Source: Massalongia carnosa (Eukaryota). Taken from it: a stretch of 64,000 bases of DNA. Below are positions 1 through 64,000 of this stretch, in pieces (positions within the stretch are counted from its first letter, which is position 1; the number at the start of each line of letters is the position of its first letter). A model generated the notes under the pieces. It had not been told where the DNA came from and searched no databases. It saw only the letters and a list, made by a program, of their open reading frames with translations. The DNA lies in NCBI GenBank assembly GCA_965645245.1, contig OZ287074.1, positions 1 through 64,000 on the forward strand. Reading direction: 5' to 3'. Position numbers and translations under genes: made by a program.

Positions 1-1776
1 TATCGGTAGTATTACGTTACATGAAGGTAAAAAAGTACGCCGATGGCTCTCATCTGATATTGATTTGGCGAAAGCAGTAGCAGCTCAAGCAGCGATCGCT
101 GTGCAGCAGTCATACCTGTATCAGAAAACTCGCCAACAAGCTGAACGTTTACTGGAATTAGACAAACAAAAAACCGAATTTTTCCAAAATATTTCCCATG
201 AGTTTCGTACACCCATCACCTTGATTCAAGGGCCTTTAGAGTCGGCGGTGGCGGCTGGTGAAGGATTATCTTACCCCCAAAGTGCGATCGCCCTGCGTAA
301 CTCTCGCCGTCTGCTGCGACTGGTAAATCAACTCCTAGATTTACAACGCCTGAATGCAGGGAGAATGCAGCCTAGCTTCCATCCCTGCGATTTAGCAGAA
401 TTGTTAGCCAAATAGTGGAATCTTTTCGTCCCTACTGTGAGAAAAAGAGACTGCATCTGGTCACCCAGTTAGATGAATGTTCTCCGGTGTACTTGGATAC
501 GGAAAAATTTGACAAGGTGGTTTATAATCTGCTTTCAAATGCTATGAAGTTTACTCCCGAAGGTGGGACGATCGGTGTCAGACTAAAATCTGAGCGCGAT
601 CGCTGCATCTTACAAGTACAAGATACTGGAATTGGCATTGTTAAAGAACAAATTCCCTACCTCTTTGAGCGCTTTCGCCAAGCTGAAGGTTCAGCAAACC
701 GCTCCTATGAAGGTAGTGGTTTGGGTTTAGCTTTAGTTAAAGAATTGGTCGAATTACATGGTGGTCAAGTCACTGTGGAATCAGTTTACGGACAAGGCAC
801 TACCTTTAGTTTATGGCTGGTGACTGGAAATGCTCATTTACCCGCACAGCAAGTACTAGAAACGACTACCGAACTGAATACAAGCCGTGCTAGCGTAGAA
901 TTGGCTGATTTAGAACTGGTATCAACAACAGACAATATTGAAGATATTACAATAAACTCCTCCCCCAGTATTGATACTCAAGACTCAGCACTTAAGACTC
1001 AGCACTCAATTTTAGTTGTAGATGACAACCCGGATTTACGAACCTATGTATCTGAAATTTTCCGCCGCAACGGCTATCATGTACGCACAGCTCGTAACGG
1101 TTCTGAAGGACACGCTATAGCTAAGGAAATTATACCCAGCTTGATTGTGACTGACTTAATGATGCCCCTGGTGAGCGGACTTGAAATGATTCAAATGATC
1201 CGTCAAGAGGAGAAGTTGAAAGGAATACCAATCATTCTGCTGACAGCAAAAGCTGACGAGGAAACCCGCATCGAAGGTACAGAACATGGTGCGGATGCTT
1301 ATTTAGCAAACCATTCAACGATCGGGAACTTTTGGCGGAAGTTCGGAATCTTTTGGCATTGAAGGAAAATGAACGGCGAATTGTGGAGTTAAATACTTAT
1401 TTAACAGAATCCGTATTAAAGCGCTTTTTACCGGCTGTATTGGTACAAAAAGCCGCAACCGGAGATTTAACCTTAGATTTACGTCCAGAACCACGCTTAA
1501 TTACAGTTTTGTTTAGTGATATCGTGGGTTTTACACAGCTATCAAATACTCTCAGATCCCGACGAGTCGCAGAGTTGCTAAATGAATATTTAGAAGCCAA
1601 TGACCAAAGTTGTATTTGGCAATGGCGGCACTGTAGATAAATTTATGGGAGATGCTATCTTAGCTCTATATGGAGCGCCGGAAGAGTTAACCCCCAATGA
1701 ACAAGTGCGTCGTGCGATCAATACAGCACGAGCAATGCACCGCTCACTGGCTGAGTTGAACCAACGCTGGCGAAAT
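1..1776 (+). CDS. cyaC: Partial cyanobacterial (Nostoc-like) hybrid sensor adenylate cyclase (GAF end-HisKA-HATPase-REC-class III cyclase), three frameshifts, truncated at both ends
   Basis: H-box FFQNISHEFRTP, N-box NLLSNAMKFT, G-boxes QDTGIGI and GSGLGLAL, receiver ILVVDD..VTDLMMP..LTAK, cyclase TVLFSDIVGFT and VDKFMGDA. ORFs 65-415, 415-1362 and 1332-1640 join into one frame if single-base indels at about 401, 1310 and 1600 are corrected. The domain order matches Nostoc/Anabaena CyaC; no introns. Confidence 0.9.
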
Positions 1777-1944
1777 TAACCCTAACCCTAACCCTAACCC
1801 TAACCCTAACCCTAACCCTAACCCTAACCCTAACCCTAACCCTAACCCTAACCCTAACCCTAACCCTAACCCTAACCCTAACCCTAACCCTAACCCTAAC
1901 CCTAACCCTAACCCTAACCCTAACCCTAACCCTAACCCTAACTC
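1777..1944 (+). repeat. Telomeric array (TAACCC)27 plus one TAACTC variant; left chromosome end orientation
   Basis: 162 bp of perfect TAACCC (1777-1938) then TAACTC. C-rich strand on + means the chromosome extends rightwards. TTAGGG is the filamentous ascomycete telomere repeat. Confidence 0.97.
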
Positions 1945-2166
1945 TACCATCCCAGTATGCCCCATCAACGCGGCCCATAGCAAGGCATACACAAATCCGA
2001 AACCTAACTGTCGTCCGAAGGATCGATGCGGTGCTAAGATCTCTATGCCGTGCTGAGACATCCTTATGGTGCTGAGACATCTATGCCGTCCGAGAGATCC
2101 ATGCGGTGCCGAAATCAAAGCGGGAGCTGTCTCGATTAACGACGCACTAGCTCTCAGCATAGCCGA

Positions 2167-3360
2167 ACTAGGATATCGGTGAATCTCATCAGTCGGGGGC
2201 TTTTGAGGACATCGGGAAGCGGGATGCCCCCATTGTGTAACCCTTTAACAATGGAAGTAATATCAGGTATAGATGAGCACTCTGAGTGCACATCTCGGCG
2301 TTGGTGGTGTTCTTCATGCTGGCGATCGGCTTCGGTATGCTGCTCATGAGTGCACCACCGGACTTTACGTAGCTGCTTGGTCAGCTTAGAGGATGTGCTC
2401 TCTAGTTGATCGGGGCTTGGATTTGCGATGTGGGCACTCTGCGCGCTACGCGGTTCCTGCTGTACTGCTGGTTGTGGGCTTTGGCCTAGGGGGGGTTTTC
2501 TTGAAGGCACGGGTGGTGGTGCTTCGACGGATCCAGCAGGTTGATAAAGATCCGAGGTCGTAGGTGTAGATATAGCAATGCTTGGAGATGGGCGTGAAAT
2601 GGGCGAAGTAGAATTCGAATCGACAACTGTAATAGGCTTCATCCATGATAATAGCGTGTTTCTCTGCGTTGGGAACGAAGTCCCACGTCTACTACTCGTG
2701 CTACTTGACTGAGCCTTAGAAGTCATGCGGTGAACTGCGTTTTATATCTATATGCGGTGAACTGCCCTGTTGTATATCTGTATTCGGTGGACTGAATTTG
2801 TGTGCTATTGTGTCTAGGTGCTGCTGATTCGATGTCACTAAACTACTAGGCGGCATTGTCAGAATACTGTGACTCGGCCTTGCTGCTCTACTGCGTCTCT
2901 TGTTGCCCAATTCGTAACGCCTGGAGCACTGCTGCTGCCTCGAGATAGGCTGCCGACTCCTCCAAGCGTGCCGTGACCTCCACATCATAGTCTGCGTCTT
3001 CAGTATTTGTCACCTCCTCTGCGCGTATTTTCTCGACTTTTTGAACGATTTCGGATTCCTCGTGTAGGGAATTTGGATTTGTAGTTCGAGGGGGATTATC
3101 CTTAGTAAGCTTCGGGTTCAAGCTCTTCCTCACAGTCTTCCGCTATATCGCGATCCGGAGGGTTTTGTATGTGGAGGCTGGTTCGCAGACCAATGGCAGG
3201 CATGTCGCTAGGGATATCAGATGTAGGTAGAGGCTCGTAGGCAACAAAGTCGACGGGACCTGCAAGACCAACCGGGTGCGATATATTGTGGTAATAACCT
3301 CGACTCTGCCATCTCTTGGTCGCTGCAGCTTCATCAGCAGTAGAGTACTTTGGAGGCCTA
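2167..3360 (-). repeat. Unclassified AT-hook element, copy 1 (internal fragment next to the telomere)
   Basis: Close match to 13070-13174/14205-15033, 48384-48660 and 62281-63336; encodes RPPKYSTADEAAA.. and VTARLEESAAYLEAAAVLQAL segments. Confidence 0.8.
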
Positions 3361-5346
3361 GAAGATTTCCCGACGAAATGCCGCACCCGACGAAATGCCG
3401 CATCTTCTCACTTTCCAACCATTACTTTCAAACATGAAGAAATCCACCCTCAACGCTCGTATCGAGCTCGCAATTGCTGTTCCGAATCAGCAAGATCAGC
3501 CTAACCTCAGGGGTACAGCTAAAAAGTTTAGCCTAGTCGAAAGTACCCTCCGGAGGCGCTGGAAAGGCCAAACGGTGTCCCAAAAGGCAGCCTCGTCAAA
3601 ATACAAGCAACGACTTACCTTGGCCCAGGAAGAGGCCTTAATTCAGCAAATCAATCGCCTTGTCGATCGTGGACTGCCCCCAACCGCTATAATTGTACGA
3701 AACCTAGCGGAGGAGGTGATAGGAGGGCCTGTAGGGAAGAACTGGACAGGGGATTTTGTCCGCCGATACAAGGATAGGCTTAAAAGTCTTTATCTTCGAA
3801 ATATGGATAGCCAGTGTATAAAATCTGAGTATCCGCCTTTATTTAAGTAATTCTACGATTTGGTAGCGTGTTAACTACCCATTCCTATTTATTGAATATT
3901 AATTATGATCGAAAATAACTAATGTTTCAATTAGCTAGTCGCCGGTGTCGAAAAATACAATATCACGGGGGAAAACCTTTACAATTGGGACGAAAAGGGC
4001 TTTGTGATTGGCCAAGCAAGTGCCACGCCACGTATCATGTCGCTTGAGGCCCTCGAATCAGGACGGATCACACATGCAAGCCAGGACGGGAATAGGGAGT
4101 TTATCAGCCTCCTTGCTTGTATCGGGGCCGACGGAACCGCTTTACCTCCTGCCTTGATCTATAAAGGCAACTCTGGCATACTCCAGGATACATGGGTTGA
4201 GGATGTAAATCCTAATGACGAGGCGTTCTTTGCAGTATCGGCGAAAGGATGGAATTGTGATATCCTTGGCCTGAATTGGCTCGAGCAGATTTTTCAGCGT
4301 TATACGAAGCAAAAGGCTAGAAATAGAACACGTTTACTGATAGTAGACGGTCATTCTAGTCACATGAATCTTAAGTTTATCGATAAATGCGATAACTTAC
4401 GTATTCTTCTCCTGCTTCTATCTTCGCACTCTACGCATCGTTTACAGCCTCTGGACGTTTATCTATTCGCGCCGTTAGCAACGTTCTATACCAATGGGCT
4501 GAATAGACTAATGTTCGATAGTCTAGGCATGATAAACATGTCAAAAAGAGCCTTTTGGAGCGTTTTCTTCCCTGCATGGCAGCAGGTATTTTCGGAGGAA
4601 AAACTTACTTCTGCCTTCGAAAAAACCGGTATTTAGCCTTACAATCCGAGCCTTATACTAAATGTTATCACACTACAGATAATCGAGGCTCCTTCTCAGT
4701 CGCCAAAAACACCAATGACAAGCCGTGCTATTCGCCGTACGCAGCGAGCGAACGATATTGCGCCTACGAAGTTATTACTAGGAAAGTTCTTCCGGGCTAA
4801 CGAACGCCTTGCTGCCCAGGACTCTATCAACAAACACGTGATCAAAAGGCTCTGAAATACCCTTCAGGACGAAAAGAAGAGGAGGAAGAGAGGTAATCGG
4901 CTTAATTTAGTTGGGGAAGAGGACTCAGGCCCTCAATTCTTTAGTCCTAGGCGAGTACAGGCTGCCAGGAAATTTCAAGCAGCAAAAGAGGAAGAAGAAG
5001 TACCACGCCAGCTAGATATTAGCGAGAAGCGACGACAAGCTACGCTAAAAGGTTACAGAAACAAGAGGTGAAGCTAGAAAAGGTAGCAATCGCTCTAGAG
5101 AAGCGGCGATTGACTGCAGAAGCAAAGGTAGCAAAGGCCGCTGAGAAGCAGGCTCAGAAGGAGTTACGTAAAGCAGCAAACAGATATCCTAAGGGACAGC
5201 TCGGGCAGCAGAGGCAGTATACAGGGTCTAATAGGGTTCAAAAGACTCGAAGAAGAAGGTAAAGCCGCCTACTCGTGTTATTATCGCTAAAGAGGTAGAG
5301 GAGGTGGTTTTAACTACCTCGACTGGAAGAAGGGTCCAGCGCCCAG
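3361..5346 (+). mobile_element. pogo/Fot1-like DNA transposon, degenerate, right end lost
   Basis: Starts after TA (3359-3360) that interrupts the AT-hook element; tandem CCGACGAAATGCCGCA at the left end; right side fused to a LINE fragment. Confidence 0.85.
3434..5346 (+). pseudogene. pogo/Fot1 transposase (HTH + CENP-B HTH + DDE_1) with intron 3863-3934 and premature stops
   Basis: Motifs YNWDEKGF, LLIVDGHSSH, LQPLDV; GT..CTAAT..TTAG intron restores the frame; stops at 3848 and 4634. Confidence 0.85.
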
Positions 5347-7891
5347 GTTGTCTCGAGAGCTTTTTGTACGATTTTATTTTTGCTGTTTCTCGCCTCTCGG
5401 TAGGCTCCCAGTCTTCCAGAGAGCGCGATTCCTTATGCTTGCGCCTGAGACGTCTGCATAGGGTGACTGCCTCTTTGCATTCCGGGGTAAAGCCAGGTTT
5501 TGAATGATTGCACCCTCTAGAAAGTGGGACTGCTGTCTCCACTGCGCGCTGGATAGCTTCAACTAACTCATGGGCCAAGTTGTCGAGTTCTTGAACTGTG
5601 CTCACGCTCCTAGGTGCCGGGAGCTTGTCTGTCATCATGCCTAGTAGCTTTTTCCTATCAGCCTTAGACCACATGCGAGATGACCTTATGGCCATCTTAA
5701 CTGTGGTGATATCGAATGCTGTGCCAATGGGGTAGTGATCTGAATCACTATCCAACTAATTCCAAGTGCAAAGTCATCAGATCGAGAGAGTGGAAGGTTA
5801 CCTTCCAAGAGGCGCTTGCTATTTCTTTGTTGACGAATATGCATAATCTCGGAGGGAGCTCTTTTTCTCCTGTTTCGGGGGGATAGAGAAGGTGAAAAAG
5901 CATTTTTGACCGGATTGTGCGTGGTGTGTTGATAGTGGTTCCCCGCCCAGGGTTGCTGGATGGCCAGGACGCCGTATTTCATGGTTTCCTCACTGCGAAG
6001 GAAGTCCGCCATGACAGTGGTCTTGGATTTGTTGCAGTTGTACTGAAGTGTTGACAGATAGTGGGTGTATTTACTCATACTTCTTCTTCTGTCTGAGTAC
6101 TGGGTTGCAAGCGACGGGTTGCCGATCTGGTGGTCATTGAAGAACTATCGTCGTTCTCCTTATCGCTCTAGACCTCCACAGCTTTCGAGGAGGGTTTCTT
6201 CTTTCCCTTCTTAGAAGTTTCTTGTGCCATGCTTCTGTTGGTAGAGCTAGGGTTGTCTGCCAGGGGATCTACCTCCCCATGCGCCCGCTTCTTCCCCTTG
6301 CGGAGAGTTGGCACGGTTTGCCAATCTTTCTTTCGTACAGAGCCCGTTCGAGGGCCCTGTTCCACCTGGGTTGAGGCTGGGGTCACCTCACTGCTTGTCG
6401 TGACCGTCGGCGTGGTCGATGCCGGCGGACTGCTCCGTTCTTGTTCCTGACCATTTAGTGTCTCCCTTGAGGAGGCCCTGAGAGGCCAGAAGGGGAAAGC
6501 TTCTTCTTTGGCCCGCTTAATTAGGGCCTTTTCCTTCTTTCGCTCCGGGAAAGATTCTGCGCTTGCCCCGTGGCCCTCCTTGCCACACGCATTGCATTTG
6601 AGAGTGACCGATTTGAAATCGGTCATGTGGTGACTTTCGGAACATTTGAAGCATATTTGATGCTTCTGTCGGCAAGCATGGCTCGTGTGACCATACTTAC
6701 CGCACCGGAAACATTGCCTAAGCCTGGCCTCCGGAACATGTCTTTCCACCGCGAAAGATCTCCCATCCAAATACAGCTGCGACGCCAAAATGGCGTTGCA
6801 GTCTAATTCGTTCTCAAAGTATACCAACATGGATCTAGCTGTGGCTCCTACCTTACTCGTGCCGGACAACCATTCTACTCCTGTTACCCTATTCCTAACG
6901 GGCATATGTGACTTATTTTCCTCCCAGAGGCGTTCCTTGATATCTGTCATGCTTAAATTAGCCGGTACAAAGTGCGCGATTAAGCCGAAGCTTGGCTGTA
7001 TTATAGTAGCTTTGCTCGATAGCCTGATGGCCCATCGGGTGTCTTTTCTTAGGCGTTCCGTGTCTGAGGCGTTGTTGACTAAGGTCTCCGCTAGGGAGGA
7101 CCCTTGCTGCTATTGCTACGGCTGCTGCCGTGGCTGTGCCATTGGATATATTGGGGGCGGGAGCGTTTTGATTGGTCGGAATTCTCGTGTTGTTATGATC
7201 CTTTAACGCATTAGATATTGCCGCGTTGATTCTGTCTTTGAGCGCTGAGGAGGCTAGTTTGGCCAGATCCTTTGCTATGGCTTCGTTGTTCAGTTTGACG
7301 ACGATTTCACGAGCTTACTCTTCTAGTATAGGAGCAGGGATGGACGTCCCCGAAAGCGTAGAGATCGTTGGGGCCGAGGCAGCAAAGGCTGCCCGTTCTG
7401 CCCAGGTCATCGTCCTCTTGTAGCTAGTAGTGGCCGCGGAGGAGGTAGTGAGTGTTGAGCGGGTGGTGTCTTGCTTGCGCTCGACACAGGTGACTTTAGT
7501 AAGCGTTTGCTCTGTAGTGTTCTTTATTTGGTTGATGGTAGCTTGGAGCTGATCCATCTTAGGCTGGTTGCGCATCTTCTCCAGTAGGCTGAGCATACTG
7601 GAGAGTAACAGGGTGTAAGACTGAACCTTCATAAGTCTTTGCTTCTGATATGCCTCGCTATTAGTTAAGTTATTAAGCACATTGGTTAGGAAGTGACGAT
7701 GCTCGTCTAGTGAATCGGGGGTAGCGTCATTGGGCACGACAAAAGAGCTCCCCATGGTTGCCACAATGCAGCCACAACAGAAGGGACGATATAACTTTCG
7801 GCCAAGAGAGCTACAGAGTCTGGGAGCAATTCTACGTGATCACAATGACTATTGAGGGCTTGTATGGGTAACGAATGCATTTTCTAGTGCT
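5347..7891 (-). mobile_element. Tad1-like LINE family 2, copy 1 (5' part only: ORF1 and endonuclease start, internal deletion near 5757)
   Basis: Close match to 39656-40712 and 46547-48383; ORF1 knuckles CFRCGKYGH, CFKCSESH, CNACGKEGH; ORF2 start LQYNCNKS. Confidence 0.9.
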
Positions 7892-7923
7892 GGCTAAAGA
7901 GTGCGAAAGTTTTGCCTTGATAA

Positions 7924-10900
7924 TGTTAAATGGTAAGGCTACCATCTGTTAGATGGTCAGACTACCACTAGTATAGGCATCGATCGTGAGTCCCACGGGT
8001 ACCTGCCAGGCATCTATAGAAGGTGCCTAACAAGCAGTTCGGGAGGTGCATTGCAAAGTGCCTAAAAAAAGCAGATATGGGAGTCAAGGTCTGATCTTCA
8101 GGGGGCCTAAACAAGCAGATATGGGGGGACAAGGTCTGACCGTTTAGGCTCCTAGATGTGACTATTTTGTGACTGCTATATAAAGCAGACTTATAGCCCA
8201 CATAGATAATTACCTTCAATGACAATCATGCTACTATACTTACAAAGTGAATTTATATTTCATTAGGTTATGAGCCCGGCTTACTTCTGCTACGTCTGAA
8301 AAGCCTCCACATTGATTGTCAACCAACTTACCCCTATCCCTCCATCTACTCCATTCTATACTATATATATTCCCTAACTCCGTCCGCGCCAAAGTCAAAG
8401 CATCAGTCTATTCCACAGGGTCACTGCTCTATTTCTCATTTCGTCTTCCTTGTAGCATCATGGCTAAAGGGGAGAGCCTATACACGTTCCCGAAACTGAT
8501 GGGGAGCGGGAACTATAAGAAATGGTCCAGAAACATGGCCTTCGCCCTGCAGGAAACGGAACTTTGGAGTTATGTTACTGGGGCCCGGAAAATACCTCGA
8601 GAGATTCCCTTTCCATCAAAGAGTTCTGATGATGACGAAGACTCTCTGGAAGAAACACCGGATCAGCTCGATAAGCGGGATCAACGGGACCTTGAACGAC
8701 TGGAGTTCGAGAAAAAGCAAAAAAGAGTAGTAGGAAAGATAGGCAAGATGTGCACGGACGACGTGCAGCAAGAATTCTTGTCGATGAGGGACCTAGCCAA
8801 CGGTGAGATCTGGAATCCCAAGGACCTCTGGGAGCATTTGAAGACCCGTTATACATTGAAGAACTGGAGTGCTAAATGGAGCACCTTCAACCGGCTAGAG
8901 GAGATCAATTATAAAAAGTGCAAGACTATTGAGGAGTACGGTAGCCTGGTCAGAGATATCAAGGCTGAGATCACCGACATTACCCTCTCTGTCGAGCAAA
9001 TAGTGGTGCTCAAGCTTCTCAATGGACTCGGTAGTTCATTCAGCACCTACCTGACTATCCTGAACGAACTGGCCCGGCGGGAGGATAAATTCCCTGCGCT
9101 GGATGGACTACTGAAGAACCTGGAGGACGAAGAAGCTCGCATGCGCCAGGACTCTGTTTCCATAGCTAACATGCTGAAGGCAAAGAAGAGTAAGAAGCCC
9201 ACTGAAGAGGGTAAGAGCAAATGTAAATATTGTGGTTATAACCACTCCGGGAAATGCAGGCATAGCAACGCCACATGTAGGAAATGTGGTATGACCGGCC
9301 ACCTGGAACGCGTTTGCGAAGACAAAGGAGGTGATGAAACCTCGAAACCCCAAATAGTTTGTACAATAAGGGAATGTTCCGGGAAAAGAACCCAGGAAAC
9401 ACCGCTTGTATGGCAAATCTGTACCGAGGCCCCAAGAATGCCCACGATCTATTGATCGACTCCGGTGCCACCGCGCACATTATATACAATAAAGATCTCT
9501 TTCATGAAGGGACCTTTCGGAGCGAAAATTGCTGTTTAGAAACAGGTTCCGGAGAGGTGTTATCGACAGAGGGGAAAGGCTCTCTACTGGTATCACTGGA
9601 CAATGGAAATGGAAGTGTAACGGACCTCATTTTGACCAACGTCCTTTTCGCTCCCGACCTAAAATTCAATCTCATCAGCACAATACAACCCGGCAAAAAG
9701 GGCATATCAACTTACCTGATGGCGGATGACAAGCCCGCTCAATTGGTGCATAAATGAAAGGTGGTTGGACTGGCTAAAACAATAAATAATCAGTATGTTT
9801 TGCAGACAACCACTATTAGCTCTACCGAAGCATGGGCCCTCACCACCACAAACGGTACAAAGGCCCCTATCCAAACATGGCACGAACGACTCGGCCATCT
9901 CAGCTACCCAAACCTCTTAAAATCAAATCATTTAGCCAAATGAGTCACCATCATAAATCGCACTCCACGAACCCGAGCAACAGAATTCTCGGAATAGTGC
10001 ATAGCGACTTAGAGGGATCATTTCCACTGACAAGGTTCGGTAAACGTTTTTATGCTACGATGAAAAACGAATTCTCCGGGGTAGTGTGGATCTACCTGCT
10101 GAAAACAAAGGGTCAAACCTTCGAATGTTTTAAGCAGTTCAAGACATGGATAGAAAATCAATCGGGAAAGAAAATAAAGAGACTCCGAGCTGATGGAGGA
10201 GTGGAGTACACCAGTGGTGACTTCCAGGAATTCCTAAAGAGTGAAGCCATCCAGTGGGAGGCCCGGGCACCAAATGTGCCAGAACAGAATGGGAAGGCCG
10301 AAAGGCAAAATTATACCCTCATGGTCCCCACTCGGTCCATGATAAAGGCTAAAAAGCTCCCAAAGTCCCTTTGGGGGGAGGTCCTGAAGATGGCCGGGTA
10401 CATCAAGAATAGAAATCCCGGGGTCGAGGAGGTCACTCCATATGAACGCATGAACAATGCGAAACCCTTCCTCGGCCATATGAGAACGGTCGGGGCAAGG
10501 ACGTGGGTAAATATCCCAAAAGAGAAGCGCAAGAAGCTGGACGATCAGTCCTGGCAGGGGATATTTGTTGGGTATGAAGGAAACAATCAGTATCGAATTT
10601 ACGATCCTCTCACTGGAAAAGTCCAAGTTTGTCGCGATATCACCGTCGACGAGGGCAATATATATGATTCCAAGGACAAAAAGGCCTGGGACCTAGCCGA
10701 CATTCCATGGGAGGGAGACGATGATGCTTTGTTTGATGACCCAGATGATTTTGTTGATGAAAACAAAAGTCATAATCCGCCATCTTCGATGTCTCCGAAA
10801 ACTCCGAGCTCTGAATTATCGAGAAGTTCGGAATTTCAAAATGAAACGGCCCCACCAGCACCACGGATAGTGCTACATCCAATGGGAGTAAATGCTTCGG

Positions 10901-11120
10901 GGGGAGGCCGAGAAGAGGAGAATGGGGGGGAGAGTGACTCCGATGAAGTGGAGGACATTCCTCGCCAGCCCATCGAACCTCGAAGATCTGGACGAATAAG
11001 GGTCCCCAGTCAAAGAGCACTGGAGAACATTCGTCCCAGCAGCAACACCGTATTCAGTTCAAACCAGGTCCCGAAATCCCATGAGCACATGGTGCGGGTG
11101 CTAGCAACCCTGGCAGGAGG
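7924..11120 (+). mobile_element. Copia family A, copy 1: 5' LTR 7924-8265, gag-protease-integrase, truncated before RT
   Basis: LTR matches 16231-16554 and 25565-25888 in reverse; PBS GGTTATGAGCCC at 8266; gag CCHC, protease LIDSGAT, integrase VHSDL/RADGG/NGKAER; frameshift about 9410, stop 9755, deletion about 9952. Confidence 0.92.
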
Positions 11121-11271
11121 CTATCTGCTCCAAGTTTCTGGAATAAATCTGGGCCCTTCTTGTAAATGAATTGGTGGGGTAGAAATTAATTGAATGGGGC
11201 CCCCCCAGATGACAAGTACGCCGCTTAAGTAAATCTGATCACAAAGAGTTTTATTGAATGGGGCCCCCAAT

Positions 11272-14200
11272 TCAATTAAGCATATAGGTTAGACGCCACG
11301 TCTCCCAGTTGATCTTAGGCTTGAACCACCCTAACCTGGATAGCTCTATACTCTCCTTCATCCCGAGTCCTTCCTTGACGATGGTCTTCCCTCCTTGGAC
11401 AACCCTCCACCGGTCCTTAAACAGTAGGGACTCTCGCACCAGCATATTTCCACCGTAGCAGAAGCGGAGTCCCCGCAGCGCAACAACCATGATGATCATC
11501 TCTGGCAGGGAGTACGTCTTAGTTGTGTGGGCAAGGACATGCTCGAACAGGAAGCAGTATTTGTTGATCTAGGCGTGGAGGAGGCATACAAAGTCGCTTG
11601 TAGGTAGGTACAACGTAATATGCCAGTGGAGACGGGATGTCTGCTATGTCGTCTGCGTCGTAGAGGTCCCACTGGCACCACTGTTCATATATCTCCACCA
11701 TCATGATTAGGGATATCCGATGTTATTCCCTCACTCCATAAGACTTCCAGCGACTGTCCATGAGGTTTGCATGAGCGCGCTTCTTGCTGTGGAGATAGGC
11801 AAACTCGCACACGCCCCTAGAGAACATGATACCTCCGCCCTCCTGTTGCAGAGAACGCACATATTCAGAGTACAGGGCTAGGTTCTCCACTGAGTCGTTA
11901 GTGAAGACGTACATTTTCGAAGAGTCGAATAGAGTCTTGGCCAGCATATAGAACTGAGAATATATCAGCCCATCCTTGGTCTCGTCACCCTGCGGTGCAG
12001 CAAACAGCGTCTGGCTCATCGTATCTCGCATGGTAGCCGAGGAGTATACAGTACGCTTCGGATTCCATTTAGCCTTGCTTCCATCCGGGTTGAGGATCAT
12101 CCTCGTCCTGCAATACCCATCTAGGCAGCACTTCTTCCACAGGAACACCTCGGCTTCGTGGTTCTCTTGTATCTAATCATAAGGAAGCGCGCTGTCCTGT
12201 GAGGTGATCTGCTTTGCAATGTCCACAAAGGTGCGATCTGGGTTGTAGAATTCCGGATCTACTGCATCCAGCCACTGCCTCTTCCAGCCATTGTATGCTT
12301 CGACCAAACCAGTAGAGTTATTAGTTGCCAGCTTGGTGCTCTTGGACTGCGTGAACAGTGTTGCGCCTTGGAACCGATGAAACCTAGGATTCTCATCTAT
12401 GGTCCTACCAACCAAGGTCCAGAGCTCATCGAGGTACCGCGGCTGGATCGTATGGGCAACTAACTGCTGGTTGGCAGACTCCATCCGTTTGAGGCTCTCT
12501 GCAGATATCGCCGTGAATGCAAGGTCGGCTATGCGAGAAGAGGCCGGATAGTTCAGCAGTATGTTGGAAGACTTAACAACCTTGGTGATACAGGGAAGGA
12601 GTATGTCATCCAACCAGAGCTGCTCGTCGCGCTTACTGAGATACGAGGTATGCTCATGATCGTTCTCTTTGTGCAGGGCGGGAATGAAGATAAACATGAG
12701 AAGATCGCTCATGCCAACCACGCACCCAAAGCAGTAGTGGGGTGTCTTATGCAGCGGGACATAGCTTGGGAATGGATTGTCCTTGATCGTGTAACCAGGG
12801 ACCTTCAACCCAAAGTGTATGTCGCCCGTGAGATTGAGGACGGGATGGGCCTTGGGGAACCACTCTATCCCGCGACGCGCAAACCCGAGACTCTGGGGGA
12901 AACAACAGGTGCTGTCGATTTCGAAACTAACCCTTGGTTGACGATTCTTCCGACTTGTAGCGTGTTTCTTGGACAGGCAAAGACACGGAGGTAGTCCATC
13001 GTTATGGGGAGTGGCTTCGTCCAGGCGAGCACTAGCAGTGCCTTCGAATGCCGCCTTGCAGCCGACGATCTGGATATCGGTGGCTCTCATCAGTCGGGGG
13101 CTTTTGAGGACATCGGGAAGCGGAATGCCCCCATTGTGTAACCCTTTAACAATGGAAGTAATATCAGGTATAGATGTAATGGGCTACGAGACCAGTAAGC
13201 TTATCACGAGCGACACTGATCTCGAAAGGGGAAATGCTCAGCGTGAGAGGAGGAAGATAACTACTACGTGCTAGTCTCCGAGAGTATATGTGATCCAAAG
13301 AACTAATGGATGTGGAAGTGCTCAGACCAAGAGATCTCGTCCGAGACCCAAACGTAGGTTGTTCATAGAAAAAAGACTAATTGCTAACGAATGCTAAAAG
13401 ATTCGTTCTGATATTTATCCTACTCACCCCAAGCCTATAGCCTTGGGAGCCTTGGAACCTTAGGAGCCTTGCAAGCCTTGGGAGTCTTGCGAGCATTACA
13501 GCCTTGCAATCCACATCCGACTTTATCGCATTACATCCAACCATCCCTCAGGATCCATCCACGAACTCGGCGTTCGCTAGATCATCTAGTCAGCCTCGAG
13601 CAGCCTTCAAGATCTTCCCTTGCAAGGTAGAACAATTCTACCCCCGGCTAGATCCCTCACTACATGCCTCAGGCTATGTAGCTTCATTTCGCCGTCACCA
13701 TTACCTAGTGATGGAAGGTTACCTCCGACTGAATACCTCGCTACACTGCGGACCTGCCTCTAGACACAAGGTCTAGACAACGAGGTCATGTAGGTTCATT
13801 CAGCCGACATCACTACCAACGTAGTAATAAAGGTTGAAGCTGAATTTTACACCGGGGAGCCTAGCTCAAGCTGCGTCCAGCGAGCCGTGCCTCCTGCTAC
13901 CTCTCTTGAACCATCAAGAGATCCAGTAGCTCCGAGTAGGCCAGTAGATCCCATATAGAGTTCCTTGGCGTCTCCATAGGAGTCCGCCTTACACTCCATG
14001 GCAATCTACCACCACGGCCTCGACAGGTGTTTGATCTGTAAGTAGTCAGGAACGTGATAACAATAACTCCGAAGTTTCGGGGCAAGATGGCAGTGTGTCA
14101 GCCTCGACGGCTTATGCGACTTCGTACTACGGCATGGTCCACGCTAGTTAATCCCGCAACCGCCATAGGCGATCACGTATCCCTCTAGCGCCATCCGTAT

Positions 14201-15068
14201 TAAAATAGATGAGCACTCTGAGTGCACATCTCGGCGTTGTTGTTGTTCTTCATGCTGGCGATCGGCTTCGGTATGCTGCTCGTGAGTGCAGCACCGGAAT
14301 TTACGTAGCTACTTGGCCAGCTTAGAGGATGTGCTCTCTAGTTGATCAGGGCTCAGATTTGCGATGTGGGCACTCTGCGCGCTACGCGGTATGCAGTATT
14401 TTTGTATCTGCAGTATGCGGTGAACTGCCCTGTTGTATATCTGTATTCGGTGGACTATGGATTGGTGTTCTGTTGTGTCTAGGTGCTACTGATCCGACAT
14501 TACTGAACTACTAGGCGGCGTAGTCAGAATACGGTGACCCGGCCTTGCTGCTCTCTTGCCTCTCTTGTTGCTCAATTCGTAGTGCCTGGAGCACTGCTGC
14601 TGCCTCGAGATGGGCTGCCGACTCCTCCAAGCGTGCCGTGACCTCCGCATCAAAGTCTGCGTCTTCAGTGTTTGTCACCTCCTCTGTGCGTATTTTCTCA
14701 ACTTGTCGAATGATTTCGGGCTCCTCATGCAGGGAATTTGGAGTTGCAGTTCGAGGGGGGTTGTTCTGGGTTAGGAATGCTTCGGGTTCCAGCTCTTCCT
14801 CACAGTCTTCCGCTATATCGCGATCCGGAGGGATTGGTCTGTGGAGGCCGGTTCGCAGACCAATGGCAGGCAGGGTGTCGCTAGGGATATCGGATGTAGG
14901 TAGAGGCTCGTAGGCATCAAAGTCGACGGGACCTGCAAGACCAACCGGGCGCGATAGATTGTGGTAATAACCTCGACTTTGCCGTCTCTTGCCCGCTGCA
15001 GCTTCATCAGCAGTAGAGTACTTTCAAGGCCTACCACATAACTTTTTCAATGACCCCGTAGAAGGCAT
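11272..15068 (-). pseudogene. Large uncharacterised protein of the unclassified element (copy 2, most complete): N-terminal AT-hook, acidic region, His/Cys motif, long C-terminal domain
   Basis: ATG at 15068 (MPSTGSLKK..GRP*KY; GRPRKY in copy 3); collinear minus-strand ORFs 13090-12173, 12148-11723, 11704-11519 and 11499-11272; split by solo LTR 13175-14204. Confidence 0.65.
13175..14204. mobile_element. Solo LTR (about 1030 bp), TSD ATAGA
   Basis: TGTAAT...ATTAAA ends; ATAGA at 13170-13174 and 14205-14209; empty site visible near 2269; sister copy 27539-28565. Confidence 0.93.
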
Positions 15069-15108
15069 GATCGAGGAAGAGTGACGCTGAGCAGTCGAAG
15101 TTCTAGAG

Positions 15109-15405
15109 ATGAGGAATTTAGGAAAAAACCCTAATTCGGTTAGCGCGGTAGGTGACACGAGAAAAGAACGGTAGCTAAGAATGTAAAATCAATGACAGGT
15201 CTAAGTTACTCATCGCATGATCTCATCGCATGATCACATTATTCACTTCATCGCATGATCGATCACTTCTCGTTGTTAGGATTAGGATTCGCATGAGAAA
15301 TACAGGAAAAAACCCGAATTCGGTTAGCGCGGTAAGGTGCTCCGGCGGAATCGAGTGACATGACTTCTGCTCTTTGAATCGTCACAACGCAACCAACAAC
15401 GCTTA
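15109..15405 (-). repeat. Upstream non-coding block of the unclassified element with internal repeats
   Basis: Matches 61931-62280; two copies of AGGAAAAAACCC(T/G)AATTCGGTTAGCGCGGTA and several TCATCGCATGATC units. Confidence 0.75.
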
Positions 15406-15542
15406 CAATAGTTAACGACTGAATGAGAATGACGATGGAAGTCCTTGCCGATCGATTGGGCCGAAAAAATCCACCACTTGTGTTCTAACCTTCACCCCGG
15501 ATTCCGACATCATGTATACAAAAATGTCGTCGATATAGGTAG

Positions 15543-16038
15543 TGTAATAGCGCGGCAATACAGGACTGCGCTAGCTCCTGGGATGACTCACCCAAGAAGA
15601 CCGGGTGACTGATAATCCGCATGCTTAGTCATGATAAGGCGGATAGCAATACTAAGCCATCAGCAATCAGCCTTACCAGTTTGTTAGGCAGCAACTGAAG
15701 CTATTCAGATAAGCCTCGATCTCATGGGAGGCCTGGGACGCCTAGGAGACCTCAGCTGAAGGCAACAAGGCTATCTGCTAGACCTCAGCTGAAGGCAACA
15801 AGGTTATCTGCTAGACCTCAGCTGAAGGCAGCAAGGCTATCTACTAAACCTCAGCTGAAGGCAACAAGGCAGACAGGTAACCAGACAAGTAGTTAGTAAA
15901 TAGGACCCCAAGGGGTATATAGAAAGCTCGATTCCCATCTTCAGGGAATCAGCTTTTAGCTTTAGCACCTACCAATCTAATAGCAGTCACACTGAGCATT
16001 ATAACCCATAAGGACTAGTGTCTACTGTCCCTCTTATA
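15543..16038. mobile_element. Solo LTR (496 bp), TSD GGTAG
   Basis: TGTAAT...CTTATA ends; GGTAG at 15538-15542 and 16039-16043. Confidence 0.88.
15747..15870 (+). repeat. 33-bp tandem repeat, about 3.8 copies, inside a solo LTR
   Basis: AGACCTCAGCTGAAGGCAACAAGGCTATCTGCT at 15747, 15780, 15813 and 15846. Confidence 0.92.
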
Positions 16039-16930
16039 GGTAGTGCAAAAGGTGTCACGGAATCGCTTCGCACCCTCCCGCTTGTCCTGATCTGGTTAGT
16101 ATTTAACAGGGCCATTGCTGAGAAACCTCACCAATCGTGCTCAGGCGTTCTTCTGCCGCCCTCAGCGCACTATCAATCTCCTACAATCCGTATTCCAATC
16201 TCAACGTCTCCACTATCCAGGCTTATGAGTTATGAAATATAAATTCACTTTGTAGGTATAGTAGCATGATTGTCATTGAAGGTAATTATCTATGTGGGCT
16301 ATTTGTCTGCTTTATATAGCAGTCACAAAACAGTCACATCTAGGAGCCCTGACGGTCAGACCTTGTCCCCCTGACGGTCAGACCTTGTCTCCCATATCTG
16401 CTTTTTTCTTTTTTAGGCACATTGCAAGGCACCTCCCGAACTGCCTGTTAGGCACCTCCTATAGATGCCTGGCAGGCACCCGTGGGACTCACGATGGATG
16501 CCTATATTAGCGGTCGTCTGACCATCTACCCGATGGTAGCCTTACCATTTAACACTCCCATTCAGCCATCTTTGAGACTATTCGGGAATTAATTTCCTCT
16601 TTGAGCTTAGCTCATGCCAAGCATTGCAAAGGGTTTAGCGGCCAGTAGCTTCGTAAGCCCATCTGCCACATCTTTGGTTCTTTAACACCCAGCGACCGGT
16701 GATCACCTTTCGATCAGTCGGTGCCCTTTCTAGTGTCCAAGTTTCATTCTCCACTAGCGATTGATACTCGGTCTCCATGGCCTTTCTCCATTGATCCCAG
16801 TGGGGTGAGGACATAGCCTCTTTCAGTGTCAAAGGATCAGCGAGGCCCTCATTGTCCTCGCCTCCTGCCAGGGTTGTTAGCACCCGCACCATGTGCTCAT
16901 GGGATTTCGGGACCTGGTTTGAACTGAATA

Positions 16931-17344
16931 CGGTGTTGATGCTGGGACGAATGTTCTCCAGTGCTCTTGACTGGGGACCCTTATTCGTCCAGATCTTCGA
17001 GGTTCGATGGGCTGGCGAGGAATGTCCTCCACTTCATCGGAGTCACTCCCCCCCCCATTCTCCTCGTCGGTGTTGATGCTGGGACGGATGTTCTCCAGTG
17101 TTCTTTGACTCGGGACCCTTATTCGTCCAGATCTTCGAGGTTCGATGGGCTGGCGAGGAATGTCCTCCACTTTATCGGAGTCACTCTCCCCCCCATTCTC
17201 CTCTTCGGTGTTGCTGCTGGGACGGATGTTCTCCAGTGTTCTTTGACTGAGGGCCCTTATTCGTCCAGATCTTCGAGGTTCGATGGGCTGGCGAGGAATG
17301 TCCTCCACTTCATCGGAGTCACTCTCCCCCCTATTCTCCTCTTC
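16931..17344 (-). repeat. 138-bp coding tandem repeat x3 in the integrase-RT linker
   Basis: EEENGGESDSDEVEDIPRQPIEPRRSGRIRVPSQRTLENIRPSSNT three times; a single unit in copy 1 (about 10913-11050). Confidence 0.93.
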
Positions 17345-19105
17345 TCGGCCTCCCCCCGAAGCATTTACTCCCATTGGATGTAGCACTATCCGTGGTGCTG
17401 GTGGGGCCGTTTCATTTTGAACTTCCGAACTTCTCGATATTTCAGAGCTTGGAGTTTTCGGAGACAACGAAGATGGCGGATTATGACTTTTATTTTCATC
17501 AACAAAATCATCTGGGTCATCAAACAAAGCATCATCGTCTCCTTCCCATGGAATGTCGGCTAGGTCCCAGGCCTTTTTGTCCTTGGAATCATATATATTG
17601 CTTTCGTCGACGGTGATATCGCGACAAACATGGACTTTTCCAGTGAGAGGATCGTAAATTCGATACTGATTGTTTCCTTCATACCCAACAAATATCCCCT
17701 GCCAGGACCTATCGTCCAGCTTCTTGCGCTTCTCTTTTGGGATATGTACCCATGTCCTTGCCCCGACCGTTCTCATGTGGCCGAGGAAGGGTTTCGCATT
17801 ATTCATGCGTTCATATGGAGTGACCTCGTCAACCCCGGGACTTCTATTCTTGATGTATCCGGCCGTCTTCAGGACCTCCCCCCAAAGGGACTTTGGGAGC
17901 TTTTTAGCCTTCATCATGGACCGAGTGGGGACCATGAGGGTATAATTTTGCCTTTCGGCCTTCCCATTCTGTTCTGGCACATTTAGTGCCCGGGCCTCCC
18001 ACTGGATGCCTTCAGTCTTTAGGAATTCCTGGAAGTCACCACTGGTGTACTCCCCTCCTCCATCAGCTCGGAGTCTCTTTATTTTCTTTCCCGATTGATT
18101 TTCTATCCATGTCTTGAACTGCTTAAAACATTCGAAGGTTTGACCCTTTGTTTTCAGCAGGTAGATCCACACTACCCCGGAGAAGTCGTCTTTCATCGTA
18201 GCATAAAAACGTTCACCGAACCTTGTCAGTGGAAATGGTCCCCCTAAGTCGCTATGCACTATTCCGAGAAATTCTGTTGCTCGGATTCGTGGAGTGCGAT
18301 TTATTTTCCGCTGTTGTCTTCCCATCATGCATGAGCCGCATACTTCTTCTGGTATGGGTCCTTCGATGGTGACTCCATTGGCTAAATGATTTAATTTTAG
18401 GAGGTTTGGGTAGCTGAGATGGCCGAGTCGTTCGTGCCATGTTTGGATAGGGGCCTTTGTACCGTTTGTTGTGGTGAGGGCCCGTGCTTCGGTAGGGCTA
18501 ATAGTGGTTGTCTGCAAAACATACTGATTATTTATTGTTTTGGCCAGTTCAACCACCTTTCCTTTATGCACCAGCTGAGCGGGCTTGTCATCCGCCATCA
18601 GGTACGTTGATATGCCCTTTTTGCCGAGTTGTATTGTGCTGATGAGGTTGAATTTTAGGTCGGGGGCGAAAAGGACGTTGGTCAAAATGAGGTCCGTTAC
18701 ACCTCTATTTCCATTGTCCAGTGATACGAGTAGAGAGCCTTTCCCCTCTGTCGATAACACCTCTCCGGAACCTGTTTCTAAACAGCAATTTTCGCTCCGA
18801 AAGGTCCCTTCTTGAAAGAGATCTTTATTGCATATAATGTGCGCGGTGGGACCACTGTGCATTTGATTTAACAGATCAGCTGCTGAGCAGTGTACGCTTT
18901 CATATCAACATTGATATCGTCACAGCTTCGCAGAATATTTTTAAAATCCAACTTATTAGATGCTAGAAAAACTATTTCGAAATCTCTAACTGAATAGAAT
19001 TTGGAAATATGCAAGTATAGAACTGTGTATACTATTAAGAGAGGAATAATATTCCGAATAGTTCGATCGGATTTCTTGAAAGGCCGACGCTGGTGATTCT
19101 AAAGA

Positions 19106-20716
19106 ATGATCACGAACGAATACGCCTTGACGCGTGAAATGAGTGAAGCCTACCACTTAACATGTAAAGCGAGGGAGGTACTAAAAGGTATGGGGGAGAC
19201 CGTACCAGGCGCAGTAGTGAGTCGCTGGATACTCGCATTGGTGGAGTTCATAGAACAAAACGAGGCAAAACGCGACGCGCCTGACGCGTCGAATCAAGAA
19301 AGTCTTCAAAGCACACTGCACGACATACAACAAAGATTACAGAAGATTGAGAAGCAGGGAGAAAACAATGGAAAAGCGCTCAGCTACGCCGCCGTCGCGT
19401 CTGGGGGCCGTAGGGGAACGACTGGGGATATCGGAAAGACGCAGACCCAAATCGATGAAAACATGCTTAGAGAAAAGAGAAAGATGAAAGAACTCATAGT
19501 CAGAATAGAAGATCCCAAAGAGCAAGAGGCCTTGGGAAGAAAGACGACAAAAGAAATCATAGAAGCTATAAAAATCCCCAACAGCGAGATAGCGGGTATC
19601 AGGAAGCTCCCCAGCGGGGATTTGAAAATCCACACCAAAACAGCGCAGGCTAAGCAGAGCCTCCAATCACAACCAGCATGGATAAAGAATGTGGCGGCAT
19701 CGGCGACGATTCGTAAAGAGGGATACGCGGTAATAGCACACGGCATGCGGATGAACGATGTACGAGGACCAAAACAAATGAAGGCCATAGAATATCTGAT
19801 AAGAGAAAACAAGGATCTGCACGAAGACCTAAAAATTAATAGAGTGGCATGGAGCACTAGAGCCATTAAGCAGAACAAGAGATACGCGTCTATGCACATC
19901 GAGGTAGAAACTGCGGAGATGGCCAATCGGCTCATCCTCGTAGGTCTAGCAGACAGAGGAGAAATCAAGACGTGCGAGCTATTCGAAGCCGGATGCAAGC
20001 TCACACAATGCTTCAATTGTCAACAATACGGCCATATAGCAAAGTTCTGCAGAAATCCCACCACATGTGGATACTGCGCGGGGAGACACGAAAGCCGATC
20101 GTGCCCCGGCAACAAGGCGCCGAGGTTCCTACGATGCGGAGCGTGTGGAGAAAAAGGCCACCCAGCATGGGCGGCAGAATGCAGAACAAGAAAGGAGAGA
20201 AAGCATCGAACGGAAATCGCAAGGGACTCCGCTAGAAGACTTTACGCAACACCTCCGAGCGGGAGAGAAGAGGAAAAGAGAAAGGAAAGAGGATTAGGAT
20301 CGAAAAGCACACCATCTCCCAACGCACCGCTGCAGAACGTCGAAGTGATCATCACAACCGACAACAACAAAGACACCCAACGAAGCCAGACCGACGGGAC
20401 AGGGAGCACCATAGTAGAGGAGGAAGAGGTACAGGAGACAAACGATGAAGAAATGACAGAGGCTATGGAAACAATAAGAAAAAGAAAGCCAAGCACGAAC
20501 CTCGCAGGAAGACCGCTGGTGGCACGATCGCGATCATTATCGCCCAGGAGAGAGGATAGAGAGAAGCCCCTACGAGGAAGAGAAGAATGGAGAACGACAA
20601 GAATGATGAATCCGGAGATTCGAGAAATGGCCTTCGCCAAGCCGGTGAGAGGTCGTCCACGCATCAGGACGCCAAGCACTAACGAAGAACTTCTCAACAA
20701 TGACGATCAATTATGA
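19106..20716 (+). CDS. LINE ORF1 gag-like protein with three zinc knuckles (536 aa)
   Basis: CFNCQQYGHIAKFC, CGYCAGRHESRSC, CGACGEKGHPAWAAEC. Confidence 0.93.
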   Translation: MITNEYALTREMSEAYHLTCKAREVLKGMGETVPGAVVSRWILALVEFIEQNEAKRDAPDASNQESLQSTLHDIQQRLQKIEKQGENNGKALSYAAVASGGRRGTTGDIGKTQTQIDENMLREKRKMKELIVRIEDPKEQEALGRKTTKEIIEAIKIPNSEIAGIRKLPSGDLKIHTKTAQAKQSLQSQPAWIKNVAASATIRKEGYAVIAHGMRMNDVRGPKQMKAIEYLIRENKDLHEDLKINRVAWSTRAIKQNKRYASMHIEVETAEMANRLILVGLADRGEIKTCELFEAGCKLTQCFNCQQYGHIAKFCRNPTTCGYCAGRHESRSCPGNKAPRFLRCGACGEKGHPAWAAECRTRKERKHRTEIARDSARRLYATPPSGREEEKRKERGLGSKSTPSPNAPLQNVEVIITTDNNKDTQRSQTDGTGSTIVEEEEVQETNDEEMTEAMETIRKRKPSTNLAGRPLVARSRSLSPRREDREKPLRGREEWRTTRMMNPEIREMAFAKPVRGRPRIRTPSTNEELLNNDDQL

Positions 20717-23700
20717 GAGACACGAACACTCTCACAATTCTGCAGTACAACGTCAGGAAAAGTGCGAAAGGCACACTGATACCATTGCTTGCAGACGAGA
20801 AAACAAAGAATTTCGATATCATTGCTATTCAAGAACCATGGAAAAACCCTACAACGGCCCTACTACTCAACCCCTATCAGAGCGGGTTTCACTTACTTTA
20901 CAAATCCGGAGGAGACACACGCGTCTGCTTCTATATCAACGAGAAGATAGATCCAGAAAGTTGGGACGTGGAATATCCAACAGAAGATCTATGCACATTG
21001 AATATAGAAATCAGAATAGGAAGCGTGTTAAGAAAAATTCATATACACAACATCTACAATCCATCCCCGTTATCTATCTCAGCGACGGATAGTCCGTCTA
21101 CCCTACCGGCCGCCCTGCGTCAACTGAACGGGCCAGGAGAACACATCTTGCTAGGGGATTTCAACCTTCATCATCCACATTGGGGAGGTGCGAGAGTGCG
21201 AGGTCAACACGAGGCGTCCGAACAGCTACTAGACATCATTGAAAGTAAAAATCTTTCGCTCACCCTGCCAAGAGGAACAGTGACATGGGAGGCAAGAAAC
21301 TCATTCAGCACCATCGATCTGGTGTTCATGACGGAAGATCTCGTAGAAAGATTGGAACACTGTATCACAGTCCCGGAGCTGAATCAAGACTCAGATCACG
21401 TACCAATATCGACGAGGCTCCGCCTCACCTGTGAACCCCTTACGCCTCCCCGCCGAAGAGCCTGGAAACTCCTGGACATGAATAAACTGAGAGAAGTTGA
21501 GAGAAATGCCCCCACACCACGCGTCGTACGAGGCGCCAACGAAATTGATGCATACACTGCAGATATTCAAGACTACCTCAAAAGAATCGTTCAGGAGGCG
21601 GTACCATGGGCTAAACCTAGTCCCCAGGCGAAGTCCTTCTGGAATAGAGAGTGCGAGGAGGCAACGAAGGAGACCCGCAGGCTTCGTAGGATCTGGACGG
21701 CGGAAAGAAATCTGTCAGACTGGAAAAACTACATCAGAATGAACGACAAAAAACAGAAAATCATCGGTAAGGCAAGAAATCTTCATTTCAGAGAACAAAT
21801 GGCCGAAGTTGCAGCATCAAGAACAGGACTCTTCCGACTCGCAAAATGGGGCAAAGACAGAAGCGACGCACCAAGAGAAATTCCAAAAATGCCCCCGTTA
21901 GCAACAGCACAAAATCCCAATACGATAGCAGACACGTTCGAGAAGAGAGTAAATATGCTGAAGAAGTCCTTCTTTCCCCCTCCTCCTAACGCGGATCTCG
22001 GGGATCTCGTAGGATATTCGTACCCTCCAACACCAGAATGTCCAGCACTGATAACGGAAAAAGAAGTGGCGGCGGCGCTGCGAAAGCCAAAGCCAGACAA
22101 AGCCCCAGGACCGGATGGAATCACAAATAGAATTCTCAAAGCCTGTTCAGAAAACCTAATCAAATTGCTGACACCACTTTTTCAAGCATGTGTGAATGAA
22201 GGATATCATCCGAAAGTCTTTAAAATCGCCAACACTATCACGCTAAAGAAGCCAGGAAAAGGAAACTATACGGATCCCAAGGCATGGAGACCCATAGCGT
22301 TGTTGAACACGTTGGGCAAAGCATTGGAATCCATTATAGCAAGGAAAATTAGCCATCTGACGGAAGAATTTAAACTGATCCCGGATACTCAAATGGGTGC
22401 AAGGCCGGGCCGCGGAACGGAAACAGCACTGGAGCTGCTCACTGAACAAGTGCACACCGTATGGAATCAGGGTAACGATAAAGTGGCATCTCTATTGAGC
22501 ATAGACGTATCGGGAGCCTTTGACACCGTCTCTCATCGTAGGCTCATTCACAACATGAGAAAACGAAAGATCCCAGAGTGGATAGCCAAATGGACGGATA
22601 GTTTCTTGAAAGAAAGAGAAACCACGCTCACGATTAATCAACGCACCACTAACGCATTTCCGCTGAGCATAGGAATCCCTCAGGGATCTCCTCTATCTCC
22701 CATTCTATATCTCTTTTACAATGCGGACCTCTTAGACATTTGCAATAGACCCAGCACAAACGCGGCAGGCATAGGATTCGTAGACGACGTGAACATCCTG
22801 ACATATGGCAAATCCACGGAAGAAAATTGCAAAACATTGAAAGAAATACACGAGAATTGCGAACGATGGGCGAAACGCCACGGCTCCGTGTTCGCGCCGC
22901 ATAAATACGAGCTCATACATCTAGCAAAAAATCCCAAGAAATTCAATCTCGAAGCTTCCTTCACAGTAAACGGCAAACTACTCAACGTCACGAAATCTGT
23001 ACGAGTGCTGGGGGTGTACATAGACACGAGGCTCAATTGGTCGGCGCACTACAAAGAGATACAGAAGAAAATGACGAGACAAACGAGAGCGCTGACTAGA
23101 ATCGCCGCAGCCACTTGGGGTGCGACCCTCCTACAAGCCCGTCACGTGTACACGGCGGTGGTACGCCCGGCAATGACCCATGGTTCTCTGGTATGGCACA
23201 CGCCGGAGGAAACACAAAAGCACGTCAAAGTCACGAGGAAAAGCAAACTCGAGATCGTACAAAACAAATGTTTACGAGTAGTAGCCGGAGCGTACAGGGC
23301 CACACCCATCGAGGTGTTACAGGCGGAAACATTCATCTGTCCATTGACGCAACATTTGGATCATCTGCAGGCCAAAGGTAGATCGAGGCTACAACACAAC
23401 GGTCAGGCAAAAGTCATAGAACAGGCATGCGAGAAAATCAGAACGAGATTGAAAGGGAAAAGAGGGCGACAACGGATTATTGGAGAAACACCGGGAGCTC
23501 GTAGACAGAGATGGGTGGCCAAGCTGACAGCTGAAGTATCAACAAAGAGAAAGCCCAAACGCACACCACCATGGGAAAAAGCGGAGAATGCACAAGAGGA
23601 AAAACGAGCAGAATATGCCGCACTTCAAAGAGAAAGAGACGGAATCATAGCGAAACGATTTAAAGAAAAATGGAAGGACAAATGGATAGCGTATCAATCA

Positions 23701-24087
23701 ATACATACGCTTGATCCAACAATAGCACAGTCGGGTCCATTGCACAAAAACAGGTTGAACACGCACAAGCTGCTGAATAAGGCGCAAAGCTCCCTCGCAA
23801 TTCAAATTAGAACAGAGAAAATCGGGTTAGCGAGTTTTCTATTCAAACGCAAGGTGCCAGACATTGAGTCCGCGGCCTGCCTGTGCGGAAGCCGCTTTCA
23901 AACGGCGAAACATGTGATAATGTTCTGCGGATTGCATAATAGAATCGATATGTTGCGTGCAGCTGGCTCGCTGGATTATCAAAAACTGATAACAGACCCC
24001 AAAGCGATCAAAATAATCACTGCATGGCTTATGCGTACGGGCATACTAACACAGTACACCATTGCCGCGCAAATGACGGAGCAATAA
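20713..24087 (+). CDS. LINE ORF2 APE endonuclease-reverse transcriptase (1124 aa), no RNase H, C-terminal zinc finger
   Basis: LQYN, IQEPW, GDFNLHH, SDH; KAPGPDG, WRPIALL, GIPQGSPLSP, FVDD; CLCG..HVIMFC. Confidence 0.96.
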   Translation: MRDTNTLTILQYNVRKSAKGTLIPLLADEKTKNFDIIAIQEPWKNPTTALLLNPYQSGFHLLYKSGGDTRVCFYINEKIDPESWDVEYPTEDLCTLNIEIRIGSVLRKIHIHNIYNPSPLSISATDSPSTLPAALRQLNGPGEHILLGDFNLHHPHWGGARVRGQHEASEQLLDIIESKNLSLTLPRGTVTWEARNSFSTIDLVFMTEDLVERLEHCITVPELNQDSDHVPISTRLRLTCEPLTPPRRRAWKLLDMNKLREVERNAPTPRVVRGANEIDAYTADIQDYLKRIVQEAVPWAKPSPQAKSFWNRECEEATKETRRLRRIWTAERNLSDWKNYIRMNDKKQKIIGKARNLHFREQMAEVAASRTGLFRLAKWGKDRSDAPREIPKMPPLATAQNPNTIADTFEKRVNMLKKSFFPPPPNADLGDLVGYSYPPTPECPALITEKEVAAALRKPKPDKAPGPDGITNRILKACSENLIKLLTPLFQACVNEGYHPKVFKIANTITLKKPGKGNYTDPKAWRPIALLNTLGKALESIIARKISHLTEEFKLIPDTQMGARPGRGTETALELLTEQVHTVWNQGNDKVASLLSIDVSGAFDTVSHRRLIHNMRKRKIPEWIAKWTDSFLKERETTLTINQRTTNAFPLSIGIPQGSPLSPILYLFYNADLLDICNRPSTNAAGIGFVDDVNILTYGKSTEENCKTLKEIHENCERWAKRHGSVFAPHKYELIHLAKNPKKFNLEASFTVNGKLLNVTKSVRVLGVYIDTRLNWSAHYKEIQKKMTRQTRALTRIAAATWGATLLQARHVYTAVVRPAMTHGSLVWHTPEETQKHVKVTRKSKLEIVQNKCLRVVAGAYRATPIEVLQAETFICPLTQHLDHLQAKGRSRLQHNGQAKVIEQACEKIRTRLKGKRGRQRIIGETPGARRQRWVAKLTAEVSTKRKPKRTPPWEKAENAQEEKRAEYAALQRERDGIIAKRFKEKWKDKWIAYQSIHTLDPTIAQSGPLHKNRLNTHKLLNKAQSSLAIQIRTEKIGLASFLFKRKVPDIESAACLCGSRFQTAKHVIMFCGLHNRIDMLRAAGSLDYQKLITDPKAIKIITAWLMRTGILTQYTIAAQMTEQ

Positions 24088-26335
24088 TGAGAGGAGAATT
24101 GGTTTTTTCTTCTACTTATTTTCTTTTCTTCTCTTTTATTCTTGCACTTACTCAGGCGCATAACGGGTATAACGGGTTTCCCAAACCGTAGAGATCAACC
24201 CGGGGAAAGAGCGAGTCCTCTACAAACCTGGTACGCAGGAGCAGTTTTTTACCCGTTCGGGTTTTCTGCCTTTATATAGCCTATGTAGTATCTCCCGCAT
24301 GGGCCAGCTTCAGCTGGTGTCATATCGGCGTAAGAAAAATCAATCAATGTGCGCGGTGGCACCGGAGTCGATCAATAGATCGTGGGCATTCTTGGGACCT
24401 CGGTACAAATTTGCCACACAAATAAGCGGTGTTTCCTGGGTTCTTTTCCCGGAACATTCCCTTATTGTACAAACTATTTGGGGGTTTGAGGTTTTATTAC
24501 CTTCTTTGCTTTCACAAACGCGTTCCAGATGGCCAATCTTACTACACTTCCTACATGTAGCGTTGCTATGCCTGCATTTTCCGGAGTGATTATAACCACA
24601 GCATTTGCATTTGGTCTTACCCTGTTCGGTGGGGTTCTTCTTCCCCTTTGCCTTCAGCATGTTAGCTACGGCGACAGGGTCCTGGCGCATACGAGCCTCC
24701 TCGTCCTCCAGGTTTTTTAGTAAGTCATCCAACGCCGGGAATTTGTCCTCCCGCCGAGCTTGTTCGTTCAGGATGGTCAGGTAGGTGTTGAATGAACTGC
24801 CGAGTCCATTGAGGAGTTTGAGCACTACAATGTGCTCAACGGTCAGGGCCATGTCGATGATTTCGGCCTTGATATCCCTGACTAGGCTACCATACTCCTC
24901 GATGGTCTTGCATTTTTCATAGTTTATCTCCTCCAGCCGGTTGAATGTGCTCCATTTCGCACTCCAATTTCTGAGGGTGTATCGGGTTTCCAGGTGTTCC
25001 CAAAGGTCCTTCGGGTCCCAGATGCCCCCACTGGCTAGGTCTCTCATCGACAAGAATTCCTGTTGCACGTCATCTGTGCACATCTTGCCTATTTTACCAA
25101 CTACTCTCCTTTGTTTCTCCGAGAACTCTAGGCGTTCAAGGTCCCGTTTGTCCCGCTTTTCTAGCTGTTCCTCTGTTTCCTCCGGGGGTGTCTCATCAGC
25201 TTTTTGAGGCGGAGGGGGAATTTCTCGAGGCATTTTCCGAGCACCAGTCACGTAGTTCCAAAGTTCCGCCTCCTGCAGGGCGAAGGCCATGTCTCTGGAC
25301 CATTTCTTATAGTTTCCACTCCCCATTAGCTTTGGGAATGTGTATAGACTCTCCCCTTTGGCCATCGTGCTTAGGAGTAGGTGTTACTGAGCGGGAAAAA
25401 AAAAAGAGGGTCCCTTTGGTTGCTTGGATTTTTGAAGTGGGATATGAAAAGGAATATATATATAATATAAAAATGAGGTAGGTGGAAGAGGTGGAGGTGA
25501 GTTTGTTTGACAATCAATGTAGGGGCTTATTCAAACGTAGTAGAAGTGAGCCGGGCTCATAACCTATGAAATATAAATTCACTTTGTAGGTATAGTAGCA
25601 TGATTGTCATTGAAGGTAATTATCTATGTGGGCTATTTGTCTGCTTTATATAGCAGTCACAAAACAGTCACATCTAGGAGCCCTGACGGTCAGACCTTGT
25701 CCCCCTGACGGTCAGACCTTGTCTCCCATATCTGCTTTTTTCTTTTTTAGGCACATTGCAAGGCACCTCCCGAACTGCCTGTTAGGCACCTCCTATAGAT
25801 GCCTGGCAGGCACCCGTGGGACTCACGATGGATGCCTATATTAGTGGTCGTCTGACCATCTACCCGATGGTAGCCTTACCATTTAACATGAGTGAGAGTG
25901 CTTCAGCACAGATAAAGGCGGGATAGATCAAAGCAATCATGTTAAGGAAATTAGTATAGGAACTGAGATGGGGCAAGTCGAGAATAGGAGAGTTGAAAGC
26001 CATGGCTATAAAGTCTATGTGGTTTCCCAGGTGTTTAGAGCTCTTCATCGGACGTCTTATGTATTATCCTCACCTTCTAGTTTTAGCATATCTAGATATC
26101 CGTTCTGCAAGATAGAGTCTTGTATCTCTCCAGCCCTCCCCTGACAAAAGGCATCTAAATATTCTCGAAGGACGTCGTTGATATAGTGCTGAAAGGAGCC
26201 AGGCCCCCCTGAAAGTCCGAAAGGCAATACTTCATATTCGAAGAGACCGTACCTGGGCTTGAAAGCGGTCATCCATTCTTGCCCGCTCTGCATTCGTAGC
26301 ATGTTGAAAGCCGCGATGATGTCAAACTTAGAGAA

Positions 26336-26616
26336 TGTCACGCTTCTACTCGGCACTACTTCGGTAGACCGGAGCGGAACAAGCCACAAGCCGAAGTCAC
26401 GGGATCGCGTGTACGCGCTAGACTCATCGCGGCATTCACGGTTTCCATAGCTGGTCAATGCTCGAACCTTCCAGATCCTTCCACGAGTCGATTGAGGGCT
26501 AGGGGCCGCTGGACTATATAGGGGCGAGATTTGTGTTTCAATTGTTCTTTTCTTCTTCATCTTGATTGTATTCGTTTCTAGTGTCCCTATGACTTGTCTC
26601 TAGGTAGATCATAACA
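26336..26616. mobile_element. Solo LTR (281 bp), TSD GAGAA
   Basis: TGTCA...TAACA; GAGAA at 26331-26335 and 26617-26621; splits RT KAMIFS|KFDII. Confidence 0.9.
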
Positions 26617-27538
26617 GAGAAAATCATGGCCTTGGCAAGACGATCTAGTGTTTCTTGAATCAGTGGTATTGGATAGCGATTCTTGATCGTGATAACGTTC
26701 AGAGCTTGATAGTCTACACAGAACCGCAGTCCTCCCGATGGTTTTCGGGCGAATAACACGGGCGAGGAGCAGGGCGAGGAGCTGGCACGAATAAATCCTT
26801 TGGCTAGGTTTTCTTTCAAGTATTTCTGCAAGACTAGTAGTTCAGGAGCTGACATCTTGTACAACGGGCCTGACGAGGGTATGGCTCCATCCTTGAGAAC
26901 GATTTTATGATCGTAGGAGCGGTGCGGGGGTAGTTTATCGGCTTCTTGCTTGGAGAAGACGTCTAGAAGATCGTGAAATTCCACGGGCACTATACTGGCG
27001 TGATCGATAATTATCTTGGGCTTCAAGGACTTGGCGATATCTTCGAGGGACGAGGCGGAGAGATTGAATTTCTCTCTCGGATTTCTGAGTTGTTCAAGGG
27101 CTTTGTCAATTTCATACATGGAAGCGGTGAAGATTTCATTCTTCCGGTCCTTTATCAGGGTCGAGAATGGAGCGGCTCCAACCATGTAAATGCTCATCGG
27201 TGAGGGATCGGGAGATTCCGTGTAGACCATTATTGGTCGTGCGTTCGAGATCTGTGGCTCAAGAAGTGTTCGGGATTCAGGACTTAAAGGAGCGTACTTA
27301 AAGGAGCGTTTAATACACTGACTTCGAGAGTTCTAGGAGTTGAGCGAGAGACCTTGTTCTCACTGACTTTCAGGGTTTCAGGTGTTTTCATACAAGAGAC
27401 CTCGTTCTTGCGTGATTCGACGGTTTTCAGGGACAGGGACGAAGCGGACTCAGGAGTCCCTTCAGATGGATCAGGAAGGCCAGAAATGACAAGAGGGACG
27501 TGTTTATTCTCCAAACACTCCTGGAAACAATACGTGGA

Positions 27539-28565
27539 TGTAATGGGCTACGAGACCAGTAAGCTAATCACGAGCGACACTGATCTCGAAAGGGGAAATG
27601 CTCAGCGTGAGAGGAGGAAGATAGCTACTACGTGCTAGTCTCCGAGAGTATACGTGATCCAAAGAACTAATGGATGTGGAAGTGCTTAGACCAAGAGATC
27701 TCGTCCGAGACCCAAACGTAGGTTGTTCATAGAATAAAGACTAATTGCTAACGAATACTACAGGATTCGTTCTAGTATTTATCCTACTCACCCCAACCCT
27801 ATAGCCTTGGGAGCCTTGGAACCTTAGGAGCCTTGCAACCCACTTCTGACCTTATCGTCTTACATCTAACCATCCCTCAGGATCCATCTACGAACTCGGC
27901 GTTCGCTGGATCATCTAGTCAGCCTCGAGCAGCCTTCTAGACCTTCCCTTGCAAGGTAGAACACTTCTACCTCCGGCTAGATCCCTCACTACATTGCTAG
28001 CCTGCCTCTAAACATAAAGTCTAGACGCCGAGGCTATGTAGCTTCATTTCGCCGTCACCACTACCAACGTAGCGATGGAAGGTTACCTCCGACTGAATCT
28101 CTGTCTACACTGCGGACCTGCCTCTAGACACAAGGTCTAGACCACAAGGTCATGTAGGTTCACTCAGCCGACATCACTACCAACGTAGCAATAAAGGTGG
28201 AAGCTGAAGTTTACACCGGGGAGGCCGAGCTCAAGCTGCGTCCAGCTAGCCGTGCCTCCTGCTACAACTCTTGATCCATCCAGAGATCGAGTAGCTCCGA
28301 GTAGGCCAGTAGATTCCATATAGAGTTCACGGCTTCTCCTCAGGAGTTCGCCTTACTCCATGGCAATCTACCACCACGGCCTCGACAGGTGTTTGATCTA
28401 TAAGCAGTCTAGAACGTAGTAACAACTAATTCGGAGTTGTGTGGCAAGGTGGCGTCGTGTCAACCTCGACGGCTGTGCGACTAAGTACTACGGCCTGGCT
28501 CATGCTAGTTAATCCCGCAACCGCCGTAGGCGATCACGTTTACTTCTAGCGCCATCCGTATTACA
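27539..28565. mobile_element. Solo LTR (1027 bp), TSD GTGGA; same family as 13175-14204
   Basis: TGTAAT...ATTACA; GTGGA at 27534-27538 and 28566-28570. Confidence 0.94.
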
Positions 28566-29349
28566 GTGGACGAGAAGGTCAGGGTATTTTCAGTCCAGCT
28601 GACGGAGGGGTCATGAATTTGAAGCCACTTGACTCCCAGGACGATAGGATAATGACCCAGTTGGGTAACTAGAACGAGCCTTGCTCGGAATGACGGTTTA
28701 TTCGCATCCTTGACTTGATCAGATGAGTAAGTTTTCCGGCCGCCGCGGGGCGACCATCGACTACTTCGAGGATACGAGGACGGACAAGAGGGGTGAAAGG
28801 CAGCGAATTGTTTCGCGCGAAGGATGAATCAATGAATGCGTAGCTCGAGGCACCGCAATCACTCAAAGCATGGGTGTGTATAACTCGATTTTCCATAGAG
28901 AGTGCTATAGATATGACACAATGTCTACCGTCTAACGAATCTTCTGAGAGAGAAAAGGCTGAAATCGACACAGGGACCCCTTCTGAACGTCTTCGGGGGC
29001 GACTTAGCCCGAAGACGACGCGTTTTCCGAGACCTCAGCTAGAGAGGACTCGTTCAGCCGAGAGGTTCGCGGCTTGGTTTCTCCCTTTCGAGGGCAGACG
29101 GCCGCAAAATGTCCTGACCCCCCACAGTAGCGGCACAACCCTTCGTTCATCCGACGGGTGACTTCTGCTTGAAGTAACTTACCTCTGTGTGTGGCGGAGA
29201 GGTCTATTGGCTCGGTGGCCGGAAGGGGAGACGGGGAGGCGGCGGAAGAAGGGACGGATCGGGGGAGGGCGACTCCTCCCGACCGGGGGTTATGAAGGGG
29301 GGTCACCACACCAGAAGAAGGTGGGGTGGACCGGGGGGAGTATGGCTTC

Positions 29350-29541
29350 TGTCAAATTATAGGATAACTAATCCTAAACATCAGTGGTAACTCAGGATAA
29401 TATATCCGAAGGGTTATTCCGGCCCGACTAGACACGTGGCCTCCCCCCTTAGATAGATTCCCACTTTTCCACATCCTCCACAATACAATCAACATATACC
29501 CAATTCCCTGATTATGCCTTTTGACCCTTATATATTTGACA
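29350..29541 (+). mobile_element. Solo LTR of Copia family C (192 bp), TSD GCTTC
   Basis: Inverted near-copy of 34956-35147; GCTTC at 29345-29349 and 29542-29546; sits in Gypsy gag. Confidence 0.92.
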
Positions 29542-29942
29542 GCTTCCGGAGGGAAGCATTGACATTCCGTTGGCGGGTGTCTAGCCGTTGGAGGAGGGTC
29601 ACCAGTTCGTCGAGGTCCTCGGGAGTGATTTGGGTAACCATGAGCTGCTTCAGCTCGTCACTGATGCCTTCCAGCAGAGCTGAGCGCATTGCCTCCTCGT
29701 CGAAATTGGTATCCGGGGCAATACGCTGGAAGTCCGAGAGGTAGACATGGAATTCCTTGTTGGCCTGGCGCAGGGACCGCAGTTCCCGCTGTGCCGTGGC
29801 CTTTTTGTCCGGGTCCCCAATGGCCCTCTCCAATATAGCCAATAAGCCTGCCACATCGGGGATACTCACTTCGTTGTGAGACTTGACGTAGGGTTGCACT
29901 TGCGCCATGGCACGACCCTCTAAGCGGCTGATGGCGTATAGA

Positions 29943-30448
29943 ATAACTCCCGGAACCCATTTCCTTACCTGAATGCGGTTAGCTCCCAACTAAGTGAAAC
30001 GGGGAGACCTTCTCCCAGCAGGCATTCACTACTGGAAGATGGGATCCACAGGGGCTACACAACGTGATGGTCACAATAGAGGTACAAATAGGTAGGGTCG
30101 GGTCAAAGGGTAGACTAAATGCTACCCTTTTGAAGTGCTTGATCATTGATCTATATAGGATAGGACAATCCGTACCTTGCCCATAATACCTAGTATTTTT
30201 GGTCACCGAAACAATTCGGTCACCGAAAGACACGGGTAGATGAGACTAGGCAGGCGAGCTAGGGGAGGTGAGGCGAGGCGAGGGGATACTTCGTGTACTA
30301 CGAAATAATAAGTTAAGTCCCACACTATGCCTAACTGGGTTAGGTGGGACCTTATTGTCTTGGTGGTTGTTTTGGCTGTACATATCCCATATAGCCACAT
30401 AGGCCAGTCTTACGTTCAACGAACGCATACTAGGCCTACCCTATTACA
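29943..30448 (-). mobile_element. Probable LTR joining Copia C RNase H to mid-gag of the Gypsy relic
   Basis: Begins TGTAAT on the minus strand exactly where Copia C coding (KQATVTTSSTEA) stops; left end and TSD not resolved. Confidence 0.55.
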
Positions 30449-33400
30449 ACTGCCTCAGTGCTCGATGTGGTCACCGTTGCCTGTTTGCTTGCTTTCCATG
30501 CAACCGGTCCTCCGAACAGCGTCATTATATATCCTTGAGAACTTTTCCTATCCTTGTTGTCCGCGAAGGACGCGTCGCTAGCACATAGGAACCCTTATAT
30601 CCCTTCCTCTTGTTTTCCTTCATATTGAATCGCCAGGGTTTTGGTGGCGTATAGGTATTCTAGGACTCGCATCGCTGCCTGATGATGTTCATCGGAAGGA
30701 TTTATGGAGACTTGGGATAGTTTGGACACCGTGAATGCGATATCTGGTCTGGTGGTTATGGCTGCGAATAGGGCTGTTCCTATCCTTTGTTGATATAAGT
30801 GAATGGACTGATGGGAAGCTTTGTTTTCTGAGACTGTCTATTGAGTTGATATCATAGGAGTATCTGGTAGTTTCTTATCTAGTTGAACATTGAATTTATT
30901 AACCATCTTATCAATATAGACCTCTTGGGATAGCCATAGAAGTCGTTTAGACCTATCTCTTATGACTCTGATTCCTAAGAACCATTCGATTTCCCCCAGT
31001 GATTTCATGGTGTATATTCAACATAAATGCTCGATGGCTTTCAAGGCCTGACCCTCGATCGATTTGTGGTAACAAAATACCGTGTCATCCACATAATAGA
31101 ATACTAGGATTCCGCCTCTCATCATTATACATGATTCTTGAGGTATGGCCCTAAATTCCATAGATTGAAATGTTTTTGACAGATGCTTCTGCCATTGATA
31201 TGGTGACCGTCTCAGGCCGTAGAGTGCTTTTCTCAGTCTTAACACATATTTTTGTTTTAGACCACATCTCTGATTTAACCTCTTCCACCTTTGAGCTTTA
31301 CTGTCCGGGACTATACCGATTCAAGGGTGATCAGTCCTTGTCGACTAGTTCTCCAGAATGGTTTCTCACCTAGACTGGCCGCGTTTTCTCTTGGGTGTGA
31401 AGGCCTTCCTTTTACAGAAGTCATCATTTCACCAGGGGTCGCCGCTGTTTGGTCTTCTGATAGAGTCGTCCTCTTTTCAGTGCCCGCTCGCTCGACGGCG
31501 AATGCGAATGCCTACCTGTGAATGGATAATATGGTGGAATACGTATGCATACTACCTCGTCCAGCGGCCAGTTGACAAATGCATTTACTGCATCGAGTTG
31601 TCTAGTTTCTAGATCATACTTCGCAACTACGCCATCATGGACCTGAATGCTGAGCTGGCCAAAGTGGTCGCTCGTGTTGGTAGTTCCCCAACCTCTTGTT
31701 GATTCCCACATACTACTAATCTAGCTTTGCATTTTACCAAATAGCCATCACTGTCTGTCTTGTAGGTGAAAACCCACATGCAGTCCAGCACTTGTTGTCT
31801 TATGGTATGCTTGCTTTCGACTAGTTCAAACGTCTCCATCTTCTCATACTCACCGAGATGTTCTCTGATGGCATCGATGAAGTGAGACTCGAACATGTGA
31901 CCCTCCAGGTTACGTATGGTTTTGGGAGGTGGGGGTAGATTCAACTTATGGAACTTACTGAAAAACCGACCAGCGGCAAATGCCCCGAGTTCTGATGTTT
32001 GGATGCGTGGTGCTTCTTTATTGATATAGATATTATCGTCGAAGTCACATTGAGAGCCGCTTGCCTCATGTATATCTTCAATTTCTAACCGAGCATGAAG
32101 TGCCATGGCTAATTCGTCATCCTCATCTGGTGGTGGTGTTGGTAATCCACGTTCTTGTTCCTCTGCTTGGCGTAGATCCTCGATCAATTTGTCTGGTCTA
32201 TCAAGCCTATCGACGTCAGATATATCCTCTGCTTCATCATTATGATACTCCAGTATCTCCACATCTTCCTCTAAGATGCCTTCATTTATTGCTTCAGCCA
32301 CTGGCAACTCGATCCTATTAATGATGGTCTCTCTCTCTACTTCAGACGTTCCTTCTTCGGGTAACTGTCCTTCGTAGAATCTGGACTCATCGAATATCAC
32401 GTCTCGTGTGGAGATGACACCATGTCTTTCTGGTATCCACACTCTAAAGATATTCGTCGATCGGTATCCTACCAGGTGTCCTATATATGCACGGGGTTGG
32501 AGTTTCTGTCGTCTGTTCTTATGAAGTTGAGCGTCCTCAGTCATCGTATATGCACTGCAGCCATAGGCCTTTAAATGGGCCAATTGAGGTTTGGTTTTGT
32601 AGAATGTTTCGAACGGTGATTTCCAGGACTGAGCCTCTCTAGGAGTCCTATTATGTAAATACGTTGACGCATCTATTACCTCCTTCCAGAGATCTGATGG
32701 TAACTTAGCTCCTATTGACATCGCCCTCGCCTTCGTCACTATCACACCCCCTGAACGTTCCGCTACACCATTTTGTGCTGCAGTTCTGGGAGCGGAAGGT
32801 TCGAATTCTATCCCTACCGATGACAACCACTTGTTGGTACGCTTTCTATTCAACTCCAAATCTGACCGTATTCTTTCTATCAGTAGGTTCCGTTGCTTGC
32901 ACCAAGCCATTAGGTCTTTGAGAATCTTGAGGGTTTCTGACTCCTCTCCGTGTGTTGACATGAAATAAGGTATGACTAATCCAGTATATTTGTCTGTGAT
33001 AAACATTGTTCGTATAAAACCATCCATGGCCTTATCGAAATCCGTCCACTCTATGTGCAGTTCCTGGAATGGCTTCGTTACTTTTCTATTTCCTGGCCGA
33101 CGTGATATTTGTCTATGCATCTTTGCCAGACTACACGCCTCACACTGAGTGGTCGATGGCCCTAATAGTGTAACACCTAATGAGTTCTCTCCTAGTTTGT
33201 GAAGGCTTATTGGTCCAGGATGTCCCATACGACAATGCCAGATGAAGGCATCTCCCTTTGAGGAGGATCTAGGTTTTCCTGAACGACGACGAGGTATTGG
33301 AGTTATTAGCAACGTAGCCTTACTAGATGAATCTGACCTTTGGAATGCAGGAAGTTCGTCAACTTGATGAATCAGACAAATTGTCCTTCGTCCTTTATTA

Positions 33401-35147
33401 GTCTTCTTGTATAGAACATTCCTTTCCGTGTCCCAGTATATATCTCTCTTTCTTAGTTGTTGAAACGACACTAGATTTACCACGAAGTCCACACAATATG
33501 CCACGTTCGATAGTCTCATCACCCCCTCAGATTTATCTTCTCGGAGTATAGGTATTCTGACACTACCGTAACCAAGGATTGGAATCCTTGATGATCCGGC
33601 TTGTATGTATATGATCTTTGATGCTTTAGTGAAGTTCTGGAAACGAGCTATGTCATTGAAGACATGTATGGAGGCTCCGGAATCTAGGATGTCGTCAGGC
33701 CATGAAGAAGGAAGTGATGTTTCTGATTGATGATTTAGAAGGAATGCAGCGTCTATTGATTCGTCTTGATTCTGATGATCCACCGACGTTGATTCGTGAA
33801 GATCTTGGTGGTCCACCAACGATATTTGCTATGGTGGAATCTCCTCAACCTTCTTTTTATCCTTCCTTATCCTTTCGACTTCTTTTTTTAACTTCCTGTC
33901 CTTATCCACTCTATTGTTTACCTCTTTAGTTTTCCTTTTCCCTAGAGTGTAGTCATCTGGTTTCCCTTCTGGGAATATAAACCAACAGTTCTCGAGATCA
34001 TGGCCTGGTCTTTCACACGCAGGGCATATCTTATCGTGCCTTTTCCCTCCACGGTGAGATTGTTCAGTTGTATTTGCCCTCTTTCTCTTAGTGGCTGTAT
34101 TGGCTACTTCTTCTAGTAGGCCATCTTCGTCTTCGTCGTCCACTAACGTCTGGAACGCGGCTCCCCGGACCGTCTGCTTCACTCCATCTCTCAAGTATTC
34201 TCGGATTTCTCGTAGGACTTCTGGATATTGCGATATGTCATTTCTTGCGGCGTCGTTGCCTCTGGATCGAAGTGCATAGGATAGTTCTGGTGCGTGTGGT
34301 TTCATCCACGACGACATATTTCCAAGCCATATTCCGTGCTTGAACTCCGACAAATCGTGTTGTCGGGCCTTGGCTACTACCTTCTCCCACTTATCCAACT
34401 AGTCTAGTGGTTTCGCCTTCATCCTAAGCAACTTATCATATTTCTCCTTCGCCAACGCCATGGAATGTCCCGTCGGAGGTGCCATAAGGTTTCGTAAGAT
34501 AATGAGACACTCCTTTACTGACATACTCGCTTTCAGGCTCGTTCGGTTGTGATCGGAACTGTTTCTACCATGTGTTTTCTTATCGTCGTCAACGAGGTTT
34601 CTTGTCTTATATAGTCTTTCTGATCCGACTCGTAATGTTTTCTTGCATTATCGAACATTCGCTGATTTGCGGCTGAGAGTTTTGTGTATAGTGTCTCTCC
34701 TTGTACTATGTCTGCTACTACCGGCTTGTAGGGAGCTGCCGCAGGAAGAACAGTAGGTTGGTCTGGATCTGCCATATTCCAAAACTCGTTAGCTGATATC
34801 GTTTTCAATTCATCATACCACGTCTCCCAATCCTCTGATGTCGTCCTCATCGTTTTGGATTCTGCTGCCATTTTCGCGATTGCTGTCTCGTTGAATTTAA
34901 GAATCTAATGCTCTTGACGATTTGCGGTGTCTTTACGACTATCCGGGCTCATAACTGTTAAATATATAAGGGTCAAAAGGCATAATCAGGGAATTGGGTA
35001 GATGTTGATTGTATTGTGGAGGATGTGGAAAAGTGGGAATCTATCTAAGGGGGGAGGCCACGTGTCTAGTCGGGCCCGGATAACCCTTCGGATATATCAT
35101 CCTGAGTTACCACTGATGTTTAGGATTAGTTATCCTATAATTTGACA
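30449..35147 (-). mobile_element. Copia family C, degenerate; 5' LTR 34956-35147, truncated in RNase H
   Basis: PBS GTTATGAGCCC; gag CPACERPGH, protease ILDSGAS, integrase WHCRMGH..CEAC and NGVAER, RT KARLV, LRKALYGL, YVDD; several stops and frameshifts. Confidence 0.92.
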
Positions 35148-36990
35148 GGGTTTGGGTTGGGTAATATCCAACCCATTCCGCGGCGTAACTCGTTGACTTT
35201 TTATTTTGTTCTGTCGCTATAGTAAACCGTTTCATATTTTGCCTGGATTCGCTGTCCGGAAACATATCGCTCGATGGCTGCGCCTCCGATCGAATCATGA
35301 TGAAAACTTCGCTGATGTCGCCGTCTCGTCCCGTCCGTCCGCTTTCTTGCGCATATTCTTCCATACTGCGCGGGACATCCATGTGCACCAACACCCGAAT
35401 GTCCGATAAATCAATCCCCAACCCAAACGCGCTGGTGGCCACCACCACCCGACGGGTCCCCTGCATCGACCTCTGAAATATCTCGTCCTTGTCAGTCGCA
35501 TGATGATGATATGCGCCGCAATCCAATGCTTGCGCCAACCGCTGCACTTTCGACACTCTGTTGGAGTACACAATCATCTTTCCGCTCGCCCGACTCCGCA
35601 ACATCCCCGTCAAAAATTCGATTTGATGCCTGCCGCTGTTCATCCCCCGCACAATGTGATAACGGATGTTGGCGTGACTCGTGCCGCTGCGAAACATTCG
35701 CACCTCGTCGCGTACGAATCCAATCCGACCATACAATTCCATCTCCTGCCGGGGCCGCAACGTCGCCGTCAACAATATCATCTGCGTTTCTGCCCAGATT
35801 AATCGGCCTAATTGCTGCAACTGCGGTCGGAAATCCCATTGTTCGGTCAATGTGACATGACATTCGTCAACGACTATGCGTTCCAACTGCTGCATGGCTC
35901 GTAATCGGTTGATGAATGTCTGAAAATACCCCGTCACCGCCGACTCCGGCGTGACCAACACTAACGACGCCGCCTCGGGTGGTCGACGACTGCTCCACTC
36001 CGCGCATGTGCTGCCCATGGTCTCGCACCGTCGCCGCATGTCTTGTCTAATGCGATCAACGGCAACACCACCACGCTCACCCCTCCGTGCCCGCACGACG
36101 CCGGCAACATGAATGTCATGCTTTTGCCGCCCCCGGTGGGCATTACCGCGATCACCGGGCTTTCGCCGGCTATGATCGCCTCGATCGTGACCCGTTGCAC
36201 CCCGCGGAACCGACTGCCGGCGCCCATCAATCGCTCCAACTGCTGTTGAATGTCCACTCCACGCAATCGTTTCCATCGATGCATCCGAATCTCTTGATTC
36301 TCTCCTTCCCATACCGTCCGGCGTTCGGTTTCCTGTTTCGACGACTCGTGCGTCGTCATGACCGATGCAAATCCTAAAAACCGATGACATTCTGACTGCT
36401 TTGACGAAACCGCTGACGCTTGCTGGCCACCTCCCCATCGGCCTCTATAATGCCTCATGCATATATCATGCCTGCCACGGGCGATCCATGCCCCGCCTGT
36501 ACGTCCGCAATATCGTTGAATCCATCGTCGGCCGTCTCCTCGTTTTCCGTGTCGGCTTGAAGTGACAAACCCTCTCGCATGTACTTTTGACTGATGCCAA
36601 TGACAATCTCCCGATATGCCTGAATGCCAAATGACACGCCCATGCCGATTCGACTCTCGCGGGGCAAATATCGATGAATCACCATGATATCTCCTTTTCT
36701 CACGTATCCTTTATGATATCGGGTCACGTACACCATCAATCCCTGCTCCACGAATATGTTGCGCTGCTCTCCTCGCGCCGTGTTGCTGTGTCGACAACTC
36801 AATATTTCGGGGCCTCGTCCGGGCTGTCCGCCGCCCATATGCATTAACACCAATAATTTCTCGCAAAATTCCATCACCTGCGCCATGTACGTATCGATTC
36901 CATTGCGATTCCATTGCATTTCGGCGTTGGGCTGAACGAATCGTCGTTTCACCTCCTCATGATTCCATGTTCGATTGAACAACCACCATT
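35148..36990 (-). pseudogene. Telomere-linked RecQ-family helicase (TLH-like) fragment
   Basis: MPTGGGKS, VVDECH, LLTATL, VATSAFGLGID, YAQESGRTGRDG; upstream GGQPGRGPEILS block typical of fungal TLH proteins; frameshifted and truncated by flanking elements. Confidence 0.88.
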
Positions 36991-39900
36991 AAAAATTTAT
37001 TGGAGATCGAACACCATCCGGCCTATCAAGATAGTCTCCATGCGCAATCGATGGTGCCTGACGCACTACAGAAGCACATGGTGAACTGTTTGATAACCGA
37101 AGCCGCATGGACATTTGCCCGTTTCGGTGTGGCCTATATCTGAGAGATACTTGCGGATACCAATCTTACCTGTTCCCATCTGCACCAGGGTGGAACTCAT
37201 TGACTTGTGAAGCCCCTGGTAGAGCTGCAAGACCTTGTTAGTGGGCTAGGGGAGGAGCTTTTTCGTCATCTGTCCGCGTTTTTCTGCCTCCCAATCCTCA
37301 GCCCATTCTTTGCTGATCATTGTCCTCATATTGCGTTTTATCGCCGACTTCACAGTGTGTCCGAGGAAGTCGAAGTGGGTGAAGGAGGGACTCTGGCCAG
37401 GTTCTAACCAGCCTGATGCATCTTTTGCTGCTTGGTCTGCTATCTCGTTGCCTTCTACTCCCATATTCCCAGGTATCCAGCAGAGTCTGACTCTGGCCTG
37501 CATCTCCCGGCATGCGTGGAGTTATCCAATGATCTCGCCTAGTATGAACTGACCTGATTGAGTTCCGGGGTCGGCTACTGATTTGATGGCTGATTGATTA
37601 TCTGCAAAAACCGTTATTATCTCCCCTTGCCGTCGTGTAATAGCCGCCGCCAGTCCCAGGTCGATGCCCACTTGTTCCGCGAGGTAAACTGTGGCTTCTT
37701 TGTTCGTTCCGAGGCGGGTTCCTACCCGTGTGTTGTCGCTGGGGATGACCGATGCCGCACCTACTCCGAAGGGGTTATCACTCCCATGCGTGTATATGAC
37801 TATTTGGTTCGGCTCTGATGTCATTTTGTCATGCTCTTTGATTGCTTCCTCTTTACTGAAGCAATGTGCGTTTCGGGGGGAGACCACCATAATTCCACTG
37901 TGAATGGAAGAATGACCTCTAACCGCCAGGGTTGAGGGCATTTCCCCGAAGTCATTAAGCGGGATTCTAGCTTAGCTAGAGGGCTCCAGTATCGATAGTG
38001 GGAGTCCGCTTGGCTTGTCCAGGCGCGGATCTCACGTATTATGGCGTAAAGGGGGCTTGAACCTATGCGCAGTAGTGACTCGTTCACTGCCTGCTCCATG
38101 CGTTGCCGGCCAGGCAGGATGTGAAGCTCCATATCCAAGGCCGGGCCCGAGGTTGTTCTAAATGCCTCTGAAATGATCAGTGCCGCCCGTCGCTGAATAG
38201 ATCTGACGGCTTTGAGCACGGCGGTTGCTTGCGTGATAGTTCCGTATCCGCCCTCGGGAACATACCATGCAGAGCATCCAAAGGTGAGTTGCGGTAGTAT
38301 GGTGGCTTGATAGATCCTTCGAAGGCTCGCAAGACTGGTGCCCCATGTGGAGCCCGCAAGGCTGCCTAGGGCCCCCAGTCTCTTTGAGGTTTTGGCTTCC
38401 AGTTTCCTTAAATGGGCGTGCCATTTGAGCTTGTTGTCGAATGTGGCGCCCTGGTAGGTGGCGGTATGCTGTGGCTTGATGGTTTTGCCCGCTAGGGAGA
38501 TAGCTCTCCCCGGGGGGTTCAAATCCGTCTCTGAGGGTCCTTTGATAAAATGCAAGAGCTGGAATTTGGCGGGGGCAAATTTGGAGGTGTGTGTCCGCCC
38601 ATTTCTGCTCCCTTGTCATGAACGAGGCTTCGAGATTTCTACAGTTCTGTTCTGCTGAAGTTCCAATAACTAGTTTGGATATGTCATCGACATAGCCCAA
38701 GTTCATCTTTTTGGGCCCTTCCTCTTCCATAAGGTCGGCGTTGTAGAAGAGATAAAGAATAGGAGATATAGGGGATCCCTGATGGACTCCAAAGTTCGTG
38801 GTGAATGGTTGCGAGGTGTAGTCGGGCATGGCGATGGTCGTTTTCCTTTCCTGAAGGAAGCTTTCGATCCATTTAGCTACGTTGCCGCCTATTCTTCTCT
38901 TCCGTAGGTTTTGCAGTAGTCTTTCGTGGGATACGTTATCGTAAGCACCCGAGATGTCCAGCATGAGCACTGTGGCCACTTCGTTGTTAAGCCAGGCTGC
39001 GTGGATGGCCTCTAGGAGCAGATGGAGGGCGTGTTCCGGTGATCTAGCTCGCCTGCCGCCTATATGGAGTCTGTGGAGTAGGCTCTCGGTCTCCACCGCG
39101 TGATTGATTCTGGTTGCAATGATCTTCTCCATAGTCTTACCTAAAGTGTTGATCAAGGCTATTGGTCTGTATGAATTCGGCAAACTGTAGTTGGCCTTAG
39201 CTGGTTTTCTGAGAACTACCGTGGTGGATTCTCTGAAAGCATTGGGGTGATGACCCAGTTCCCAGCTGGCGTTATACAGAGCTACAAGTGTGGGCATGAT
39301 GAGCGGTAACACATCTCTGAAGATTCTATTAGGCAGTCCGTCGGGGCCTGGGGCAGAGAGTGGTGCTGCCTTTGTGATGGCTTTAGTTATTTCCCGAGCT
39401 GAGATGGGAGCAAATTGGATTGGCTCTGGATAGTGATAATCGGCGATGTCTTCAAGATTGGTCGCGTCAGGGATAGGAAAAAACTGTCTGCGAAGCAGTT
39501 CAGCCTTGCCCGAGGCCTCCGTCACTTTGGAGCCATCGCTTTTCATTAGGGTTGGGGTGAAGGCTTGGAATGGGGTCGATCTGTTCTTAGCCCATTTCGC
39601 AAACTTCCAGAGACCATCTGGAGTGCTAGTGGCATCCTCTACCCTGTCCCTATGTGTTGTCTTGAGAGCTTTTTGTACGATTTTGTTTTTGCTGTTTCTC
39701 GCCTCTCGGTAGGCTTCCCAGTCTTCCAGAGAGCGTGTTTCCTTATGCTTGCGCCTGACACGTCTGCATAGGGTGACTGCCTCTTTGCATTCTGGGGTAA
39801 AGCCAGGTTTTGAATGATTGCACCCTCTAGAAAGTGGGACTGCTGTCTCCACTGCGTGCTGGATAGCTTCAACTAACTCATGGGCCAAGTTGTCGAGTTC

Positions 39901-40717
39901 TTGAACTGTGCTCACGCTCCTAGGTGCCGGGAGCTTGTCTGTCATCGTGTCTAGTAGCTTTTTCCTATCAGTCTTAGACCACATGCGAGAGGACCTTATG
40001 GCCTTCTTAACTGTGGTGATATCGAAAGCTGTGCCAATGGGGTAGTGATCTGAGTCACTATCCAAATCTCTTCTCACATCGCACATGAGTACGGCTGAAG
40101 CCACTGCGGGGGTTGCGAACGTTAAGTCTATCGTGCTCTGTGCTGATCTATGATCATATGTTATGGTGCCAGAGGGGAGCAGAAGTTCTAGCTTGCTTTG
40201 ATCGAGAATCTCCAGTAGTTGGTCTGCCTCCGGATGTTGATGATGGTAGTCCATAGGGATGGTGAAGATTGATGTCCCCTACCAATATGTGTTCTCCCTC
40301 CACCTCTAGCGCCTTGATTAGGTCTGACAAGGTGCTGTAGTTTCCCTGAGAGGGGAAGGGATTGTAGATGTTATGGATATTGATGACTCGCTGGGTTTCG
40401 CCAGGAAATTCCAAGTGCAAAGTCATCAGATCGGGAGAGTGGAAGGTTACCTTCCAAGAGGCGCTTGCTATTTCTTTGTTGACGAATATGCACACTCTCG
40501 GAGGGAGCTCTTGTTCTCCTGTCTCGGGGGGATAGAGAAGGTGAAACCCATTTTTGACCGGATTGTGCGTGGTGTGTTGATAGGGGTTCCCCGCCCAGGA
40601 TTCCTGAATGGCCAGGATGCCGTATTTCATGGTTTCCTCCCTGCGAAGGAAGTCCGCCATGACAGTGGTCTTGGATTTGTTGCAGTTGTACTGAAGTATG
40701 GACAGATAGTGGGTGTA

Positions 40718-43700
40718 TGTCAAACCTGAATGTGGTCGATTCTCATCGCCGATCCTCGACCCCCTGTCGCGGCAGATGCCGCTAAGCTACGCCATTTCTT
40801 CCACACCTTTACCCCTCAATTTGCCGGGGTTAATATCGTTGCTGCCATGACCCCTTTTCCCTTCTATATAGGTAGCTAGATGTGGGCATTTCCCACATAC
40901 AGAATACAGCCTTTTTCATCCTTCCTGAATTCATGTGAAAGGTTGACAGTTATGAGCCCGGGTTAGCTGAATTTTTCGCTGCCTCCGTCTTAACTTTAGT
41001 TATTGGTAAGCTGATTTATCGCTGCCTTCATCGACCCCGAAATATCCTAGGCAGGCTGAGTATCGCCGCCGGAATTATCGTATCTCTCATGGAGCATCGC
41101 AGAGTTGATTTATTCCTCGTGCTTCTATTTTCCTTTGCCTTTTTGGTCGTTTCCCTGTTTTTCCCATCTGTCTCCATCTTTGGTCGGTTATCCCAAATGG
41201 AAGACTACTCGTCGGGATCGTCTCGGAAACTCATCGTCTCGGCTCTGACGCCTAGGACCTACAATTCCTGGTTGTCGGAAATCAAGGGTATCGCAGTACG
41301 ATCTCAGGTATGGGAGTACGTCGATCCGGAAGGATCAGAATCGGAACCTACCATTCCCAAATTTCCCAAATTCAGTGATTACGTCAAAGTCGTCCCGGTT
41401 AATACGCCTGGCACTGACTCTACCAATATCCCTACGCCTGCTATTGTCGCTTCTCAAGGTTCTTCTCAAGGGACAGTTCTCGGCGATTTAAATGGCCCGC
41501 CGGTCCTGATTCCCGAACCATGTTCTCGGTATGCCGATCTCTCGGAATCACAGAAGGAGTCGTACAATGCAGATGAACGGTCACATCGAGGGCTTCAGGC
41601 AGATGCCAGGGCCGCAGCCATGGGAATTGAGAAGGTTCATACGGTCATCCTAGAGTCGGCTAAAGATTATGTCGCCAGGAATGTCAGATCATCCTCGGTT
41701 CGAGAAATTCTTCAGTCCCTGGCCCATAAGTTCAAAAAGAGTCCGGACGAAGTTCAAAGGCAGATCGATCGCCAATACGACGAGTTGAGAAATTCTCACC
41801 CGGTGAAAGGGAAGATCGAATCTTGGATCTGCCAATGGGAAACGCTGAGGGAAGAAATCGTTGCTTTGAAAGTTGAACCCATCTATAGTGAGTATATCTA
41901 CACTCAGCACTTTCTGAAAGCCGCTCGGATATGGGCACCATTCTTTTGCGACACCTGGATCAAGATACGAAATGTATCAGGTCGTCCCCTTAAATTCTTC
42001 GAGGCCGCCAATGAGTATCGGACCGAGATAGAAGAAAATGCAATCAGCACTGGTCGTCGTCAGCAGCTCTCGGCGAATTCCGCTTCTCTGCAAGGACAGT
42101 CTTCTTCCGATCAGGGAAATTCCACTTCTGCCGATAGCAAGTACGGCAATAGCGAATGCCTTTGCGGCGAAACTCACTCCTGGAAAAGATGCCCTTATTT
42201 GACAGTCGAGTCTAGAATCTCGGGATGGAAATTCAATAAGGAGATACGCGACCACATCCGACAGAAAATCGGGTCCAATTCCAAGCTTTATTGGTATGTC
42301 AAACGCGCCGCTACATCCGACATTCTCAACGGCATCTCCGAGCCTGATGAACCTTTGAAACCTCGATATCGAGGAAGAGGTGGAGGTCGAGGGGGTCGCG
42401 GAGATGGAGGTCGTGGCCGAGGCAATGGCAATGCTCCCGCCGAGCTCCCTGTTGTCGAGAATGCTCCAGTCTCTTTTGGAAATACTATCTCGGATCGCGA
42501 CAATCTGCTTCATCTCAGCGTCTCCTACGACTCGGGATGCTCCAATCATCTGACCTGGGACAAATCCCGTTTTATTGACGAAATCATCCCGGCATACGAG
42601 TGGGTCTCGACTCCCGACGGAGATCTCCTTATTGAAGGTTTTGGGACAATGTTGGTGAATGGGACACTAAAAGGGAAGAATCAGCCTCTGCATTTTCGAC
42701 ACACAGCATACGTTCCCGACTCATCGGTGACTTTGATTTCGGTCAGCAAGCTGAAAAAGGATGGATTTCTGTGGAACATGCATACGGACACGGTCGAGAA
42801 GAAGGGTATTTCAATCTTCGAATTGGAAGAGCATTTCGGTCTCTACACTGCCGAGTATCGTCCCGTTGGCCACGCTGGTGCTTTCGCAAATTTCGTCGGT
42901 TCCCGAGTCTCGGCAGATGCCATCCCAAAAGGCACGCCATGGAAATTTCATCTCCGCCTAGGACATTGCCAACCGGAAGTCATTAACCAGTTGTCGAATC
43001 AGAAGATGATTGAGATTTCAAGAGGTAACAGTGGTCAAGATGCTCCAAAGACAGTGAAATGTGAGACGTGCGCATTGTCAAAAATGCATACACTAGTATC
43101 AAGGGTCTCGGCTACTAAAGCCACTAAACCATTCCAGCGTCTTCATTTTGACCTCATTATTTTGAAAAGGACTGCTTTCGATGGGACCACCTGCGTCGCT
43201 CATTTTCAGGATGATTTCACCTCGTTTCATTGGGTCTTCCCCCTGCAAGATCATAAGCAGGAGACACTACTTAGGATTGTCAAGCATGTCATAAATCGGT
43301 GCGATCGACTCGGAGCCGAATTCGGTCTTTTCGTTCAGACCTTTCGAATGGATCAGGAAACGTCGGTTGGAGACGTCATTCAGGACTTCGTCAAGGAACA
43401 GGGAATCGCGTTTGAATGGTCCGCAAAGCATACTAAGGAGCAGAATGGGTCGGCTGAGAGGGCAGGAAGCCTTTTGACTCAGAAGGCTAGATGCATTCGC
43501 ATCGACGCCGATTTGCCAGAAGATCTGTATCCCGAGTGCTATCTCGCTGCTGGACACTTGCTAAATAGGACGCCGACAAAAGGACTAGATTGGAAATCGC
43601 CTCACATCTCCCTGCACCGAGCCCTGAAGAAGCCATACAATTCCGAAATTGGTCATCTCAAGGTCTTTGGGTGCAAGGCATATCCCCTTTTGAAAGGTAA

Positions 43701-46546
43701 AGATGCCCCGCCAAAAAGTGAGAAACTAGCCCCTCGAGCATTTGTTGGCTATCTGGTCGGATACGATTCTACAAACATTTATCGAGTCTGGAATCCCGAG
43801 ACCTGGTCGGTCAGCGGATATAGAGATGTTATCTTTGATGAGGATCAAACCTTCTCCACATACGTCAAAAAGGATCTGATTCCCAAAGAGAAGGTGGCCG
43901 AGTTTGTAGAGCTGGAAGTTTTCGATGCTGCTCCCTACATTGTTGATTTGGCAGAAAATGAGGAGCAATGGCTGGCGACATCTGTGCGCAATCGGTCATT
44001 TGCTGATCCTTCTTCGTCGGTTGAAAATTCGTCTGCACTGGATGTGCCCGCGTCGTTGACTGCGAAAGACGTCCCTATCATGCCGAGACATTCACCGAGT
44101 CAGCAGCATCTTCCAACTCCCGAGAGCACTCCGCCTCCATCGACCTCAGCACCTGCAGCTACATCTTCGTCAACATCTCGCGACAAACAGGTGGTAAAAG
44201 ACAGTCTTCCGAGTAGCATAGATCTACCGACTGATCTGCCAGAAACCGGCCGGACGCCTCTCGGCATTGCCGAATCTTTTGGCACCGGTCCCAGTAGGAA
44301 TATCGGATCTGCCAAATTGGATGTCAGCAATATCGTCGAAGGAAAACGAGTCAGAAAACCGAAGCAGAAATTCGCAAATCTTGCAGCACCTCTCGGCATC
44401 AGACCACTCGGCATCGCTTCGGAACCACTAGGGAATACAAACTCGAGATTGGATGACGGGATGAAGGAATTTTATTTGGCATTTGCAGTGACCACTAGGT
44501 CGACCAGATTGCATAGGGACAGCCTGCCGCCGCCGCCGAAGCAGTGGCGAGGTATGCTTCGACATCCCCATGCAGAAGGATTTCGCAAAGCAGCCGAATT
44601 TGAATATCAGACTCTTCTCAGAATGGACACCTTCGTCGTCATTCCCAAAACTTCCAATCAGAAGCCGCTTCCACTAATGTGGGTCTTTACATACAAGTTC
44701 GACCCGGATGGCTTTCTAGTAAAATACAAGGCACGCCTGGTAGTCCGAGGGGATTTGGAAGAAGTCTCGGCGGAAGATGTATACGCCTCTACGCTGGCAA
44801 TTAAGATCTTCAGGTGCCTCATGGCCCTGACGTCTGCTTTCGGACTCAGGACAAGGCAGTTTGACGCGATCAATGCCTTCCTAAATGCCAAAGCCGATAG
44901 GGTCATCCACGTGTACATGCCAGATGGTTTCGTCATCGAGGGGAAATGCTTGCTCCTGGTCCGGGCTTTGTACGGGCTTCGAAAATCGCCTCTACTATGG
45001 CTACGAGAATTTTCCAAAGCACTCACCTCATTGGACATGCAGCAGATCCCTGGCGAGCCCTGCCTTTTTACCGACTACTCTGGCATCATCCTCTTTTTCT
45101 ATGTGGATGACATAGTCATCATCTTTCCGGAAAGTAGAGCTGCAGACGTAGATCTGCTGATTCAGAAGTTGAATGCTCGATTTGAATTACGCGACATGGG
45201 CCAATTGAGCTTCTTTCTCGGTGTACGGATTGTTCGAAATGCTGGCGACATTTATCTTTGTCAAGACTCCTACATGGACAAGTTGGCAATTGAATACGAG
45301 ATAGACACGTCTAAATCTCCATCATCCCCGCTACCGTCAGACTTCATCGCATTCACCTCTGCCTCGGCAGCTAGCCCAGACTCGGACTCGCCTCGGTCAG
45401 TCGACCAATCCCTGAGGCAGGAGTATCGTAAAAAGGTAGGATCGATCTGCTATCCCGCGAATATCACTCGGCCGGACGTTGCCAAAGCTGCCTCCAAATT
45501 GGCAGAGCATCTCACTTGTCCCGGTCCGGAGCATATAGACGCGGCAAATCACTGCCTGCAATATCTACACACGACTAAGTATCTGGCGATAAAATACTCC
45601 CCCTCGGGAGGTGGCGAGCTTACCGTGCAGTCACCGGATGATGATCAGCTCTCGGCAAAGCATGTCTTCGAAAACACTGCCGATGCCAGCTTTGCAAATA
45701 GTCCCGAGCGACGCAGCTACGAGGGTTTCACATTCAAGCTGTATGGCGGCATGATCGACTGGGCTGCTAGGAAGCAGGCGACCGTTTCAACGTCGACGAC
45801 AGAGGCAGAATTGCTTGCCCTTCTCCATGCCGGCAAGGCATGCATCTGGTGGATCAATTTCTTTGGCAAGCTGGGATTCGACAACGACCATTCGGTCAAA
45901 ATCTACAATGATAACATGCAGACCATCCGCATTCTGACGTCGGAGCAGCCCAAAGTTACGACCAAACTTCTGCATGTGGACATCGCTCAGTTGTGGTTGA
46001 GACAGAGCGTTCAATTTGGTCATCTCAATGTGGGTTATCTACAGACCAACCGGATGACGGCAGATGGTCTCACCAAGCCCTTGCCTCCGCAAAAGCATCG
46101 TTCCTTTCTGGAAATGCTAGGCCTTATTGATATCAAGTATCTGATTTAGGAATGGGGCAGGCGGGAGTGAACCGGGCGGAATTCCTCTCGGCGGGCAGAA
46201 ATTTCTTTTCACTGGCATCTCATTTTGATTTTGCAAGAATTGCACCTTTTTCTCGAATGGGAATTGCTTCATGTTTTCTTCTTTTGGTCAGGATGCTTCG
46301 CATCCTGGGGGGGTGTGTCAAACCTGAATGTGGTCGATTCTCATCGCCGATCCTCGACCCCCTGTCGCGGCAGATGCCGCTAAGCTACGCCATTTCTTCC
46401 ACACCTTTACCCCTCAATTTGCCGGGGTTAATATCGTTGCTGCCATGACCCCTTTTCCCTTCTATATAGGTAGCTAGATGTGGGCATTTTCCACATACAG
46501 AATACAGCCTTTTTCATCCTTCCTGAACTCATGTGAAAGGTTGACA
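40718..46546 (+). mobile_element. Intact Copia family D; LTRs 40718-40948 and 46316-46546, TSD GTGTA
   Basis: 231-bp TG..CA LTRs with two differences by eye; PBS GTTATGAGCCC; G-rich PPT; GTGTA at 40713-40717 and 46547-46551. Confidence 0.97.
41089..46149 (+). CDS. Copia gag-pol polyprotein (1686 aa; true start possibly ATG 41197)
   Basis: YDSGCS protease, FHLRLGH..CETC, HFD/RMDQE/NGSAER integrase, KARLV/YVDD RT, ADASF..TEAE..DN..ADGLTK RNase H; uninterrupted. Confidence 0.96.
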   Translation: MEHRRVDLFLVLLFSFAFLVVSLFFPSVSIFGRLSQMEDYSSGSSRKLIVSALTPRTYNSWLSEIKGIAVRSQVWEYVDPEGSESEPTIPKFPKFSDYVKVVPVNTPGTDSTNIPTPAIVASQGSSQGTVLGDLNGPPVLIPEPCSRYADLSESQKESYNADERSHRGLQADARAAAMGIEKVHTVILESAKDYVARNVRSSSVREILQSLAHKFKKSPDEVQRQIDRQYDELRNSHPVKGKIESWICQWETLREEIVALKVEPIYSEYIYTQHFLKAARIWAPFFCDTWIKIRNVSGRPLKFFEAANEYRTEIEENAISTGRRQQLSANSASLQGQSSSDQGNSTSADSKYGNSECLCGETHSWKRCPYLTVESRISGWKFNKEIRDHIRQKIGSNSKLYWYVKRAATSDILNGISEPDEPLKPRYRGRGGGRGGRGDGGRGRGNGNAPAELPVVENAPVSFGNTISDRDNLLHLSVSYDSGCSNHLTWDKSRFIDEIIPAYEWVSTPDGDLLIEGFGTMLVNGTLKGKNQPLHFRHTAYVPDSSVTLISVSKLKKDGFLWNMHTDTVEKKGISIFELEEHFGLYTAEYRPVGHAGAFANFVGSRVSADAIPKGTPWKFHLRLGHCQPEVINQLSNQKMIEISRGNSGQDAPKTVKCETCALSKMHTLVSRVSATKATKPFQRLHFDLIILKRTAFDGTTCVAHFQDDFTSFHWVFPLQDHKQETLLRIVKHVINRCDRLGAEFGLFVQTFRMDQETSVGDVIQDFVKEQGIAFEWSAKHTKEQNGSAERAGSLLTQKARCIRIDADLPEDLYPECYLAAGHLLNRTPTKGLDWKSPHISLHRALKKPYNSEIGHLKVFGCKAYPLLKGKDAPPKSEKLAPRAFVGYLVGYDSTNIYRVWNPETWSVSGYRDVIFDEDQTFSTYVKKDLIPKEKVAEFVELEVFDAAPYIVDLAENEEQWLATSVRNRSFADPSSSVENSSALDVPASLTAKDVPIMPRHSPSQQHLPTPESTPPPSTSAPAATSSSTSRDKQVVKDSLPSSIDLPTDLPETGRTPLGIAESFGTGPSRNIGSAKLDVSNIVEGKRVRKPKQKFANLAAPLGIRPLGIASEPLGNTNSRLDDGMKEFYLAFAVTTRSTRLHRDSLPPPPKQWRGMLRHPHAEGFRKAAEFEYQTLLRMDTFVVIPKTSNQKPLPLMWVFTYKFDPDGFLVKYKARLVVRGDLEEVSAEDVYASTLAIKIFRCLMALTSAFGLRTRQFDAINAFLNAKADRVIHVYMPDGFVIEGKCLLLVRALYGLRKSPLLWLREFSKALTSLDMQQIPGEPCLFTDYSGIILFFYVDDIVIIFPESRAADVDLLIQKLNARFELRDMGQLSFFLGVRIVRNAGDIYLCQDSYMDKLAIEYEIDTSKSPSSPLPSDFIAFTSASAASPDSDSPRSVDQSLRQEYRKKVGSICYPANITRPDVAKAASKLAEHLTCPGPEHIDAANHCLQYLHTTKYLAIKYSPSGGGELTVQSPDDDQLSAKHVFENTADASFANSPERRSYEGFTFKLYGGMIDWAARKQATVSTSTTEAELLALLHAGKACIWWINFFGKLGFDNDHSVKIYNDNMQTIRILTSEQPKVTTKLLHVDIAQLWLRQSVQFGHLNVGYLQTNRMTADGLTKPLPPQKHRSFLEMLGLIDIKYLI

Positions 46547-48383
46547 GTGTATTTACTCATACTTTCTCTTCTGTCTGAGTACTGGGCTACAAGCGACGGG
46601 TTGCCGATCTAGTGGTCATTGAAGAACTATCGTCGTTCTCCTTATCGCTCAAGACCTCCACAGCCTTCGAGGAGGGTTTCTTCTTTCCCTTCTTAGAAGC
46701 TGCTTGTGCCATGCTCCTGTTGGTAGAGCTGGGGTTATCTGCCAGGGGCTCTACCTCCCCATGCGCCCGCTTCTTCCCCTTGCGGAGAGTTGGCACGGTT
46801 TGCCAATCTTTCTCTCGTACAGAGCCCATTCGAGAGCCCTGTTCCACCTAGGTTGAGGCTAGGGTCACCTCACTGCTTGTCGTGACCGTCGGCGTGGTCG
46901 ATGCCGGCAGACTGCTCCGTTCTTGTTCCTGACCATTTAGGGTCTCCCTTGAGGAGGCCCTGAGAGGCCAGAAGGGGAGAGCTTCTTCTTTGGCCCGCTT
47001 CATTCGGGCCTTTTCCTTCTTTCGCTCCGGGCAAGACTCTGCGCTTGCCCCGTGGCCCTCCCTGCCACACGCATTGCATTTGAGAGTGACCGATTTGCAA
47101 TCGGTCATGTGGTGACTTTCGGAACATTTGAAGCATGTTTGATGCTTCTGTCGGCAAGCATGGTTCGTGTGACCATACTTACCGTACCGGAAACATTGCC
47201 TAAGCCTTACCTCCGGAACATGTCTTTCCACCGCGAAAGATCTCCCATCAAAATATAGCTGCGAGGCCAAAATGGTGTTGCACTCTAATTCGTTCTCAAA
47301 GTATACCACCATGGATCTAGCTGTGGCTCCTACCTTACTCGTGCGGGACAACCATTCTACTTCTGTTACCCTATTCCTAACGGGCATATGTGACTTATTT
47401 TCCTCCCAGAGGTGTTCCTTGATGTCTGTCATGCTTAGATTAGCCGGTACAAAGTGCGCGATTAAGCCGAAGCTTGGCTGTATTATAGTAGTTTTTGCTC
47501 GATAGGCTGATGGCCCATCGGGTGTCTTTTCTTAAACTTTCCGTGTCTGAGGCGTTGTTGACTATTACCTGTAGGTCTCCGCTAGGTAGGACCCTTGCTG
47601 CTATTGCTACGGCTGCTGCCGTGGCTGTGCCATTGGAAATAGGGGGGGCGGGAGCGTTTTGATTGGTCGGAATTCTCGTGTTGTTATGATTCTTTAACGC
47701 GTTAGATATTGCGGCGATGATTCTTTCTTTGAGCGCTGAGGAGGCCAGTTTGGCCAGATCCTTTGCTATGGCTTCGTTGTTCAGTTTCACGACGATTTCA
47801 CGAGCTTTCTCTTCTAGTATAGGAGCAGGGATGGACGTCCCCGAAAGTGTAGAGATCGTTGGGGCCGAGGCAGCAAAGGCTGCCCGTTCTGCCCAGGTCA
47901 TCGTCCTCTTGTAGCCAGTAGTGGCCGCGGAGGAGGTAGTGGGTGTTGTGCGGGCCGTGTCTTGCTTTCGCTCGACATAGGTGACTTTAGTGAGCGTTTG
48001 CTCTGTAGTGTTCTTTATTTGGTTGATGGTAGCTTGGAGCTGATCCATCGTGGGCTGGTTGCGCATCTTCTCCAGTAGGCTGAGCATACTGGAGAGTAAC
48101 AGGGTGTAAGACTGAACCTTCATAGGTCTTTGCTTCTGATATGCCTCGCAGTTAATTATGTTATTAAGCACATTGGTGAGGAAGTGACGATGCTCGTCTA
48201 GTGAATCGGGGGGGGCGTCGTTGGGCATGACAAAAGAGCTCCCCATGGTTGCAACAATGCAGCCACAACAGAACGGACGATATAACTTTCGGCCAAGATA
48301 GCTACAGAGTCGGGGAGCAATTCTACGTGATCATAAATGACTATTGAGGGCTTGTATTGGTAACGAATGCTATTTCTAGTGCT

Positions 48384-48738
48384 AGGTTGTCCTGGGTTAG
48401 GTATGCTTCTGGTTCAAGCTCTTCCTCACAGTCTTCCACTATATCGCGATCCGGGGGGATTGGTATGTCTGGGCTGGTTCGCAGACCAATGGCAGGCAGG
48501 GTGTAGCTAGGAATATCGGATGTAGGTAGATGCTCGTAGGCAACAAAGTCGACGGGACCTGCAAGACCAACTAGGCGCGATGGATTGTGGTAATAGCCTC
48601 GATTCTGCCGTCTATTGGCCGCTGCAGCTTCATCAGCAGTAGAGTACTTTCGAGGCCTACCACCTGGATTTTTCAATGGCTCCGTAGAAGGCATGATCGG
48701 GGAAGAGTGACGCTGAGCAGTCGAAGTCTTAGAGATGA
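48384..48738 (-). repeat. Unclassified AT-hook element, copy 3 (5' coding part; upstream region resumes at 61931)
   Basis: MPSTEPLKNPGGRPRKYSTADEAAAANRRQ from ATG 48694; matches 14759-15112. Confidence 0.8.
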
Positions 48739-48756
48739 CTAGCGACAGCGAAATTA

Positions 48757-50651
48757 GCGTGCCACGCCTCACCCCCTAGCGGGGGTGCTGGCCACCCAAA
48801 TGACGTACACCACCCATATGACGTTTTTAATTAAAAAGTTCTATTACCTCCTCAAAGGTAGCCCCATCCTCATATTCTATGTCTAATAACTCTATCCAGG
48901 TGTTGATCCACTGATCAGCTTTCTTACCTATCAATTTGAAGCCTTTGGCGCACTGTTTATTCCACTTATTTCGTGCATTTGCATCGATCCTCTCTTGCCG
49001 CTCCTCCGCTCTATTATGCTTAGCCACTTTCTCTATCCTCCAGGCCTTAATTTTTCCTCTTGCGTCGCCCACAGTTATAACACCGCCCTTTTGAGCAAGC
49101 GATCCATCTAGTGCTTCTCTTTTTGAGCGTTGTTTGTGATGATTTTGAGTGGCTGCAATGTCTCGCTCCGCCAACGCTAGCGAATTCGCAGCTTCGAGCG
49201 ACCCCTTTAAATATTGATCCATCTTTTTACGACGATCCTCGGGCAGATAAAAGTCTTCTAGACCTCTTTGTAACTCCCTTCCGCGTCTAAACAACTGCTT
49301 AGGACCATGTGGAGTGCCTTGAAAGGATGGTGACGAGCCGAAAGGGTCCGGAGTTGGCTCCTTTGAAGGGGGTTGCCAGCCACTTATTTTATCTAGCACT
49401 ATCTTGGGTGAGTAAGGAATTAGACCAGTGTGTTCGAAGGCCAATAGAATATTTGATCTAGTAAAGGCCTTTGCTCGCATGTCTGTGAAAGCGGCAAAAA
49501 AGTCTTGTTTGTTGAAATTATCGCTCCCGAGTCGAACAGCATCGTCAATTACATCGGAATGATAGTGCTTCATGGGCTGAAATATTCCCACATCCAATGG
49601 CTGAGTAACATGTGTAGAATGCAGGGGAAGACCGAACAAGATGATATTCTTGTGATTGCAGTACTCAATAAATTCGTATGTAAGATGAGATCCATAATTG
49701 TCCATGATAAGGAGTCTCCAGCCACCTACCTGAGTCTTCCGACTATGTTTTTCAAAGTGCTGTATCCACTCATAAGCCTTAACATCATCGGAATACTCAG
49801 AAGGAAGTAGTAGCAAGCAGTATATCGTCGTCGAGGTCGTTTTCTTGCACCCATTTATTTAGAATATAAACTCCGGGCACGATGAGCATCGGAGGGATCG
49901 TCGCTCCTCCACCACTAATACTTTCAACGTCACGTACACCCGGATCAGTAACACGAACAGGACCTTTGGCAAGCAATGTGATGACAGTATGACCCCTGCC
50001 AACGCCTATCCGAAAGCCTGACTCGTCCATGTTCCAAATATCTTCGGGTCCGATCCCCTTCTCGTGACAAATTTGACGAAATTCATGGAAGTAAGCCTTT
50101 GCAACATCGTTTGTAAGGGAAGTCTTCCTTTCGACTGCAAGAGGTGTCTGCTTCCTCCTATGAAATTGAGGGTGCTGAGCTAGAAATCGTGCTGGCCAGT
50201 GCTGTCCGACTCGGGGAGGATCGACAGGATTCGCCTGAGCAAGAAGGTAATTTGCTGCACCCCGCAGATGCCTGATGCGCGCAGAAATCGATAGTTTATC
50301 CAGTCTTGTCAAATATATGACTATTGCACCTCTTTGATCGTCAGTTAGAGCATGACCATGAGGCTCACGTTCAAAGAAGGAAGTATGGGTTCCAGCAATG
50401 CGTCTCTGAAGAGTTCTGACTTTGACGTTGAATGCGACGGCAGCATCGGTTGCAAAGCGGTATTCGCCATCGCCAATAGCATCCAGGGCATCCTGAATAT
50501 GATGCTCCAATTCTTCATAATTGGTAGGCATTGTGTTGTTGAATGGTGATCGTTGAATAGTTGAAGTCAAAAATCGAAAAAAACGTCATATGGGTGGTGT
50601 ACGTCATTTGGGTGGCCAGCACCCCCGCTAGGGGGTGAGGCGTGGCACGAT
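48757..50651 (-). mobile_element. pogo/Fot1-like transposon with about 70-bp TIRs, TA flanks
   Basis: TIR CGTGCCACGCCTCACCCCCTAGCGGGGGTGCTGG.. at 48758-48827 inverted at about 50579-50649; TA at 48755 and 50652. Confidence 0.93.
48827..50531 (-). pseudogene. pogo/Fot1 transposase, one frameshift near 49805
   Basis: WNMDESGF, LLIMDNYGSH, QPLDVGIF; ORFs 50570-49797 and 49816-48827. Confidence 0.88.
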
Positions 50652-52566
50652 TACCACCAACATGACCCCACCATTTAAACTCCAAAATCTTAATTTTCCT
50701 AGATATTCCCTACACCAAAATCCTAACATATTTTTATAATTTGGTAGACACATATATATATTAAGAGTACGGATACGTGGACACCCCTTTGGTTACCTGG
50801 ACACCCCCTGAGGTTACCTGGACACCCCCCAGTGATACACGGACACCCCCTTCCTAGAATAGGTAAGAATCAAGGGTTCAGCCCCCTCACTTACCCACTT
50901 CGGGGTAAGCTCCCGGGCGCATATCGGGGAAATTTTTTCCTTCACCTTTTGAAAGTGGTCGGGAATTTCTGAAACGAAGTCGATTGGCACTGGCTTTGCA
51001 AATCAGACTCTGATTCTAGAAACTAAGCCTCATTTGGTCTAATTAATGATGATAACCTCCTCATCTCCGCTTGCTGTCGCTGTCCCCCCCCCCCTGTCGC
51101 CGTCCCCGCCTCCGAGTCATTTGTAGTCAGCCTATCTGCCAATCCCCTTGTTATAACCCCTCCTCTAGCCCTACCTCCCCGTCCCCGTCCCCATCCCGAT
51201 CCCCGTCCCCGTCTGCCTCGTCCATGACCAGGTGCCGGGTCCGCTCGATGAACGGCTGATTGATCTGCATCCGGGTCCACCCGCTCGAAAAGGGAAGGAT
51301 TACGATTAGTAGATGCCTCGAATGCTTGCTGTCTTCTATTCAAATTCTCCGCACCTGGAGGTCTGCCCCTTGGTCTAGCAACTTCGGGTGCCTGAACCCG
51401 AAGATAAGGATTATCAATAGCCACACGGGCTGTCCTATCAAACCTCCAATGAGGATGAATATCTTCCAATAGCAACTTTCCCCCCCCATCCCCATACAAT
51501 CGTTCCTGAATCTTATGACTGCACGGAAGACCCATGGTTAAACTGAACGTTCCAGTACAGGCCGGAATAGCTGTTGGTTGACCAACCAAACGTTCGTATT
51601 GAGGCATTATCTTTCTCAAAGCATAGGAAGTGACGTATGGACTGATTTCCTGAAAGCTAGGTTTGCGAATATCCATAGGTAGTCGCACCTTCGCTTCATC
51701 AAGACGAATCAGATGATTGTGAAGTTCATTGATCAATAGAAGATTGATTCCGTCCACCACCGTCTTAAGATCTCTAGATGATGACCCTAGCTGTCGCTTA
51801 AGTACTGCATGCCCACCTTCACCTCGAGAGGTAGTGGTGGTTTCGAAATGAGTAATCATACTGGTATAGCACTTGACAAAACGATGTCGGAAGGGTATGT
51901 AGATGTCGTTTAGATATTCCACACATTGATCCTGACCCTGATACTGAATCCTGAATCGCTCCCATGACTCCAAAAACTCTGGTTCTGACGAGGCATAAAC
52001 GACCGTTTTCCAGTCAGCGAAGAAGGAGTCCCACGCCTCTTTGGTATCGAAGCTCTTCTTGCAATTGGTCAGGACGTTATTATTGATGTGCCATAAGCAA
52101 AGTGTTAGAATGTACAAATCAGGTTACTTCATTTCAGCCGCACTCACCTTCTACCGCACGAGTATGGCGCACGCTAATGGCTAGACGTATCGCTAGTCTA
52201 ATACTAGCATACCGTACATTGTCTATAAATCTAGCTATTCCCACTATATAGAACAACAGCAAGCGTTCTATCCTCTATCTACTATACTACCTTTTGATAG
52301 GTTATGAGCCCGGCCGCAGGGCGCCTCTTTACATGTGTTTGCTTGTCTTACTTTACCTACCCTAACACAAGCCTCCTTACCGTCGCAAACAATTACCGTC
52401 GCGAATAATCTCCTACAAAAAAATCCGACACAAATCGACACATATGAAACAGTCGGCAGTGTTTGAGATGGCTAAGCACTACTATCGGGCGCCCGGCTTC
52501 TTCTTTGCCCCTTACAAAACGAACGCTAACAAATATTTTAACAGGCACCTCCTTGCACTTCGTTTC

Positions 52567-52891
52567 GATGTCTCGGATGATCTACATTCCCCACAAAAAA
52601 CCGGGAATGTGACATCCAGATGTCTCGGATGATCTACGTTCCCAATAAAAAACCGGGAATGTGACATCCACTTCACTTTGATGTCTCGGATGATCTACAT
52701 TCCCAACAAAAAATCGGAAATGTGACATCCAGGTGTCTCGGATGATCTACATTTCCAATAAAAAACCGGAAATGTGACATTCACTTCGATGTCTCGGATG
52801 ATCTACATTCCCAACAAAAAACCGGGAATGTGACATCCAGATGTCTCGGATGATCTACGTTCCCAACAAAAAACCGGGAATGTGACATCCA
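52567..52891 (+). repeat. Six tandem hairpin units (about 52 bp) in the Copia E leader
   Basis: GATGTCTCGGATGATCTACATTCCCAACAAAAAACCGGGAATGTGACATCCA with variants, at 52567, 52619, 52680, 52732, 52788 and 52840. Confidence 0.95.
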
Positions 52892-53494
52892 TTGGGATGA
52901 AACCAAATCTCCCTGTAATCGATTTTGCCCTCTATTCATAGTCAGCATCTGCGTATCAGTTATAAGACTGCAGGATTATGGCTTCGAGCAACAAAAAACG
53001 CTCTCGATTTATCAACCCCAAAGGCACAACTAAACGCCTCAAATCTATCTTTGCACCTGCATCTGCTTCTGCGTTTAGATCTATTATATCAATCACTGCC
53101 CCATTCCTACGTGGCACTCTTGCCGAGATCCAATGACTCTCAGAGCCTCAACCAAATAATAGGCCGGCAACAAGGCTTGAACGGGATTCACAACATACAT
53201 TACAGGCGGCTAGTGCGGAAATCGTTGCTTTCTCTTAGAGGATAACTCAGATCAATCAAAATTGGATTGCTTTGTACCATCATCCCTGAGCCTCCAGTCA
53301 CTCCCGGTCAGTCCACATCAAAATCGGACCTAGAACCGCCCAGCGACTGTGATCCTTTCGATCTAAGAGCCAGAACCAAGTCACCAAGCACTTATAATAG
53401 CACTCCGTCGGAATCCGGTAAAACCAAACACCAGTTCAAGCCAGTCCGTTAACAAGGACAATCCATTAAGCTCTTCCAATAAACCCTTTCCATC

Positions 53495-56400
53495 ATGAGT
53501 GAAAAAATCTCTGGATCGGGGTCCTATAGCGCTATTGATAGGATCCCTAAGCTAGTGGACCACGAGGGTTATCCAGCATGGAAGCGAGCCATGCGAGATT
53601 GCCTCAAAATGATAGATCTTTGGATCTATTGTGATAACACCGAAGCTGCACCACGCCCAAACGCTCCCAATGATGGCTTCAACAAATGGAAAAAGGGCCA
53701 AGATAAGGCCTGCACTGCTCTACGATTAGCTTGTGAAGGAAATGCCTACACCGATATAGAAGACCATACTACTGCTTCCGTCGCCTGGGACCTGCTTGAG
53801 TCAAACTATAAGCCTCGCGGTTCGGGATTCCTCAATGACACCTTTAGAAAATTAGACAACCTTATCCTATCGGATTGCAGCAGCCCTGCAGACTACGTTA
53901 CCCAATTTCGCGCCACGGTGAATAAGCTTCGCACCTTCTCAAGCAAGCTAAGCCTGGACGAAAACTGGCTTATCTATCGCTTCCATACCAATTTAGGCTT
54001 CGAATACAACAGCTATTTCGAACGATACGCTCAGGATCATGATCCTTTCAATGAAATGGGTGAACCCAAGCACACGTTAAGTCAGGCTATGCAGCATTTC
54101 CAAAACACGGTGACCAACCCAAGCAAGTCCAGCGATAAGGCCGTAATCGCAATGGCAGCTGTTTCAAACGCTCAAACCCAAGCAGGAGCTCAACCCGGAA
54201 CAGCCCATTCTCGAATCATCACCAAGACCATCAAGTTCTGCAACCACTGCCGAAAAGACTATCACGTAGAGAGCGAGTGTCGTGAAAAATATCCACACCT
54301 CGTTAACCAAGACTCACAGCGTAAGTCCAATAAGCGTCGTAGGAATTCCAAAAGTCAAGGTCAAAGCCAAAAGCCAACCGGAAACAATGACTCAACCAAA
54401 GGAGCCTTCTGCGCCTACATGGCCACCGCAGATATAACCAAAATATCTAAGCTCTGGATCTGTGACTCTGGAACTAGCCAACATATTACCCACGATCGCT
54501 CCATCTTCACCTCATTCAAGACATCCGATTGCCCTCCAATTCAAGGTATTGGAGGAGTATTAATTCCCAAAGGAATAGGTAACGTCATGTTGCGGTGTGC
54601 CGGTAACGAGGGTCTTCGGGAGTTCCCTCTTTTCGATGTGTTATACGTTCCGGACGGAGGCCTAAATCTCATCTCCCAAGGACAATTACAACGAGATGGA
54701 TGTCCCCTGAAGATTGTACCAGAGGGAATTGAAATCGGGAACTATGGTATTATCGCTCGCCGCCAGGACAACAATCTGTATATCCTGAATATGTGGAACG
54801 TCTCTGAAGCCGCTCTCGCTCTCGCTGCAATTAATAGCGAGGCGATAAAAATGTGGCACGCTCGTTTAGGCGATCTTGGAAATCAAAACATTCTCAAGCT
54901 CGCTGGCATGTCAAAAGGAATGGACCTCACCAAGCCCCCGCCCCAAGACGCCTGTCCTCCGTGCGCCATCGCTCAGTCCCAAGTAGAACCACACCGGGCC
55001 CCCATCCAACCAGGCAAGCACCCGCTGGACTTAATTCACAGTGATGTCCAAGGACCTTTCCCAGAAGCCTTGAACGGCGCCAAATATATGGTGACCTTTC
55101 TTTGCGATTTCGATAAACGGTCCCACGTCACCTTACTGCGCGTCAAAAGCGGAGTCCTTCAAGCTTTTAAAAACTACAAGAAGCAAAATGAATATGGGGA
55201 CAAACGAATTAAGCGCTTGCGATCGGACTGTGGGGGTGAGTATGACTCCAAGGACTTCGAGAATTTCAGAAACGAGCATGGCATTCAGTGGGAACCTACC
55301 GTACCGGGAAATCCACCCATGAACGGGACAGCCGAGCGCCTAGGTCAAACGCTTCACAAGTTAGCCAGCACCATGCGAGAAGGCGCTAAACTAGACATCA
55401 AATATTGGGCTGAGATGGTTCTCACTGCCAACTACCTAAGAAATCGACAACCAACTGCGGGACGCTCCATCACCCCCTACGAGTCTCACACCGGCAGCCC
55501 ACCAGAACTAGGACATCTAAGGATAATAGGACAGACTGGCTATGCGCAAAATCGCAAGCCCTCCACCGGATGGAAGAAATTTCAGGAACGAGCCACCAAA
55601 TGTACTTTAGTAGGATACGAAGGCGATCACATCTATCGAATGATAAATCCACGGGGCGCGGTCATGCGTTATTCCAATGTTCAGTGGATAGATAACAACC
55701 CCCCAACTCCTCCTTCCTTATCATTCTCTCAAACTAAAAGAGCCCTACATGTTGGACAGTCAGGACCGCCCACAAGAAAGCAAAAAATTACCCATCATAC
55801 GGACTCCCCTCATACGGACTTAGTCGACGCTCATGAATCCATAGAATCAATTCCCACTGGACCTCTCCCATCAAACGCTGGAAAAGAGGCATTGGCAAAC
55901 CAACTGCCCATTGAGCCTTGGTCCCAGGCAGATATTCTCTCTAAGCATCCAAAACTTCGCGCCCCCTCGCCTGACCCGCTTGCTCTTTTGGCTCTTCTTG
56001 CTCGAGCCAATGACCCGGAGCCATACGAGCCTAAAACCTATAAACAGGCCGTAGATAGTCGGAAGGAAAAGGATTGGCGAAGGGCAATGCAGGAAGAAAT
56101 TGACTCTATCAACGAAAATGATACCTGGATCCTCACCTCCCTGCCCCCGGACCGCAAAGCCCTGCGAGGCAAATGGGTTTATAAAATCAAACGAGGCCCG
56201 GCTGGCGAGATTCTTCGTTACAAGGCTCGATGGGTAGTCAGAGGCTTTGAGCAACGTGAAGGCATTGACTACAATGAGACTTTTGCTTCAGTAGTGAAGC
56301 CAATGAGCTATAAAGCCATCTTCGCTATCGCTGCAGCCAATGATTGGGAAATCCACCAAATGGACGTAAAAACAGCCTTCTTGTACGGAAGGGTGGACGA

Positions 56401-57619
56401 GGAAATCTACGTGGAGCAACCAACCGGTCTGGATGACGGGTCAACGAGAGTTTGCAAGTTGAAGAAAGCTCTTTATGGCCTGAAACAGTCGTCTAGAATC
56501 TGGTATGAAACGATCACTACTTTTTTCAAGTCTCATGAATTCGTTCCAGTCAACGCCGACCTTAGCGTTTTCGTTAAAGAAGGGGTTATCGTAGCCATTT
56601 ACGTCGATGATTTAATCATCACTGGCTCTTCTTCTTCCGAGATACAACGTGTCAAGAAACTGCTGAGTGACGAGTTCTCGATGGTTGATTTAGGCCCTAT
56701 CAATTACTACCTGGGCATGACGATAACTCGGGATCGGGCTAATAGGATTCTTCGCCTTGGTCAGCAGGCCTATCTGGAAAAAGTACTACGCGACCATGGC
56801 ATGTGGGACACTAACCCCGTGGCTACCCCGATGGATGGGCGACTGGAGGCTGCACCAGAGGGCCATCAGGCCACAGATGACTCTCGCCTCCGCTACCAAT
56901 CAGCGGTGGGCTCTCTCATGTATGCTATGCTAGGCACTAGGCCTGACTTAGCCTACGCCGTATCGGTGGTCAGCCGCTATGCCTCGAACCCGACCGATAC
57001 GCACTGGAAGGCAGTCAAACGCATCTTTCGATACATCAAGGGCACTCTACCGTTGCAGTTAACATACAAAGGTCACTTACAACCCTTGAACGGTTACACT
57101 GACGCGGATTGGGCCGGAGATCATCATACCCGAAGGTCTACCTCAGGCTTCGTGTTTAATGTGGGTAGTGGCGCTATTAGCTGGTCTTCCAAACGACAAC
57201 CGACCGTAGCCCTATCTTCATGCGAAGCCGAGTACATGGGTCAGACTCAAGCCACCAAGGAAGCCGTCTGGCTGTCTAGTCTTCTCGACCAACTTTCAGC
57301 ACCTCAAGTCCCTGGGATACACTCTCTCCAAACCCAGAGCACCTCTGTAGCCCTTGCCTGCTTGCCTACATCTTTCGCCCTAAATGCTATCATCATTCAC
57401 TGCGACAATCAAGGAGCAATAGCTTTGGCCAAAAATCCCCAGGCACACGCGCGGAGCAAGCATATTGACATCCAATGGCACTACCAAAGAGAGAAGATCG
57501 AAGACAAATCAGTGGAATTTCGCTATGTTCCTACCGAAGAACAGGTAGCTGACGGCCTAACCAAGGCCCTACCAAAGGACAAATTTGTTGTCTTTCGAAA
57601 AGCTTTAGGCTTAGAATAA
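53495..57619 (+). CDS. Copia gag-pol polyprotein (1374 aa)
   Basis: CNHCRKDYHVESEC, WICDSGT, IHSD/RSDCGGEY/NGTAER, YKARWV, QMDVKTAFL, YVDD, YTDADW, CEAEY, ADGLTK; uninterrupted. Confidence 0.97.
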   Translation: MSEKISGSGSYSAIDRIPKLVDHEGYPAWKRAMRDCLKMIDLWIYCDNTEAAPRPNAPNDGFNKWKKGQDKACTALRLACEGNAYTDIEDHTTASVAWDLLESNYKPRGSGFLNDTFRKLDNLILSDCSSPADYVTQFRATVNKLRTFSSKLSLDENWLIYRFHTNLGFEYNSYFERYAQDHDPFNEMGEPKHTLSQAMQHFQNTVTNPSKSSDKAVIAMAAVSNAQTQAGAQPGTAHSRIITKTIKFCNHCRKDYHVESECREKYPHLVNQDSQRKSNKRRRNSKSQGQSQKPTGNNDSTKGAFCAYMATADITKISKLWICDSGTSQHITHDRSIFTSFKTSDCPPIQGIGGVLIPKGIGNVMLRCAGNEGLREFPLFDVLYVPDGGLNLISQGQLQRDGCPLKIVPEGIEIGNYGIIARRQDNNLYILNMWNVSEAALALAAINSEAIKMWHARLGDLGNQNILKLAGMSKGMDLTKPPPQDACPPCAIAQSQVEPHRAPIQPGKHPLDLIHSDVQGPFPEALNGAKYMVTFLCDFDKRSHVTLLRVKSGVLQAFKNYKKQNEYGDKRIKRLRSDCGGEYDSKDFENFRNEHGIQWEPTVPGNPPMNGTAERLGQTLHKLASTMREGAKLDIKYWAEMVLTANYLRNRQPTAGRSITPYESHTGSPPELGHLRIIGQTGYAQNRKPSTGWKKFQERATKCTLVGYEGDHIYRMINPRGAVMRYSNVQWIDNNPPTPPSLSFSQTKRALHVGQSGPPTRKQKITHHTDSPHTDLVDAHESIESIPTGPLPSNAGKEALANQLPIEPWSQADILSKHPKLRAPSPDPLALLALLARANDPEPYEPKTYKQAVDSRKEKDWRRAMQEEIDSINENDTWILTSLPPDRKALRGKWVYKIKRGPAGEILRYKARWVVRGFEQREGIDYNETFASVVKPMSYKAIFAIAAANDWEIHQMDVKTAFLYGRVDEEIYVEQPTGLDDGSTRVCKLKKALYGLKQSSRIWYETITTFFKSHEFVPVNADLSVFVKEGVIVAIYVDDLIITGSSSSEIQRVKKLLSDEFSMVDLGPINYYLGMTITRDRANRILRLGQQAYLEKVLRDHGMWDTNPVATPMDGRLEAAPEGHQATDDSRLRYQSAVGSLMYAMLGTRPDLAYAVSVVSRYASNPTDTHWKAVKRIFRYIKGTLPLQLTYKGHLQPLNGYTDADWAGDHHTRRSTSGFVFNVGSGAISWSSKRQPTVALSSCEAEYMGQTQATKEAVWLSSLLDQLSAPQVPGIHSLQTQSTSVALACLPTSFALNAIIIHCDNQGAIALAKNPQAHARSKHIDIQWHYQREKIEDKSVEFRYVPTEEQVADGLTKALPKDKFVVFRKALGLE

Positions 57620-59404
57620 ACCAGAAGCCCTTTGTCGTAAAAAATTCGACCTTAACCCAAAAAAAAAAAAAAAAAAAAAAGTATCACCCACAGCTGAGCC
57701 TGTGGGGGTGTTTTCGTACATCGCCAGCAGCATTAGCCTGCGGAGTACACTGACTCACCTGCAGGTGATCCACTGGGAAGCATGATATTATACTGGAGTA
57801 TGTGGGAGTTATTGAATTTCTCTTTATCATGTGGGAGTGCTATTTCAGTGCCTGAGTGGGAGTGTTAGAATGTACAAATCAGGTTACTTCATTTCAGCCG
57901 CACTCACCTTCTACCGCACGAGTATGGCGCACGCTAATGGCTAGACGTATCGCTAGTCTAATACTAGCATACCGTACATTGTCTATAAATCTAGCTATTC
58001 CCACTATATAGAACAACAGCAAGCGTTCTATCCTCTATCTACTATACTACCTTTTGATACAAAGCAGATGATTGGTTGCGGGGAAAACATCCTCAATTCC
58101 AGCTATCAGACTCTTTTCCATGTCCGTGACTATGACGATCGGGTTAGGAAGCATCATCCCATCATACATACCTCGCAATTGCTGCAACATCCAGGTATAA
58201 TCAGACGTGGCTTCCTTGGCCATGAAGCAAAATGCCACATAGAAGTTGGTATGTAGGGCAGTTTGACCACTGATGATCAATAAGGGCATCTTATATCTGT
58301 TGGTTTTGTAAGTGGCGTCCATCACCAACACCTCGTAATTCGTCTTCAATAGTCGTTGAGAACAGCCCTTAATAAAGAATAAATGAGTTATTCTATCTAG
58401 ATCATCCTTTTGCATCTGATACGTCCAATCTCCTTGATCCAGCTCTCGGATTAATGCCTGAACCGGAGTCAATGGGCCGAGTATCTCGCGACGAAGCTGT
58501 GCTTTGACGTTGTAGATATCCCGAGGTTTGAATAAGGGATTGATGATGTAGGGATTTTCTGGATCGTCAAAATTGATTCCCGTCGTCGGATCAGCAACAC
58601 GAAGACTAGATAAAATCTTGAAAGGGGCTGTTTGCACGATCAGAGCTCGGGAAATCTCACTTTTAACCTCTTTCGTCATCGCCAATTTCCTCAACGCTGG
58701 ATGAGCACCAGCGAGGGTAGAAGCATGATTATGAGTCGATTTGACCACCTCCAAAAACCAGATACCACTGTCGTTTTCTCGTGTGGCCACACAAGAGAAA
58801 GGGCATTTAATTCGTCGGCTACCCGTATGTCGCCGATCCTGACCTCTTGGTCCGTCGGTTTTTCTTCCTCGATCACATATCAGCCATGCCTTTCTTGTTA
58901 CCTTAAGTTTCGACTTCTTGGTTCGACCCAAAACGACTGCGTATCCTTGACGACCAGCATGCTCATTGACTCGTAGAACCAGGTCTTCCAGACTTTCAAA
59001 ACTTTGTCCATCCTCGGGGGGTGCAAGTCCGCCAGGGGGTAGAGGGCCAGGTGGTCGGGGTGGAGTAGCTGGTTCATTTTCGAGGGGTGCAAGTCCGTCA
59101 GGAGGTGGGGCAGGAGGTGGGGGGTCAGGAGGTGGTGCAGACATGATAAAATGTCAAAATGTTGGTGATGATGATGTTTACGAAGTGCCAAAATGTTGGT
59201 GTTTACGGTTGAAAAAAAAATTCCCGAGGTGCACCCTCGGGAGCTTACCCCGAAGTGGGTAAGTGAGGGGGCTGAAGCCTTGATTCTTACCTATTCTAGG
59301 AAGGGGGTGTCCGTGTATCACTGGGGGGTGTCCAGGTAACCTCAGGGGGTGTCCAGGTAGCCAAAGGGGTGTCCACGTATCCGTACTCTATATTAATCGT
59401 CAAT

Positions 59405-60085
59405 ATGGTCGAATCCCTTCCTCCATCCATGCGATGGCGAATCATTCGATATTTATTCCTTCATTGGCGACCGGATGCCATAGCCAAAGAGGTTCATTGC
59501 AGTATCCGAACTATCTATAATTTCCAAGAGACTTTATTCATGTATGGTAGCATATCCGCTCCTCGAAGACGTCATCTAGGTCGCGCGTGCAAAATTACTA
59601 AAGCCGCCGGCGACTCCTTGATGGAATATCTAAATCGTCAGCAATGGGCCCAACAAAAGGAGATGGTCTGGTTTCTTTGGGAGGAGTGGGGTATATTCGT
59701 GCATCAATCAACCGTTTCTAGGGAAATAAAGAAACGGCGATGGAGTCAAAAGAAAAGTCAAAGATATGGGCGTAGGAACGACGAATTGAGGGAAAATTGG
59801 CATGCTAGCATGCTTAATGTGACTGCAGAGCAGTTGGTTTTCGTTGATGAAACAGCATTCAATGAGATGACCGGTTGGAGGATGAGAGCATACGCACCAA
59901 TTGGCCAACCGGCTCGATACCAGGGGGACATTAGGAGGGGTCATAATTGGACCGTTCTTCCTGCATATACTGTTGATGGCTATCTGTCATGTACGAGCAT
60001 TCGGGAGGGTGGTTTAATGCAGATGGTTTCTTTCAATGGATAACCGACGAATTACTTCCATATTGCACCCCTTATCCAGGCCCCC
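59405..60085 (+). pseudogene. Tc1/IS630-like transposase, frameshift about 60008, C-terminal catalytic part deleted
   Basis: HTH region, QLVFVDET, then WITDELLPYCTPYPGP in the shifted frame; stops before the expected MDNA motif. Confidence 0.85.
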
Positions 60086-61760
60086 CTTGGCTCTTTGACT
60101 CTGCAATGCCTCCCCTTTCCAATTGAGGAAATCCTCCATAGCAAACTCCTCATCCTCGGGGTTGCATATGGGGCTTGACCTAGTCAACGGTTTCGAGCGA
60201 GGCCTTGGTGCCGCAGGGGGTGGGGGGATGATGGGTTCGGGGACCGAAGAAGATGATAGTTGAGAATAAACAGGAGGGGGAGGGGGGCGACGAACATTAC
60301 TCATTCTTTCACCCATTCTTTCCATTTGGTCCATCATCGATTCCTGCATACGCATTTCCATCGATTGCTTTGTGAATTGCATCATTTCACCCATGAAGCT
60401 TTTCGTCTCATCGCGATCTTTTCTGGAATCCTCCCGTCCTTCCTGTATTCTCGTCTTACTAGAGTTGAGACCCACCGGCCCCTGTCGTAGTATGAACCTA
60501 TACAATGTTGGTGGTGGATTATCTAGGGAAGCACTGATGTCGCCTCGAGCGAGAGCCTTAGCCCAATCTCTTTGCAATGTATGAGAAAGATCATAATGAA
60601 GCCCATCTTCATCAACGAAACAGAAGTTATTTTGATTCGTACATCGAGCATCGTGACAAACCCATCGATTCACCAATTGTCTATCAAAATCACCTGCATT
60701 AATAAGGATCTCACCTTGATCTCGTTGACGTTCTAATAATTGATGAGTTCTAGTCCTTCGGCCGGTAGGTGTAGTAATAATAGTAGATGATTCAGTTGCA
60801 TCTAGTAATATGTCAGGGGGATTTGATTGCTTCGGTTCTTCCATCGAAATTTCGATCTTAATAGTGATATCGGGCTTCCATTTACGAGATTCATCATCAA
60901 TGACAATTAGAACCTTTTCCCATTCAGTCTCAGTATAATTATCAATGGTTTGATGGACATTTCTGGCCCGACTATGAATGGCCTTAATAATGACGACGAT
61001 GGAGGTCGTCGTCCATCCTTTAGTATGCCCGTTCCTTTTCTCAATCTCAGTCTCCAATGTCTGTTCGAAATCCCATATGCTGAAAACGCTTCGTTTTTTA
61101 GAACCTAGCGATGAGGTCCATATAACTCTACCATTGACACGAAGTCTAGCATGAACGGTCAACATAGGATCTGATACTAGATCTTCAGCCTCATCTTCCT
61201 CAAAATTCGATGTAGTCAATTTGTCTAATTCTTTATTAACCTCTATTTCTTCCAGTCGTCGTCGTCGGGCTTCCGGTTCCCCGAATTGATTGACCTCCGC
61301 TTCCCATTCTTCATCCTCCCTATCTCGTCTCGCTCTTGCTCGCGCGGCGGCCTCCTTGCTTCTTTCCAAATGTGCACGCCATAACATACGCTCCGCCTTC
61401 CCCTCGCGAGTATTGCCGGGAATCTTGGGCGTTTTCATGGTGAATACCGGTGATTGGTTGTCACGCGCACTCGGGCGGCGTGGAACCGGGGGGGGGTCGA
61501 GGTCGAGCATCTGAGGGAGGAAACAGTGGAGGGGCTGGAAGACGGGCGCCGACAGGAGGAGAAGAAGGAGGGTTAGGAGGATTAGGAGGGCTCTCATGGG
61601 GACGGCGTGCACCCTGGAGCGGGGTTTGAGGGTTAGGACCAAGAGGGGTGGGCGAGCTTCGTAGGCGAGCAGGAACTTGGCGGCGACGACCCCCCCGAGT
61701 CGGTGCCGGCAGCAAAACTTGGTCAACTGGTCCCTTTTTACTCCGTCTATTTGGAGGCAT
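60086..61760 (-). pseudogene. Second gene of the Tc1-like element: Pro-rich N terminus, charged helix, Cys/His domain
   Basis: ATG 61760 (MPPNRRSKKG) just inside the TIR; joins the 570-aa frame by one indel, likely in the G run near 61488-61496; motif WVCHDARCTNQNNFCFVDEDGLHYDL..WAKAL..NPP. Confidence 0.7.
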
Positions 61761-61930
61761 AATAATTTCTATAGATGTCTACCAAATTATAAAAATATGT
61801 TAGGATTTTGGTGTAGGGAATATCTAGGAAAATTAAGATTTTGGAGTTTGAATTGTGGGGTCATGTTCGTGGTATGTGTTTTCATAAGCGAAATTGGAAA
61901 TCATTTTGCATACGTTAATAGCTCTGAACA

Positions 61931-63336
61931 ATGAGGAATTTAGGAAAAAACCCTAATTTGGTTAACGCGCACGACGCGCTACGTGACACCAGAAAACATC
62001 AATACAATCCACCAGAACGCCAGCTAAGAATGTAAAATCAATGACAGGTTTAAGTTACTCATCGCATGATCTCATCACATGATAACATCATTCACATCGC
62101 ATGATCGATTACTTCTCATAGTTAGGATTAGGATTCACATGAGAAATAAAGGAAAAAACCCGAATTCGGTTAGCGCGGTATGGTGCTCCGGCAGAATCGA
62201 GTGACACGACCGCCTTTCCATTTCATGTAATTCTCAAGGACACTTTACATTTAGCTATCACAACTCAACCAACAACGCTTGCACACCTCGGCGTTGGTGG
62301 TGTTCTTCATGCTCGCGATCGGCTTCGGTATGCTGCTCATGAGTGCAGCACCGGAATTTACGTAGCTGCTTGGCCAGCTTAGAGGATGCTCTCTAGTTGA
62401 TCGGGGCTCGGATTTGCGATGTGGGAACTCTGCGCTCTACGCGGTGCCTGCTGTACTGCTGGTTGTGGACTTTGGCCTAGGGGGGGTTCTCTTGAAGGCA
62501 CGGGTGATGGTGCTTCGACGGATCCAGCAGGTTGATGAAGATCCGAGAGCGTAGGTGTAGATATAGCAATGCTTGGAGATGGGCGTGAAGTGGGCGAAGT
62601 AGGGTTAGAATCGACTATGAAATATAAATTCACTTTGTAGGTATAGTAGCATGATTGGCATTGAAGGTAATTATCTATGTGGGCTATTTGTCTGCTTTAT
62701 ATAGCAGTTACAAAACAGTCACATCTAGGAGGTCAGACCTTGTCCCCCTGACGGTCAGACCTTGTCTCCCATCTCTGCTTGTTTAGGCACTTTGCAAGGC
62801 ACCTCCCGAGGCTCATGATGGATGCCCATGATGATGGTGGCCTCATCATCTAACATCCAACATCGACACCTGTCAAAGGCTTCATCCATGATAATAGCGT
62901 GTTTATCTGCGTTGGGAACGAAGTCCTACGTCTACTACTGGAGCTACTTGACTGAGCCTTGGAAGTCCTGCTGTGACTGCGTCATGTATCATCAGTATGC
63001 GGTGAACTGCCCTGTTGTATATCTGTATTCGGTGGACTATGAATTGGTGTGCTGTTGTGTCTAGGTGCTGCTGATTCAAATCACTAAACTACTAGGCGGC
63101 GTAGTCAGAATACGGTGACCCGGCCTTGCTGCTCTCCTGCCTCTCTTGTTGCCCAATTCGTAGTGCCTGGAGTACTGTTGCTGCCTCGAGATAGGCTGCC
63201 GACTCCTCCAAGCGTGCCCTGACCTCCACATCATAGTCTGCGTCTTCAGTATTTGTCACCTCCTCTGCGTATTTTCTCAACTTGTTGAACGATTTCGGGT
63301 TCCTCGTGTAGGGAATTTGGAGTTGCAGTTTGAGGG
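61931..63336 (-). repeat. Unclassified AT-hook element: upstream block (61931-62280) fused to internal copy 4 (62281-63336)
   Basis: Matches 15109-15405, then 2288-3095. Confidence 0.82.
62616..62862 (-). mobile_element. Solo LTR related to Copia A (247 bp), TSD TCGAC
   Basis: Shares about 190 bp with the Copia A LTR; TCGAC at 62611-62615 and 62863-62867; empty site near 2620. Confidence 0.9.
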
Positions 63337-64000
63337 TGTCATGGTGCGAATAAGGATAATCTAGGAAAGGTAGTCACAAGAAGGTTGCTAAGATTGCTAA
63401 GCGATACCCCCGACATTTAGCGTCGCGGGAGGTAGCGCATTGGGTTTAGCGGGAAGCTAACCTCATCAAGGTTAGTAAAGGGATCAAGGAGTTATAAGAA
63501 AATCTCTGCAGCAATTGCTGCTTTCTTCTTTGTGTTCGTCTTGTTTATTTAGCATAGCTATTAGCTAGCCATCAAGACCATCATCACCACCACTTGAGTA
63601 GGCCTTCTATTGCCCACCCGTTACATTACGAACACCTCCCCCATACCTCAAGTGGTCCTTCGTCCCCAGGTCCTTCTCCCGAAAAGGATGGCCTCCAGCT
63701 TCTCCGCCGAGGCATCTACCTCTCTCTCCGAAGGCCAGACCTTCGATCTTCCCCCTCCGGACTTCAAAAACGAAGCCTCTCTTGCCCCTCACGTCATCGC
63801 GCCTGATGCTTGGAGCCACTCGATCCAGAAATTTCCCCACGAGTGGTACAATTTTTCTATTCAAGCTGCCAATCAGATCACGTCCCTCTCGAGCTCCCTG
63901 GACATAAAAACGAGTCAGTGCGAGTCTTTAGAATCGGAGCGTGATCAAATCCGCCGTCAGCTGCGTGACTCCAATGACGAGCTGATCGCGGCTCGAGCCT
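63337..64000 (+). mobile_element. Start of a probable Gypsy element: LTR 63337-63625, then a gag-like ORF
   Basis: TGTCA...GTTACA, TATAAG near 63494, interrupts the AT-hook element; runs off the window. Confidence 0.65.
63688..64000 (+). CDS. Probable gag N terminus (open to window end)
   Basis: MASSFSAEAST...ESERDQIRRQLRDSNDELIAARA, coiled-coil-like, directly after the LTR. Confidence 0.5.
   Translation, partial: MASSFSAEASTSLSEGQTFDLPPPDFKNEASLAPHVIAPDAWSHSIQKFPHEWYNFSIQAANQITSLSSSLDIKTSQCESLESERDQIRRQLRDSNDELIAARA

Follow-up and report, generated by a model that had tools for sequence, protein, structure and literature searches.

In the leader of an intact Ty1/copia retrotransposon, a family-specific internal tandem repeat was identified in which a two-unit block occurs three times and each unit consists of one imperfect palindrome (Table 1). 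The element lies within the 64-kb stretch of DNA that was analysed, referred to here as the window. Each unit is predicted to fold in the genomic RNA of the element, and the most likely role of the array, at a probability of a little over one in three (about 0.36), would be that of a cis element acting at the RNA level. This role is placed first because the array appears to be part of the genomic RNA, the predicted hairpins are stable and the A6 core of their loops is invariant. It is only slightly favoured over an origin as a neutral passenger of the element.

Table 1. Positions within the window of the array, its units and the features of the element that carries it
Feature	Position	Strand	Remarks
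Target-site duplication CAAAG, left copy	52098..52102	+	Read directly; same 5 nt after the 3' LTR
5' LTR, 197 bp, TG start	52103..52299	+	100% identical to 57863-58059
TATAAA in 5' LTR	52224-52229	+	TATA box ~70 nt from the LTR end
Primer-binding site (PBS) GGTTATGAGCCCGG	52300..52313	+	Directly after the 5' LTR
Leader, LTR to gag ATG, 1195 nt	52300..53494	+	
Array, six 52-nt quasi-palindromic units as three dimers	52567..52891	+	
Unit 1	52567-52618		
Unit 2	52619-52679		
Unit 3	52680-52731		
Unit 4	52732-52787		
Unit 5	52788-52839		
Unit 6	52840-52899		
Predicted hairpin of unit 1	52575..52617	+	5' arm 52575-52591, loop 52592-52602, 3' arm 52603-52617
Dimer 2 (units 3 and 4)	52680..52787	+	Most diverged; holds the unit 3 mismatch, and the double change and extra G-U of unit 4
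Predicted extra hairpin	52986..53003	+	Stem of 4 bp, unrelated; loop 10-mer at 52990-52999
gag-pol ORF, 1374 aa	53495..57619	+	One CCHC knuckle at residues 249-262
Putative polypurine tract (PPT), purine-rich	57854..57862	+	Assigned by position alone, just before the 3' LTR
3' LTR	57863..58059	+	
Target-site duplication CAAAG, right copy	58060..58064	+	

Tandem Repeats Finder described 52567-52891 as a period of 52 repeated 6.0 times, and also as periods of 113 and 108 each repeated 3.0 times. The dimers are ~110 nt long, and a repeat search returned three 112-nt copies with 100, 90 and 96% identity. Units inside a dimer directly abut, each 52-nt unit ending in an unpaired A, and spacers follow unit 2 (CTTCACTTT) and unit 4 (CTTC). 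The array starts 268 nt downstream of the PBS, and its head-to-tail repeats lie in the non-coding internal region that runs from the PBS (52300) to the gag ATG (53495), as is the case for UTR tandem sub-repeats. The 17-nt 5' arm is found six times in the window (three exact copies and three with one mismatch) against 0.34 expected, with none of these copies outside the array.

From the outside inwards, the predicted stem of each unit is built of 5 bp, a step of 2 bp and a further 8 bp, giving 15 bp that are interrupted by two 1-nt bulges, both on the 5' side, and closed by an A-rich loop of 11 nt. The hairpins of units 2-6 share the register of unit 1. Within the loop, columns 29-34 (A6) are invariant in 6/6 units, and the loops as a whole are A/C-rich with no G and little U. 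Predicted energies of the single units range from -12.8 to -19.7 kcal/mol, and the whole array folds at -130.5 kcal/mol (z = -8.65), with 0/100 shuffles as stable. All six predicted hairpins remain when the full 1195-nt leader is folded. Both the palindrome and its repetition clearly exceed chance. The original prediction, made from the letters of the DNA, had described six hairpins at 52567-52891 in three dimers with an A-rich 11-nt loop, and this was borne out by both the repeat finder and the folding. Its CTTC-type spacers are those given above, and the ~1.2-kb leader between PBS and gag of an element with identical LTRs corresponds to 1195 nt and to LTRs that are 100% identical. A search of Rfam gave two matches with E = 0.25 and 0.77, far below gathering thresholds.

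One more copy of the loop 10-mer that units 5 and 6 contain lies ~100 nt past the array, with 0.14 occurrences expected per whole window, where it is predicted to sit on the stem of an extra hairpin. That stem is within chance, given that stems of at least 4 bp are present at 2/5 A-runs of the element and at 7/28 in the background. A preference of the A6 runs of the element for flanking stems was rejected on the same counts, which represent no enrichment.

Across the six units, 11 substitution instances occur at eight columns. The unit variants named in the original prediction are all present: both arms of unit 4 are changed at columns 23/39, converting C-G to U-A, units 2 and 6 carry an A>G at column 20 that results in a G-U at pair 20/42, and unit 3 has a single A.C mismatch at 23/39. 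Unit 4 holds an additional G-U at columns 10/50 that had not been described before. In total, 89/90 pair cells are standard on the plus strand, and 5/6 stem substitutions preserve plus-strand pairing. Substitutions are distributed evenly between stems (6/180) and unpaired positions (5/132; p = 1). The claim of a compensatory change in unit 4 is upheld in that the paired change at 23/39 exists, but it does not exceed chance, as 147/500 shuffles match the covariation observed within the array.

The three changes at this one pair position fall in adjoining arms, the 3' arm of unit 3 and both arms of unit 4, and look templated rather than independent, a point in favour of the neutral origin. Template switching within inverted repeats is described as making or mending stems, and as introducing double changes in a single step, in the absence of selection (PMC8794818); compensatory-looking changes can arise by this process in a passenger array. 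Because the six copies descend from one palindrome, the number of hairpins is not replicate evidence and n is effectively 1, which counts against the RNA-level role. A RIP origin of the unit variants was rejected, since the C>T and G>A changes sit in CpC and not in CpA context.

Folding energy shows no strand asymmetry. The minus strand of the array folds at -127.1 kcal/mol (z = -5.2), compared with -130.5 kcal/mol for the plus strand, and the summed unit energies are -113.1 kcal/mol on the minus strand and -104.8 kcal/mol on the plus strand. At columns 20 and 50, stem changes confined to one side (units 2, 6 and 4) give G-U on the plus strand and would be A.C on the minus strand. This G-U bias is the sole hint of strand specificity and comprises too few events to weigh.

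The carrier of the array is an intact, multi-copy and recently active Ty1/copia element, and its host is probably a lichen-associated fungus. The structural features of such elements are present as direct LTRs, a 5-bp duplication, an adjoining PBS and a purine tract. Contigs from other sequencing runs break exactly at 52102/52103, the boundary of the 5' LTR. Pfam domains follow one another along the polyprotein in the order Retrotran_gag_2 (residues 34-153), Pol_BBD (321-403), gag_pre-integrs (427-493), rve (509-607), SH3_retrovirus and RVT_2 (875-1113). Integrase precedes RT in this arrangement (gag, protease barrel, integrase, RT), which is the order of the Ty1/copia elements (Pseudoviridae). 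Comparison of the polyprotein with viral contigs gave no match. The PBS 12-mer has five occurrences in the window (three exact, two with one mismatch) against 0.31 expected, and its primer is presumably the initiator tRNA-Met; no tRNA genes were found in the 64-kb window. In the 3' untranslated region of the element, a small A6-loop hairpin is followed by a run of 22 A, the two falling within 57635-57680. The leader is long for its neighbourhood: PBS and ORF are ~130 nt apart in another intact Copia of the window, and the leaders of the other Copias in the window, which measure ~130 nt or a few hundred nt, contain no arrays.

Further copies of the leader were found at 99+% identity in Logan contigs of four public runs from four studies, one run being labelled a lichen metagenome. 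In run X1, three of the pieces listed jointly span 52593-52778, from the loop of unit 1 to the 3' arm of unit 4, with 0 differences, and a fourth piece over unit 6 (52837-52889) also has 0 differences. In run X5, a piece covering 52696-52814 has 0 differences. These pieces are identical to the window and therefore share the variants of units 3 and 4, in keeping with the earlier expectation that other young copies would carry the array. Given the near identity of the copies in the four runs (99+%), a covariation test among them is without power. Run X1 has no depth on the left flank of the window, and the LTR there abuts a different flank; an array-bearing element therefore occupies another site in that run. 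Since new sites are reached only via the RNA of the element, the array would lie within the reverse-transcribed genomic RNA. There is thus good support for the array being part of this RNA and, as originally proposed, within the transcribed region. Judged by its position and by the flank in X1, the array would occupy the 5' portion of the full-length genomic RNA, as a Psi-like signal does. Beyond the LTR end, run X2 shows a number of distinct sequences, and the polyprotein is 99% identical to a protein cluster with 68 members, so the family is multi-copy.

Two candidate variants in these contigs were rejected. An A>G at 52718 in X2 and X4 would restore the unit 3 pair, but may stem from contigs of other units aligned to unit 3. 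An X2 contig with a 168-nt skip (52528 to 52697) was set aside given that its shorter side is only 27 nt.

The window itself is dense in transposon fragments, with at least four further Copia-like pol regions. The array-bearing Copia is nested in the ORF of a Mutator-like (MULE) transposase, which is split into 51023-52117 (-) and 58047-59144 (-), with FAR1 and MULE Pfam matches in the upstream half and inverted 21-nt sub-repeat arrays near both MULE ends (50774-50851 and 59302-59379). Contigs of X2, X4 and X5 run from one half of the MULE ORF straight into the other, with no Copia in between, and the MULE is multi-copy in these runs. At 16931-17344, an older minus-strand Copia contains a 138-nt x 3.0 array (95% matches) between its integrase and RT matches. 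Towards the start of the window, 28 copies of the telomere-type hexamer TAACCC occupy 1777-1946, with 1.7 kb of other sequence ahead of them.

A metagenome scan with the polyprotein yielded 31 loci with 29-53% identity in the best segment. For two of these, L001 (37% protein identity) and L002 (35%), upstream sequence was included. A leader query (window 52103-53600) matched the PBS site in L001, L002, L003 and L013, and beyond the PBS no informative similarity to this query was found in the 31 loci, the leaders of L001 and L002 included. Both loci have their PBS in common with the window element, very short LTRs and ~2.0 kb between PBS and gag. No comparable array was found in the leader of L001. 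The leader of L002 contains an unrelated array of 49 nt x 3.5 (2030-2200), which holds GGAATGT in 2/3.5 units and is not more stable than shuffles (z = -1.68). A covariance model of the unit, run on the window and L001-L031, recovered only the six units, with the next best match at E = 0.28. Closer relatives with 53-63% identity (P0003-P0006) are known as proteins only. Single matches to a degenerate 18-nt pattern of the 5' arm numbered 62 in prokaryote contigs, against ~69 expected by chance and with no array among them, and three in viral contigs; all were taken as chance. The array is absent or different among the related elements, a variability typical of UTR arrays, and on the sequences compared it appears to be a recent, family-specific addition.

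The leaders of L001 and L002 also contain a conserved extra ORF of 167 aa (L001 1653-2156) and 158 aa (L002 2469-2945), 67% identical between the two and with no Pfam family. It makes up the last ~450 nt before gag, overlapping the gag start, and 1.6 kb of ATG-rich leader precedes it. No homologue of this ORF was found in the leader of the window element.

In the favoured role as an RNA-level cis element, the six stem-loops, near-identical and placed at even intervals ~270-590 nt past the PBS, would form a multivalent platform. Each unit would present a 15-bp bulged stem and an 11-nt loop with an invariant A6, and the platform could be coated cooperatively by the Gag of the element, which possesses one CCHC knuckle, or by a host RNA-binding protein. 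Coating may then favour selection, dimer formation or packaging of the full-length RNA, with the number of units acting as a tunable dose. The array would most likely have grown by template switching or unequal recombination. Consistent with such a role, the array folds far better than its shuffles and the hairpins persist in the fold of the whole leader, pairing is maintained in all but one pair cell with one-sided changes that remain compatible with the plus strand, and the array is unchanged in the 99+% copies of four runs from a multi-copy family. The presence of a CCHC knuckle in Gag and the invariance of A6 point the same way, and the recurrence of the loop 10-mer in the leader adds a weak extra point.

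Several results weigh against the RNA-level role. The two strands fold about equally well, conservation is no higher in stems than at unpaired positions and the compensatory pair is within chance. The array is also absent from L001 and L002, the only relatives with reachable leaders, and the relatives of the family therefore package without it. The loops, free of G and poor in U, are unlike typical zinc-knuckle targets. On the plus strand of the element, no complement of the loop was found, all matches being the loops themselves viewed from the minus strand. Given that the loops are neither self-complementary nor provided with a plus-strand complement, kissing-loop dimerisation of the Ty1/HIV type is not indicated.

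The placement of the array is that in which Ty1 and retroviruses are described as holding their dimerisation and packaging signals (PMC4974528; PMC5454406). The TIPIRT region of Ty1, presented in these accounts as a pseudoknot with two hairpins whose complementary apical motifs serve dimerisation and packaging, resembles the array in that it belongs to the same superfamily, is located in the 5' genomic RNA near the PBS and contains hairpin units (PMC5454406; PMC4974528). However, as described there, the TIPIRT hairpins are single-copy, non-repeated, partly within gag and complementary from loop to loop, whereas the array consists of six near-identical hairpins with non-complementary A-rich loops in a non-coding leader, and the two have no sequence similarity. 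Repeated short stem-loops are reported to be common among viral packaging signals, and the repetitive structural motifs of RNA viruses, for which multivalent binding of capsid protein is proposed, resemble the array in that one short stem-loop, its loop conserved, is repeated, often within the 5' UTR (PMC8206606). The array has at least two copies of such a stem-loop, namely six units that share A6. In that account the viral motifs are conserved across lineages; the array is confined to one young family. In the mouse mammary tumour virus-type example (MMTV), a purine-rich, stem-borne loop in the leader near the PBS is documented as a Gag-binding site (PMC8096270), and purine loops may bind Gag here in a similar manner. 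The MMTV site is, in the cited account, a single bifurcated stem-loop with a G/A loop, unlike the A/C-rich, G-less loops that occur six times in the array. By analogy with these systems, the array could be an expandable, multivalent Gag-nucleation (packaging) signal built by tandem amplification of one A-loop hairpin, although this narrower proposal is doubtful.

A real possibility is that the array is a neutral passenger, in which one quasi-palindrome was amplified and the hairpins are a physical by-product with no selected role. Amplification could have taken place by slippage, by abnormal strand transfer during reverse transcription or by unequal recombination, with the initial quasi-palindrome possibly derived from a template switch and carried along in the master copy of a recent burst. 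Short tandem arrays in the UTRs of LTR retrotransposons are described as common and hypervariable, and are thought to be born during replication of the element (PMC7004042). The sub-repeats in the 3' UTR of Ogre/Tat elements are similar to the array in being short and variable and in occupying a non-coding internal region, and the array, like these sub-repeats, was plausibly generated during element replication (PMC7004042). The Ogre/Tat sub-repeats are found in the 3' UTR of plant Ty3/gypsy elements, whereas the array is located in the 5' leader of a fungal Copia and its units are 15-bp palindromes.

All measurements made here fit the passenger origin. Relatives differ from the window element, with no array in L001 and an unrelated, non-folding one in L002, and the other Copias of the window have shorter leaders free of arrays. 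The lack of excess stem conservation and of significant covariation, together with the equal folding of the two strands, is likewise as expected of a passenger. Against this origin, the 15-bp palindrome and the constant 11-nt loop are preserved in each of the six units and throughout the near-identical copies seen, and a successful family tolerates the array despite its 17 upstream ATGs. The preservation of plus-strand pairing by five of the six stem substitutions and the occurrence of the loop 10-mer outside the array are further points against it, though none of these points is strong.

A role at the DNA level is unlikely. Here the array would act as a downstream enhancer in the transcribed leader, each unit providing two inverted CATTCC sites of the TEA/ATTS type (AbaA/Tec1) around an A-tract, for a total of up to 12 activator sites that compensate for a very short U3. 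Drosophila copia reportedly serves as a source of enhancer activity, its enhancer being located in the leader. In the window element, the LTR measures just 197 bp and ends ~70 nt after the TATA box, and CATTCC/GGAATG is present in 7/12 arms, against 0.62 expected per whole leader, giving a cluster of several CATTCY motifs as expected of TEA/ATTS sites. The unrelated array of L002 also holds GGAATGT in 2/3.5 units. The AbaA motif is given as CATTCY (PMC3769392), and in Ty1, also of the Copia superfamily, Tec1/Ste12 sites that lie past the start codon are reported to be functional (PMC4619828). The likeness to these systems lies in CATTCC-type motifs downstream of the transcription start (PMC4619828; PMC3769392); the Ty1 account describes one or two sites within gag, whereas the array has up to 12 in inverted pairs, five of which are mutated in the core.

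The loss of the core motif in 5/12 arms argues against an enhancer. Substitutions in the CATTCC core amount to 5/72, compared with 6/240 elsewhere, so that the core has been substituted at least as often as the remaining positions, whereas 89/90 cells retain their pairing. This favours pairing over a DNA motif as the feature maintained, and so supports the RNA-level role. The palindrome also continues for 7 bp past the motif, which a monomer-binding TEA site would not need. No enrichment of the motif was seen in the rest of the element or in the relatives' leaders, and the match to it was made post hoc.

A translational gate is less probable still. In such a gate, six upstream ORFs (uORFs) over the hairpins would trap scanning ribosomes, and the full-length RNA would be a poor Gag messenger that is kept for packaging, or Gag would need re-initiation. 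Each unit reads as a uORF of 14 codons (11 in unit 4) that has three ATGs in frame and stops at a TGA in the 3' arm, the series occupying 52568-52885. Of the 24 upstream ATGs in the leader, 17 are in the array and seven outside it. The last 359 nt before the gag ATG (53136-53494) contain no ATG in any frame, for which local dinucleotide shuffles give a mean of 2.7 and P(0) = 0.03, and this stretch could mark the part of the leader that ribosomes actually scan. The idea of an internal promoter, suggested by the same stretch, is weakened, as the counterpart of the stretch in L001 and L002 is the extra ORF. The gate is likewise weakened in that this extra coding ORF explains the ATG-free stretch in those two loci. 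In addition, the uORF peptide is not conserved, with 5/6 variable columns in the uORF altering a residue, and seven upstream ATGs remain outside the array. The leaders of L001 and L002, which do not have this array, carry 28 and 18 upstream ATGs, and the lineage therefore already bypasses upstream ATGs by other means.

The silencing decoy offered in the original prediction, or a source of small RNAs, in which the hairpins are diced or titrate silencing factors, is very improbable: it draws its sole support from the repeated hairpins in a transposon transcript, the array has no Rfam family match, and its stems of 15 bp with two bulges are shorter than the duplexes of roughly 21 bp that Dicer products need.

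The finding is a modest one. No title in the literature searched on LTR-retrotransposon repeats, hairpins and leaders describes an array of palindromic units in a Copia leader, and to our knowledge the selection and packaging of RNA by LTR retrotransposons other than those of yeast are little understood. If the array is a passenger, it carries a caution, as strong fold scores and even 'compensatory' changes can come from tandem palindromes whose RNA structure is under no selection. The wider lineage, which has tiny LTRs, 1.2-2 kb leaders rich in upstream ATGs and, in part of its members, an additional ORF ahead of gag, may hold interest for longer than the array itself. Should the array be a functional hairpin platform, it would provide a simple and dissectable example, with 0 to 6 near-identical units, of a cis-acting RNA element born from repeat amplification. 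Were it specifically a Gag-nucleation signal, the number of units would set the success of a copy against siblings competing for Gag, the array would be the first modular packaging signal, tunable through copy number, to be described in an LTR retrotransposon, and template switching would be a route to new cis-acting RNA elements.
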